Positions 1 to 52,541 of a stretch of DNA of 52,541 nt are shown in pieces; the stretch's first letter is position 1, and every line of letters begins with the position of its first letter. Position numbers and translations under genes: made by a program. This DNA comes from a virus, in IMG/VR virus record IMGVR_UViG_3300029258_002096, positions 1 through 52,541 of that record; one strand, 5' to 3'. The notes under the pieces were generated by a model. It did no database searches, was not told the origin of the DNA, and saw nothing but the letters and a program-made list of their open reading frames with translations.

Positions 1-214
1 GATGCCAGAACTTCGTGGAATTGCTGATAAACTATCAAAAATGTTTAATGCACCTGATTATCCAAAACAAGGTGGGCCAGTAGAGGCTATAAAATTATTA
101 AATAGAGCACTTGATATTTTGGGGGAAGGCAGTTGCCGGTGAACCTATTAATAACCGGTGAGGTACACAAGATCAAAAATAACAATAGTGTGTAATATGC
201 TAAAAAGGTGATTT

Positions 215-481
215 GTGGGCACAAAATTTGATAAAATCATGAAAGTCAGGATTAATGGGGATGACAAGAGACTTTTCCGTGAAGCTTCAATTCATATTTA
301 TGGTGATGAAAGTTTGAGTAGATTTATCAGAGATGCTGGATTTGCGTTTATTGAACTAAAAAATGGTTTTGTTGAGCGAGAATTAGATAAAGAATATTTC
401 CCAACAGGGAGACGATATTTGAGGTTTATTAAGCCATACAAAAAAGGGAAAAGACGGAGACATTGGGAAGGGCAAACATAA
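215..481 (+). CDS. small ribbon-helix-helix/CopG-like DNA-binding protein
   Basis: N-terminal KVRINGDDKRLFREAS...LSRFIRDA has an RHH-like pattern; stop overlaps the next ATG (TAATG at 479-483). Confidence 0.45.
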   Translation: MGTKFDKIMKVRINGDDKRLFREASIHIYGDESLSRFIRDAGFAFIELKNGFVERELDKEYFPTGRRYLRFIKPYKKGKRRRHWEGQT

Positions 482-1224
482 TGAAAAAATATATTTGGTT
501 GATCGCTTTTATTTTGATTTCCTGCCAACCCGAAACGCCGGATACTCCGCCCGAGGAGCCGCCAGAGGAACCGTGTATCTGGGGAAGCCTAAGCTGTAAC
601 ATCATTGGGGATCCAACGAATGAGTTCAGCCTGAAAATGATCAATGAATTGAATTTGTCCGTTGATTCCATCGGCTTAGTATGTCTGGAAGGAAATTATC
701 CAGACCGGATCGATCAGGCTGTTTGGGGTGGCGAGCGGTTTTTTGGCAGAAACAACGACGGCGTGCGTGGGACACAATGGAGCCGACAGATCAATCTGGC
801 TCCGGGTGATAGCGTGCCGAACAATTACATTGAGTTGGATGGCACGGGCGAAGTGTTAATTTATGTTGTCATCAACACGTTGTATATTGAGCGAACTCTA
901 AGTGATACCGTCGTTTTCTGGGCCGAGCAGGATACCGCTCCACCCGACACCGTCGGTCTTGCATCGGCAGTGGTGAGTTGGGACCCAAACACGGAATCGG
1001 ATTTGGCGGGTTATCGGGTGTACTATGGATTGACGTCAGGCAAATATACGGTTTTTTTCGATGTCGGAGACGTCACCCATTTTCAAATCGACGGCTTCAG
1101 AAAAAACATAACTTACTACTTTGCCGTAACGGCCTACGACGAGAACGGGAACGAGAGTCCGTATTCAGTAGAAGTAGCGTGGCAATGGGGAGCAACTAAC
1201 GTAGAACTGAAAGGGTGGCTATGA
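481..1224 (+). CDS. lipoprotein with C-terminal fibronectin type III domain
   Basis: MKKYIWLIAFILISC lipobox-type signal; C-terminal VSWDPNTESDLAGYRVYYG...YYFAVTAYDENGNES is a typical FN3 pattern; start moved to ATG 481. Confidence 0.75.
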   Translation: MKKYIWLIAFILISCQPETPDTPPEEPPEEPCIWGSLSCNIIGDPTNEFSLKMINELNLSVDSIGLVCLEGNYPDRIDQAVWGGERFFGRNNDGVRGTQWSRQINLAPGDSVPNNYIELDGTGEVLIYVVINTLYIERTLSDTVVFWAEQDTAPPDTVGLASAVVSWDPNTESDLAGYRVYYGLTSGKYTVFFDVGDVTHFQIDGFRKNITYYFAVTAYDENGNESPYSVEVAWQWGATNVELKGWL

Positions 1225-1394
1225 ACAAAATGTGTGACTTTCACAACCCCCAAAAACTTGGATATTTACAATGGCATTCATGGGCCGAAGAAATGATAAA
1301 GAAGGGTGAAAAACAAAAGTATTGCCCCAAGTGCAAAAGATGGTTTTTTGATTGTGAATTTGGGGAAGCCAACAGGCAAACACAACATTTATAA
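1221..1394 (+). CDS. small Cys-containing phage hypothetical protein (57 aa, not in ORF track)
   Basis: Manual translation MNKMCDFHNPQKLGYLQWHSWAEEMIKKGEKQKYCPKCKRWFF...; ATGA overlap with upstream gene. Confidence 0.5.
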   Translation: MNKMCDFHNPQKLGYLQWHSWAEEMIKKGEKQKYCPKCKRWFFDCEFGEANRQTQHL

Positions 1395-1403
1395 GGCAAA
1401 TCA

Positions 1404-1772
1404 ATGCTTAAATATACCAAACAAGAGGTCATGCAAGAATTTTGGGGCTATTATCAAAAATATGGACATTGGCCGCGATATATCCCACAGGATACATTAA
1501 GCACTACATTTGTTTTTAGGGGGATAAAACGTTTTGGTAAACTATCAAAAGCTATTCAAGCGACAGAGCGGTGGCGTAAAAGACTGGATAGAGAAAAATG
1601 GTCTATCCCATGTGGAAGACAGCCCGACGATTTCTGGAAAGGTTGTTCCGATAGTCGATGTCATGCGAGGTGGCGATGTGAAATATGGCAAGGTGAAAAA
1701 GCTGAATTGGAAAGATTTAGAAAGAGCTTGAATATTAGTAAAAAAAGTATTATATTGAATGAGATTTATTAG
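1404..1772 (+). CDS. hypothetical protein, weak resemblance to homing-endonuclease-associated helical repeat
   Basis: ORF track; YYQKYGHWP...KRFGKLSKAI pattern; Cys-rich C-terminus. Confidence 0.4.
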   Translation: MLKYTKQEVMQEFWGYYQKYGHWPRYIPQDTLSTTFVFRGIKRFGKLSKAIQATERWRKRLDREKWSIPCGRQPDDFWKGCSDSRCHARWRCEIWQGEKAELERFRKSLNISKKSIILNEIY

Positions 1773-1789
1773 TTGAAAGGAGTGGGGTT

Positions 1790-1975
1790 ATGGAGAATGG
1801 TTATAAGTATGAAGATAAGGATGGAGATTTCTTAGAAGTGTATATTATTGGTGAGTTTATAGCATTTTGCATTAATGATGGTGATGAAATTTATGTTCCA
1901 CCTGAAGATGTTAGTAAAATTATTAAAAATATTGAAAATGTGGGCAGGGAGGTTGAAGAAAGAATCTCTAAATAA
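1790..1975 (+). CDS. hypothetical protein
   Basis: 61-aa ORF with upstream AAAGGAG RBS. Confidence 0.5.
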   Translation: MENGYKYEDKDGDFLEVYIIGEFIAFCINDGDEIYVPPEDVSKIIKNIENVGREVEERISK

Positions 1976-2062
1976 GCCGTCCGCCCTAAATTTAGCATAA
2001 GCCGCGCGAAGGCATAGAAACAAATGCAAATATTTGTTATGTGCCGAAACGAAAGGGGTTTT

Positions 2063-2335
2063 ATGAAATTGAGAGAATACACAGATGAACAGATAGATAA
2101 ATATGGGAATGATTTTAACATAGATGTAATAAGAGAGGCTAATATAGATTTTAAAGAATGGTATGATCATAAAAAGTATCTTTGGAAAAAACCAACTAAA
2201 GATTTACCATGCCAAATATGTTATGAATGGCGGAGATTTCCAAAAGGACAAAGACATTTTGGGTATGCTTGGTGGAGAATTTGTAGTAAGGAATGTACGT
2301 GCTCCCACCATAAAGAAGAAGTGTGGATGGCATAG
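2063..2335 (+). CDS. cassette-encoded hypothetical protein
   Basis: ATG 2063 after AAAGGGG RBS, inside cassette 2036-2344; stop just before the inverse core site. Confidence 0.65.
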   Translation: MKLREYTDEQIDKYGNDFNIDVIREANIDFKEWYDHKKYLWKKPTKDLPCQICYEWRRFPKGQRHFGYAWWRICSKECTCSHHKEEVWMA

Positions 2336-2337
2336 GC

Positions 2338-2444
2338 ACATAACGTCTGTCATAATGTGCCGGTGGAGTTGTGAGGCTGAACCCGATTTCGGCGGATCTC
2401 TTCCTCGGTACAGGGCGGGGGTCACATTCATGACATTGTTATGC
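2338..2444 (+). other. attC-like site (107 bp)
   Basis: ACATAAC...TGTCATAATGTGCC pairs with GG[T]CACATT[C]ATGACA...GTTATGC; two unpaired bases 6 nt apart. Confidence 0.85.
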
Positions 2445-2478
2445 GGCGAAACGAAATTATAAAAAGGAGAAAATTGCA

Positions 2479-2736
2479 ATGTATGACTACAATGTTGAGA
2501 AAAAAAAGATATTTACGGATGAGGGACAACGTGAGTTTTTGAAAGTTAGAGATAAGGCAAGACAGCTTCTGGATGAGGGTGGGGCATTCATGATGTTTTC
2601 TGCGCTTACGGATATTTCCGGTGACACATCATGGACAATGATGGCTTATGTTGACAGGCTTGTTGAGCTTGGTGAAATACGTGAAATTACAAAACCTGGG
2701 GTTGCGGGGCAAGACCGAGTTTTTGTAGCCGCATAA
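2479..2736 (+). CDS. cassette-encoded hypothetical protein
   Basis: AAAGGAG RBS; stop TAA lies within the inverse core GCATAAC. Confidence 0.75.
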   Translation: MYDYNVEKKKIFTDEGQREFLKVRDKARQLLDEGGAFMMFSALTDISGDTSWTMMAYVDRLVELGEIREITKPGVAGQDRVFVAA

Positions 2737-2948
2737 CGTCAATGCTCTGCGGTGAAACGGCGGGGTAAGAGAAAGGATAAAAAAATGGAATTTCCAGAAA
2801 TTGATAGAAAATCATGGTTTTATCAGAATTGCAAGCGTAATCGCAGGGTTGGTGCAAAGTGCTGTGATGTATGCCCTTTTAAGGAGGGTATTGAAGATCA
2901 GGAAAGCGGTGTTGGGCGGGTTTCATCCGTAGCAGCAACGGGTTATGC
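2731..2948 (+). other. expanded attC-like site with 161-bp loop containing a gene start
   Basis: Left arm TGCTCTGCGGTGAAAC 2743-2758 pairs with GTTTCA[T]CCGTAG[C]AGCA 2920-2937; GCATAAC/GTTATGC ends. Confidence 0.75.
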
Positions 2949-3147
2949 CGGGCCGGGCAGTGAGGAAGGGACGGGCTGGCGGCTTACTGACGAAGAAAAG
3001 CCGATGGAAGAAGGATACAAAATGTGTTCAAACGGAAAAGGATTGTTACCATTTTTCGCTATGTACAGGGACGGTAATTTTTATCTTGACATGGAATTTA
3101 CTATACCGAAATACTGGCAAGAATTACCTAAGCCGCCAGAGGCATAA
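2785..3147 (+). CDS. fusion protein: Cys-rich N-terminus plus DUF551-like C-terminal domain
   Basis: WRLTDEEKP...YWQELPKPP is a DUF551-type W..P/W..LP.PP pattern; frame runs through the attC right arm; ATG 2785 follows AAAGGA. Confidence 0.65.
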   Translation: MEFPEIDRKSWFYQNCKRNRRVGAKCCDVCPFKEGIEDQESGVGRVSSVAATGYAGPGSEEGTGWRLTDEEKPMEEGYKMCSNGKGLLPFFAMYRDGNFYLDMEFTIPKYWQELPKPPEA

Positions 3148-3343
3148 CGCTAATTATAACCGGCTTGAGGCCGGGAGGTAAAAATGGATTGGGAACAGAT
3201 AGTTCAAGAAATGCTTAGTTGTTATTCAAATAAAAAATATTGGTATAAACATTTAGTTGGAAGAAAATGGGATATTGTAAAAGTTGCAGAGCATTTGCAA
3301 AAAAAGTTTGGTGGGGCAAGTCCGGTTCATAATCAAGTTATGC
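3142..3343 (+). other. expanded attC-like site with 149-bp loop containing a gene start
   Basis: ATTATAACCGGCTTG 3153-3167 pairs 15/15 with CAAG[T]CCGGTT[C]ATAAT 3317-3333; GCATAAC/GTTATGC ends. Confidence 0.8.
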
Positions 3344-3519
3344 CTGGCCGGGAAGATGCGGAGCGGAAGGGCAATCAGGGCGATATAATTGTCGGCAAGT
3401 ACAAACTTTGCGCTCATAATGCCGAAAACGGGCAAGTATGGCTTAAAGTGTGTAAGACTGGCGAAGGCGTTTTGCTCGGAGAGAAAGAAATTGAAGAATT
3501 ATATTTAAAACATTTTTAG
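3184..3519 (+). CDS. hypothetical fusion protein spanning an attC right arm
   Basis: GGAGG RBS; ASPVHNQVMP segment is encoded by the attC arm. Confidence 0.65.
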   Translation: MDWEQIVQEMLSCYSNKKYWYKHLVGRKWDIVKVAEHLQKKFGGASPVHNQVMPGREDAERKGNQGDIIVGKYKLCAHNAENGQVWLKVCKTGEGVLLGEKEIEELYLKHF

Positions 3520-3530
3520 CCCTGATTGGG

Positions 3531-3607
3531 GCATAACGGCTTGCGTTTAACCGGCAGAGGCAAGGACGTGGGCAGGGTGGCTGTCCGTGTTCTAACGCTG
3601 GTTATAC
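3531..3607 (+). other. attC-like site (77 bp)
   Basis: GCATAAC; GCGTTTAACCGGCAG vs CTG[T]CCGTGTT[C]TAACGC; GTTATAC. Confidence 0.8.
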
Positions 3608-3646
3608 GGGTTTGCCCTTTACCCTAAAAATATAAAGGAATGAATT

Positions 3647-3958
3647 ATGTGTAAACATAAAAGACTTGAATTGCGGGGGCATATCAGACCCGAAAATTTA
3701 TCAAAAAATGATATGTGGATTTCGGATTTATCTTTGGTTTGCATGGATTGTGGAGCACATTTATTGTATACCCCTAACAACCTTAAAAATATTATTAATA
3801 TTCCACATCCAGATAAATCTAATTGCAAACACCCATCAAATGTATTATCCTATGATTTGTGTGGTTTCGGAAGATGGACGTGTCTACAATGTGGGGAAAG
3901 AGGTATTTCATCTCCAGCATCTAAATTGGAGATAAGAACCTCTTGCAAACACGTATAA
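3647..3958 (+). CDS. cassette-encoded Cys/His-rich hypothetical protein
   Basis: AAAGGA RBS; CKH, CMDC and CLQC motifs; stop within inverse core GTATAAC. Confidence 0.7.
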   Translation: MCKHKRLELRGHIRPENLSKNDMWISDLSLVCMDCGAHLLYTPNNLKNIINIPHPDKSNCKHPSNVLSYDLCGFGRWTCLQCGERGISSPASKLEIRTSCKHV

Positions 3959-4021
3959 CGGACTGGTAATAACCTGAAAAACCGCTACACTGAATTTTAG
4001 GTTATTATACAGACGTTTAAT
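3953..4021 (+). other. degenerate attC-like site
   Basis: GTATAAC; GTAATAACCTGAAAA vs TTTTAGGTTATTATAC; right core degenerate (GTTTAAT). Confidence 0.5.
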
Positions 4022-4198
4022 TAATGGATGGGAATTCCAATTGATATATGATAATATTGGAGATTATTGCAAGGAGGAAACTACCTTATTTAAGCTGTGC
4101 CCTTTTTGCGGGAAGCGTTTTTAATCAAAACGGTTGAAAATAGATAGGTTGTGGAAGTATGGAAATCCGTAAAACGAGAAGTAGTGGGGTGTAAGAAT

Positions 4199-4609
4199 AT
4201 GAAATATACTCAGGAAGTTGTTGATGCTATTGTAGCCAGCCTAAGAGAAGGCGTACCCATAAAAAAGGTATGCGATCTTGTGGATATTAGTGAGGAAACA
4301 TTTTATGCGTGGCAAAGAGAAAAACCTGAATTTTCTGAGGTTGTAAAAAAAGCGCGTGCTGATAAAATAAAAGATATTTTAAGCCATATACGTACAGCGG
4401 GTGTGGGTGAGACAAGGGTACAAGTTCAGTGCCCGGATTGCAAGGCTAAATTTGAAACAACAATCACTTTACCCACAAAGGCGTGGCAGGCATTAGCATG
4501 GATACTTGAACGAACGGAGAACGAGGACTTTGGACGTAGGTATCAAGTAGGCGGAGGCAAGGAACCCATTAAACATATTATAGAGTTTGTGGATGGAGAC
4601 GATACATAG
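4199..4609 (+). CDS. terS: terminase small subunit
   Basis: N-terminal HTH (IKKVCDLVDISEETFYAW...PEFSEVVKKAR), AWILER motif, overlaps terL; start set at ATG 4199. Confidence 0.85.
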   Translation: MKYTQEVVDAIVASLREGVPIKKVCDLVDISEETFYAWQREKPEFSEVVKKARADKIKDILSHIRTAGVGETRVQVQCPDCKAKFETTITLPTKAWQALAWILERTENEDFGRRYQVGGGKEPIKHIIEFVDGDDT

Positions 4610-5882
4610 GATAGTCATTCCTGGTTATACAAATCCCAAAACTGGAAAGAGACACGAAGAACAAAAGCGATTCGTTGAAAGTGCCACTAAAAGGAAAATC
4701 GTCAAAGCTGGAAGGCGTGGTGGCAAAACTATTGGGTGTGGGAAAATAGCATTACATGGGTTTAGAGATGGAAAGAGGGTATTATATGGAGCTCCTACAG
4801 TAGAACAGGTAGGGGCTTTTTGGCATTTCATTAATACGGTTTTAGAGCCTGTTATATCAGAGAAGATATTATTCAGGGACAAGAATTTACATATTATTGA
4901 AGTGCCAAATACGGATATTAGGATAAAGGCTAAAACGGCTTGGAATGCAGATACACTAAGGGGTGACTGGGCGGATATACTCATTCTTGACGAATTTCAA
5001 TTAATGAATGAAGACGCCTGGGAGATTGTTGGTGCTCCGATGCTTTTAGATAACAATGGTGATGCTGTTTTTATTTTTACCCCCCCAAGTTTTAGGATGA
5101 GGGGGGTTACTAAAGCCTTTGATCCCCGCCACGCTTCTAAAATGTTCAAAAAAGCACAGAAGGATACATCTGGTCGCTGGGAAGCATTTCATTTCACGAG
5201 TTACGCAAATCCATTTATTGACGAACGGGCCCTTGACGAAATTGCTATAGATATGACCCAACTTGCCTATAAGCAAGAAATCTTAGCCGAAGACATTGAT
5301 GACGTTCCCGGAGCCCTGTGGACACAAGCAATCATTGATAATACAAGAGTCAGTGAAGCACCAAGAATGAAAAGAATCGTTGTAGGTGTCGATCCCCAAG
5401 GAAAAAAGAAAGATTCATCGGAAACGGGTATTATTGTTGCTGGACTTGGGTATGATAATCATGGATACGTTTTGGCGGATTATTCTATTAATGCGAGACC
5501 GGAGGGGTGGGCTGAAAGCGTTACGCAAGCTTTTGAGGAAAACGAAGCAGACAGAGTTATCGCAGAAAAGAACTATGGTGGTGATATGGTCAAGAGTGTG
5601 ATTCAGTCAGCGGGGCCTAATTTACCCGTTAGATTGATAACAGCATCACGGGGCAAGACAATACGGGCCGAACCCATATCATTCCAATATGAAGAGGGAA
5701 ACGTACACCATGTTGGCATATTCCCAAAATTGGAAGATGAAATGTGTACCTATACACCCGGCAGCGGCTGGAGTCCCAATAGGATGGATGCCCTTGTTTG
5801 GGCGTTAAAGGAATTGTTACCCATAAAAGGCAGGGTATCTTCTTCTCCTGTCAAACTTGGTGAACCAAGACCCATAGATTAA
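4593..5882 (+). CDS. terL: terminase large subunit
   Basis: Walker A AGRRGGKT, Walker B ILILDE, nuclease VGVDP and NRMDALVW. Confidence 0.95.
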   Translation: METIHRIVIPGYTNPKTGKRHEEQKRFVESATKRKIVKAGRRGGKTIGCGKIALHGFRDGKRVLYGAPTVEQVGAFWHFINTVLEPVISEKILFRDKNLHIIEVPNTDIRIKAKTAWNADTLRGDWADILILDEFQLMNEDAWEIVGAPMLLDNNGDAVFIFTPPSFRMRGVTKAFDPRHASKMFKKAQKDTSGRWEAFHFTSYANPFIDERALDEIAIDMTQLAYKQEILAEDIDDVPGALWTQAIIDNTRVSEAPRMKRIVVGVDPQGKKKDSSETGIIVAGLGYDNHGYVLADYSINARPEGWAESVTQAFEENEADRVIAEKNYGGDMVKSVIQSAGPNLPVRLITASRGKTIRAEPISFQYEEGNVHHVGIFPKLEDEMCTYTPGSGWSPNRMDALVWALKELLPIKGRVSSSPVKLGEPRPID

Positions 5883-5919
5883 GAAGGGGGTTATTATAGA
5901 TACCAAATTAAATCAGGGG

Positions 5920-6141
5920 TTGTTAAACCTTGCACAACATATTACAAATATGTGCATAGAGGATTTGAGTGGAGATTCAAATAAATGGAATGTAGTCGGT
6001 GTTATTATTCCAGATGATACATTATTGGCAATTGTGAAATATGATAATGGGAAACAGGCAAGAATTACTGGATTGTGGGCATCTAAATTGAAGAGACTAA
6101 GTTGTGGGGATGGGGTTGATGATTCCGTCTCTGAAAAGTAG
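5920..6141 (+). CDS. hypothetical protein
   Basis: ORF track; start uncertain. Confidence 0.4.
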   Translation: MLNLAQHITNMCIEDLSGDSNKWNVVGVIIPDDTLLAIVKYDNGKQARITGLWASKLKRLSCGDGVDDSVSEK

Positions 6142-6176
6142 CCGCCATAACAAATAGCTGAAGAAAGGAAAATGAC

Positions 6177-6374
6177 ATGACAGCAGGGGTAGAAAAGATT
6201 TGGGCTGTATATAAAAGATGTTGGCCGAATAGAATTGTGGCTTTATATAAGGACGAAGAAGCCGCATTAGAACATTCTAAAATCAGGAAAAATTACAAAA
6301 CAGAATGTTGGGCCGTATTTGAGAATTGTGACCAATCTATGGAATATTACATATGGAATATTAAAAATAGGTGA
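6177..6374 (+). CDS. hypothetical protein
   Basis: AAAGGA RBS; 65 aa. Confidence 0.5.
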   Translation: MTAGVEKIWAVYKRCWPNRIVALYKDEEAALEHSKIRKNYKTECWAVFENCDQSMEYYIWNIKNR

Positions 6375-6590
6375 GGAAAAGTTTTTGATCTGGTTAAAAT
6401 AGTGAAAAGGGAAAATGCGCGAAACAACCAAGGTGAGGCATGATGAAATCCGCCATGTGTTAGAGGGGCGGATAGAAACATTAAGGCAGCGTGGCGTACG
6501 TGATTACGTCCGGCGGGCTTGTGAGGATTTGTCCAAAGAGGTCGGCTATACAGCGAGGACATTAAGGGATTGGTACTATGAAATCTAATA

Positions 6591-6884
6591 ATGGAGCAAT
6601 GTTTGAAGATGAACAAATATAAAAAAATAAAAGAATGGATGTCTGAAACAAATAGCAGTAGCGGGTTAGTCAGTGGTGGGAATCAGGGAAAGGGTGGGCC
6701 ACAAAATGCGGGTGGGGTATGTAAATGGACATATCGAACACTTGGGGATTATGACCCATATCATACAACAAGTTGTGGAAATGATATAACATTACATCAG
6801 GGTTGTGAATGGGTTGAAACAGATTATAAATTCTGTCCTTTTTGTGGCAATAAAATTGTGGGGAAGCATTTTGTGTGTGGCTAA
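6591..6884 (+). CDS. Cys-rich hypothetical protein (CKW...TSCG...CPFCG) fused across an attC right arm
   Basis: TAGCAGTAGCGGGTTAGTC at ~6653-6671 resembles the right arm at 2930-2948; stop in GGCTAAC 6879-6885. Confidence 0.6.
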   Translation: MEQCLKMNKYKKIKEWMSETNSSSGLVSGGNQGKGGPQNAGGVCKWTYRTLGDYDPYHTTSCGNDITLHQGCEWVETDYKFCPFCGNKIVGKHFVCG

Positions 6885-6954
6885 CGCCGCCAATAACCAG
6901 GCGGCTGAGGAGCGGAGCGACGAAGACGATCCGCGTTAATTAGCCTTGTTATGT
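6879..6954 (+). other. attC-like site (76 bp)
   Basis: GGCTAAC...AATAACCAGGCG...GGAGCGGAGCGACG...TCCGCGTTAATTAG...GTTATGT; classic attC layout with GCGGAGCG centre. Confidence 0.8.
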
Positions 6955-7290
6955 TTTTACTTTGGAGATAACGATGATTAGCAAAAAATTTGGGGAAGAT
7001 TTTAACAGCACCCGTGGCGCACTTACCTTGGATGTTTCAGAAGTAACGGACTCCGATGCTACGGGTGGAGTCCATACGAAAACACACGCAGACGGATGGA
7101 CAATTACAGGTGAAGTACACGAGGACTATTACACATGGGTTAATTCATTTAGTGCCACACACCCTGAATACGGAACGGTGGCTGGTGACTTTGAAGATGA
7201 AGTAACGGCAACCTCTGAGGAAGGGTTTAAGCACTTCTGGCAGCACCATCGGCCTACTGAGTGGGACTATAGTAATATTTAAAACATAAC
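6948..7290 (+). mobile_element. integron-like gene cassette between terL and portal
   Basis: GTTATGTTTT 6948-6957 is the exact reverse complement of AAAACATAAC 7281-7290. Confidence 0.8.
6974..7282 (+). CDS. cassette-encoded acidic hypothetical protein
   Basis: GGAG RBS at 6964, ATG 6974; fills the cassette. Confidence 0.75.
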   Translation: MISKKFGEDFNSTRGALTLDVSEVTDSDATGGVHTKTHADGWTITGEVHEDYYTWVNSFSATHPEYGTVAGDFEDEVTATSEEGFKHFWQHHRPTEWDYSNI

Positions 7291-7369
7291 ATAAACGGCA
7301 TGCTTTAATGAAAAGAAATTAGGGCAGGATTGTAAATATTTTTTCTATACGTTATTTGCGTATACTTGC

Positions 7370-7398
7370 TTGACAAATTAATAATATAATATTAAATT
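7370..7398 (+). promoter_or_regulatory. putative sigma70 promoter upstream of portal
   Basis: TTGACA 7370-7375, 17 nt, TAAATT 7393-7398. Confidence 0.5.
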
Positions 7399-7438
7399 AA
7401 TATCCGTTGAATGTTATCCTAATTCGGCGGAGTTTATT

Positions 7439-8791
7439 TTGGATATAAACATCTCGACTCGCCCCTTCAAGGTAAGATTGCGAAAACCCCAACCCCCTAA
7501 ACCCCAAAGACAGGCATCTGCAACATCGCAGACACGGGAAACCTACGAAAGTGGAATATCTATATTTAATGCCTATAATCCCCTGAAACACAACATGGGG
7601 GCCTACCGTGAATTGAGGGAAAAAATACCCTTCTTCAATGTAGCCATAAAGAAACTCGTACAGCTTATTGGTGACCCGATATTTGATTCTCCATCCGATT
7701 CCGTAAAAAAGAAAATAGAAGACTTTGTTCAAAAAGTTCAGGTAAATCGCTTTGGCAGAGGATTGGGTTCTTTCTTAGACGAATTAGAGGATTCAGCTTT
7801 TGAAGTGGGTGGTGGTTGGGGAGAACTTGTACCAACAAAAACAATGACAGATGTTCATCGTTTGAAAATAGCCTCTGCCGAATCTATGTGTTTTATAAAA
7901 GATGAAAAGACGGGCGAACTTGTTATCGGCACTTATAAAGACAATCATTTTATGCCACTGCCTGTTGAAAATATGGATTTGATTTATTACTTGGCTTTTG
8001 ATCGAAGACAGGGACATCCGCAGGGTTATAGCTTGCTTTATTCTTGTATGTGGCCGAGCCAGGCATTTTTGCGATGGGAAAAATCCTTTGAAAATCAAGT
8101 GCAGAGATTCGGGGATATATCTCTCGTCGGTGCTTTTGCCCCACCCGAGGGTGGAACCGTTGAGGAAGCAGATTATACAAGAGATAAATTCATGGAGCAA
8201 TTGGGTAAACTTTCAAAACTGAAAAGGCGCGGGAATGTAACCGATATCGGATTAAGTATACCGCCTGGTGGTACGTGGGATATAAAAACATTGGGCGCAG
8301 ATGCAAAGTTAATAGCAACCAAAGATTCCGTCAGAACGCTTTTAGAGCAATTGATCGCAAATACCGGCCTTCATCCTTCGTCCCTGGGAGTCCATTGGTC
8401 TACCTCCGAACGTATGTCGGTAATGCAAAATTTATTGCTAATGTCTAATCTCAACGCACAACGGGAACGGATCAATCCAATTGTTGAAAGAATTATCGAT
8501 ACCATGTTGGAGCTTACGGGTGATGCTGGAGCAGAATGGAGCATGAAATGGCCTGAAGTTATGTTATTGGGGGAAACCGAACGAGCCGATGCAAAAAAGA
8601 GCAATTGGGAAGCCATTAAAAATATGCTTGAAGCTCTTGAAATGGCTATTGCCTACGGATGGGCTGATGAAGAAAGTGCAAGGGAAACATTGGACAGAGA
8701 GGGTTTTGACGTAACTAAGTTACCGTCTAACTGGTATGCAAAGGTCAAAGAAAGATCGTATTTAGCAAGAATGGCAAGGGAAATAGAATAG
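7439..8791 (+). CDS. portal protein
   Basis: 450 aa between terL and gp7-like gene; TTG start with CGGAG RBS; size and synteny. Confidence 0.8.
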   Translation: MDINISTRPFKVRLRKPQPPKPQRQASATSQTRETYESGISIFNAYNPLKHNMGAYRELREKIPFFNVAIKKLVQLIGDPIFDSPSDSVKKKIEDFVQKVQVNRFGRGLGSFLDELEDSAFEVGGGWGELVPTKTMTDVHRLKIASAESMCFIKDEKTGELVIGTYKDNHFMPLPVENMDLIYYLAFDRRQGHPQGYSLLYSCMWPSQAFLRWEKSFENQVQRFGDISLVGAFAPPEGGTVEEADYTRDKFMEQLGKLSKLKRRGNVTDIGLSIPPGGTWDIKTLGADAKLIATKDSVRTLLEQLIANTGLHPSSLGVHWSTSERMSVMQNLLLMSNLNAQRERINPIVERIIDTMLELTGDAGAEWSMKWPEVMLLGETERADAKKSNWEAIKNMLEALEMAIAYGWADEESARETLDREGFDVTKLPSNWYAKVKERSYLARMAREIE

Positions 8792-8822
8792 GGGGGAATG
8801 GAATGTCAACAAGAAGAGGATA

Positions 8823-9029
8823 TTGTTGAAAAATAATTTAGGACAGGAACATAGAGTTTGTAAAAAATGTCCTATTCATCATGTAGAAAACTGTACCACC
8901 TGTTTTGGGTTTGGATTAAAAATTGTTAAAAATCGACAAATACCAATACGATGTGGTGAAGCCTGTGAACCGAAAAGATTGTTGAATTATCAAATTGTGC
9001 AATGTCCGGAGTGTGGTGGGCTTGCATAG
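8823..9029 (+). CDS. Cys-rich zinc-binding hypothetical protein
   Basis: CKKC, CTTC and CPEC motifs. Confidence 0.45.
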   Translation: MLKNNLGQEHRVCKKCPIHHVENCTTCFGFGLKIVKNRQIPIRCGEACEPKRLLNYQIVQCPECGGLA

Positions 9030-9121
9030 AGAATCATATAGATATATTTATTGTCAACATGAAGATACTTCGAGTGTTGTGTATACGCACCCTCCTAAAA
9101 AGCAAGGGGAGATAATTAAAG

Positions 9122-9301
9122 ATGGACACTAAAGAATTACAAAGCAAAGTAGAAGAGATAGAACAAAATATTGGAAAGCAACTGAAGGAGCTGATAGACA
9201 ATGCGCCGGAAGTTAGAGACGTGCAAATTTATTTAGGAAAAAGTCTTTATACGATTGGTGGAATTAATGATTTTAGCGTAGACATTAAACTAATTATATG
9301 A
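9122..9301 (+). CDS. hypothetical protein (59 aa, not in ORF track)
   Basis: Manual translation MDTKELQSKVEEIEQNIGKQLKELIDNAPEVRDVQIYL...; ATGA overlap with 9298. Confidence 0.55.
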   Translation: MDTKELQSKVEEIEQNIGKQLKELIDNAPEVRDVQIYLGKSLYTIGGINDFSVDIKLII

Positions 9302-10353
9302 TTAATGCCCAACTTGACATCTCAATACATACAGACCGCTTGCGAAAAATAGCAATAGCCAAGGGTTTTGAAATACCCGACGGGCAGGGCGTATGTTGTT
9401 TTAAAGTTACAACTCCGAATTTCCATGAACTTGAACTTGCCAGTAGAAAACACCGTTGGCCTAAAATGCGAAAATTGCAAGCAGATTTCTTTAATGCTTT
9501 TATGGAAGAAGCAACAGAGCAAGAAATTGAGATTCTCAATATATTAGCATTACCGGATATAGAAACGGTTAGGCAGGCCGAGTTTACGGATGTGGATGAT
9601 GTGGGAGAGACGGGGAAATTCCGATACACGCTAATGATGAACGAAGAACTCGACCGTGTGTTTTATGAATGGCGTGAGGAGTTGTTGGGGACGGAAGCAG
9701 TAAAAACCGTCGATCCGATGTCGGCCACCTATCCGTTTCATCAATTATCTGCGTTTAGCATCGGGACTGATCAAGTCTTTAGGGATGCTTTGAGAGAGTT
9801 ACCGGATTATGTTGATTCCGAAGAACTTAAACGAAGACGTATTCAGGCAGCTTTAGATAATCCCTATTTACGTGCCGTAATCCGTGATGGTGGGAACAGG
9901 ATCAAGGAAGAGCTTGGTAAAAAGCATATTAGATTAATAAAAATTGCTTTACGGGAAAAAGCAAAAGAAGGACAAAACCCGCTTCAAGTTGCACGATGGC
10001 TTCATAAAGAGGTGGGGGAAGGCAAAGCTTGGTATTGGAGACGGCTCGCACGATCTGAATCCGTATTGGCAGCCGATGCTGCTTTTGAATCGAGCATAAG
10101 ACAATATCAAATCCCTTACGAACGCTGGAGTGCGGCTCCGACAGCGTGTCCTATATGTATGCAATTTCAGGGAAGAGTATGGTCGGCAGGACGAGGCCCG
10201 CATCCGGTATCGGATACGCACCCACACTGTCTTTGTGTTAGGCGAGTTGTTTACGTAACGGATAAACCGATACAGCGACCGTGGCAAAGAGAATCACCAT
10301 ATAGTAGACTATATACAAGAGAAGAGCTTGAAAACATAGAGTGGAGGATTTGA
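9298..10353 (+). CDS. head morphogenesis protein (SPP1 gp7/Mu gpF-like)
   Basis: RLARSE...W...CPIC...G...P...HPHCLC C-terminal signature. Confidence 0.85.
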   Translation: MINAQLDISIHTDRLRKIAIAKGFEIPDGQGVCCFKVTTPNFHELELASRKHRWPKMRKLQADFFNAFMEEATEQEIEILNILALPDIETVRQAEFTDVDDVGETGKFRYTLMMNEELDRVFYEWREELLGTEAVKTVDPMSATYPFHQLSAFSIGTDQVFRDALRELPDYVDSEELKRRRIQAALDNPYLRAVIRDGGNRIKEELGKKHIRLIKIALREKAKEGQNPLQVARWLHKEVGEGKAWYWRRLARSESVLAADAAFESSIRQYQIPYERWSAAPTACPICMQFQGRVWSAGRGPHPVSDTHPHCLCVRRVVYVTDKPIQRPWQRESPYSRLYTREELENIEWRI

Positions 10354-10355
10354 AA

Positions 10356-10565
10356 ATGGCAGAGCAAAAGAAAAAAGACCCAGTTGAAGAAGCTCAGAAT
10401 CTTTTGGGTAAAAAGCCAGCTTTTGACTCAGAAACAATTGAGCCTCTGGCAAAGCTACAAAAACAAGTATTCGATGCTTATATTGCAAGTGGATTTAATG
10501 AACATCAGGCTCTTGAGTTGACGATGGGTTGGATTGCACTTACACTTAAAAAAAATCTAACATAG
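10356..10565 (+). CDS. small hypothetical protein
   Basis: GGAGG RBS; AYIASGFNEHQALEL motif. Confidence 0.6.
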   Translation: MAEQKKKDPVEEAQNLLGKKPAFDSETIEPLAKLQKQVFDAYIASGFNEHQALELTMGWIALTLKKNLT

Positions 10566-10566
10566 A

Positions 10567-10830
10567 ATGGTTGCTGCGATTATCTTTATTATTGCGTGTT
10601 TAGTTTATTCCGTATATAGCTTTGCTCAAATAACATGCGGAACTGCAAACTGGATGTGGCATATAACGCAGTGGGCTTCGGCCTTGATGTTTGTTATTTC
10701 GGGAGTATCTTTCGGTTTAAATCTTAGAGAAATGACTTGGCATGAATTCGGTAGAATTGTTGCCGTGGCAGTTTTGGGAATACCGGCTTATGTATTTTCC
10801 CTTCATTGGATGTTGAAATATTTAAAATAA
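10567..10830 (+). CDS. small membrane protein (about 3 TM)
   Basis: three hydrophobic segments. Confidence 0.6.
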   Translation: MVAAIIFIIACLVYSVYSFAQITCGTANWMWHITQWASALMFVISGVSFGLNLREMTWHEFGRIVAVAVLGIPAYVFSLHWMLKYLK

Positions 10831-10841
10831 AGGAGTAACTA

Positions 10842-11108
10842 ATGCCAGTTGTATATTGTGAAAAATGTGGAGCCCCCATCAGTGTTTGTGTTTCTGATTA
10901 CAAACGCTACAAGTCGGGCCGCCCTAACACCGTACCCTTGCTTTGTCCTAAATGTTCAAAGCGTCGGGGAAGTGCTGAAAAAGTCGCGGATATTGCAGAG
11001 GGCGAGGAAAAGGAATTTGGTGGAAATGGGGCCGAAGTAAAAAAAGGGAAACGGGGACGCAAGAAAAACGAGGAGAGCGGAGGCTTTGGTGGCTTCTCGC
11101 CGAACTAA
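10842..11108 (+). CDS. zinc-ribbon protein with basic tail
   Basis: CEKC...CPKC; AAGGAG RBS. Confidence 0.65.
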   Translation: MPVVYCEKCGAPISVCVSDYKRYKSGRPNTVPLLCPKCSKRRGSAEKVADIAEGEEKEFGGNGAEVKKGKRGRKKNEESGGFGGFSPN

Positions 11109-11121
11109 AGGATGTTTAAAG

Positions 11122-11265
11122 TTGGGCGAAAACAGATGCCCAACTTGTAATCGCTTTTTGTACGAGGTAACATCCGATGGCATTGAGATCAAATGTCCAA
11201 AGTGCAAGAAAGTGGTCTGTTTTGTAAATTCGAGTTTATGGCAAGAGCCAACAGAAGATAGATAA
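11122..11265 (+). CDS. Mu Com-like zinc-ribbon protein (47 aa, not in ORF track)
   Basis: TTG start; RCPTCNRFLYEVTSDGIEIKCPKCKKV matches the Com family RCxxCxxxL...IEIKCPxC pattern. Confidence 0.7.
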   Translation: MGENRCPTCNRFLYEVTSDGIEIKCPKCKKVVCFVNSSLWQEPTEDR

Positions 11266-11283
11266 AGTTTCATTGACATTTGA

Positions 11284-11325
11284 GAGCGGTTCGACCGCCT
11301 GATACTAATAGAGCTGTACGACAGC
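11284..11325 (+). promoter_or_regulatory. two tandem hairpins with consensus AGAGCnGTnCGACnGC
   Basis: GAGCGGTTCGACCGC 11284-11298 and GAGCTGTACGACAGC 11311-11325; 5-bp stems covary. Confidence 0.6.
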
Positions 11326-11355
11326 CGATTCTCTGAAAAGAGGGTCGGCTTTTTT
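11324..11355 (+). terminator. intrinsic terminator upstream of the head operon
   Basis: GCCGATTCTCT-GAAA-AGAGGGTCGGC followed by TTTTTT. Confidence 0.75.
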
Positions 11356-11369
11356 GTTGGGAATTAATA

Positions 11370-13094
11370 ATGAGATTTTTAAACGAATCAAGACGCAATT
11401 ATCTTTTCGCGCTTGATGAAATAATAAATTACGAGAAAGACGGCATCCGCGCCGAAGACGGGATGATATGGTTCCCACGGGTTTATGAAGACGCAGAAGA
11501 AAACTTTATCCATAAACAAGTGAACATTGAAAATCAAGACAAAAAAACATTCAGAACAATAGAAGAATGTGAGGCATGGTTTGAAGAACACACGAAGGAT
11601 ATAGCAATGGATAAAATGGTTAAGGTTTCCATGTTGCCCGCCGAACGTCTTGAACCTACCGACGAAGATTGGGAGCTGATGAAAGAATATATACCAGGTG
11701 CGAAAAGAGGGACAAAGACGAAGGAAGACTTTGTGGTATTTCGGGATCATCTGGCATTCAATCTTTTGGACCGTGATAGCCAGAGATTTCCCCCGAAGGT
11801 ATTGGAACGTCTAAAGAATACAATTGTCGGGAAAAGGAAATTACCGTCCCATGACTGGCCTGGTTCAAAGGGTGTCATTGGAAGGTATTTTAAGAGTGAT
11901 ATAGAAACGTCGGGCATTGATGAAGGATTGAAGGCCTTGGGTGGACATATTCCGTCCGAAGCTAACCGGACATTACAGAAGAAGATCGCCCAGCAAGATA
12001 GTGGAGTATTGTGGCTGGTCGGTAGTTATTATGTGCCAAAAGAAAAAACGGAAATTATCAATGATCTTGATTCCGGCTTGTGGGCGTCTTCGATTGGATT
12101 TGTGGGCGGGCAGACTAAAGACATTGAGGATGAAAAAGGCAAAAAACTTTACGAGGAATATATTTTAACTGATTTTTTGGAAGCTGCCGAGGGGTCTTTG
12201 GTGGGTGTAGAGAGTCAACGGGGAGCGGAAACGAAAACTGTCAACCCTGAGCTTGAAAAAGATGAAGGAATGAAAATTACTTATGCCGAAGTTATTAAAC
12301 CCTACGAAAACGAACACGCCTGCAGATTGAAAGACCCCAGTCAGTACGAAAGATTCGCACGGAAAAATTGCGAGCAAAAACACGACGGGAAATGTATAGA
12401 TGTAATATATGGCATTAAAGACGGAAAATCAGAAATACAATCATTAAGATATAAGATAAAGACGTGGAGTGTTTCCGCAGCGAGAAACCATTGCGAATCA
12501 CGTAAAGGGATATTTGAAGCCGCTGCGAAGGTTGTGAGTAGCCTTGCTGTTAAGAAAAAAAATAAACCAGGAGGAAACATGAAATTTACAGTGGATTCTG
12601 TTGGCTTTTCAAAGGAAATCGAGCTTGACGAAGAGTCTATTAACACCCTCCAGGCCGACATTGAAGACGCAGTTCAGCAAAAGGTCGCAGACATCGAATC
12701 GGAGATGAAAGAGCCGACCGAAGAGTTGACTGCCGTAAAAAAGGTTTTCGGCGAGGAATTCACCGCCGAGAATGCTAAGGATGTGAAAATCAAGGCCGAC
12801 GAGTGGGAAAAGTATCACAAGCAATTGATCGAGGATACAGTTAGACTTGGATGTATGGCAGGCTTAGTATCAAAGGAAAAAGCTGATAGTAAAAGAGAAT
12901 TTCTTGAAGATTTGTCTTTTGAAAAATTACTTGCCCAGCATACGGAATATCAGGAGGCGGTTGACAAGAAATTCGAGTTGAAGGGTATTTTGCCCGACAA
13001 CAACGATGATCTTAACCCAGACAAAAAAGACAATAAAGGGGAATCAGAGGAAATTATACACGTTCCCGATTCTGCATTTAGCATTGGAGGTTAG
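11370..13094 (+). CDS. prohead protease fused to scaffold (HK97-type protease)
   Basis: LDRDSQRF, HDW and SSIGF motifs; acidic coiled-coil C-terminus; directly upstream of decoration and capsid genes. Confidence 0.8.
   Translation: MRFLNESRRNYLFALDEIINYEKDGIRAEDGMIWFPRVYEDAEENFIHKQVNIENQDKKTFRTIEECEAWFEEHTKDIAMDKMVKVSMLPAERLEPTDEDWELMKEYIPGAKRGTKTKEDFVVFRDHLAFNLLDRDSQRFPPKVLERLKNTIVGKRKLPSHDWPGSKGVIGRYFKSDIETSGIDEGLKALGGHIPSEANRTLQKKIAQQDSGVLWLVGSYYVPKEKTEIINDLDSGLWASSIGFVGGQTKDIEDEKGKKLYEEYILTDFLEAAEGSLVGVESQRGAETKTVNPELEKDEGMKITYAEVIKPYENEHACRLKDPSQYERFARKNCEQKHDGKCIDVIYGIKDGKSEIQSLRYKIKTWSVSAARNHCESRKGIFEAAAKVVSSLAVKKKNKPGGNMKFTVDSVGFSKEIELDEESINTLQADIEDAVQQKVADIESEMKEPTEELTAVKKVFGEEFTAENAKDVKIKADEWEKYHKQLIEDTVRLGCMAGLVSKEKADSKREFLEDLSFEKLLAQHTEYQEAVDKKFELKGILPDNNDDLNPDKKDNKGESEEIIHVPDSAFSIGG
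12579..13094 (+). CDS. nested scaffolding protein from an internal in-frame start
   Basis: AGGAGG 12569-12574 then ATG 12579, in frame with the protease ORF. Confidence 0.6.
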   Translation: MKFTVDSVGFSKEIELDEESINTLQADIEDAVQQKVADIESEMKEPTEELTAVKKVFGEEFTAENAKDVKIKADEWEKYHKQLIEDTVRLGCMAGLVSKEKADSKREFLEDLSFEKLLAQHTEYQEAVDKKFELKGILPDNNDDLNPDKKDNKGESEEIIHVPDSAFSIGG

Positions 13095-13096
13095 AT

Positions 13097-13546
13097 ATGT
13101 CCAGAGTAAGAGGTGGTGGCGACCGTCCAAGTATTACGAGGGTTGGTTGCGTGCCGGATTCTACATTTGAAAGTGAAATTGATGCTCTTGTGGCTGCTGG
13201 AACAGATGTTATTGGAAAACTCGTTACGGCAACTTTTTCCAATAATTATGAAGTGACAAGTGCTGCTGCCGGAGCCGTGCCACACGGCAAAATCGTTGAT
13301 TATAGGGTAAGTGGAAGTTCGTATGCATTGACTGTTCATTTTTTCCTGATGACGGATCAAAATGGCAATGTGTTTGCGCCTACACAGATTATTAATCTGC
13401 CCTATGATGGTACGACTGCCTTGCAAGATACTTTCAAGGTTGACGATACGACTTATATGAATATCGAAGATGCCGGTGCAAGTGGGGCTGGTGTTGTAAT
13501 TGCCGTAGACGTGCCCACGACCAACCGCGTTGATGTGATGGTATAA
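13097..13546 (+). CDS. head decoration/cement protein
   Basis: 149 aa, beta-rich, between scaffold and major capsid gene. Confidence 0.65.
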   Translation: MSRVRGGGDRPSITRVGCVPDSTFESEIDALVAAGTDVIGKLVTATFSNNYEVTSAAAGAVPHGKIVDYRVSGSSYALTVHFFLMTDQNGNVFAPTQIINLPYDGTTALQDTFKVDDTTYMNIEDAGASGAGVVIAVDVPTTNRVDVMV

Positions 13547-13556
13547 GGAGGCTAAA

Positions 13557-14705
13557 ATGGCTTATACACCAAGAATTGACCCCATGAAAAGCTCTAAAGT
13601 TGTAGAGGCATGGTATCCCAAAGACGGACTCGAATCCGGTATGTATAAACATGCAGCTAAAGATGGCAAGTCTTTTACTATGTTTCTTGAGGAGCTGAAA
13701 TCTGAAAAAATGGGGCAGCAAACTATTTATGACGGGCTTTCGCTTTCTCAGATATTCGACAAAAAGGCAAAAATGAGAGCAAATGGCGAGACCCCCCCCC
13801 TAACTGCTTTTGAGGAAGGCTTGAAAGCATGTGGTATTCGTTTCGACGGTATCGGAACCGATAATATAGTCGGGAAGTTTTTCCAGTTTTCCGGAGCCGA
13901 CGTTCTTTTCCCCGAAGCAATTTCTACGCAAGTTTTTGCAGGTCGCAAAAAAGATAATATGGTTCCGATTTTTGCTGCTCGTGAAACCATGCTTGATTCA
14001 ATGACTTATTACAAAATTTACATTGAAACGGCTGAGGCGGATGAGCAAACTTCAAAATTAGAACCACGCGAAGAAATGAAGGAAACGAAAATCGTCGTTG
14101 GCAAACAGACGGTTACTCTTCAGAAATTCGGCACCTATTTGACACAGAGTTATGAAGATATTAAACAAATGCGCCTGAATATTTTTGCTGTTGCCCTTGA
14201 TCGAATTGGTTTACAGATTAAAGTTGATGAAACCGATGATATGTTTTATACTATGATTAATGGCGACGGCAATTCAAACACGCCGGGTGCTACTGCATCT
14301 GCCGATGCTTCGGGAGTAATTGATGGCGAGGAAGTGACGAAAGTTCGCACGATTATGAGTTCTCCGTATCAGGTTTCCGTACTTGTTGGCAAAAAGGCCG
14401 GTGTCCGTAAATGGATCAATGCTCTTGCGGATTATACAAATCCTTACGATATGCGAAGTTTCACCCAGGAGGTTGTGCCACAGTTAGTTATGCCAGTTAT
14501 GTACGAGTGGGATACCAGTACGATCACAACTTCCCATTTTTACGGTGTTGACAAAAATTACGGCATTGAGCATCTAACGATGGGTAGTGTATTGACCGAA
14601 ACCGAAAATCTAATCCGACAGCAAATCAAGGGTACTGCTATTAGTTATGCAGCGGGGCATGCAATAATTGACGAAAACGCTGTTTGTGATTTTGATTTTT
14701 CGTAA
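13557..14705 (+). CDS. major capsid protein (HK97 fold)
   Basis: 382 aa; synteny; KFGTYLTQSYEDIK...LDRIG...E-D-DMF pattern; strong AAGGAGG RBS. Confidence 0.85.
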   Translation: MAYTPRIDPMKSSKVVEAWYPKDGLESGMYKHAAKDGKSFTMFLEELKSEKMGQQTIYDGLSLSQIFDKKAKMRANGETPPLTAFEEGLKACGIRFDGIGTDNIVGKFFQFSGADVLFPEAISTQVFAGRKKDNMVPIFAARETMLDSMTYYKIYIETAEADEQTSKLEPREEMKETKIVVGKQTVTLQKFGTYLTQSYEDIKQMRLNIFAVALDRIGLQIKVDETDDMFYTMINGDGNSNTPGATASADASGVIDGEEVTKVRTIMSSPYQVSVLVGKKAGVRKWINALADYTNPYDMRSFTQEVVPQLVMPVMYEWDTSTITTSHFYGVDKNYGIEHLTMGSVLTETENLIRQQIKGTAISYAAGHAIIDENAVCDFDFS

Positions 14706-14715
14706 GGAGTGACTT

Positions 14716-15171
14716 ATGGGTGTAATATATGTAACAAGCAAGAAAAAGAAACCTCTCTCCTTGTCCTGTCCTGTGAGGGGGAATTATAATCATTATATGA
14801 GCATTAACCAATATATGATTGATAAAAAAATCCCTCACGAGGTTCCCGATGTACCCTTTTATCATGACAAAATCAGTCAGGGGCTACTTGCATTAGACAA
14901 CTCAAATAAAGCAGCCTCGAAGTGGAAAAAGTATTATGATAAAAAGGTGAGCACAACCGAAGAAGCCCAAAAACGGTATGCAGAAGATCGCGAGAAAAAA
15001 CTTCAACGGCTGCGGAACGAGCAGGAAGAAAGGGCAAGGCTAAGGGGGCGGCGGGTTTCGCCTGCAGTGAAACCTAACAATGAAGATACTTCTGAAAATT
15101 TGGAAGTAAACGAAGATACTTCTGAAAATGATAATGAAGATACTTCTGAAAATTTGGAGGTGCAAGAATGA
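14716..15171 (+). CDS. hypothetical protein with acidic NEDTSEN repeats
   Basis: ORF track; three copies of the repeat near the C-terminus. Confidence 0.6.
   Translation: MGVIYVTSKKKKPLSLSCPVRGNYNHYMSINQYMIDKKIPHEVPDVPFYHDKISQGLLALDNSNKAASKWKKYYDKKVSTTEEAQKRYAEDREKKLQRLRNEQEERARLRGRRVSPAVKPNNEDTSENLEVNEDTSENDNEDTSENLEVQE
15079..15160 (+). repeat. three imperfect tandem copies containing GAAGATACTTCTGAAAAT
   Basis: seen directly. Confidence 0.8.
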
Positions 15172-17684
15172 AGCGATTAATCATCTTTCTTTTAATGATC
15201 GGATTTGCATTTCCGTTGTTCGCACAGAATCGTGAACCTTCCGGCTTTGGTAACGTGGGAACCTTCAAAAGTTGGATTAAGGATGGCTTAACTAACATAA
15301 CGATTTATGGGCTTACCCATGCAGGTGCCCTGACAGTCGGCGAAGACGATACTGGATATGACGTCAAGTTTTTCGGTGCCACATCCGGGAATTATGTTTT
15401 TTGGGATGAAAGCGAAGACCTGTTGAGCGTAGTACAGACCAACGCAAACACTTCTGGAACAGAGCGGGCTACAACAGTTACGCTAACCCAAACCGGCGCA
15501 GGTGCGATTTCTGAGGCATTTTACGCTAAAGTCATTGCAGATGTTCAAACCGGATCCTGGGTGAACGGAATTGTCGGACGAGTGGATTATAGTACAGGGT
15601 CTACCGGAGATGCGGGTGGCGGTATGGCGGCTGCGATTTGTGCCGAAATCAATTTACCAGCCAAGTCTCCGAGTGGTGGGGCTTATTATGCCTTTGATGC
15701 AGAAATTGAAGCTCCTGAAAACTTTTCGTCTATAACAAATCCGACATCATTCCCAATGGCATTTATGCGAACCGGCCTATGGGGAAACGGAACCGCAAAG
15801 GCGAATTGGGAAGATTACGGATATATCTTCCATTTCGATGACATCACGGATGCCTCCGGCAACGTCTGGTATGATAATACGTTAAGGTGTTTAATTAATA
15901 CCACTGCATTCTATATGGTTTTTTCCGAGGCAGAGGGCGAATTCCAGACACAGTATTTAATTGAGTCTACAAATACAACGGACGCATCAAGCACAACGGT
16001 TGCAGCGCTTCAGTCAGACGGCGGATTGGGAATTGCGAAACAGGCACATATCGGCACAGGTTTGACGGTCGGATATACTACCGCAGACGAAAATGAACCT
16101 GCTTTCAAGATTATTGGTGATGCTGATTCTGATGCGGCGGGTGATACCGATGATACGTTCCAAATCGCTATCACGGCAAATGCCACCCCTACAAATGCTA
16201 CGTGGGGGTTCACATCTACTCAAAGTGCTGGATATACGTTTGATAAAAAAATTGACCTTGCGGCGGGTTTAGATGTAGGAACTGATTTGGATGTTGACGG
16301 AACGGCAAATCTGGACAATACCGATATTGATGGAACGTTTGCAGCGGACGGGACTACTTTTGATGTCAATAGTACAACTTCCATGACGTTTGACAATTCT
16401 AACACGACGAACGGGATTGACATCAATACCGGAACATCGGGAAGCCCGGTTGACATTGGACATTCGACATCCGAAACAACCGTTGGTGACAATCTTACTG
16501 TCAATGGTGATGCCGATGTGGTCGGAGCACTTACGGGCGGAACGATTGCTTCTGATGCAACGGTCACGGCTGCTTCAACAATGTCAACCGGTGCTAACGC
16601 TGGAACATCTGGTCAAATTACGTTTATTGCGAGTGATAACGATCAAGGTACAGTAACAATCAACACATCTGATAATCTTGCATTTGCGGGTTTTGCTGGT
16701 GGCGTTGATGTAGATGGCGACTTTACCGCTGGAAGTGTTGCGTCAGATGCAGGAGTAAGCGGAACATCTGTAACCATAGCACCATCGGCTGCCGGTGCCG
16801 CAATTGATCTACAACTCGAAACTGAATGGGTGTCCGGCACTTTAATTGATGCTGATTTTGGCAGTGCTACTACGTTAGACGATGACGCCATTGGTTTTGA
16901 GATGGATTTAAATGGCAATGTTACCATGACAACTGACAAGGATGTTACCGCAATTAGCTTAAAGTTACCGGCGTTGAGCCAAACGGCAGCTAATACAACT
17001 GCGATTTACGGGTTAAATCTTAGTACGGCTGGAGCGTTAGTACAGAGTTCGGGTGCTGGAACAATAAATTGGCGTGGTGTGAATATACAAATGCCAAATA
17101 GCACTCAGACAACCGGAACAGTATCTTCGATTGGAATTGACATCGCTGGTGGAACATTAACAAGCGGGACAGCTTACGGTATTGATGTGACTGGATCGTT
17201 TACGCGGGGCGCACACATAGCAACAAGTATGGCAAACGCTAACGTTGGTGATGGATACGGTGCGGCGATTGAAGTTGATGTTACTACGACAGGAACAAAT
17301 GCAGGTCATCTCGCTGCTGCTTCAGCATGGGTAAACGTAAACAGTGCAGTGGCCGCAGGCGGGAATCTGGTTGCGGCTCGCAATGATGGTATCTGGGTTA
17401 ATACTGGTGATTCTGGCAACCTTACGAATGCCATTGCTATCTTCGGCGCACGAATGCACATGTTGAGCGCGGGAAACGAAACAGCTGCTTGCCCATTTAG
17501 TCTGAATGTTTCAGGCACTACGACGGATGCGCTGTTTTACCTTTATAACGAGGATGGAAGCACATCAATGGGCTATACTGCCGATGGAAATACCGGAGCA
17601 AATAAGATCGGAGCCGTACCCTTGTATATCGATGGGAATACCAGTACGAAATACTGGGTATATATCTACGATAATTACAATTAA
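15168..17684 (+). CDS. large Gly/Thr/Asp-rich fibre- or beta-helix-like protein with Sec-type signal peptide
   Basis: MKRLIIFLLMIGFAFPLFA signal; repetitive beta-strand composition over 838 aa. Confidence 0.7.
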   Translation: MKRLIIFLLMIGFAFPLFAQNREPSGFGNVGTFKSWIKDGLTNITIYGLTHAGALTVGEDDTGYDVKFFGATSGNYVFWDESEDLLSVVQTNANTSGTERATTVTLTQTGAGAISEAFYAKVIADVQTGSWVNGIVGRVDYSTGSTGDAGGGMAAAICAEINLPAKSPSGGAYYAFDAEIEAPENFSSITNPTSFPMAFMRTGLWGNGTAKANWEDYGYIFHFDDITDASGNVWYDNTLRCLINTTAFYMVFSEAEGEFQTQYLIESTNTTDASSTTVAALQSDGGLGIAKQAHIGTGLTVGYTTADENEPAFKIIGDADSDAAGDTDDTFQIAITANATPTNATWGFTSTQSAGYTFDKKIDLAAGLDVGTDLDVDGTANLDNTDIDGTFAADGTTFDVNSTTSMTFDNSNTTNGIDINTGTSGSPVDIGHSTSETTVGDNLTVNGDADVVGALTGGTIASDATVTAASTMSTGANAGTSGQITFIASDNDQGTVTINTSDNLAFAGFAGGVDVDGDFTAGSVASDAGVSGTSVTIAPSAAGAAIDLQLETEWVSGTLIDADFGSATTLDDDAIGFEMDLNGNVTMTTDKDVTAISLKLPALSQTAANTTAIYGLNLSTAGALVQSSGAGTINWRGVNIQMPNSTQTTGTVSSIGIDIAGGTLTSGTAYGIDVTGSFTRGAHIATSMANANVGDGYGAAIEVDVTTTGTNAGHLAAASAWVNVNSAVAAGGNLVAARNDGIWVNTGDSGNLTNAIAIFGARMHMLSAGNETAACPFSLNVSGTTTDALFYLYNEDGSTSMGYTADGNTGANKIGAVPLYIDGNTSTKYWVYIYDNYN

Positions 17685-17749
17685 AAAAAAGGCTTTGGGG
17701 CTGTGCCTAAAAACAGCCCCGTTATTTAAAACAGAGAGGAGAATTTAAA

Positions 17750-18160
17750 ATGAAACGTGCGCAAATGAGTATCGGGCTGTTCATTGGTATTTTGTTATTT
17801 TCTACATCCCTTACGGCAGAGTATGTTCCATTCAAAGTCAATCTGAGCATGCTCGAAAGATTTATTGTACTTTCGCTGTTGCCCGAAAAGGCGAGTTTTA
17901 GCGATTGGAAAGTCATCAACGACTTAAAGGATCAACTTGCACCCAACGAACAGGAACGAGTTGCGATTGAAGCTAAACAAAATCCCAATGGCAGTATAAA
18001 TGCTAAATGGGACGCAGTGCCAGAAAAAGAAATCGTATTTGGAGAATATACGGAAAAACTGATTGTTGAAGCATTAAAAAACCTTGACGCAAAGGGAAAT
18101 CTCAATATTAATCAATTATCACTTTATAGGAAATTTGTGTTAAGAGAAATCAAAGAATAA
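17750..18160 (+). CDS. putative fibre-associated chaperone with signal-peptide-like N-terminus
   Basis: follows the fibre-like gene; hydrophobic N-terminus ending SLTA. Confidence 0.5.
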   Translation: MKRAQMSIGLFIGILLFSTSLTAEYVPFKVNLSMLERFIVLSLLPEKASFSDWKVINDLKDQLAPNEQERVAIEAKQNPNGSINAKWDAVPEKEIVFGEYTEKLIVEALKNLDAKGNLNINQLSLYRKFVLREIKE

Positions 18161-18177
18161 ATAGATTGGATAAATAG

Positions 18178-19227
18178 ATGAAGAAGCCAAAACTCGCTTT
18201 TATTACTCATCACAATTGTGCGCGTGTCACAAAAGAAGCGTGGGTACTTAAAAATCTTGGTTATGAAATACGATTAATTTCTCATTTACCCAAAGAGTAT
18301 GATAAAAGTCTTTACGATAGCATCAATTATTATGAAACACCGGAAAAATTCAGATCAACAATAAAACTGTTCTTTGGCAAAGTTGATATATTCCATGTTC
18401 ACAACACGCCCGACTGGATGGCATGGACGATTCGAGAATTGAATCCAAAGGCAAAGATTATCCTTGATGTTCACGATTCTAATAGATGGCTTTTTGGCGA
18501 ACAGACGGTTGATGCTACGGGTGAAAAAGTAATATGGTACGATGAGGATATGGCTATTGGTTGCTCAAATGGATTGGTTTTGCCAAGTTTGGGTTGCCAG
18601 AAAGAGATAAAAACACGAACATCAAAACCTACAACTTTCATTCCTCCGGCCTGCCCGGAAGATTGGTATATAACAAAACCCCAGGGATTCTACGGTGGTG
18701 CCGTAATTAATGGTGGGGTCTCAATGGATGTAATAAACAGTGGAGAGATATGGAGGAATTATACGGATTTATGTAAGGCATTGAGAGGGAAATGTCAAAT
18801 ATATATGTATACGCCGTCTATTACAGCCCGTGCAGATGATAAATTGAATATTCACTACATGAATTTAGGATGCCGAATATCTAAAATGATGATGAGTTTG
18901 GTTATTGAGAAGTTAGGCGAACACTCGTGGAATATAGTAGGTAACTGGTTAGCTAATAACAAAAAAATAAAAGTATTTGATATTAATATGCCCAATAAAT
19001 TTTTTGACGCGGTTGCGGCTGGCATACCGTCAGTTTCATTTGGAGTGCAGGAGGTAAACAGACTTATTGAAAAATATGATATTGGGATAGTGGCCAATAC
19101 GCCGGATGAATTTATTGAACGATGGGATGAACACATACAAAAACGAACAAACCTTGCGATGCACAGGCGGAAGCTATCTATGGAAAATTTTATCGGAAAC
19201 CTAACCAAGTTTTATGATAATTTTTAG
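18178..19227 (+). CDS. GT-B (GT4-like) glycosyltransferase
   Basis: DIFHVHN...IILDVHD; C-terminal NMPNKFFDAVAAGIPSV. Confidence 0.75.
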   Translation: MKKPKLAFITHHNCARVTKEAWVLKNLGYEIRLISHLPKEYDKSLYDSINYYETPEKFRSTIKLFFGKVDIFHVHNTPDWMAWTIRELNPKAKIILDVHDSNRWLFGEQTVDATGEKVIWYDEDMAIGCSNGLVLPSLGCQKEIKTRTSKPTTFIPPACPEDWYITKPQGFYGGAVINGGVSMDVINSGEIWRNYTDLCKALRGKCQIYMYTPSITARADDKLNIHYMNLGCRISKMMMSLVIEKLGEHSWNIVGNWLANNKKIKVFDINMPNKFFDAVAAGIPSVSFGVQEVNRLIEKYDIGIVANTPDEFIERWDEHIQKRTNLAMHRRKLSMENFIGNLTKFYDNF

Positions 19228-19235
19228 AAAACGCT

Positions 19236-19781
19236 ATGGAACAAAACAGCAAATATTATGACGAAGTTTACAGGTACTCTGAAGACTATAAAGTGCATTA
19301 TAGGCGATCACCATACTATCCTATTTGGAATGTTTTTGTAAAAAACATGAACCCCAAAATGAGAATCGTAGACTTGGGTTGTGGGCCTGGTCAATTTGCG
19401 AAATATTTACGGGATGAAAGTTTCCAAGATTATATCGGCATTGATTTTTCGCATGTAGCCATTGATATGGCGAAAAAATTAGTGCCGGATTATACTTTTA
19501 TTTGCGCAGACTTAAATACTTGTCCGTTGCCCGATGCAGACTATTATGTTTTGTCCGAAGTCTTGGAACACCTTGAAAAGGATATTGCTTTAATTCAAAA
19601 AATACCATTCGGCAAAAAAGTTGTTGCATCGGTTCCCTGTTTTGACAATCCTGCTCATGTAAGAACATTTAAAAATATAAACGATGTTACAAAAAGATAT
19701 GGAAAATATGTTGTGTTTGATGTACTTGGTCAAGTCGGATTGTTTTTTGTGTTTAGCGGAGAAATGAAAAGGGAATTCTAA
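19236..19781 (+). CDS. class I SAM-dependent methyltransferase
   Basis: IVDLGCGPG, GIDFS and SEVLEHL motifs. Confidence 0.85.
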   Translation: MEQNSKYYDEVYRYSEDYKVHYRRSPYYPIWNVFVKNMNPKMRIVDLGCGPGQFAKYLRDESFQDYIGIDFSHVAIDMAKKLVPDYTFICADLNTCPLPDADYYVLSEVLEHLEKDIALIQKIPFGKKVVASVPCFDNPAHVRTFKNINDVTKRYGKYVVFDVLGQVGLFFVFSGEMKREF

Positions 19782-19795
19782 GAAAGGAGAAAGAA

Positions 19796-20146
19796 ATGAA
19801 AAGAGCATTAATTATAGTTTGTCTGATGATTTTATTTGGCTCGTCTGGATATGCACAGTCAAAACCTAACGAAAGCCGAACCGTACCTGCTGGACAGGAA
19901 CAAGCCGCTCGGATTAATCAAACTGAGGCTGATGAATACCAACGAGTCAAATCCGAATTGGAAGAAGCCCAGAAATTGATAGGGCAGTATACGATATATG
20001 TGTCCAAGCTCGAAAAGAACAACAAACAACTTGTTGATCTGCTTGAAATGTCTCGGCAGGTTCTAAGGGAATTGGCAAACGCCGAAACAATTGAAGAGCG
20101 TGACAAAATATTAGCAAAATATCAAATAAAGGAAGCTGATGGCTAA
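19796..20146 (+). CDS. signal-peptide-bearing coiled-coil protein
   Basis: MKRALIIVCLMILFGSSGYA signal; heptad-rich body. Confidence 0.65.
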   Translation: MKRALIIVCLMILFGSSGYAQSKPNESRTVPAGQEQAARINQTEADEYQRVKSELEEAQKLIGQYTIYVSKLEKNNKQLVDLLEMSRQVLRELANAETIEERDKILAKYQIKEADG

Positions 20147-20636
20147 TATAACTGCTGCGCAAGTACAAGCAACTGGCGGATGGACGACTACCGAGGCTCC
20201 TGATGCAACCCTTGCCTTGGCTCCATATATCCCGGCTGGTGATGGTTGGTTGAATGAAATTCTATCTAATAAAGGAACCGACCTTACAACACTAACGGCT
20301 GCGGATGCCGACAAAGGGGCTTTAGCGTTAGCCGCCGAATGTTATTACGTAGCTCATTTATTTGCATCCAGACCATCAAAGAATGATTTCAGGGCGGGGC
20401 CAGTAGAATCTAAAAACAAAAAGGCTGCCGATATTGTCGGGAGCGCGGAATGGCTTCTAAAAAAAGCCAAAGAGATGCTTGCTAAAGCTGGTATAGTTTA
20501 CGAAAAATACGGAGCCGTGACTCACGGCGGAGACGATTATCATCCAGACGGTGACGAGAAAACACAGATTGACCTTGGCCTTGCCTATCAAGATAGCGAC
20601 GAAGAGTTGAATTTTCTTGGGGTTGATGACGGTTGA
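20139..20636 (+). CDS. putative head-tail adaptor
   Basis: synteny; ALAAECYYVAHL helical pattern. Confidence 0.55.
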   Translation: MANITAAQVQATGGWTTTEAPDATLALAPYIPAGDGWLNEILSNKGTDLTTLTAADADKGALALAAECYYVAHLFASRPSKNDFRAGPVESKNKKAADIVGSAEWLLKKAKEMLAKAGIVYEKYGAVTHGGDDYHPDGDEKTQIDLGLAYQDSDEELNFLGVDDG

Positions 20637-21106
20637 GCTACAGAGATCAATTTCTTTTATGGTTGGCAACTGACGATCTTGCGGAGACTGCCACGCTAAC
20701 AACGGTCACGGGAGATACTTGTCCCTGTATGGAACAGGGTCGAAAGAATTATTCTCCCGACTGGCACGTTGCAAATCCGGGAGAAGATGATTGTGAGGGC
20801 ACTGGTTTAATTAATACCAGCACTACGACAATTAACATTAAGGCGGTGTTTTCTCCGGTTGGGCTTGCGGGAAATAGTATACCAACGATGAAAGAATTTA
20901 TCGAAACTATTGGGGAAATCCAGAAAGACGATCTCTTTTTGTGGGGGACGGTAAATACGGCCGACGGCTCGTTTGCCGATTTGTCGGGGAAAAGCGAATA
21001 TACGGATTATATCACAAAAGATTCAAAGAAATATTTAATAAGGGATGTTTCCGATATTCCCGCAAGTGTAGGACAGGTTGCCCATTTAGTGAGGAGGAGG
21101 GCTTAA
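20633..21106 (+). CDS. putative head closure protein
   Basis: synteny; YLIRDV near the C-terminus; TTG start. Confidence 0.5.
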   Translation: MSYRDQFLLWLATDDLAETATLTTVTGDTCPCMEQGRKNYSPDWHVANPGEDDCEGTGLINTSTTTINIKAVFSPVGLAGNSIPTMKEFIETIGEIQKDDLFLWGTVNTADGSFADLSGKSEYTDYITKDSKKYLIRDVSDIPASVGQVAHLVRRRA

Positions 21107-21546
21107 TGGAAAAGTTGGTTGACACAAGCAGATTTATCCTTAAAAGCAGGGCTGTAAAGTTAGCTCTTGCTAAAGCTGGAGCGCGGGAGATACTTAAGGG
21201 TGCACAGGAGATATACGACGCAGCCGACAAGAATCTTTCCGGCCCGCATTATAAACCAGGCCAGCCACACAAAGCCACTATGCCCATTGCACGGATTACA
21301 GGTAACTTGTCCAATTCGTTGAAGCTGACTCCGTTGTCGAGTACGGTTGTAGCTGTTTGGTCTGATCCCAAAATAGCAAACTATAACAGATATGTTCATG
21401 ACGGCACAAAGGGGAAAAAGGGGAAAAGGAAGCGAATGAAACCCCGACGCTTTATTGGAGCTCCTGTAAACGAGAGACGACCCGCTATACAGGGTAGAAT
21501 CAGGCGACAGGTTTTGCTTGCGATACGCAAAGACGGGCGAACATAA
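21106..21546 (+). CDS. HK97 gp10-like tail completion protein
   Basis: TGNLSNSL...YNRYVHDGT...MKPRRFI; start at TAATG overlap. Confidence 0.75.
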   Translation: MEKLVDTSRFILKSRAVKLALAKAGAREILKGAQEIYDAADKNLSGPHYKPGQPHKATMPIARITGNLSNSLKLTPLSSTVVAVWSDPKIANYNRYVHDGTKGKKGKRKRMKPRRFIGAPVNERRPAIQGRIRRQVLLAIRKDGRT

Positions 21547-22038
21547 GTGAGTGTTAGGCAGACACATATCATAGAAGATTGTGAAAGATGTTTCGAGGCT
21601 CTTTTCAATGCCAAGATTTCGGGCGGTGTTCCCTGGAGTCGTTGGGAAACCTATTTAGGCTTCCCAGAAGAAGATGTACTGAGCCAACTTGAAAAACCCG
21701 TGATATATACCGAGTCACCAAAATATATCGAAGAAATAAAACAGCAAGGCGGCCTGGGGCTCGGTTTATATCAAATGTATTTCGGTGCGTGGGATGACCG
21801 GAAAACTGGAGGGCCGGAAGAGATAAATATTATATCTTCCTACATTCTTCAGCTTTTCCGAAACACAAAAACACTCCATACGACCACGTTTTCCGTAACG
21901 CTTGGTGGAACGAGTTATTCCGGTAAAACCTTGACGGATATGGGAATCGTAGTGCAAGGAATCAGAGATACGGGAGAAAAAGCCACAGAAGATATAAAAG
22001 AATTCAGACATGAATATGAAATAATGTTTATGGCCTAA
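21547..22038 (+). CDS. putative tail terminator
   Basis: synteny before the tail tube gene. Confidence 0.55.
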   Translation: MSVRQTHIIEDCERCFEALFNAKISGGVPWSRWETYLGFPEEDVLSQLEKPVIYTESPKYIEEIKQQGGLGLGLYQMYFGAWDDRKTGGPEEINIISSYILQLFRNTKTLHTTTFSVTLGGTSYSGKTLTDMGIVVQGIRDTGEKATEDIKEFRHEYEIMFMA

Positions 22039-22053
22039 TTAAAGGAGAAAGAC

Positions 22054-22842
22054 ATGGCTGTTACTGACATACTTCCAGCACCGCCGGAAAATAGTTATTT
22101 ACGCGGCCAAGATGCTTTGCACCGATATGTGATTTGTGATGCATCGGCCTCTGCGCCTGTAGCTTGGACAAATTTAAGTTATGTTCAGTCTGTAGTAGTT
22201 GGCGATGTAACCTATGGCGTAGAGTACGACATACGACATCATGGAGCGGGAGACAAGACGCACGTCAAGCGTGAACCTATGTGGCCCGTGACAATTAATG
22301 TTTTGAACGGGAAAAAGGCAGAGGTTTTGGCTGCCCTTCAGAATATTACGTGGAGTAGTGCAAGCGTAGCCCTTCCATATCATGTGAGTAATGATACGCC
22401 GGATTGTATTATTGAATCTATTTTTCGTGAGGCAGATTATACCCACAGGTTTAGTCAAGTTATCCAAGATTTGATTATTGATGATACCAGCCAGGGTATT
22501 CCAATGGAATACGAAGACGGTGTAATTACTGGACATACTTACTATCCGCCGTTCTACGTTTACGCTGGATATGAAGCGGTTTACGATGTTTGGGATGCAA
22601 CGCCGACAACGCTTACTTATACCCTGTCTTGTTCTACGCCTGCATCTATGGTTACGGCGACTGACCACAACTGGTGGGAACTTGATAATGCAGCTTTTGT
22701 GAAGCTGTGGGATAATTCAGCCGACGGATTCTACCGTTACACGACTGGTGTTGCGATCAGTGGCGGAACGTTGACAGTTACGGGAGCCACGCCATCTGCC
22801 ACAGATAAAGTTTATACGCTATATGTAAAAGCAACTTCTTAA
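22054..22842 (+). CDS. major tail tube protein
   Basis: 262 aa; synteny; AAAGGAG RBS. Confidence 0.65.
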   Translation: MAVTDILPAPPENSYLRGQDALHRYVICDASASAPVAWTNLSYVQSVVVGDVTYGVEYDIRHHGAGDKTHVKREPMWPVTINVLNGKKAEVLAALQNITWSSASVALPYHVSNDTPDCIIESIFREADYTHRFSQVIQDLIIDDTSQGIPMEYEDGVITGHTYYPPFYVYAGYEAVYDVWDATPTTLTYTLSCSTPASMVTATDHNWWELDNAAFVKLWDNSADGFYRYTTGVAISGGTLTVTGATPSATDKVYTLYVKATS

Positions 22843-22862
22843 AAAACAGAGGAGATAAAAAG

Positions 22863-23210
22863 ATGACAGATCAAAAAAACGCACCATTCGTAACTGCTTC
22901 TATTTGGCTTGCAAGTGCATGGGAAAGTATTTTTGGTATCAAGCCGGATAGAATGGAACAAGAGGAATATCCAGACGGACGGATATTAGCACTTGCCGTT
23001 TATGAGGATCGTACTAAGTTGCCCGATCCGTCAAAATTCAGGGTATCGCACGATGACGGGGGGGCGATTGTGCCCCTCCTTGCGATACCGTTTTCAAGGG
23101 AAACTGTTTTTGAGACGAATTTCAATACAATCAAAAGAAACAAATTTTTTAGAATTGTAAACGGTAAAGGAGAAAATGAAGATGGAAAAAACACAAAACA
23201 AAGCGATTGA
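22863..23210 (+). CDS. hypothetical tail-region protein
   Basis: GAGGAG RBS. Confidence 0.55.
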   Translation: MTDQKNAPFVTASIWLASAWESIFGIKPDRMEQEEYPDGRILALAVYEDRTKLPDPSKFRVSHDDGGAIVPLLAIPFSRETVFETNFNTIKRNKFFRIVNGKGENEDGKNTKQSD

Positions 23211-23697
23211 TATACTGAAAAAGGCTTATGAAAAAGATACCGTAGAGGTCAACTTTGATCTCGGTGGTGGTGTCATTGCGAATTTAAGTCTTGCCGATGC
23301 TGCGGATATGTTCGCAGAACAGGGTTGCATCAAAGAGGATAAGCAATACGAATACGAAAAAAAGGGATATGGCGACCGTCCGATTGATGAAAAAAAATGG
23401 GAAACATATCTAAAAAGCGTTAAGCCTGAACATAGGGAAAGAATCGCCAAAGATAGGCCTTGCAATCGTGCCGAACAGCGTGCAGACGAAGATACGCAGC
23501 GCATTATCATACGTGACTTACTTGCAAAATATTTACGGGACGAAAACGGGGCTTTTCATTTTCCCGATGAACAATCGCAGCAAAAGTTTGGGCGTATGGC
23601 TATTTCTACGCCACGACTTACAAAGTTGATTACTGATAAATTAATTGAGTTGACCGGCAAGGTTTCCGAAATTCAGGAAACGGTAAAAAACTCCTAA
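23176..23697 (+). CDS. tail assembly chaperone (gpG-like)
   Basis: upstream of tape measure; ends just after slippery A AAA AAC. Confidence 0.75.
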   Translation: MKMEKTQNKAIDILKKAYEKDTVEVNFDLGGGVIANLSLADAADMFAEQGCIKEDKQYEYEKKGYGDRPIDEKKWETYLKSVKPEHRERIAKDRPCNRAEQRADEDTQRIIIRDLLAKYLRDENGAFHFPDEQSQQKFGRMAISTPRLTKLITDKLIELTGKVSEIQETVKNS

Positions 23698-24086
23698 GAG
23701 CAGGAGAGCTTAGTGAATGGCGTTTTAGGGATGCTGTTGCAAGGCGTTATGGACTTTGGCCCTGGTGTGATGAAATAACGGATGCCTGGGAAAATCTCTA
23801 CCAAAGAGCTTTTCTGCTCACGACATTGGAAGACATCAATACAGAAAACGGATTACTCATTGAGTTGTTAAGCAAAGAATTTCCAAAATTTTTCAAACAA
23901 CTTACGGGCGTTGTTGCATCGACAGTCATTGCAACATCGTGGCTTGACAAAAAAGGTAAAATCAGAGAGCGGAAAAAACTTGATCCGTTGTTTAGAGATT
24001 CCGATCAGGCGAAAGAAGGATTTGAAGTCAATATTCCTGATCCTGAACATCCAGGACAATGGAAAAGAGTCGCGGTGAGGTGGTAA
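23685..24086 (+). CDS. -1 frameshift extension of the chaperone (gpGT-like)
   Basis: A AAA AAC 23685-23691; -1 frame checked codon by codon and open into the 23826-24086 ORF. Confidence 0.75.
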   Translation, partial: KKLLRAGELSEWRFRDAVARRYGLWPWCDEITDAWENLYQRAFLLTTLEDINTENGLLIELLSKEFPKFFKQLTGVVASTVIATSWLDKKGKIRERKKLDPLFRDSDQAKEGFEVNIPDPEHPGQWKRVAVRW

Positions 24087-27000
24087 ATGCCTTTCGGGTT
24101 TGGCAGTATCGGTGGTGTGGGTGACATTGTTGCATTTGTTAAACTATCCGGAGCGGATAAATTTAATAACGATCTGGACCGCTTAAATCAACGTGTGTCT
24201 AATTCCGGTCAAGTAATGAACAGGGCTATGAATGCCACGTTGCTTGCAGGTGCTGCTGCATTTACGGCTGCGACGGTTGCTGCGTCGAAGTTTGAAGCAC
24301 AAATGGCAGATGTCAATACATTACTTGATGTATCCGAAAAAGAATTTGAAAATCTCAATCAAGGTGTACTGAACATTGCTAAAACTGTTCCCACTTCAAT
24401 GTCTACATTGACAAAGGGCTTGTATGATTTAATTTCCGCAGGGGCCGAATCTTCACAATCAATTTCTGCTCTCGACTTAGCCGCACGTGCCGCAACGGCT
24501 GGCATTTCTGGTGTTGATGTTGCAGTTAGGGCGGGCATGGCTACAATTAACGCCTATGCCTTAGATATTGGAGAATTGAGCAGAATTTATGATTTGCAAT
24601 TTTCAACGGTAAAAAAGGGTGTTTTGACGTATGCCGAGTTATCGAATGCAATAGGGAATGTTTTACCATCGGCCTCAAATTTAGGCGTTGTACTTGAAGA
24701 CCTATACGGTTCCATTGCAGCCGTGACAAAAGCCGGTATTGATGCTCAATCTGCCACAACTTATTTAGCACGCGCTTTTGAATCTATGACGGAAAACAGG
24801 GAGAAATGGGAAGCATTGGGAGTTGCGATATTTGACGCAACGGGCAAATTTAGGGGGTTAGAGCCAGTTATCGGAGATTTGGCAAAATCGCTACAGGGTG
24901 CTACGGTAGAGCAAAGAATAATGAAACTTGAAGCCCTTGATATGGAAAAACGTGCAGCTAAAGCAATTCTGACAATGGTCAATAATTATAAGGGATTCAA
25001 AAAGACACTTGATGCTGTAGCAGATTCACAAGGTGCAATGAATGATGCTTTTGAAAAACAGATGGATACATTTAAAGCGCAGGCTGGAATAATTAAAAAC
25101 AATCTTCAAGTTGCGTTTATCGAACTTGGCCGATCCGTACTTCCCGTTTTAACGGATATGTTTAGGGAATTAAATAAGCATCCAGAAACCATTCGTACTA
25201 TTGTCTCGGTTGTAGGGAAATTAGTAATAACTCTTGGTGGAGCTACTGCTGCGCTTAAGGGTGTTCGGCTTGCCATGTCTGCGGTTAAAGGGATACAAGC
25301 TTTGTGGATGGCTTCATTTGGCCCATTCGGTATAGCTATTGCAGGCGTAACGGCTGGATTAATTGCATTAAATGAAATTGCAAATAAACGCCATGAACAG
25401 GCTTTAGCGCAGATAGATGCAATAGGTGAAGAGATTAATGAAGTGCGGGTGCTTTCCTTGCGTTATGATGAATTGAAAGATAAGGCAGTATTAACAAGAG
25501 CAGAATCCGAAGAATTAAAAACAATAACAGAGAAATTAACAAAGGCATTTGAGGCACAGGGCTTAGACGTTTCAAATCTTACTGGAGCACTCACACAATT
25601 AACCCCCCTGTATTTAAAATTAAGAAAAATAGAGCTCCAGGAAGCTCTATCTGAAGTTGAAAGAAAAATTGGAGCTGTTGCCATGAAAACAAACGTCCTG
25701 GCAACAGCTCTTGGTGGCCCCATATCTCTGTTTAGCGGGCTTCGGGATATTGTAGATGACACACAAGCTGGAGCACTAAAGAGATTAAACAACCAAGCCG
25801 AAGATCTTAAAAGTAGATTGGAAGAACTTGAAAATCCACTTGCAACAACATCTACTGAAGTTGAAAATGTGGGCGATGTTTCAAAGAATGCTGGAGACAA
25901 AATATCCTCAACAATAAAACCTATTTATGATATGGCCATAAAGACAAAAGAATTAAAATCTGCTATGATAGATTGTGCCGATGCAACATTGCAACACGAT
26001 GAACACGTAAAAGCCTATGAAGAACATTTGAGAAAAGCAAACGATACAACCCAAAAAGCGAACAACAATTGGATCGACTTCGCCCGCCTCATTGGAGATG
26101 TAACAGACAGGATGGAGGGTGATTTCGCCCCTGCCATAGGCAATATCGCAAACCTTATTGCTTCATTTGCAAGTCCAAGTGCAACATTCTTGAACATTTT
26201 CAATATTTTTGGTGCGATCTTCGATGCCTTTACCGGCAAGACTGGAACGCTCAAAGTATCAATCGACGAACTAAAAGAGTCTTTCGGGGCTTTAGGTGAT
26301 GAGATCGAACGAGCGCAACAATCTGCTGAAGATTTAGGGAATGTTATCAGCTCTGCCCTTGCACAGCAAACAAGTCAAGTACTTGATGATACCTTGCAAC
26401 GCGCAGCCGATTTAGCTACGGAGATCAAAAGATTTGAACTCTTAGAAGTATCAGCCAGACGTCCATCTGGTTTGGGTGGCATTAATTGGGTAAATCCGTA
26501 TACTGAACGGCTTAAAGATTTGCGTATTGAATATGAAGCTACTCAAAAAGAAATAGAAGGTCTGACTAACAGCCTTCTTGAATTAAGCGATGCATTTCAA
26601 TTTGAGGTGGGATTTGAAAAACAGGCCGAGGATTTGGGAACCCTGACAGAACAAGCCTTAAAGATGAGAGATTATTTTGGTGACATTGAATGGCCTGGCC
26701 TTGAAACCCTTTTACAGGAAACCATTGACCAATCAAGAATTATGCTTGACGATCTTGATCCCACTTCACAAGCGTATGTTGATTTAAGCGATAGCATAAA
26801 AGAAGCAGAACTGGCTCTTGGCATACTCAATGGGACAATTGATCAAGAAACCCTTGATATAATAAAGAAAACCGAAAACGAAATAGAAGCATTAACTCAA
26901 GCAATTTCAGATTGGGAACAGGAACAGGCAAATATTGATGAACAACTAAAACGGGATATTGAGGGAATAAATAATGAAATAGAATCCTTAAATAAAACGA

Positions 27001-28103
27001 TAACCGATTTAAAACAACAGCGAATTGAAATTGACATACAGCTTGCTCAGGATATTCTGCCCTATCAAACAAAACTTTCTCAATTGCAGACTACATTAAT
27101 GGGTTTTCGTGAAATACCCTCAGTTGAAGGTATTGACTTCTATCAACTCTCAAAGGCGATTGACGAGTTAACGGGTCGGGTCAATAAATTGACCATTGAC
27201 TGGGGAAATATGCTTGATGTCATGTTCCAGGATTATGACCAGTTTGAAAAAGACATCCAAACAGCCACTTCCGCCATTGAAAAAATACTTTATTTTGATA
27301 TTGACCTTGAAACAACGACGGCAGACGAACAGATTGCAGGACTTATATTTAGGATGCAAGACTATTTAAAGACATTAAGTCCTGGTTCTAAGGCTTATGA
27401 AGATGCAAACAAGGCACTTGAAACCCTTACCCAAAAATTTGAAGACATGGGGGGTGAGCTTGATAAAGAAAAAGCCCTTGCGATTGAAACCGATGCAGTA
27501 GATTCTGCCATTGCAGATGCACAAACTATTATTGACAATTTCATCCTGGAGGCCGAAAGCAAAAAAGCCGAAATAGATATTGATATTATTGAGGCAGAAA
27601 ATAAAATCAGGACCCTAAAGGGTGATATTATCAGTTTGATAAATGAGGCCGAATCTCGCAAACTTGTCATAGATGCGAATATACAGGTTGCTCAATATAA
27701 GATAGAAACCTTGATAAACAAGCTATCGGAACTGAGAAGCAAAACAATTACTATTGATGTAAATGCACCGTCGGGAATGCATATAGGTGGCATTGTCGAA
27801 GCCCACCAGGGCCTTGTTCTTGGATCAACCTATAAGGGACGGAAAGAAGTTTTAATCAAGGGGCTTGAAGGGGAGGCGGTTATTCGTCCTGAAGTTGGAG
27901 ATATGTATTCCTCGAAACAATGGGAGCGTTTTAATAGAACGGGCAATCCTGCCGTTTTTGGGAATACGCAAGATACCGGCAGGGCGGTTGTTGTGATCAA
28001 TCAACCAGGTCCACGAACAAATGCACAAATATATCGAGATTCTATTTTACCGGAAAAACTTTATGCGGAACGATTTCTTGAACCGGCAGGAGACGTATTC
28101 TAA
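24087..28103 (+). CDS. tail tape measure protein (TP901-type)
   Basis: 1338 aa; FEAQMADVNTLL TP901-like core, hydrophobic middle, long heptad region. Confidence 0.95.
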   Translation: MPFGFGSIGGVGDIVAFVKLSGADKFNNDLDRLNQRVSNSGQVMNRAMNATLLAGAAAFTAATVAASKFEAQMADVNTLLDVSEKEFENLNQGVLNIAKTVPTSMSTLTKGLYDLISAGAESSQSISALDLAARAATAGISGVDVAVRAGMATINAYALDIGELSRIYDLQFSTVKKGVLTYAELSNAIGNVLPSASNLGVVLEDLYGSIAAVTKAGIDAQSATTYLARAFESMTENREKWEALGVAIFDATGKFRGLEPVIGDLAKSLQGATVEQRIMKLEALDMEKRAAKAILTMVNNYKGFKKTLDAVADSQGAMNDAFEKQMDTFKAQAGIIKNNLQVAFIELGRSVLPVLTDMFRELNKHPETIRTIVSVVGKLVITLGGATAALKGVRLAMSAVKGIQALWMASFGPFGIAIAGVTAGLIALNEIANKRHEQALAQIDAIGEEINEVRVLSLRYDELKDKAVLTRAESEELKTITEKLTKAFEAQGLDVSNLTGALTQLTPLYLKLRKIELQEALSEVERKIGAVAMKTNVLATALGGPISLFSGLRDIVDDTQAGALKRLNNQAEDLKSRLEELENPLATTSTEVENVGDVSKNAGDKISSTIKPIYDMAIKTKELKSAMIDCADATLQHDEHVKAYEEHLRKANDTTQKANNNWIDFARLIGDVTDRMEGDFAPAIGNIANLIASFASPSATFLNIFNIFGAIFDAFTGKTGTLKVSIDELKESFGALGDEIERAQQSAEDLGNVISSALAQQTSQVLDDTLQRAADLATEIKRFELLEVSARRPSGLGGINWVNPYTERLKDLRIEYEATQKEIEGLTNSLLELSDAFQFEVGFEKQAEDLGTLTEQALKMRDYFGDIEWPGLETLLQETIDQSRIMLDDLDPTSQAYVDLSDSIKEAELALGILNGTIDQETLDIIKKTENEIEALTQAISDWEQEQANIDEQLKRDIEGINNEIESLNKTITDLKQQRIEIDIQLAQDILPYQTKLSQLQTTLMGFREIPSVEGIDFYQLSKAIDELTGRVNKLTIDWGNMLDVMFQDYDQFEKDIQTATSAIEKILYFDIDLETTTADEQIAGLIFRMQDYLKTLSPGSKAYEDANKALETLTQKFEDMGGELDKEKALAIETDAVDSAIADAQTIIDNFILEAESKKAEIDIDIIEAENKIRTLKGDIISLINEAESRKLVIDANIQVAQYKIETLINKLSELRSKTITIDVNAPSGMHIGGIVEAHQGLVLGSTYKGRKEVLIKGLEGEAVIRPEVGDMYSSKQWERFNRTGNPAVFGNTQDTGRAVVVINQPGPRTNAQIYRDSILPEKLYAERFLEPAGDVF

Positions 28104-28492
28104 TGGCAACGGCTGTCAGGTTTACACTGTCAGGTCCAACTAATGTTGACTTTGATGAAGAAGAAATCCAGGATGTTATTGTCCCCTGGGATCAAGATAT
28201 TCAGGTTCAGAAAAATCAAACAATGCCTCCTTATATATTTACGGATGGCGAACAATGGGCAACGATTATAATTTACTTTTTTGAAAAATACGATTCGACC
28301 AAAACAAGAATAGATCAGATAATTGACGCAGAAGAAGAAATGACTTTATACTATGCTTATAAATCATTCCCATCAAAAACCTGTTCCGTGATTTACTATC
28401 CAGACGGAATGACGCATACTTATCAATACCATGTCGGCGGAGAACAAGCATACGGAGTTATTCATAAATTAACCTTCTTAAAATCGAGTTGA
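28103..28492 (+). CDS. putative distal tail (Dit-like) protein
   Basis: immediately after tape measure. Confidence 0.55.
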   Translation: MATAVRFTLSGPTNVDFDEEEIQDVIVPWDQDIQVQKNQTMPPYIFTDGEQWATIIIYFFEKYDSTKTRIDQIIDAEEEMTLYYAYKSFPSKTCSVIYYPDGMTHTYQYHVGGEQAYGVIHKLTFLKSS

Positions 28493-28493
28493 T

Positions 28494-31400
28494 ATGCCAG
28501 CTTATACGACATTGCCGAGTCCATGGCAGACAGAACTTGAGAAGAAAACGGCTGCCAAGCCGATTATTGAAATCGTCTACGATCCCGAAGATGAGGCAAT
28601 ACCTCTAAGTGGTAAATATGACATCGTTGAAATGACCCCGATTTCCAATACGAGAGAATTAGACATTGAATGGATCGGGCGACCCGTTGCATTTGACATG
28701 ATGTTGACCTTTAATGATCCAGACAATTTTTTCAATCCGACAAATTCAAATTCACCATTTTATAATATAACTGGCGAGCTTTACGAAGACCATGCGTCGG
28801 GGGCGACTTCGATCAAGTTGCTTGATAAATCCGGCGTTTCATTTTCGGCTGGCAAGGTATTAACCATAGATGACGGCACAAATAGCGAAGATATATATCC
28901 TGACAGTTTCACGGCTGCTTCGGGTTCTACCTATTATCACGAAATCACTTACAATGCAGGACTGACTTATAATTATGCAAAAGGAACATATATTTACCCA
29001 AAATCGGCAGAGTTGAAAGAAGTTTTAGTGCGTATGCGAATGACGGGATGTACGTCAAAAGTGACTTGCTTTTTGGGTAAATTGCTAAAACCGCCAGAAT
29101 GCGAAAGCGGAAAGTCAACTCTTGTTGTGGTCGATCTTAAAAAAGAAGCATTTGATCGTATTTTAACAGGTGCAGATTCTGATTCATCGCAAAAATTAAA
29201 AAGAATAGATACGGATGGAGTTCTTGCAAATTCTGTGTCTAAAAGTATTGCACAGGAAATAGATTATATAGAATATTCTTCCGATGCACTTGTCCAAGCT
29301 GCGTGGGCCAGTAGTAGCACGGAAGCCAAACTTGATAGTTATGAGACAGGCGGGGGCACAGATTCGGCCCTCGGAGATGTGGGGGGAACTGAATACTGGT
29401 TGGGGGTGCGGTTTACCCTTGACGAGCCGATAACTTGCACAGCAGTTTCAACATATATTAATTCCAAAAATGGCGCGCCCACCGGAGACATGACCTTTCG
29501 GATTGAAACCGACGATGCCGACACTCCATCCGGTACGCTGGCAGATACCAATGCTACGGGCACAATAGCCAACGGTTCACTTTCAACGGCTGCATGGAAC
29601 AAATGTACTTTTTCAACCGCCTTTACTCTTCCCGCCGGGTCGTATTGGATAAGACTGAATATTCCCGATCAGGCAAACAATGTTTACTGGAATATTAACC
29701 GAAACGCAACGGGAACCGGAACGAATGCATACAGCACAGATCATGGTACGACATGGACAACGACAAAAAATTCCAATATCAAATATTATCGTGTATACGG
29801 TTATGCTTTGCAGTGTTTTTCAGAGTCAACAATAAAATCGCAAGGGCAATATTCCATGGAAGCTGTTGCTGCAGCAACGGACAGCCTTGACGAATATTTG
29901 ACAAGGACATTCAGTACGGCCCTTGATATGTCCGGTCTTGATGAAATTACGTTTGATATTTATGCGTCAAGATCGGGTTCTAACTTAAAATTTGAGTTAG
30001 TTGATTCTGGCGGTACTCGCACGGAATATACGCCGTCAGTATCAAGCGCAAATACATGGGAAACGATAACATGGGATATTTCGGGTGTTTCTGATGCAAA
30101 TAAAGACGCAGTTAGTTCACTTGTCATAACGATAGCTAACGCCGATTCGGACAATACATTCTATATTGATAATATATTTAATCCAGAATACAGGGCATTT
30201 GACCGAACGAAAGTCAAAGTATTTGATAATTGTAAACTGACGGAATGGACGGCCTCTTTTACGTCGAACACTGAATTTATTTTGAAAGCCGCAGATATAG
30301 GTGAAGGGGTTAATAGCGTAACTGATTTAACAATATATGGAATTTTGTCGGGCGCAGAACATCCCTTTAGATTCAACAATATATATGATATAGCCATTTA
30401 CAAACATTATGCGATTATAACAAATGGATTCCAAGTAGACCCCTACTTAACTTGTATTATAATAGATATTGAAGACCCACAGAACCCTCAATTTGTAACC
30501 AGCTTCGGCGGCAACGGCTCGCCCAATTATATGAATGGCGCGTATAAGCTTGCAGTTGAAAATAATTATTTGTACGTATTGTCTTGGAATGATGATTATT
30601 TGAACATATACGACATATCGGATATTAGTAATCCAACAAGAACGGGTGGCATAGCTGTAACGGTTAGCGATACTCCTATTACTGGTGGAATGGTTGCAAA
30701 AGACGGATATGTATATGCTGTTGTTTGCGATAACGACTGGTTGAAAATATTTGATGTGCGTGATCCAACCAATCCAACACTTGCTTCAACATTTTCTGGT
30801 AACGGTGCACCCAATTACATGAATGGGCCACGCAATGTAAAGATTTATGGTGATTATGCCTATGTAGTTACTGAGGCAGATTTGTCGGTTAATATTATAG
30901 ATGTTAGTGATAAAACAAATCCAACCATTTCGGGTGTACTACTATCAACCGATCTTGGTGATCCGCTCGATTTTTTTACATTACTTGATTTAGATATTAA
31001 CGAAGACGCAACTTATTTATATACAACAACTATAAATGGACGATTTAATGTTATAGACATTAGCAATAAAACCGCACCCTCGCAAACTTCCAATATCCAG
31101 GATGCCAACCCCCCGTATTTGTCAAGTGCATATTCTATACAATATAGAGATAATCGTTGCTATTTAGGCGCTTTTGGAGATAATGCGCTTTCAGTAATAG
31201 ATGTATCCGATCCCACCGATCCGACCCATGCCGATATTTTAGTAGATGCAACTTATTTTTCGACTGGATATGCATTAAGACTCTATGGGGATTATGCTCT
31301 AATGGGGTCGTCGAGCAATTATAGTTTTATAACTGTTAGAATTACAACATCTGATACAAATTTAGTTGGCAACGAAAACATTCGTATCCCGTCGGATGCT

Positions 31401-32516
31401 TGGCAGGGTACAAGGGCAGATGGCGATACGGTTACATTTGCAACGGCCATTTCCTACGAAGACCAAAATATTGTACAATGCCTTTATGATATTTACGAGG
31501 ATCATGCAGGGATAAGTAGTCAACTTATTGACCGTTCGAGCTATTTGGCAGACAGATATGTCGGGACGCTCTTTGAAAATGCAAGCGCATCCGCAACAAC
31601 AATCAAGGTAAAAATACTTGTTCCGATGTTGATTAAAACCGGAGAGACCCTGACAATCACAGAGGGATCAACAACCGAAGACGTGACCGTCAACACAGGC
31701 GTTGATACAAACAGCAAATACCCGCCGTATATTGACCTGACCGTTTCGGCTTTATCTAATTCTTACTCTCCAGCCGCAACCGTGACATGGAAGCAGAGGT
31801 CTTCTCTCGATACCGACTTCTCCTGGGATGCCGAATATCATTATTTCGATTTGATGGATTATAATATTAAATATTCTCTTGATAGAGAGATGAAAATTTC
31901 ACAAGGCATAGAGAGAATATCACGACACGGAGATTGTTTTACATTTACAGATAATTGGGGTGTCGAAAAAATCCATACCTTTAGGCCCCATTACAATAGC
32001 TCTGTCCCGACGATAGCCAAAGATACGAACCTCTGTCTACCGACCCCTACTATCCAGACAAAGGAAATGGTGAACGAAATCAAAGTCTTGTACGGTTATG
32101 ATTATACAAATTCTAAGTATCTTTACGAATTGACTTATCCCGAATCAAGAGATGATAATAAAGGATATATTCGGCACGGATTTGTAAGGCAGCGAATTCT
32201 TCGCCTCGCTGGTGTGTTCGATGAAGATTATGCAAAATCTATGGCAGCCCATAAATGGTTCATGTGGCAAAACGGCTTAACCGTTTTTAGGTTTAACACG
32301 ACCCTGCAGGGCATGGTTTTGACTATAGGGGATCACGTCGATCTTGATTGTGACAATCCAGATATTGATACCGAGATCGAAATAATCGGCATACCGAATA
32401 TATCGTATTTAGGAAAATTTGATTTGTCGTTTTTGGCGTACGACGCAGAATTCATTTGGAATAATTGGTTCCTAATCGAAGACAGTGGCATAGGAACTGG
32501 TAAAGTATTATGGTGA
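28494..32516 (+). CDS. tail tip/hub protein with carbohydrate-binding-like inserts and LVIVD-type repeats
   Basis: repeats such as YLYV...LNIYDISDISNPT, YVYA...LKIFDVRDPTNPT; TFYIDNI beta-sandwich end; synteny. Confidence 0.7.
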   Translation: MPAYTTLPSPWQTELEKKTAAKPIIEIVYDPEDEAIPLSGKYDIVEMTPISNTRELDIEWIGRPVAFDMMLTFNDPDNFFNPTNSNSPFYNITGELYEDHASGATSIKLLDKSGVSFSAGKVLTIDDGTNSEDIYPDSFTAASGSTYYHEITYNAGLTYNYAKGTYIYPKSAELKEVLVRMRMTGCTSKVTCFLGKLLKPPECESGKSTLVVVDLKKEAFDRILTGADSDSSQKLKRIDTDGVLANSVSKSIAQEIDYIEYSSDALVQAAWASSSTEAKLDSYETGGGTDSALGDVGGTEYWLGVRFTLDEPITCTAVSTYINSKNGAPTGDMTFRIETDDADTPSGTLADTNATGTIANGSLSTAAWNKCTFSTAFTLPAGSYWIRLNIPDQANNVYWNINRNATGTGTNAYSTDHGTTWTTTKNSNIKYYRVYGYALQCFSESTIKSQGQYSMEAVAAATDSLDEYLTRTFSTALDMSGLDEITFDIYASRSGSNLKFELVDSGGTRTEYTPSVSSANTWETITWDISGVSDANKDAVSSLVITIANADSDNTFYIDNIFNPEYRAFDRTKVKVFDNCKLTEWTASFTSNTEFILKAADIGEGVNSVTDLTIYGILSGAEHPFRFNNIYDIAIYKHYAIITNGFQVDPYLTCIIIDIEDPQNPQFVTSFGGNGSPNYMNGAYKLAVENNYLYVLSWNDDYLNIYDISDISNPTRTGGIAVTVSDTPITGGMVAKDGYVYAVVCDNDWLKIFDVRDPTNPTLASTFSGNGAPNYMNGPRNVKIYGDYAYVVTEADLSVNIIDVSDKTNPTISGVLLSTDLGDPLDFFTLLDLDINEDATYLYTTTINGRFNVIDISNKTAPSQTSNIQDANPPYLSSAYSIQYRDNRCYLGAFGDNALSVIDVSDPTDPTHADILVDATYFSTGYALRLYGDYALMGSSSNYSFITVRITTSDTNLVGNENIRIPSDAWQGTRADGDTVTFATAISYEDQNIVQCLYDIYEDHAGISSQLIDRSSYLADRYVGTLFENASASATTIKVKILVPMLIKTGETLTITEGSTTEDVTVNTGVDTNSKYPPYIDLTVSALSNSYSPAATVTWKQRSSLDTDFSWDAEYHYFDLMDYNIKYSLDREMKISQGIERISRHGDCFTFTDNWGVEKIHTFRPHYNSSVPTIAKDTNLCLPTPTIQTKEMVNEIKVLYGYDYTNSKYLYELTYPESRDDNKGYIRHGFVRQRILRLAGVFDEDYAKSMAAHKWFMWQNGLTVFRFNTTLQGMVLTIGDHVDLDCDNPDIDTEIEIIGIPNISYLGKFDLSFLAYDAEFIWNNWFLIEDSGIGTGKVLW

Positions 32517-32525
32517 GGTGATATA

Positions 32526-33122
32526 ATGCCGACTTATTCACAGGGTGACACACTTACGGTAGCGGTTGCAAACGCCTGGCCCCGAACAAATATGGCACAA
32601 GAAGATGCGGTCGGGTATAAAGTACCGCTAAGTGACTTTCGTTATGCAGATGGCTCAATACCCGACACTACCGGAGCCGCCGGAAACCCCAAACTCGTTA
32701 TGGGGGGTTACGGATCAGGAACGGGAATTTTCCAAGGCGAGGATGCGCAGGCAGCCACAAAGACGGAAACGCTGTATTTTGATTTTAGGCTTCCCGAATG
32801 TTACGTTGCAGGCCAAACCGTAACGGTATCTTTTTCTGCACGTTTCAACGATGCGGGGACAAACACTGAAAACCCAAAGACGATAGATTGCGAAGCCTAC
32901 GAAATCGCAGAAGCGGGAACGGCTGGAAGCGATATTTGTGCAACGGCAATCCAGACCATGACGGCTTCAATGGCAAGCTATTCGTTTACGATCACGCCCA
33001 CCGGATTGTCGGCTGGTGATTTGTTAAGAGTATTTGTGCAAACGGCTTTGGCTGGTGATAGCAATGGAGCCCTGAAAATGGAACTCGGTGGTGCAACAAT
33101 GGCACTGGATATTAAGGGATGA
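32526..33122 (+). CDS. putative tail/baseplate beta-sandwich protein
   Basis: ORF track; position in tail module. Confidence 0.55.
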   Translation: MPTYSQGDTLTVAVANAWPRTNMAQEDAVGYKVPLSDFRYADGSIPDTTGAAGNPKLVMGGYGSGTGIFQGEDAQAATKTETLYFDFRLPECYVAGQTVTVSFSARFNDAGTNTENPKTIDCEAYEIAEAGTAGSDICATAIQTMTASMASYSFTITPTGLSAGDLLRVFVQTALAGDSNGALKMELGGATMALDIKG

Positions 33123-33550
33123 GTACCGTATTAACATTTAAATATATTTCAGGCGGATCCGAAACGACAGTCAGCTTTTCGGATTTAGAAGTCGATACCG
33201 TAAATATCATTACTCATCAAGAAACGGTGCTGAAACGACTTTGTAATAGACAGCCCGTACAATATTATATAAATCCCGAATGGAAAGAGATCACGATTGA
33301 TCTCATTAACCAAATAGATACGCATGATAATGTAGAAACTCTCAGGGATGTTACAAGTATTATGGCAATGTTGCTTTATGATTTAAACGGTACGCTACGT
33401 CAAAATATCGGAGTGAGAATAAATCCGAACCTCTCTTTATATTATTATGCGGGTGAAGAAGATGCAGAGAAAAAAATCAGATTACATCTATGGCAGGCGA
33501 CAAGTGGGAAGGCGGTTGCTTTGTTGCCTTTATCCGGCGAGGTATGGTAA
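33119..33550 (+). CDS. second Dit-like protein (apparent paralog of 28103-28492)
   Basis: similar size and V.F...E...V.I...Q...P..Y...W..I.I spacing. Confidence 0.45.
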   Translation: MSTVLTFKYISGGSETTVSFSDLEVDTVNIITHQETVLKRLCNRQPVQYYINPEWKEITIDLINQIDTHDNVETLRDVTSIMAMLLYDLNGTLRQNIGVRINPNLSLYYYAGEEDAEKKIRLHLWQATSGKAVALLPLSGEVW

Positions 33551-33832
33551 ATGGCATGGGATAAAGATGAAATTATCATACATATTGTAGACCCCGATAC
33601 CGGCGATGATTATACATCAACAATCACGGTCGAGGTTTATCCGACAACTTCGGCCTATCCGACAAACAAAGTGGCGTGTACGCAGTTATCGTCCTTGTAT
33701 AGATATAAGCCCGTATCGGATTTAAATGAATATACGCATTATTGGATACGCTGGACGATTGGGGCGACAACGTATTACAAAAAACTAATTGCCAAAAACA
33801 GTGAACCGATGACGGGTGCAGACCCAGGATAA
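33551..33832 (+). CDS. hypothetical tail-region protein
   Basis: ORF track; abuts upstream gene. Confidence 0.55.
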   Translation: MAWDKDEIIIHIVDPDTGDDYTSTITVEVYPTTSAYPTNKVACTQLSSLYRYKPVSDLNEYTHYWIRWTIGATTYYKKLIAKNSEPMTGADPG

Positions 33833-33842
33833 GGAGGATAAG

Positions 33843-35402
33843 GTGAAAAAACGATATTTACTTTTAGCGTTTATTCCATCTCTGCTTTTCGGGCAAACGA
33901 AATGGATTAGAAATTATGGCAGTTTGCCTTACGCTTGGACAAGCCAGACTTACGAAGAAGCTGTGCCGAGTGATGCTTTTACGTTGGTTGATTCGGCATC
34001 CATTAAATTCAGGCTTGCGGACAACGGAGCTTGGGAAGTAATCATTTTAGATGAAGATGGAAATACACACGCGATTGTAGATTCTATAGGTAATGTCGGT
34101 ATTGGGACTGATAGTCCAAACAATTTATTACATTTAGAAAAAGACCAAAATGCCGCTACTGTTTTAGAGATACAAAATAATGATTCTGGGTCAAGCGCTT
34201 ATGCTGGTATAGTTTTGGATTCTGATGGTGGAAATAACTCTATTATTTATCAGCCGAGTTCTGGTTATTCTGACTCTAATACTCAGGATAAACTTGTTTT
34301 GCAGGATTCAGATGGAATATTTATAAATACACCTTTTCCTGAATTTTATTCGTCTTCTGCAGCCAGGCCGTTAATATATTTTACTAATAATAATGATGAT
34401 AATAATTCAGCTTTATTTTATTTCCGTAAACTTTCAGATTCACCGGCAGACGGTGATTATCTTGGTCAATGGCGTTTTTATGGAAATGATTCTGGCTTGA
34501 ATGAGGACGATTTTGTTCAGATAGGGTTTAAAGCTTCTGATGTTACTAATGGGGATGAGGCTGGTCAAGAAACTCACTACATTGCTCATAATGGCACAGC
34601 ACGGAATTATTTTGAAATGAATGGTTATAATGGTTCTGTAAATCAAGGATATATTGTATTTAACGAAGATAGTTATGATGTAGATTTCAGGGTTGAGTCA
34701 GACAATGATGCCAATGCGTTATTTGTCCGAGGGAGTGATGGTAACGTCGGCATCGGGACAAACGCACCCGACAAAATACTTGAAATCAATGGAGCAAGCG
34801 GTGGGAATATACGCCTTACTTACAATGACGGTGATGGCAGTGCTACAAATTATGCGGACATTCAGGTCGGGAGCGATGGCGAGGTGTCTCTTACAACGGT
34901 TGATTCCGATGGAGCCGACGGAGATTTTACCCTATCCCTTGATGGTGATTTCAACGTAAATTCTCCGGTAACATCCGATGAAGAATTTACGTGGAATGTT
35001 GGAGCTTACGATTTTGTCACGGGGGGAACGTATATTGCAGCCGAGGCAGCCGTTCATCCAACCAATGCAAATGATCCTATCTATGCACCGCTCAATATTC
35101 CGTTTAATCAATTCAGCGGAACAGTTGTAATTGACCAAATCACTGTTTATTACAACACCGACGGAAACGGAGATGACTTTGATTTAGCCCTTGTCCGTAC
35201 CGATCAAGACGGAACGATTACAACTGACGAAGACGAAGACGATATTGGAAATGGAACTTCGGGAGCGCAAAACTCGACCTGCCTTGCTGCGGATTTAACA
35301 TTAACCGACTTTGCGTATTATATCGAAATAGATGTGAACAATACCGATACGAATACAGACGTAAAAATCTATCAGATAAAATTTGAAGCGCATTTGGAAT
35401 AA
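33843..35402 (+). CDS. tail fibre-like protein with GNVGIGT repeats and N-terminal signal peptide
   Basis: AAGGAGG RBS, GTG 33843; MKKRYLLLAFIPSLLFG; GNVGIGT at 34089 and 34740. Confidence 0.7.
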   Translation: MKKRYLLLAFIPSLLFGQTKWIRNYGSLPYAWTSQTYEEAVPSDAFTLVDSASIKFRLADNGAWEVIILDEDGNTHAIVDSIGNVGIGTDSPNNLLHLEKDQNAATVLEIQNNDSGSSAYAGIVLDSDGGNNSIIYQPSSGYSDSNTQDKLVLQDSDGIFINTPFPEFYSSSAARPLIYFTNNNDDNNSALFYFRKLSDSPADGDYLGQWRFYGNDSGLNEDDFVQIGFKASDVTNGDEAGQETHYIAHNGTARNYFEMNGYNGSVNQGYIVFNEDSYDVDFRVESDNDANALFVRGSDGNVGIGTNAPDKILEINGASGGNIRLTYNDGDGSATNYADIQVGSDGEVSLTTVDSDGADGDFTLSLDGDFNVNSPVTSDEEFTWNVGAYDFVTGGTYIAAEAAVHPTNANDPIYAPLNIPFNQFSGTVVIDQITVYYNTDGNGDDFDLALVRTDQDGTITTDEDEDDIGNGTSGAQNSTCLAADLTLTDFAYYIEIDVNNTDTNTDVKIYQIKFEAHLE

Positions 35403-35443
35403 ATCGCGCCAGAAGCGAAAATACCGCTAAAATCAATTGGAGG

Positions 35444-35665
35444 ATGATTGTGGAAATAAAAGAAATATGGCCTGCGCTTGGTGCTCCTATTGTTGGTTTA
35501 ATAATGGGGATTTATCACAAATATATAATACACCCCCTATGTCAAAGAATTGATATTGTTGAAAAAGAAACTGTAAAACAAGGCGAAATGTTAGCTCGTA
35601 TAGACGAACGGACAGAATGGATTAAAAACATTCTTGATAAAAAATATAATGGCAAAAAAAGATAA
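35444..35665 (+). CDS. putative holin
   Basis: one TM segment plus coiled coil (LARIDERTEWIK), upstream of lysin. Confidence 0.55.
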   Translation: MIVEIKEIWPALGAPIVGLIMGIYHKYIIHPLCQRIDIVEKETVKQGEMLARIDERTEWIKNILDKKYNGKKR

Positions 35666-35816
35666 AATAATTCGCATCCTTGCCAACGACCCCGATTTTG
35701 GCAATAACGATATTCGGGAAGAGATCGAAACCGTCCTTGAATATCATGGCTATTTCTTTAGAGCGGAAAAACGCAATGGCGATGAATGGGAAATGATATT
35801 TGTAAAAGGTGATTAA
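35634..35816 (+). CDS. hypothetical protein
   Basis: ORF track; true start may be a few codons downstream. Confidence 0.5.
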   Translation: MIKNIMAKKDKIIRILANDPDFGNNDIREEIETVLEYHGYFFRAEKRNGDEWEMIFVKGD

Positions 35817-36211
35817 TGATACTTAAAAGAATAGCTCAAAACAAACATGGAACTTTTGGAGTATTAATTGATAATAATATTCCCTTTGCCGTTACCCTTG
35901 AATTGCCGTGGAAAAATAATAAGCCGTTTGTTTCCTGTATCCCTGCCGGACATTATACCTGCCGACGGACTATCCGCTCAAATGGAATGCACACTTATAA
36001 GGTGATGAATGTTTTAAACAGAACATCTATATTATTTCATTGCGCAAATACGATAGACGATCTTCTGGGTTGTATCGGAATAGCAGAAGAATATGGAGAA
36101 TTAAACGGTAAACCCGCAGTCTTGTCAAGTGGGCGCGGATTTAAAGAATTTATGGAAAAATTAAATGGAATAGATAAATTTAAACTTGATATAATTGATT
36201 GCATTTTATAG
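35816..36211 (+). CDS. DUF5675-family putative endolysin
   Basis: GTFGVL...TLELPWKNN...SCIPAGHY...ILFHCAN...GCI. Confidence 0.8.
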   Translation: MILKRIAQNKHGTFGVLIDNNIPFAVTLELPWKNNKPFVSCIPAGHYTCRRTIRSNGMHTYKVMNVLNRTSILFHCANTIDDLLGCIGIAEEYGELNGKPAVLSSGRGFKEFMEKLNGIDKFKLDIIDCIL

Positions 36212-36232
36212 GTCACATGACCTATTTTTCGC

Positions 36233-36261
36233 TTGACTTTTAAAACATCTTTTTGTATATT
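36233..36261 (+). promoter_or_regulatory. sigma70-type promoter
   Basis: TTGACT-17 nt-TATATT. Confidence 0.7.
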
Positions 36262-36293
36262 CCAAACATGCAGGGAGAGGGAAGAAAACACAA

Positions 36294-36342
36294 GGCCAGA
36301 ATCGGTGAGTCGTTAAGCGTCTCGGCAGATTCTGGTTTTTTT
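36294..36342 (+). terminator. long hairpin terminator
   Basis: GGCCAGAATC 36294-36303/GATTCTGGTT 36328-36337 plus T-run. Confidence 0.65.
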
Positions 36343-36519
36343 GTTTTGGGGGAATAATGAAATTTTCCCACTATATTTTTTGCCTGACTCTGGGCCTACC
36401 CGTGACATTACTTGTTTTATGGCTTGGTTTCTTTTTTTATCTCTGGCTTATCTGGCCTCCGTGGAGACGGGTAGAGAAAGCAACGTGGAGGGATTACTGG
36501 CCTTTAGAGGGGGAGTAAC

Positions 36520-37056
36520 GTGAACAAGTCGAGTAAATTGTTAGCCTGCCCCGATGATTTGGTGAATGAACATTGGGATTATATAGAGAAAGTATTAGAG
36601 AATTATGCAGGCAAACCAATGTATTTACACATGATTGAATTTCATTATAAAACCGCCTTTAAACATGGTTGGAAACATGCCATACAAGAAAAGGCAGGCT
36701 TACGTGCCACAAGAGAGGAAGGTGACGTGACAGTAGACGAATTAACGGATTATGCATATAAAGATTTAGACGAGTATGAAAAAATTGTCGGATTTGAAAC
36801 AAATGAATCTTTCAGAATTGGTTGGACGATGGCACGGATAACAAATAAACAATTGAAGATACCAACGGACACAGAAAGGCTCGACTGGCTGGAAGAACAG
36901 TATGGGCTTCACAGGGAAGTCGAAATTACCTATGTAGTCGATGGGTACGAGATTGAATTCACCCATGACGGTAACCCGACGGACGGTAAGCGATACCACG
37001 GGAGGACGCTTCACGAGGCGATAGACGCGGCGAAAAGGGGGCAGCTGGATAAATGA
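36520..37056 (+). CDS. mosaic hypothetical protein containing a cassette-derived first module
   Basis: GTTAGCCTGCC 36540-36550 vs GGCAGGCTTAC 36693-36703 (10/11); C-terminal TDTERLDWLE module. Confidence 0.65.
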   Translation: MNKSSKLLACPDDLVNEHWDYIEKVLENYAGKPMYLHMIEFHYKTAFKHGWKHAIQEKAGLRATREEGDVTVDELTDYAYKDLDEYEKIVGFETNESFRIGWTMARITNKQLKIPTDTERLDWLEEQYGLHREVEITYVVDGYEIEFTHDGNPTDGKRYHGRTLHEAIDAAKRGQLDK

Positions 37057-37229
37057 AATTATATAAAGTACCCAATCACAGGGCGAGTAAGATTCAGGTG
37101 GTGGAATCATCGTCGCCCCCATCCGTTTGTTCTGTGTGCTGTGGTACGCCCGTCGTGGTGCGAGGACACACGACACATTGGTATGAGTGCCAGAAGTGCG
37201 GTAAGGCATGTGACACACAGAACGGTTAA
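37053..37229 (+). CDS. zinc-ribbon protein fused across an attC right arm (58 aa, not in ORF track)
   Basis: Manual translation MKLYKVPNHRASKIQVVESSSPPSVCSVCCG...CQKCGKACDTQNG; ATGA overlap. Confidence 0.6.
   Translation: MKLYKVPNHRASKIQVVESSSPPSVCSVCCGTPVVVRGHTTHWYECQKCGKACDTQNG
37129..37223 (+). mobile_element. 95-bp mini-cassette
   Basis: GTTCTGTGTG 37129-37138 is the exact reverse complement of CACACAGAAC 37214-37223; upstream GCCCCCATCCGTTT resembles the arm at 49871-49885. Confidence 0.65.
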
Positions 37230-37374
37230 TAATAAAAGGAGTAAACTTGAAAATGAACCGTAACAAAATATTCTATATTTACCTTTGTGCATTTGTTATT
37301 ATAAGTTTCATCATACTAATCCTACAAGGAAAAGTTCCTAACTGGTAAAATAAAAAAAGGGGGGGGCACTAAAC

Positions 37375-37728
37375 ATGAAAAGAGTATATGTGGCAGGGTC
37401 TTATTCTTCTAACAACGTTATACAGATTTTAGATAATATCCGTGAGGGAGTCCGGTTAAGCACAGAAGTTTTACTTGCTGGCTATGCTCCGTTTTCGCCC
37501 TGGCTTGATTATCATTTTCAGTTGATGCTTAGGCCTGGCGAAAAACTAACGATTGACGATTATTACAAATATTCTCTTGCGTGGCTGATAAAAGCCGATG
37601 CCATTCTCATTGTTCCCAACAGCGATAATTCGGTCGGTACGCAAAACGAAATTGAAATTGCACATGAATACAATATTCCGGTTTTCCATAGTCTTGAAAA
37701 ACTCAACGAATATTTCCATAGGACGTGA
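37375..37728 (+). CDS. nucleoside 2-deoxyribosyltransferase-like (DUF4406/DUF1937-type) protein
   Basis: VYVAGSYS...GYAPFSP...DAI...SVGTQNEIEIA...IPVF. Confidence 0.7.
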   Translation: MKRVYVAGSYSSNNVIQILDNIREGVRLSTEVLLAGYAPFSPWLDYHFQLMLRPGEKLTIDDYYKYSLAWLIKADAILIVPNSDNSVGTQNEIEIAHEYNIPVFHSLEKLNEYFHRT

Positions 37729-37731
37729 TAG

Positions 37732-38583
37732 ATGAAGCGTACCAATAAAATAAATAATATAGTTGTTATATCAGATATACATGCGGGTTGTCAGTTAGGG
37801 CTTTGTCCTCCAGGGGCGATCAAATTAGATAACAGTGGTCATTATCATGCTTCTAAATTTCAAAGGGCCTCGTGGAAGGCGTGGATGGAATGGTGGGAAG
37901 AATCAGTACCGATGTTAACAAGGGAGGAGGATTATATAATAGTTGTTAATGGCGATATGGTTGAGGGTAGACACCACCAAGCAACAACAACTATCAGTAA
38001 TAATCTTTCGATCCACTCAAAAATAGCAAGAAAGATCATGGAGCCTATTCTATTAAAAAAGAAATGTAAGGGATATTATCATATAAGAGGAACCGAAGCA
38101 CATGTCGGATTGTCGGCAGAAAATGAAGAAAAACTTGCCGAAAATTTAGAGGCAATGCAAGACGAAGAAACCAGGAATTATTCACGGTGGGAAATGTGGA
38201 CAAGACTCGATAAAGCACTTATACATTTTACTCATCATGTTGGCACAACGTCAAGTAGCAGTTACGAATCAACTGCCGTATTCAAAGAATTAGTTGAAGC
38301 ATATAATGAGGCGGGGCGGTGGAAAGATGAACCGCCGGACGTCGTTGTAAGAAGCCATCGGCACAGAGCAATATATATCGGGCTGCCAGCTGGAAAGGGA
38401 ATGGGTCTATCCTGCGTAACTCCAGGCTGGCAGTTAAAGACTCCCTTTGTTTATAAGCAAGCACTTGGCAAGGCATCGACTCCTCATGTCGGGGGTTGCG
38501 TAATCCGCACGGGAGACGAGGATGAAGTGTATGTCCGCTATCGAACATGGAAAATGAAAAGACCCAAAGAGGTTGTATTGTGA
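37732..38583 (+). CDS. calcineurin-like metallophosphoesterase
   Basis: SDIH, NGDMVEG, GTEAH, HH and SHRH motifs. Confidence 0.85.
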   Translation: MKRTNKINNIVVISDIHAGCQLGLCPPGAIKLDNSGHYHASKFQRASWKAWMEWWEESVPMLTREEDYIIVVNGDMVEGRHHQATTTISNNLSIHSKIARKIMEPILLKKKCKGYYHIRGTEAHVGLSAENEEKLAENLEAMQDEETRNYSRWEMWTRLDKALIHFTHHVGTTSSSSYESTAVFKELVEAYNEAGRWKDEPPDVVVRSHRHRAIYIGLPAGKGMGLSCVTPGWQLKTPFVYKQALGKASTPHVGGCVIRTGDEDEVYVRYRTWKMKRPKEVVL

Positions 38584-38813
38584 AAGAATTAGCTATTTCC
38601 GAAGCCGAATGGCAAGCAGAGATAGATCGCTTGCGTTGCCAGAAAAATAAAAGAATATGGACAAAAGAACAAGAAAAAATTTTGTTATATGCAAGAGACA
38701 AAGAAAACCCGGTGTCTTGGGACAACTTAATAGAATATTGGAAAAAGAGGGGTTGGGGAGGCATTGCACAAAACACATTGAAAAATAAATACGAGGAATT
38801 ACACAAAAAATGA
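38580..38813 (+). CDS. small Myb/SANT-like helix-turn-helix protein
   Basis: WTKEQEKILL...W..L...W...TLKNKY; GTGA overlap start. Confidence 0.5.
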   Translation: MKELAISEAEWQAEIDRLRCQKNKRIWTKEQEKILLYARDKENPVSWDNLIEYWKKRGWGGIAQNTLKNKYEELHKK

Positions 38814-39016
38814 AGTTAATATTATCACCAAAGGATAACATCAATAAAATCGAATTACAGGGAGTGAAAACCTACTGCCAAGGCCAAGAAGGAAATACTG
38901 TTCTTGTGATATTCGAGGATGGACGTGCAAGGAATTACCCCATGTGCCATTTGTGGTATTGGGAAGGTCAAGTGCCGGCAAGCGAGGGACGGTCAAAGCC
39001 CCCCAAACAGGGGTGA
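38810..39016 (+). CDS. hypothetical protein
   Basis: ATGA overlap. Confidence 0.55.
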   Translation: MKLILSPKDNINKIELQGVKTYCQGQEGNTVLVIFEDGRARNYPMCHLWYWEGQVPASEGRSKPPKQG

Positions 39017-39063
39017 AATATTACATCAGCATTTTATAATGTGTTACATCTTGAGGTAACAAA

Positions 39064-39459
39064 ATGACCCCTCAAAATGAAATAAAACGACATGGTAAAT
39101 GGCAAGGTGAACCACCGTTTGTCGAGGAAGTAGAGACGACCGATTTACCGAAGCAGGAGGGGGTCGGATTTTTTGCAAAGCTATGGATGAAACTCAATTA
39201 TAAAAAGGCATATATCGGTTTAGGATTAATGGCAAGCGGAAAACTTTTACAGGGAATAGGACTATTGGGTTTACCCTTCCTCGTCCCTATTGGAGAAGGT
39301 GTTTTTTATACGGGAAGCGCAGTTTTGGGGGGTGGGGTTTTACACAAAGTTTTTAAAGCTGAGAAAGAAGTCAAGGGAAAAACAGATGGAAATCCGTGGT
39401 GGGAGAGGTTGTTGTTTTTGTTAATTGAAACTTTAAAACAATTCAAGAAAGCGAGGTGA
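39064..39459 (+). CDS. membrane protein
   Basis: Gly-rich hydrophobic segments; GAGGT RBS. Confidence 0.6.
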   Translation: MTPQNEIKRHGKWQGEPPFVEEVETTDLPKQEGVGFFAKLWMKLNYKKAYIGLGLMASGKLLQGIGLLGLPFLVPIGEGVFYTGSAVLGGGVLHKVFKAEKEVKGKTDGNPWWERLLFLLIETLKQFKKAR

Positions 39460-39806
39460 AGAAAATGGGTATCGAAAACATCAAAGAAATTGTCAAGTTC
39501 GTAGGAGAGTTCGTCAAAGCAATGGTGAAAACCCTTGAAGACGAACATTTCAGCTTTACCGATCTTCCGTATTTCGCAACGGCAGGAAAAGCCCTTTCCG
39601 CGGCAATCAAGGGAATCGGTGATGTATCAGCCGAATTTGGGGATATGGATGAAACCGAACGTGCCGAGATTATTGCCTTTGTCAAAGATGAATTTGATCT
39701 CCCGGACGATGAGGTTGAAGAATTTATCGAGAAGGTATTTCGGGCCGGAATCTATATCGCAGATGCCTTTACATACGGCTTGGAAGTTTTCGGCAAAGAA
39801 AAATAA
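39456..39806 (+). CDS. acidic helical hypothetical protein
   Basis: GTGA overlap; followed by terminator. Confidence 0.6.
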   Translation: MKKMGIENIKEIVKFVGEFVKAMVKTLEDEHFSFTDLPYFATAGKALSAAIKGIGDVSAEFGDMDETERAEIIAFVKDEFDLPDDEVEEFIEKVFRAGIYIADAFTYGLEVFGKEK

Positions 39807-39831
39807 TCTTTCCATCCCTCCCCCCCCGCAG

Positions 39832-39863
39832 GGCCAGTCTTTCGAGGCTGGCCTTGTTGTTTT
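39832..39863 (+). terminator. intrinsic terminator
   Basis: GGCCAGTC-TTTCGA-GGCTGGCC followed by a T-rich tail. Confidence 0.65.
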
Positions 39864-40149
39864 AGATCGTTTTGTTGATGTTAACAAAACGATGAAAACC
39901 GCAAAAAGTGTATCATCCGTGAAATCTGTTCAAAATGATACAACTGACCTTACTATAATGAATATATATACTTATCAAATATTATACATTTTTAATTGTG
40001 TATCAAGTTGAGACAATTTTGATATATACATAAAAAGTGTTATTCGTAAGTATATAAAAAACAACAGCAAAATTGTTTTGGTACGGTATTTGTAATAGAT
40101 ATAAATGAACGCATAAGAGATAAACAAACCCCAAAAGTTGGAGGAAAAA

Positions 40150-40536
40150 ATGGAAACCGTGACAAGTAACGACCCAAATGTCAGACTCACGATTAAAACG
40201 AACATCCAATTTAAAACCCTCGACGAAACCAAGCTCGACACAATCAAGCCTGTTGAACTGGCAAATGCTTTCCGGGCACTTGCCAATGGTATTATCGGTA
40301 GTTCTATGTATCTTTCGTCTGTCGGCGGCAAACCATGTGGCGTACCGACTCAGACACCGACTACATTGGCCTCCGCAAATATTGGCGACGGTCTGGTTGG
40401 CATCACACGGTTGGAACCCGGCCAATACCAGCTTACCATCAAGCGCGTCGTGGAGGCAGAATGTTACCATAATGGCAGTATCTCGCGCAGCCACAAGGCC
40501 GTCCACACGGATGACGGATGGCAGAAAGTGGGGTGA
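40150..40536 (+). CDS. hypothetical protein
   Basis: GGAGG RBS; ATG 40150. Confidence 0.6.
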   Translation: METVTSNDPNVRLTIKTNIQFKTLDETKLDTIKPVELANAFRALANGIIGSSMYLSSVGGKPCGVPTQTPTTLASANIGDGLVGITRLEPGQYQLTIKRVVEAECYHNGSISRSHKAVHTDDGWQKVG

Positions 40537-40628
40537 ACTATACAAGAGGGTTCTGGAGGAAATCAAAACTTGGCCTCCAGAGAGATTCACTCCCGAAGGT
40601 TGGCAGTATCACGACTGGAGAAAATGAC

Positions 40629-41030
40629 ATGCGACTCTGGCACGAAGATATAATCGATAAGCTACCAGACCGTAAAACGTCTGGCGATCCCAAGAAAAGC
40701 CAGTTGAATGGCCTGCATCGAGAATGCTGTGGAATGCGTGGAAAGGGCTGGGGCAAGAAAGGCGGAGTCGTCGGGTATGTCTGGAAATATCCCTACGCAT
40801 ATCTTTATTTGTATCATAAAAAAGTTATGCATGAATTGTTATGTCGGGGTTATAATATAGATAGACGTTGGCTTGATTCCTTTTATCGAGGGAAAAAACT
40901 GGGTTATGATTATTCACTCGAAATATCTGGACACTTAAAGTTTGACAGAACGCCTATTTTCCCAGAACACGACGAAGCCTATTTGCAAGAATGTATAGAC
41001 AACCTTAGAAAGAAAGGAGTAGAATTATGA
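40629..41030 (+). CDS. TIGR02328-like protein (pyrimidine-dimer glycosylase/DenV-related superfamily)
   Basis: MRLWH...[15 protein letters not shown]...YH..VM.E...RGY...W....YRGK...PEHD..YL.EC..NL..KG. Confidence 0.85.
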
Positions 41031-41623
41031 AAAAGCAGATTGAACTAAGGAATCGCTTTACTAACGAAATTATAGTAGCTGGTAAATATGCGGATATCAG
41101 GTGGGCTGTTGAGGAAAACAGGGCTGATCTCATGGGAGCCAACCTCCGGGGAGCCAACCTCCAGGAAGCCAACCTCCGGGGAGCCAACCTCCAGGGAGCC
41201 AACCTCCAGGGAGCCAACCTCCAGGGAGCCGACCTCCGGGGAGCCAACCTCCAGGGAGCCGACCTCCGGGGAGCCAACCTCCAGGGAGCCAACCTCTGGG
41301 GAGCCGACCTCCGGGGAGCCAACCTCTGGGGAGCCAACCTCCGGGGAGCCAACCTCCAGGGAGCCAACCTCCGGGAAGCCGACCTCCAGGGAGCCGACCT
41401 CCGGGGAGCCGATCTTGATTTTTCTTGCTGGCCCCTATGGTGTGGGTCGTTCGGTGTTATTGTTGACATAGACAAAATTTATCAACTTGCCTTACATATA
41501 TGCAAGTGTAGGGTTGAGGGAAGTAAAGAAGATAAAGAGGAGTTTGCCAAGATCAAAGATTTCCTCCGCCCTTATGCGAACAAGTTTCATCGAATTGGAC
41601 AAGATGTTAAAGGTGTAGAATGA
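41027..41623 (+). CDS. pentapeptide repeat protein
   Basis: about 20 A[N/D]L[R/Q/W][G/E] repeats followed by [10 protein letters not shown]. Confidence 0.95.
41136..41415 (+). repeat. 15-bp tandem repeat (GGAGCC[A/G]ACCTC[C/T][A/G]G)
   Basis: DNA-level repeat underlying the pentapeptides. Confidence 0.9.
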
Positions 41624-41826
41624 ACTTCGAAAATGATAAATTCTGGGAATCCGCGACAATCGTTTCCCAGAGATGGATCGAGGAAAGGCTTACGGATTTA
41701 AGCTATACCAAGAATGGGATTTATTATTCTTGGAGCTTAGTCAACGGACGGTGGGAATTGCAGGAGGAGAGGGAAATTCAGGGGCGAGAACCCTCCTCAT
41801 CCCCTAAACGGCACGGCGGCGAGTGA
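41620..41826 (+). CDS. hypothetical protein
   Basis: ATGA overlap. Confidence 0.5.
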
Positions 41827-41912
41827 GAGCGACGGCTTGTCGCCGTGCTAACCTCTAAAAGGAAATAATAATGGGTTGGTGTTGATGTAATTTTATATAC
41901 GGAGGTGCACTA

Positions 41913-42236
41913 ATGGCGAATTGGAAATTTAGATTAGACTTGAAAGATGTGTGGGAAAAATTGGATAGCGAAGAAATCCCCATATCAGAAGGCGGTCTAA
42001 TTATCGAAGCGAAAATTAATGATTTAATTTCTAAAATTAATCCCAATAACAACGAAGAAATCGAAGAAGAATTTGCCCTTGATGAATTGTTTGACATTGC
42101 TACCAATATGGCCTCTGTCGTAGACGTGGAGGATTTTGATTGTCAAATGGGGCGACTTTATGATTGGGGAGACACAAAATTGTCAAATAGAAAGTGGCCG
42201 GAAGATAGAATGTGTTGGATAGCGACTTCCTTTTAA
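41913..42236 (+). CDS. acidic hypothetical protein
   Basis: GGAGGT RBS; DVEDFD..M..LYDWGD...CWI. Confidence 0.7.
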   Translation: MANWKFRLDLKDVWEKLDSEEIPISEGGLIIEAKINDLISKINPNNNEEIEEEFALDELFDIATNMASVVDVEDFDCQMGRLYDWGDTKLSNRKWPEDRMCWIATSF

Positions 42237-42253
42237 CGTAAATGAAAAAACAC

Positions 42254-42282
42254 TTGACTTTTTGAATTGACTTTGTTATATT
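42254..42282 (+). promoter_or_regulatory. sigma70-type promoter (extended -10)
   Basis: TTGACT-17 nt-TATATT with TGn; same hexamers as the 36233 promoter. Confidence 0.75.
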
Positions 42283-42400
42283 CAATTAACCCAACGAAGG
42301 GGGTTTAATGATCCAGAAAGTAAAAATAGGAAGCGACTTTTCGGGCGTCCCGTGCCTTGACCCCCTTCATGTTTTCCATGCGGGGCGTCCGAATATTTTT

Positions 42401-42488
42401 GAGGGAGTGGCGGAAAGGGTTAGACGCAACCCGACGGGGCGTGTATCGGGGCCACGATACAGTGCAGGTTCGAATCCTGCCTCCCTCT
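42401..42488 (+). tRNA. type II tRNA-like RNA (Leu/Ser-like body) lacking a canonical anticodon arm
   Basis: Acceptor GAGGGAG/CTCCCTC; D arm GGCGGAA...GG..AGACGC; variable arm GTATCG/CGATAC; T arm GCAGG-TTCGAAT-CCTGC; anticodon region only about 14 nt; no encoded CCA. Confidence 0.7.
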
Positions 42489-42622
42489 CTATGGAGCGGG
42501 AAAATATCACAGTTTCGGGGTTGTTGGCAGCAGAGATGCTGTCCCGCTCCTACTTCCCCCCCAAGGCGGGCACGGCTGGTATACTCGTGGATGCTGGCCG
42601 TGCCATATTTTAAGAGGCAAAA

Positions 42623-42970
42623 ATGAATTGTAATAATGTGTATTGTATAAAATATAACGAGGATTGTGAGGGGAATTGTGCAATCTGGGATGCAGAAGAT
42701 AGGATTCATTGTTTGCCGAGAATTAAATTTGTAAAAGAAATCAAGGTGGGGAAATCTGGTGCGAATAGCCAGAACGAAGAGGCGAGGCAGGAACTGGACG
42801 AGGATGAGAAGGAACGAGTCCCATATTTAAGAAAGATAACTGAATATGAAGGGTTGGGCTGGTATTTAATTTTCCGTGACGGGGAATTTAAAACAACAGA
42901 ATGGGAATGTTATGTCAGGGAAGAGTTATCCGATGAGGGGGAGGTGTGGAAAATTGAAAGTTATGAATGA
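42623..42970 (+). CDS. hypothetical protein with Cys-rich N-terminus
   Basis: GAGG RBS. Confidence 0.55.
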   Translation: MNCNNVYCIKYNEDCEGNCAIWDAEDRIHCLPRIKFVKEIKVGKSGANSQNEEARQELDEDEKERVPYLRKITEYEGLGWYLIFRDGEFKTTEWECYVREELSDEGEVWKIESYE

Positions 42971-43040
42971 GAAGTCCGATCTAATGGAGCTTACAATGAA
43001 AATCATTTTTTTGATTCTTTTTTAAGGGGAGCGACGAGAG

Positions 43041-43472
43041 ATGACAAACCAAAAAGCCATATCAATGCTAATAGCTATGACGGGAAGCATAAAAGAAATT
43101 AGAGAGGATCACGAATTTACCGAAGCCATAAAAAAGGCAATTGAGGCATTGGAAACATTGCAAGGTGTATGTGATGGTTCGGCGACGCTTAATCCAATTG
43201 AGATATTTGATAGTATGGACATTGATGATGAGCGCAGTATCGTTGAAGCACTATATGAATTACAAAAAGGAAATATCTCATGTCGTGCTATGGCACAAAA
43301 GATTAGAGGTTTTGTAAAAGAGAATGAAAAATGGGAACCGGGAGCAAAATCCGCTGTTGAGCCGATTGGTAGCCAGGGTAGCGGATCGGTGATGAAGGTG
43401 GATGTCAAAAACTGGGATAGGGTGATAAAGAGATTTTGGGGATGGGTTGATAAAAGATACGGGTATAAGTGA
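43041..43472 (+). CDS. mosaic hypothetical protein
   Basis: ORF track; possible attC-arm remnant near 43349-43374. Confidence 0.55.
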   Translation: MTNQKAISMLIAMTGSIKEIREDHEFTEAIKKAIEALETLQGVCDGSATLNPIEIFDSMDIDDERSIVEALYELQKGNISCRAMAQKIRGFVKENEKWEPGAKSAVEPIGSQGSGSVMKVDVKNWDRVIKRFWGWVDKRYGYK

Positions 43473-43491
43473 ATATGGGAAGGATAAGTTA

Positions 43492-43926
43492 ATGAAAACC
43501 ATTTTTTTAATACTGCTGATTCCTACCATGCTTTCCGCTCAATCTTACAATGAATGGCATGGGATACGAATAAAACAGGGTGGGCCGGATTTCGACGGCT
43601 GGTCAATCGGGCACATGGCGGGAGGGATTGTGGGCTATGGTGGATTGAGGGCACTTAAAGTCAAACCCATCTACGCTGTGCTTGGAACTGTCGCCGGAGG
43701 ATATATCTATGAAATTTACAAGGACGGCCTCGGAAATAAAATCCCCCTCACAGGAGGGCGTGACCATCGAGGAGCCGACTTGAAAGGCGACCCTGTCTGG
43801 GTGGCAGTTGGCGGGTGTGTTGGCGTATTGCTTGAAGCATCTTTTAAGATTATCAAATTATCAGAGCGGAAACAAGTAGCCATAAATATGTCACCATGTA
43901 GAATTGCAATTCAGGTGCAAATATAA
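43492..43926 (+). CDS. exported/membrane protein (YfiM/VanZ-like)
   Basis: MKTIFLILLIPTMLSA signal; H..GG...YEIYKD...DL..D...G pattern. Confidence 0.55.
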   Translation: MKTIFLILLIPTMLSAQSYNEWHGIRIKQGGPDFDGWSIGHMAGGIVGYGGLRALKVKPIYAVLGTVAGGYIYEIYKDGLGNKIPLTGGRDHRGADLKGDPVWVAVGGCVGVLLEASFKIIKLSERKQVAINMSPCRIAIQVQI

Positions 43927-44082
43927 ATGACAAACCCATCCTTAGCTGCTTACCGCCGTAGGCGGTTGCAGGATAGGAGGAGTGACAAAGGGATGTCAAA
44001 CCCGAATAGGCATTCGTACAAATCACTCGCCGGACGGGCCGGAAACCGGAATCGAGGTACTTCGGGTGGATGGGTTTGTCAT
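43927..44082 (+). ncRNA. candidate structured ncRNA or miniature element closed by a perfect 15-bp stem
   Basis: ATGACAAACCCATCC 43927-43941/GGATGGGTTTGTCAT 44068-44082 with several internal hairpins. Confidence 0.55.
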
Positions 44083-44105
44083 AAATAAAAGCAAGGGGTG
44101 AAAAA

Positions 44106-44327
44106 ATGAACATGAAAGAATGGAATAAAGCGGTCGCGGAAATAAAGCGTCTTGCTTCTCAAGACGTTGTGCACTTGGACATTGGGGAAACGATTGTGCC
44201 AGGCGAAGAAGCAAAGGGGCCAAGTGTACGTATCTTAATAGGACACGATCCGGCCACGGAAATACGAGGGAATAATATCAGAGAAGCGCTCAATAAATTT
44301 CGGGCGTATATGGGAGGGAAATCATGA
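44106..44327 (+). CDS. hypothetical protein
   Basis: AAGGGG RBS. Confidence 0.6.
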   Translation: MNMKEWNKAVAEIKRLASQDVVHLDIGETIVPGEEAKGPSVRILIGHDPATEIRGNNIREALNKFRAYMGGKS

Positions 44328-44524
44328 GTCTTTTAGATGCTTTACAACAACAGATTAATCGCTTAGAAATGCTTTTGAGGGTAGCGCATCAAATAATCGA
44401 CGACCAACAAGAACGGCTTGCTCTTTTGGAACAAGAGGATGAATGGAGGGAGGAAAAGGCGTTTTTAGATGCACAGGATCGCTTGTTCAATGAAGGTGTT
44501 CGACAAGTACACGGAGAAACGTAA
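44324..44524 (+). CDS. coiled-coil hypothetical protein
   Basis: ATGA overlap. Confidence 0.6.
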   Translation: MSLLDALQQQINRLEMLLRVAHQIIDDQQERLALLEQEDEWREEKAFLDAQDRLFNEGVRQVHGET

Positions 44525-45366
44525 TGGCCAAGGTAAGAAGTTTAGAGATAGAAACATCTTTCGGCGGTGTAATTTCTGAAGCCCCCTTTGAAAACGTTAA
44601 GCCACTTTATCGAGATAAAATTATTATCGATATTGAAGAAGGGGACGATCCAGCCGAAATCAGAAAAAGTTATCGCAAGCTTTTGCAAGATGAACAAATC
44701 TGTGAATTTGATCTTTTGAAAAACAAATTGAAGTCCGATCTCCTTCAAATCCAATATCAAAATATCAAATTTAGAGAAAAAGGTGGAAAACAATATCCGC
44801 GAGTTTCATCCATTATTTATTGGATGAAAGACTGGCGAATCAGTGAATCCGATCTTGCTCAATATGCTGCTCGTGGTCATCTTATTCATAAGCTCTGTGA
44901 ATATTTTATCTATAATCAAATTTGGTTATCGTTAGAAGAGTTGGCAGAAAAAGACCCAGAATGTAATAAAGATATTACATTAATGCTCAGTGGGTCGCTT
45001 AAGCTCTCTGTGGATGATTGTAGTCATAAACAGTTTTTTGAAACACATGGTAAGGATTTCCAGTTTGATTTTGTTGAGGAAACCGTTTTCAACGAAGAAT
45101 ATTTTTATACCGGATGTTTCGACGGAGAAGGATTTTATAAAGGTAAAAAATCAATCATTGATCTCAAAACGGGTTCCTGGGAATGGAAACAGTTGGCAGC
45201 GTATGCGCGATGCAGGGATAAAATCGAACAATTGGTTATTTGTCCTGTTGGTCCTAACGATAACAAAAGTGGCGTGAAAAAACCCGTTGTTTGTACGAAC
45301 ATTGACATGGAATTTAATAATTTTTTGAAGGATAGGGCAGAGTTCAAAAAAAGATTTGGAATCTAA
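44524..45366 (+). CDS. PD-(D/E)XK exonuclease-like recombination protein
   Basis: YPRVSSI...RGHLIH...GCFDG...IIDLKTG...QLAAY. Confidence 0.8.
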   Translation: MAKVRSLEIETSFGGVISEAPFENVKPLYRDKIIIDIEEGDDPAEIRKSYRKLLQDEQICEFDLLKNKLKSDLLQIQYQNIKFREKGGKQYPRVSSIIYWMKDWRISESDLAQYAARGHLIHKLCEYFIYNQIWLSLEELAEKDPECNKDITLMLSGSLKLSVDDCSHKQFFETHGKDFQFDFVEETVFNEEYFYTGCFDGEGFYKGKKSIIDLKTGSWEWKQLAAYARCRDKIEQLVICPVGPNDNKSGVKKPVVCTNIDMEFNNFLKDRAEFKKRFGI

Positions 45367-45376
45367 GGAGGATAAT

Positions 45377-46021
45377 ATGGGACTGAATAAAGGCAGAGAT
45401 CGGACATTTTTAAATATTAGTTTTGGGCGTATTAGACAACGCTGTAAACCTGACCACCCCGAAGCGATAGGGCGAGAATTACAATCCGGTGAAAAAACGT
45501 ATGCGGTAGAATATACATCGGTCAGTGGTATACTTGAAGATATTCGATTTCGTGATGACCCACGTTATGGAAAATCGTGGAATCTTTATATCACCGACGG
45601 GGACGAAAAATTTGCGATTCAAGTTAAGGAAGATACGGCTTTCGGTAGTGCTTTATTAGAGCGGATACCAAATCTTGTAAGAAATCAATTTTATCTTTTT
45701 GCGCCCTATGATTTTGAAACACAAAAAGGAAAGCGCAAGCGTGGACTATCTATCAAAGACAAAAGCGGAGAGAAAATTTCCAGTTATTATAAAAAATTCA
45801 CAGAAAGGGAAGACGGGGGGTGGGATGTCGAAAATCTATATGGCTATCCAAGTTATGACGGAGATCGAAAAGATAAAGATGAGTTGAAAATCTATTTTAC
45901 TCGTCTTTTGAAGTTTTTGCGTGCCGAAGCCCTTAAACATATAGGTCAATTTCGGGATAACGACGAAAGTTCAAGCGATGATATACCAATCGGAGAGCCA
46001 GAAGAGGAATTGCCGTTTTGA
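45377..46021 (+). CDS. ssDNA-binding/annealing-like protein
   Basis: follows the exonuclease; acidic tail ending DDIPIGEPEEELPF; AAGGAGG RBS. Confidence 0.65.
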   Translation: MGLNKGRDRTFLNISFGRIRQRCKPDHPEAIGRELQSGEKTYAVEYTSVSGILEDIRFRDDPRYGKSWNLYITDGDEKFAIQVKEDTAFGSALLERIPNLVRNQFYLFAPYDFETQKGKRKRGLSIKDKSGEKISSYYKKFTEREDGGWDVENLYGYPSYDGDRKDKDELKIYFTRLLKFLRAEALKHIGQFRDNDESSSDDIPIGEPEEELPF

Positions 46022-46150
46022 TTCAAGGGGAAAAACCAAAGAAAAGCCTTGTGAGCATCCGTTCGTTGCTGTGACGATAGACGGAGAAGTATATTGTACT
46101 GAATGTGGCGAGCCTGTTGACCTTGATGAATTAACGGATGAATGTGAAAT

Positions 46151-46339
46151 TTGGGAAGAAGAATAGGTGAGGGTATTTTGATGGTTATTATAAAAAAATG
46201 TTTTTCCTGTGGCAAGGACGTAGACCCCGTTTCAGATTACTGTTATGGATGCGGGAATTATGTTTGTTTAGAATGTGCTAAAAAATATAGTCATTTTGCG
46301 GGCGGCGAGCACGGGAGAGGGAAAAAGAAAAAGAAATAG
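46151..46339 (+). CDS. Cys-rich zinc-finger hypothetical protein
   Basis: CFSC, CYGC and CLEC motifs. Confidence 0.5.
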   Translation: MGRRIGEGILMVIIKKCFSCGKDVDPVSDYCYGCGNYVCLECAKKYSHFAGGEHGRGKKKKK

Positions 46340-46365
46340 ATCACACCGTATGAGGATATATTTTA

Positions 46366-46644
46366 ATGGACTACAAACCCCGCTCTGAACTTGAAATAAT
46401 GTCAAGCGATGCCATAGATCGTTACAAAACAGAGCTTGAACAAAATCTAAAACAGATGATTGTCGAGCACGGAATTGTTGAACGACAAAAACTGGAAATC
46501 CAGAGAAAAATTATTGATTTGCAATCCCAGAAGAAAGACCTTGAGTTGAGTTTATCTAAATCGAGCGAAAATAAAAGAGTTTTACAAATAGAAATTGCAC
46601 TTGCAAAGTCAATGTTTTGGGCGGTGAAAAATGAAGGCGGATAA
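46366..46644 (+). CDS. coiled-coil hypothetical protein
   Basis: heptad pattern. Confidence 0.6.
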   Translation: MDYKPRSELEIMSSDAIDRYKTELEQNLKQMIVEHGIVERQKLEIQRKIIDLQSQKKDLELSLSKSSENKRVLQIEIALAKSMFWAVKNEGG

Positions 46645-46828
46645 AGGAGTTTACCGTTGCGTCTCCTGTGGCTTGGGATTTACGGAAGCTGAATACCTAA
46701 GAAGACATCTATTGACGAACTTCCAGTGTCGCGACCAATTGCTTTATATCTGTCTCAAAGAATCGTTCCCGTTAAGTATGTTGGATAATTGGTTAATGGG
46801 TGGGGAAAAACTATGTCAAAGGAATTAA
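46631..46828 (+). CDS. C2H2-like zinc-finger protein
   Basis: YRCVSCGLGFTEAEYLRRHL. Confidence 0.5.
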   Translation: MKADKGVYRCVSCGLGFTEAEYLRRHLLTNFQCRDQLLYICLKESFPLSMLDNWLMGGEKLCQRN

Positions 46829-46970
46829 TAATTAGAATTAAAGATTCCCGATTGCGACTCAGGAGTTTATATTATCAACTCCTAAGAAATAACATTGGAT
46901 ATGCTAAAACATTAAAAGATGAATTAGACGAATTGAAGGATATTATAAAAGAAATGGAGGGGGAGAAGCC

Positions 46971-47276
46971 TTGAAAACATATTACAAAATAAGATTATTC
47001 TTAAAAATTGTTTGGAGAAGATGGGAATACAAGCGACTAAAACTTATGGAGGACAATATGAAACTTGGTCAAGAGGTTGACTGGCAGGAAGTTGGGGCTG
47101 CGTTAGCGCATGCTGATGATGGCGAACAAGCCGAATGTTTAAAGGCATTCATCAAAGAATGTAAAACTTGGGGAACCCATTATGCGATTGAACAACAGCT
47201 TGCAAGTGTAAATTTTAAACTCACGCAAGAGGAACGCGAGATATTAGCAATGCTTGGCTATACCAAAGATGTATAG
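46971..47276 (+). CDS. hypothetical protein
   Basis: ORF track; a likely internal start follows GGAGG near 47050. Confidence 0.5.
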   Translation: MKTYYKIRLFLKIVWRRWEYKRLKLMEDNMKLGQEVDWQEVGAALAHADDGEQAECLKAFIKECKTWGTHYAIEQQLASVNFKLTQEEREILAMLGYTKDV

Positions 47277-47405
47277 TCACTGCTACCTTATAGATGGAAA
47301 ATGCCCGTTCTGTGTTGTTCATGATGGCGAATCAATTTGTTGTGAAGTATCTGGGACGGGAAAACACGGAAGAGCGAAAGAGAAGCGAACGAGGTTGATG
47401 ACAAA

Positions 47406-47918
47406 ATGTCCAAGAGAAAAGAAATAACAGATTTACCATTCGGGAAAGAAAAGATTGTAAGGCTTGACTGGCGAAAGCATGAAAAACGAATGGATGAAAA
47501 ATTTAGTATATTTCTAAAATTAGACCGCAACCTAATCTGTGAAAAATGTAATAAACCATATTTCATTCAAGATAATTTAAAGATTCCTCCCTCTATCCAG
47601 TGTAGCCATTATATAGGAAGAACCAAACGAAACACACGGTGGAGTCCGACGAATTGTTTTTGTCATTGTACCGGATGTCACCAATATCTTGGAAACAATC
47701 CACACGAATTCAGGAAATGGGTTTTAGATTACAGATTTCATGGATGTGTAAATAGGCTAATGATAATGGAACATTTTGGAAACGAGAAATTTAGAGGAGA
47801 TCGCGGTATCATTGAATTGTGGATTGAACGAAGGCTGGCCGAGGTCTTACCGACATGGCCAGTATTGGACTACCCTGTTTTAGATGAAATATATTACAAA
47901 TTAGGGATGAAAGAATAA
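47406..47918 (+). CDS. NinG-like HNH recombination endonuclease
   Basis: CEKC...QCSHYIGR...TRWSPTNCFCHCTGCHQY. Confidence 0.75.
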   Translation: MSKRKEITDLPFGKEKIVRLDWRKHEKRMDEKFSIFLKLDRNLICEKCNKPYFIQDNLKIPPSIQCSHYIGRTKRNTRWSPTNCFCHCTGCHQYLGNNPHEFRKWVLDYRFHGCVNRLMIMEHFGNEKFRGDRGIIELWIERRLAEVLPTWPVLDYPVLDEIYYKLGMKE

Positions 47919-48179
47919 ATGAAAATATTGGTTAAATGTGATTACTGCGGAAAAATGTTTTTAAAGAAAGAGTGGCAAGTAAAAACGTGTCGATTCCATT
48001 TTTGTTGTCCTCCGCATTTTTATTTATGGCGAGTTAACAAGCGTACTAATGGTCGTCCGGCTACGAGAAAATTTGAACGAATTAATAATAAACAGGTATA
48101 TTTCAGGATTACATCGAAGAGAGTCGGTCTTGCAGTTGGCCGACAGATGACGCGGTATTGCAAGGAGACGGGAAGCTAA
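47919..48179 (+). CDS. Cys-rich hypothetical protein
   Basis: CDYCGKMF...FCC. Confidence 0.55.
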   Translation: MKILVKCDYCGKMFLKKEWQVKTCRFHFCCPPHFYLWRVNKRTNGRPATRKFERINNKQVYFRITSKRVGLAVGRQMTRYCKETGS

Positions 48180-48182
48180 ACC

Positions 48183-48761
48183 ATGCGAGACACGGAATCA
48201 TACACCCAGACCCAAGAAATCCCGACAGTCGGGATATATGGGGCAAATACGGACGATCTCTTTGGGGCTCCGCCCCCGACTTGCGAATACCGATTCTGTG
48301 GTAAACCCATTCCCTCAGACAGGCTTCAGCGTCATGGGAAATACTGCTGCGACGAACACGGTGTACTTGAAAGAAGGTATCGGGCAGAAGATAGAAAGCA
48401 AAACGCCGTCCAAGAACGGCGGGAAGAGTTCCGTGAAGAAGCTGAGGAATTTTTGCGTCAAAATCCCGAAGTGCTAAAAGTCTTTGTCGCCTTAGCTCTT
48501 TTTTGTAAACGTAATGGGACAAAAGTCGGGGCAAAGGCTATCGTTGAAGTGATTCGCTGGTTTCGGAAATTTAATGGAAATCAGTTTAGAGAAATAGCCC
48601 TCATCTTGGAGGGGCTTGGCGAAATCCGGTCAGGTGGGCCGTATAAATTAAATGATCATTACACCAGATATTTTCGATTAATTGCCGAAGAGGAAGAGCC
48701 TGAGTTGGTTGGGTTTTTTGAGGACAGAGGAAAGAAAAAAAGCGGAGGAGAAAATGGATAA
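48183..48761 (+). CDS. hypothetical protein with zinc-binding N-terminus
   Basis: CEYRFCGK...KYCCDEH; helical C-terminal domain. Confidence 0.6.
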   Translation: MRDTESYTQTQEIPTVGIYGANTDDLFGAPPPTCEYRFCGKPIPSDRLQRHGKYCCDEHGVLERRYRAEDRKQNAVQERREEFREEAEEFLRQNPEVLKVFVALALFCKRNGTKVGAKAIVEVIRWFRKFNGNQFREIALILEGLGEIRSGGPYKLNDHYTRYFRLIAEEEEPELVGFFEDRGKKKSGGENG

Positions 48762-48936
48762 TTTTACAAAATACGAAACTGGATTAAAGGATGATCTTAT
48801 TAGGTTGCAAATTCCGTTACGCACAATAGAAGTTCTTATGGTTGTGTTTAAATCGATATATAAGCAGGGGGTGATAGATGGGATGGAGGAAAGCATAAAA
48901 AAATTTAGAGAACCAATCACAGAAGATAGAAGTTAA
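48754..48936 (+). CDS. hypothetical protein
   Basis: GGAGGAG RBS; ATG 48754. Confidence 0.55.
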   Translation: MDNFTKYETGLKDDLIRLQIPLRTIEVLMVVFKSIYKQGVIDGMEESIKKFREPITEDRS

Positions 48937-49415
48937 TGCCAAAACGTCAAACAGATACTGAAATATTAGACCAAGCTTGGTTTCAGGATATGTCATTGTC
49001 GTCAAAGGCTATTTGGTGGTTTTTGGAAAAGCGGGTGGATGTGGCCGGAATATGGAAATTAGATATAATCCAAATGAGACGTATTCTCAAATGTAAAATA
49101 AACATCGAACGCTTTTTAAGGGAAGTGAATAAAGACTACGACAAAATAACGGGTGAAAAAATAGATAAAAAAAGAGTCATACTTATAAACGGTGGCGCAA
49201 AAATATGGGTCGTAAACTTTCTCGCCTTCCAATGGGGAAACAGTAATAGCGTCGTCGATTTAAGATACGGTGCCGTGCGATCTGGCTTAAAAAAAATACA
49301 CGAACACGGTCTTCTGTCAATGGCATTAAAGGAAGGGTTTCTAAGGGTTCGGAAGGGTTCGGAAGGGGTAGAAGAAGAAAAAGAAATAGAAAAAGAAATA
49401 AAAAGACTTATCTAA
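48936..49415 (+). CDS. putative replication initiator/organiser N-terminal-type protein
   Basis: KR..DT....WF..S...K..W.FL...D.AGIW pattern; acidic/basic tail. Confidence 0.6.
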   Translation: MPKRQTDTEILDQAWFQDMSLSSKAIWWFLEKRVDVAGIWKLDIIQMRRILKCKINIERFLREVNKDYDKITGEKIDKKRVILINGGAKIWVVNFLAFQWGNSNSVVDLRYGAVRSGLKKIHEHGLLSMALKEGFLRVRKGSEGVEEEKEIEKEIKRLI

Positions 49416-49530
49416 TATCTCTTATTATATATTTTAAATTATTGTAGATATTAGATGAGCTAAAGCTCAGGAGAAAAATAATGGATAAAAAAGATGGTTG
49501 GTTGATAACCATTAAAACAACTGCGAATAA

Positions 49531-49600
49531 ATATAACGCCGGGATCACCGGCAGGAAGGAGCGGAGCGCATGACTGTCCGTGTGAATCCCGATGTTATAT
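49531..49600 (+). other. attC-like site (70 bp)
   Basis: ATATAAC; GGGATCACCGGCAG vs CTG[T]CCGTGTG[A]ATCCC; GCGGAGCGC centre; GTTATAT. Confidence 0.8.
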
Positions 49601-49992
49601 GTCCCGCGTGCGGTTGGCATGGTCCGCTGACACAAACCGACAATGGGGTCTGTCCACGGTGTGAATATGAGGTAAACGGCGGCGAGCCCTACAGGCTGAT
49701 GACGCTAGCCGAACTTCGCGAGTCAGAACATGGGGCCACATGGTGTGATGTAGACATGCGCGAGTTTCTGCGCGCGGTGGCTGAGGTAGAAGCAGATAAC
49801 GTCAAGCGTCAGGTAGCCGTCTCGCGTCGGCAGACCAACAGCGCTCGTGAACGCGGCCCTTCATGTTGTAGCCCTCCATCCGCTTGTTCGGCATGCCCTA
49901 CGTGTGGCCGCAGCAAGCCGGATTGGGCGGAGTATTGCTCTGAGGAATGTCGCTATGAGGACGAAACGGGGCATCCTGGTTGTGAATACTGA
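49570..49992 (+). CDS. Cys-rich ORF reading through two attC-like sites
   Basis: ATG inside attC 49531-49600; CPACG, CPRC and CPTCG modules. Confidence 0.55.
   Translation: MTVRVNPDVICPACGWHGPLTQTDNGVCPRCEYEVNGGEPYRLMTLAELRESEHGATWCDVDMREFLRAVAEVEADNVKRQVAVSRRQTNSARERGPSCCSPPSACSACPTCGRSKPDWAEYCSEECRYEDETGHPGCEY
49794..49892 (+). other. degenerate attC-like site
   Basis: AGATAACGTCAAGCGTCAGG...GCCCTCCATCCGCTTGTTCGGC; left part parallels 50384-50402. Confidence 0.55.
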
Positions 49993-50022
49993 GCGTCAAC
50001 TATTCGAGAATCTCGAACAGTT

Positions 50023-50080
50023 GCCGAACGGTTAGTTTCAGCGGTGCGCTTTTTGCATCCGCTGCAAACTTTTGTTATAC
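50023..50080 (+). other. attC-like site (58 bp)
   Basis: AGTTTCAGCGGTGC 50034-50047 pairs 14/14 with GCA[T]CCGCTG[C]AAACT 50055-50070; GCCGAAC/GTTATAC ends. Confidence 0.9.
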
Positions 50081-50107
50081 GGCGAACTTAACTAACAGGA
50101 GAAAACA

Positions 50108-50389
50108 ATGGAAAACAATAATCACTTAACACTTAAATGGGGCACACTGAAATCATGGAACTTTAAAGGCAATGAAGAAGCGTGCAAATTATTAAAACGT
50201 TACGGGGAAATCGGTTCATCATTCTCAGCGATGGCGCAAAATGATACGCCAGAACAAAAGGAAATAATTTGCAAGTTAATAGATTTGACACCAGGAGAAA
50301 TATATCTTGATTGGGACGGTGAATACGTTTCAAAAGAAAAAGCAAAAGAATATGTAATGAATTACGGCAAAGAAAAACAAGCCGTATAA
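50108..50389 (+). CDS. cassette-encoded hypothetical protein
   Basis: AGGAG RBS; stop inside GTATAAC. Confidence 0.8.
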   Translation: MENNNHLTLKWGTLKSWNFKGNEEACKLLKRYGEIGSSFSAMAQNDTPEQKEIICKLIDLTPGEIYLDWDGEYVSKEKAKEYVMNYGKEKQAV

Positions 50390-50440
50390 CGTCAAGGGTC
50401 AGGCGCGGCTTTAGCCGTCGCCTGAATCCGCTGGTTCGGC
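50384..50440 (+). other. attC-like site (57 bp)
   Basis: GGGTCAGGCGCGGCT vs AGCCG[T]CGCCTG[A]ATCC; GTATAAC/GTTCGGC ends. Confidence 0.85.
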
Positions 50441-50469
50441 TCCGGTTGGACTGGTGGAGGAGAGGACCA

Positions 50470-50976
50470 ATGAATCCAAAAGAAACACAACGCCGAGAAG
50501 AGATTGGTAAGATCGTTGCCAGCCTTGAACGGTTTGGGAAAATAGGCTGGTGGCAATTTGCGGCCTATCAACAGAAGAAATGGAGATTTGAACTTATATT
50601 ATATGTTATTGATATACTTTACGAAACAGAAAACTTAAGGAGGCGTATCCAGCATTTAGTTGAACAAAAAGAAATGGGCCAACTATACGGGGCGCTGACT
50701 TATTTTATTGATAAATATGCCGGAGAATATTCGGAGACACAGGGTCAAGAACAAAAGCAAGCCGCAAAGGAATGGGCCGACAAAATAGATATACCCATCG
50801 GCCAAAATCTTAAGTCAGACGATCAAATCCGGCTTGAAGGAGAACTTAAAAAACGCCAGCAGAGAGCGGATCAATATTTGCAGGACGGGGACATACATGG
50901 ATACAAAGACCTAAAGCGACAAATAAATAAAATAGAAATCCAGTTGAAGCGAATGGAAAAGCTTCAAAAATTTTAA
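50470..50976 (+). CDS. helical hypothetical protein
   Basis: GAGG RBS; ATG 50470. Confidence 0.6.
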   Translation: MNPKETQRREEIGKIVASLERFGKIGWWQFAAYQQKKWRFELILYVIDILYETENLRRRIQHLVEQKEMGQLYGALTYFIDKYAGEYSETQGQEQKQAAKEWADKIDIPIGQNLKSDDQIRLEGELKKRQQRADQYLQDGDIHGYKDLKRQINKIEIQLKRMEKLQKF

Positions 50977-51011
50977 GGAGGTACTGTTATACGTTTTCTT
51001 AGGAGGACTGA

Positions 51012-51425
51012 ATGGAAAATATACCTGAAAAAATATATTTACAAGTTGACCCTGAAAATGAACAACCAGAAAGTTTTGATGATTTGGCGGAAATAACATG
51101 GTGCAGAGATAAAATTAATGATAACGATATTGAATATGAATTAAGCGGGGTGGAATCGGGTCAGCTTGATATATTGTTAGCTGCCCGTTGTGCCACTTGT
51201 AAGCATTGGGGAGGGGATAAAAAACAATTAATGAAAGTACTTAATGAATATGATATTGAAACTATAAAAAAATATTTAGATGTTAAAGAAGGATGGGCAA
51301 TAGATGGAAAATGTAAAGAATTAATATGTGAATTAATATTTTATGCCTATGGGGCAGGGGTTGATGAAGTAGAGACACCTGCTGGTTTTAGCTGTAATCT
51401 TTATGAATCAGATAAGGGCAGCTAA
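51012..51425 (+). CDS. fusion protein spanning an attC right arm
   Basis: N-terminal IPEKIYLQ...TWC...DIEY module plus cassette module CATCKHW...; stop in AGCTAAC. Confidence 0.7.
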   Translation: MENIPEKIYLQVDPENEQPESFDDLAEITWCRDKINDNDIEYELSGVESGQLDILLAARCATCKHWGGDKKQLMKVLNEYDIETIKKYLDVKEGWAIDGKCKELICELIFYAYGAGVDEVETPAGFSCNLYESDKGS

Positions 51426-51616
51426 CGTCCAGTAATAACCGGCTGAAAGGACTAAGTGATGGATAGAAATCAAGTTATTGAAATTTTGGCAGAATTGCGA
51501 GAAACGGCAGATTACTTACCTACTGACCAAAAATATTTGGATGCTCTTGAACACGCACAGAACTTATTAGAAGAGGGCGGTGCGGAGCAAGGTCCGCGTT
51601 CTGCCGATGGTTCACC
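51420..51616 (+). other. expanded or hybrid attC-like site containing a gene start
   Basis: left arm GTAATAACCGG, right arm GG[T]CCGCGTT[C]TGCCGATG then GTTCACC; arms pair only partly. Confidence 0.5.
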
Positions 51617-51812
51617 AGTGGATGTGCCTGGGGAAAGTGCGGGACTTCAAGACGGGGTGGTGGCTATTGAAAAGAAATTACTTGATACAATTTACGCACA
51701 GATAAAAGGTGTTATTGATAATATGGAACTGCATCCAAAACAGTGTGGATATAAGTGCGCCCTATATGATACTTTTGAAAAATTGAAATTAATTTATGGG
51801 GTGGAGTCTTGA
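51456..51812 (+). CDS. fusion protein spanning an attC right arm
   Basis: GPRSADGSP segment encoded by the arm. Confidence 0.6.
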   Translation: MMDRNQVIEILAELRETADYLPTDQKYLDALEHAQNLLEEGGAEQGPRSADGSPVDVPGESAGLQDGVVAIEKKLLDTIYAQIKGVIDNMELHPKQCGYKCALYDTFEKLKLIYGVES

Positions 51813-51816
51813 AGTT

Positions 51817-52046
51817 GGTGAACGTTTAGGTTCATGTGCCAAATGGAGGACAAAATGAAGAAAAGGAAAATTTGGAATCGTTGTATTTATTGCGGCAGGT
51901 TTATTGGATTGGGTGAGTTTATGAGGGGTGAGGTAGAAACTGATTTTACACCAGACACTCACTTTACATACGAAAAAATTGAACATTATCACAAAAAATG
52001 TAAAGAAGAATGTGGGGATTTGGTCACGTGCTAACTTTGGTTATGC
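51817..52046 (+). other. expanded attC-like site enclosing a whole ORF
   Basis: GGTGAAC; GGTTCATGTGCC vs GG[T]CACGTG[C]TAAC; GTTATGC 52040-52046. Confidence 0.6.
51855..52034 (+). CDS. small Cys/His protein inside an attC loop
   Basis: GGAGG RBS; RCIYCGRFI...HKKC. Confidence 0.65.
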   Translation: MKKRKIWNRCIYCGRFIGLGEFMRGEVETDFTPDTHFTYEKIEHYHKKCKEECGDLVTC

Positions 52047-52049
52047 TTA

Positions 52050-52382
52050 GTGAATACCGGCCACAAGCCGGTGCTTATGAATGGCCAAAGGGCCAGAGGA
52101 GCGAAGATGAACGATAGATTAGACTGGCAACACAAGGGTGGGGTGCTTGACATACCAGATAGACATTTTGTCTATAATGTAAACTTTGATGCTGATGAAC
52201 CTTACATAACAATTGTTGATGCAGAAGATCCTCACACTGAAGAAAAAAAGATGTTAGTACCGAAGTCACTCGCATACTATTTAAGCACGCATGCTTGTGG
52301 ATCACGGAAAATGATGGAGAATTTTATAGAGCAAGGACGGCATGAGGTGCGGGTGGGGTTTCAAAGGCTATTGGGATTATAG
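52050..52382 (+). CDS. hypothetical protein (probable cassette gene)
   Basis: follows GTTATGC core; followed by truncated attC-like CACTAAC...ATAACCGGCAAAAAC...GTTTTTG[T]CC 52395-52437. Confidence 0.6.
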   Translation: MNTGHKPVLMNGQRARGAKMNDRLDWQHKGGVLDIPDRHFVYNVNFDADEPYITIVDAEDPHTEEKKMLVPKSLAYYLSTHACGSRKMMENFIEQGRHEVRVGFQRLLGL

Positions 52383-52457
52383 GCCCTTTGGCAACACTAA
52401 CATGAATAATAACCGGCAAAAACAAGCGTTTTTGTCCAAACATAAAGGAGATGAGCA

Positions 52458-52541
52458 ATGAAAAGTAAGGCCGCAAAGTTAGCGTTTTTGTCCGTGTTCG
52501 TTATTGGGTTATTCGGCATTACGGGGTGTGGCGAAAAGAAC
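52458..52541 (+). CDS. lipoprotein, truncated by window end
   Basis: MKSKAAKLAFLSVFVIGLFGITGC lipobox. Confidence 0.6.
   Translation, partial: MKSKAAKLAFLSVFVIGLFGITGCGEKN

Follow-up and report, generated by a model that had tools for sequence, protein, structure and literature searches.

The window, i.e. the whole stretch of 52,541 nucleotides analysed here (IMG/VR record IMGVR_UViG_3300029258_002096), is a phage-like contig with every gene on the + strand. It encodes a large terminase, a portal protein, a major head protein, a tape measure protein and a NinG/Rap-type nuclease, and it corresponds to positions 4936-57387 of contig C10 within a 2.38-Mb MAG that is 98% complete. Arrays of small genes occupy both ends of the contig (C10:1-9500 and positions 49400-52541 of the window), with attC-like hairpin sites between the genes. 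The array genes mostly end in xTAAC, where TAA is the stop codon. Table 1 gives the features of the distal part of the second array, with four genes that we call A to D.

No tyrosine recombinase is encoded on the phage contig, and no recombinase was detected by Pfam among 20 further ORFs. The three PF00589 proteins of the MAG are all on other contigs and all score under the integron-integrase cut-off. We found no integron integrase in the MAG or in 72 other genomes of the host family (73 including the MAG; the family search was run without a positive control). The host MAG does encode 3 Xer-like recombinases and 3 long Y1_Tnp proteins. With many sites on C10 and with its only PF00589 matches located elsewhere and below the cut-off, the contig has what defines a CALIN, i.e. 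at least two attC sites with no integron integrase nearby.

Genes A to D fall into no PHROGs or Pfam family, and an Rfam scan of the window gave no match, Rfam holding no attC family. A blastn search of 49400-52541 against deposited phages gave no match, and the DNA of 50900-52541 matched only its own contig among the 73 host-family genomes. We considered whether the array is a trait of the phage lineage with related terminases and rejected it; the 80 loci around related large terminases lack the repeat signature, with a box-pair density of 0.036 per kb versus more than 1 per kb here.

Table 1. Genes, boxes and sites in the distal array (positions in the window)
Feature	Position	Strand	Remarks
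Orphan GTT box GTTATACG	50986-50993	+	Just 5' of the gene A RBS; no L box 12 nt upstream, no matching downstream AAC box
Gene A, 137 aa	51012-51425	+	N-module aa 1-46 (MENIPxKIYLQ...DIEY), linker, C-module aa 55-137 (RCxTCxHWxGD...FxCxLYE)
GTT box GTTAGCTGCCC in gene A	51176-51186	+	Codons 55-59, start of the C-module
AAC box GGGCAGCTAAC	51416-51426	+	11/11 complementary to 51176-51186; presumed crossover box
Left half-site	51420-51441	+	AAC box, 3-nt spacer, L box CAGTAATAACCG; no well-pairing right partner
Gene B, 117 aa	51459-51812	+	GTG at 51456 as alternative start; N part, low-complexity linker probably from site-derived DNA, C part
Putative translated site relic in gene B	51555-51617	+	AAC-like box, short inner hairpin, L box, spacer GATG, GTT box
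AAC-like box GCACAGAAC in gene B	51555-51563	+	Part of the relic homologous to an intergenic site
L box GTTCTGCC in gene B	51598-51605	+	12 nt upstream of the GTT box
GTT box GTTCACCA in gene B	51610-51617	+	Perfect reverse complement of 51816-51823
AAC box TGGTGAAC	51816-51823	+	8/8 complementary to 51610-51617; 4 nt past the gene B stop; unitigs end exactly at 51823
attC-like site, 230 nt	51817-52046	+	AAC 51821-51823, left L arm 51828-51844, loop 51845-52017, right L arm 52018-52037, GTT box 52040-52046
Gene C, 59 aa	51855-52034	+	CxxC...HxxxC motifs; own RBS GGAGG at 51845-51849
Gene D leader	52039-52106	+	Homologous to C10:634-703; hairpins ACCGGC-CACAA-GCCGGT (52056-52072) and GGCC-AAAG-GGCC (52083-52094)
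Gene D, 91 aa	52107-52382	+	Bracketed by TTAGTG (52047-52052)/CACTAA (52395-52400) and by an 11/11 repeat (52084-52094/52382-52392)
AAC box CACTAAC and left half-site of the next cassette	52395-52415	+	Right limit of the C+D unit in metagenome contigs

Architecture and orientation of the sites

We name the boxes as they read on the + strand, with the AAC box as the 5' arm and the GTT box as the 3' arm. The order on this strand is an AAC box, 3-7 nt, an L box, a variable loop, an L box starting with GTTC, 4 nt and a GTT box, and the spacing from the L-box GTT to the R-box GTT is constant at 12 nt. The strict right-half pattern with this spacing occurs six times on the + strand of C10, always within the arrays, and not once on the - strand; a seventh copy at 52028, the extreme contig end, was found only when the scan was extended by the window tail. 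There are 18 occurrences in the other 4.6 Mb (both strands), and about 0.05 are expected in the arrays. Left halves are likewise enriched (7 observed versus about 0.5 expected). Among the 73 TAAC/TGAAC boxes of the arrays, 14 have a perfect reverse-complement copy of at least 8 nt within 650 nt upstream, where about 0.7 are expected, and a contig-wide scan gave 15 box pairs of at least 9 nt, 11 of these in the two terminal arrays.

All paired sites carry their unpaired bases on the 3' arm (+ strand), across from the AAC triplet. In the recombining strand of attC sites, the integrase cuts within the AAC, and the extrahelical bases are on the other arm (Nivina et al. 2016, PMC5027507). By this rule the sites are reversed relative to the genes when compared with bacterial integrons, and the coding strand looks like the recombining strand. 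AAC/GTT is present in all boxes of the region; the fit to RYYYAAC/GTTRRRY is otherwise partial, with GTTAGCT matching 2/3 of the R positions, GTTCACC 1/3 and GTTATGC 2/3. The strand that folds is at the same time the mRNA strand, and the roles of the hairpins in RNA and in DNA are inseparable here.

The sites differ widely in length. At five places the two half-sites are separated by 178-213 nt that include the start of a gene, and at four of these the arms pair well; short members of the family exist as well, e.g. C10:3525-3612. In integron cassettes the end box is complementary to the unit's own start box and not to the neighbour's, and this is what we observed for the C-module of gene A (11/11) and for the second part of gene B (8/8). 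The cassette-end pairs elsewhere on the contig are perfect and free of bulges.

One cassette of 395 nt is duplicated (C10:1510-1904 and 4685-5079), the two copies being identical from TAAC to GAAC with unrelated flanks. The crossover is in the AAC box, rather than at an arm inside the ORFs, and this one duplicate is the sole direct footprint of mobility. Together with the end of a unitig at 51823 it points to movement of units with the crossover in the triplet, as seen in one duplicate and in samples that are possibly non-independent. We infer recombination of the array sites from these footprints.

Several candidate signals were rejected. The motif ATAACCGG is not specific to the sites, as it is frequent genome-wide in coding DNA. 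We judged matches to the half-site pattern in public collections to be chance; one of them (locus L092) lies within a helicase gene and has nothing in common with the contig. A further 42 matches to this pattern in genomes occur near the chance rate. The 26-mer of the variant junction was searched for and not found.

Genes A and B

The original prediction held that both ORFs switch modules at a site arm, with boundary matches of 11 bp in gene A and 8 bp in gene B. Both matches are present and perfect. The switch itself stands for gene A, in which two independent families meet; for gene B DNA homology makes it likely.

The TAA stop of gene A (51423-51425) lies inside the AAC box GGGCAGCTAAC. 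A search of gene A against 1.84 billion representative proteins returned 522 matches. Among the best 150 of these, most span aa 1 to about 46, and such N-module matches include stand-alone proteins of 46-60 aa together with proteins of up to 288 aa whose C-termini are unrelated. Seven of the same best 150 cover solely aa ~40-134. Of these seven, the four stand-alone C-module proteins P0042, P0052, P0107 and P0120 (74-85 aa) have their first residue aligned at query positions ~51-57, and the other three carry differing N-terminal extensions, with the homology starting at LL-x-x-RC, i.e. codons 55-60. The stand-alone C-module relatives hence start within about five codons of the inner box. Since the GTT box takes up codons 55-59, these comparisons show gene A to be a join of two independent protein families at precisely this box.

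Upstream of gene A there is no left half-site but only the orphan GTT box at 50986-50993, so the site that once separated the units of gene A would be largely gone. The N-module family is widespread in phages without such sites, so variable C-termini are a trait of the family, and the C-terminus here happens to be a cassette unit. We also considered GTTAGC, found at the point where two loci of the family (L010 and L011) diverge, as a general junction motif of the N-module and rejected it; it is absent at 18 further family loci.

Gene B has no relatives among 5.8 billion proteins, and neither gene B nor gene D has any in IMG/VR; the protein level thus offers no evidence for two modules in gene B. 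At the DNA level, 14 nt at 51592-51605 recur unchanged in the L region of an intergenic site (C10:3623-3636), and the local alignment of 51508-51644 with C10:3541-3683 scores 54 versus 22.9 +/- 4.4 in shuffles (maximum 47). The peptide encoded by the presumed site relic is of low complexity (EEGGAEQGPRSADGSPVDVPGESAG). The left half at 51420-51441 and the right half in gene B, which are 178 nt apart, pair poorly (p 0.07). Because the relic is complete and its pairing with this left half-site is poor, gene B looks like two units across a decayed site, and we consider it likely that these units are now read through it. A related module with the same GTT box but a different right half (GCTAAC-ACTG-GTTCACCAG) was found on a metagenome contig.

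An alternative hypothesis is that genes A and B were never fused, each of them being an intact cassette with a long site loop that holds the RBS, the start codon and the first 45-55 codons; modules would then not switch at the arm. The same arrangement is seen in at least three other cassettes of the contig, the arms pair well at four of the five long-spaced places, and the duplicated cassette, which is of the long-loop type, moves as one unit; the spacing of the gene B halves is in this range. We regard this hypothesis as unlikely, as gene A has no left half-site and is composed of independent families whose stand-alone members start at the arm, and as the poorly pairing halves of gene B are accompanied by a complete site relic that adjoins the right half.

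Gene C and its 230-nt site

As the original prediction stated, the site at 51817-52046 encloses the whole of gene C, with the stop codon in the right arm, and both the structure and the paralogues support this. The stop TAA is at 52032-52034, the last eight or so codons come from right-arm DNA, and the loop around the gene is 173 nt. RNAduplex pairs 51839-51844 with 52018-52023, 51833-51838 with 52025-52030, 51828-51832 with 52033-52037 and the AAC at 51821-51823 with the GTT at 52040-52042. The bases T52024 and C52031-T52032 are left unpaired on the right (3') arm, with AAC on the 5' arm, as in the L stem of an attC site.

Arm pairing no better than random at such spacings would have spoken against the prediction. 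The duplex energy of the arms is -19.0 versus -9.4 +/- 3.9 for pairs with the same spacing taken from outside the arrays of the contig (RNA parameters), with a fraction of 0.016 at least as good, so the 230-nt site pairs better than its background. A short site of the family has p 0.048 in the same duplex test. Using alignment only, the support for arm pairing in the 230-nt site is modest, with 31/500 shuffles as good. The prediction also called for folding the site. In free folding of 51813-52050 (238 nt) the long-range arms were not recovered on either strand (z +0.98 and +0.58), and the minimum-free-energy folds of both strands favour the local mini-hairpins TGAAC-GTTTAG-GTTCA and TAAC-TTTG-GTTA; this stretch thus does not fold as a single strand into the one hairpin expected of an attC site. 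It is also too long: attC sites are roughly 57-141 nt with a short variable terminal structure, and the default limit of IntegronFinder is 200, versus 230 nt with a loop of 173 nt here.

A paralogous site at C10:405-646 has the same 6-1-6-2-5 stem/bulge geometry, with the same unpaired T and CT and the same placement of AAC on the 5' arm, and shows five compensatory double changes in the 12 inner pairs relative to the 230-nt site. The right arm and the leader that follows it are homologous to C10:608-696 (score 70 versus 17.5 +/- 3.3; E 4e-5). The loop of the paralogue carries a 47-aa gene unrelated to gene C. A version with a short loop, which the prediction had proposed to look for, does exist: the paralogue has a short-loop relative at 3525-3612 (left halves 25 versus 11.3 +/- 2.4, right halves 36 versus 14.6 +/- 2.8). 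The loops of this site family therefore hold no gene, a 47-aa gene or a 59-aa gene.

Relatives of gene C are P0153 (80% identity) and the copies at loci L137 and L138 (72%). They follow an SSB gene, in surroundings where neither boxes nor half-sites occur, and they have other C-terminal tails past HYHxxC, where the tail in the window comes from arm-homologous DNA. Given the differing cargo of the loops and these arm-less relatives with other tails, DNA has entered the loops or been exchanged in them at least once. To this extent the suggestion that DNA is inserted into attC loops holds. The prediction went on to suggest that a second route of insertion may be implied. Such a site-specific route into loops might be supposed, but nothing shows one: C and D form one unit, and the crossover of the 395-nt duplicate is in the AAC box.

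We examined the variation of this region in four runs from three studies (sediment 2018, seawater 2021) using Logan contigs, not reads; the source samples may be among these runs. A unitig terminates at 51823, precisely on the C of the AAC box. Another runs from 51796 to 52427 without interruption and so covers genes C and D, and the one after it begins at 52398. In one contig 51825 is joined to 52398, with the C+D block absent or replaced, and the joint may hide letters between the two sides. Branch points are seen only at the outer AAC boxes, with none at 52035, though in contigs a stretch without branch points does not mean that variants are absent. These observations are consistent with a single cassette that extends from 51823 to 52400 and has gene C within its site. 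Since C and D are one unbroken unit that branches only at the outer AAC boxes, the loop cargo travels as part of the cassette; we saw no sign of gene C moving alone in the Logan contigs of the four runs.

Gene C could instead be an ordinary cassette with its own cassette-end inverted repeat, its flanking sites having been reduced to AAC-N4-6-GTT mini-hairpins, in which case there would be no loop gene at all. Free folding does favour the local hairpins, and the two descriptions are topologically equivalent nested inverted repeats. However, the other cassette-end pairs are perfect, whereas the arms around gene C share with the paralogue the 1-nt and 2-nt bulges on the 3' arm and the 12-nt spacing, and the unitigs have no branch at 52035, with C and D varying as one block. 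We therefore hold this description to be unlikely, and the comparison with the paralogue supports the placement of gene C between bulged L-type arms, not between ordinary cassette ends.

A probable decayed cassette array in an integrase-less phage

Our analysis suggests, with a probability of about 0.6, that the region of Table 1 is the distal end, now partly decayed, of an array of integron-type cassettes in a phage without an integrase (a CALIN), with fusions in genes A and B and with gene C held in a loop. The sites are built like attC and reversed relative to the genes: an R stem carrying AAC/GTT is separated by a short spacer from an L stem that has its unpaired bases on one arm, and the loop is variable. 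A cassette would begin with the C of an AAC box, comprise its own hairpin site and its gene in this order, and end with the TAA of the following AAC box; these limits are shown by one duplicate and are otherwise deduced. Gene A is a translational fusion of two formerly independent small proteins. Their join is at the GTT box that belongs to the second unit, and what else there was of the site between them would have been lost. Gene B would continue in frame across a site that has decayed but can still be recognised, and on into a second box-bracketed unit, as its DNA homology indicates. The site of gene D would have a 173-nt loop with gene C and its own RBS, gene C having lost its native tail so that it ends in the right arm. 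C and D would move or be replaced as one cassette, and the loop content of this site family has been exchanged at least once. As the crossover is in the AAC box and not at the arm inside the ORFs, we think it more probable that the fusions reflect sites that decayed or were deleted in part than new joins made at the arm.

The hairpins might instead act in RNA, through processing, stability, termination or translational control of a polycistronic early transcript, with the cassette look being secondary. We think this quite unlikely. It is true that all structures are on the sense strand, with stops and RBSs in or beside the arms, that the leader hairpins of gene D covary with C10:646-703, and that attC sites are thought to contain weak terminators (PMC9892861). 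Yet a role in RNA leaves unexplained the AAC-bounded duplicate, the unitig branch after AAC, the conserved triplets and the match of each unit's end to its own start, and there is no Rfam match in the window.

A related question is which enzyme would act on such sites. XerC/D-type recombinases of the host are known to act on folded DNA in the integration of filamentous vibriophages, and the sites here could be real single-strand recombination sites served by such an enzyme, or by a Y1 HUH transposase of the host, instead of by an integron integrase. No IntI was found in the MAG or the family, the MAG has the 3 Xer-like and 3 Y1_Tnp proteins mentioned above, and the boxes deviate from RYYYAAC/GTTRRRY. 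On the other hand, the R/L-box layout and the unpaired bases opposite the AAC arm are the integron pattern, we saw no conserved subterminal hairpin with guide of the HUH type, and attC sites of integrase-less phage CALINs are known substrates of IntI1 (PMC9892861). We consider a non-integron enzyme decidedly unlikely. That the repeats are mere chance matches in AT-rich small-gene DNA is hardly credible: about 19 perfect 10-mers are expected per window at spacings of at most 400 nt, and the 10-nt pair 51644/51806, which we had considered in gene B, is probably one of them, but for the box-bearing pairs chance is refuted by the enrichment, the strand bias, the consensus, the position at stop codons, the compensatory changes and the module boundary.

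The CALIN reading places the array beside known systems. Qi et al. 2023 (PMC9892861) described clusters of attC sites without an integrase in 17 phages, and IntI1 recombined five of these sites. Those phage CALINs have multiple ORFs between sites and, in some phages, divergent site directions. Our array resembles them: small cassettes with attC-type hairpins lie in a phage that encodes no integrase itself. It differs in its much larger size, in the reversal of every site relative to its gene, in the many loops of 170-210 nt that contain coding DNA and in the translation of ORFs through the arms. We conclude that the array belongs with the phage CALINs.

Classical attC sites (PMC5027507) share with the sites here the AAC/GTT of the R stem, the unpaired L-stem bases opposite the cleaved AAC and the variable terminal loop, and classical cassettes share the match of each cassette end to its own start; here, however, the loop is about 173 nt versus tens of nt, there is cargo in the loop, the genes are on the recombining strand and the box fit is partial. 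Cassettes are also documented to be inserted by the integrase outside att sites, a second route that targets genomic sites, not hairpin loops (Loot et al., bioRxiv 10.1101/2022.09.11.507474); nothing here shows its use.

As for the fusions, the array has a parallel in the integrons themselves. In class 1 integrons, fused gene cassettes form when the attC between two cassettes is lost, and genes A and B would resemble them in that two units are locked together after the intervening site decays. The difference is that the fusion here would be translational, with the DNA of the site read as a linker and, in gene A, a product that joins two independent families.

We speculate further that the loop of an attC-type site may be a second cargo compartment, from which genes or gene starts are expressed by their own RBS and travel with the cassette, and that reshuffling or decay of the sites may join N-modules encoded in loops to C-modules encoded in cassettes. 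This would amount to site-directed domain shuffling of small phage proteins, possibly by a recombinase other than IntI; we offer it as a tentative possibility, well short of the confidence we place in the decayed array.

In integrons, a cassette is usually described as a single gene that lacks a promoter, with a short hairpin site behind it. In this phage the hairpins come before the genes, a loop can contain an entire gene, and the arms appear to be translated as linkers. Another question that the array brings up is what enzyme serves such a phage, as no integron integrase was seen in its host lineage. If the sites are active, software for finding attC sites should accept wider limits on size and orientation, and the array shows how multi-domain proteins and two-gene units of phages could be put together by site-specific recombination.

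The N-terminal module of gene A

Gene A (window 51012-51425) begins with an N-terminal module that is widespread in phages, with 522 library matches at E <= 0.001, and no family in Pfam or PHROG was found to match it. It makes up entire proteins of 46-60 aa, and in other proteins it is joined to C-termini of many unrelated kinds. In the unrelated AT-rich phage contig L010, a member of this family lies between the two copies of a 22-bp direct repeat (3942-3962 and 4346-4366). We found that L010 and a second phage contig, L011, are identical as far as GATGTTAGC and carry differing C-terminal domains thereafter (region 4001-4202 of both), the L011 domain having GTTAGCAACTGGG and CCTTGTTGTTAAC at its two ends as an inverted repeat matching at 10/13 positions. 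A motif of this kind is absent from 18 other loci of the module family.

Locations of the features on the window, on contig C10 (the phage contig that holds the window) and on other contigs of the host genome bin (MAG)
Feature	Location	Remark
N-module of gene A	window 51012-51149	MxNIPxKIYLQ...TWC...INDxDIEY
Leader of ~70 nt	window 52039-52106; C10:634-703	before two different genes; C10 copy upstream of window
Inverted repeat, 11/11	window 52084-52094 / 52382-52392	brackets gene D
Repeat, 6/6	window 52047-52052 / 52395-52400	brackets gene D
Y1_Tnp (IS200-like/HUH) domain open frames (three)	C43:10112-10447; C18:9658-9987; C17:36710-37042	host MAG

Leader and repeats around gene D

The two copies of the leader share the motif GGTTATGCTTAGT and a hairpin whose CACAA loop is kept while its stem covaries (ACCGGC/GCCGGT in the window versus GCGGC/GCCGC in the other copy), and a second hairpin, GGCC-N4-GGCC, lies directly upstream of the RBS in both. 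The leader could act as regulatory RNA, or it could belong to the family of attC-like hairpin sites that separate the small genes. To the left of gene D (52107-52382), a 31-nt insert with its own hairpin parts the 11/11 from the 6/6 repeat, and the left-side repeats look like a split GTT box, the 3' arm box of these sites. The cassette that follows holds the start of a lipoprotein-like ORF (52459-52541) with a signal peptide and the lipobox ITGC; this ORF is incomplete and continues past the window end.

Cassette duplication and diversity

One cassette of 395 nt is duplicated perfectly at C10:1510-1904 and C10:4685-5079 (the latter at window -250 to 144), with its own L (inner arm) and GTT boxes inside the ORF, and this duplicate probably explains the unclosed assembly. 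The three Y1_Tnp open frames of the host MAG are long (261-315 aa), and none of them is on the phage contig. Further branch points and loose ends in metagenome contigs fall at or near site boxes (window 49537, 49589, 50413-50466 and 51630-51660), and another gene is preceded there by a near-copy of the site at 50413-50454; the phage population therefore holds more cassettes than those on the contig.
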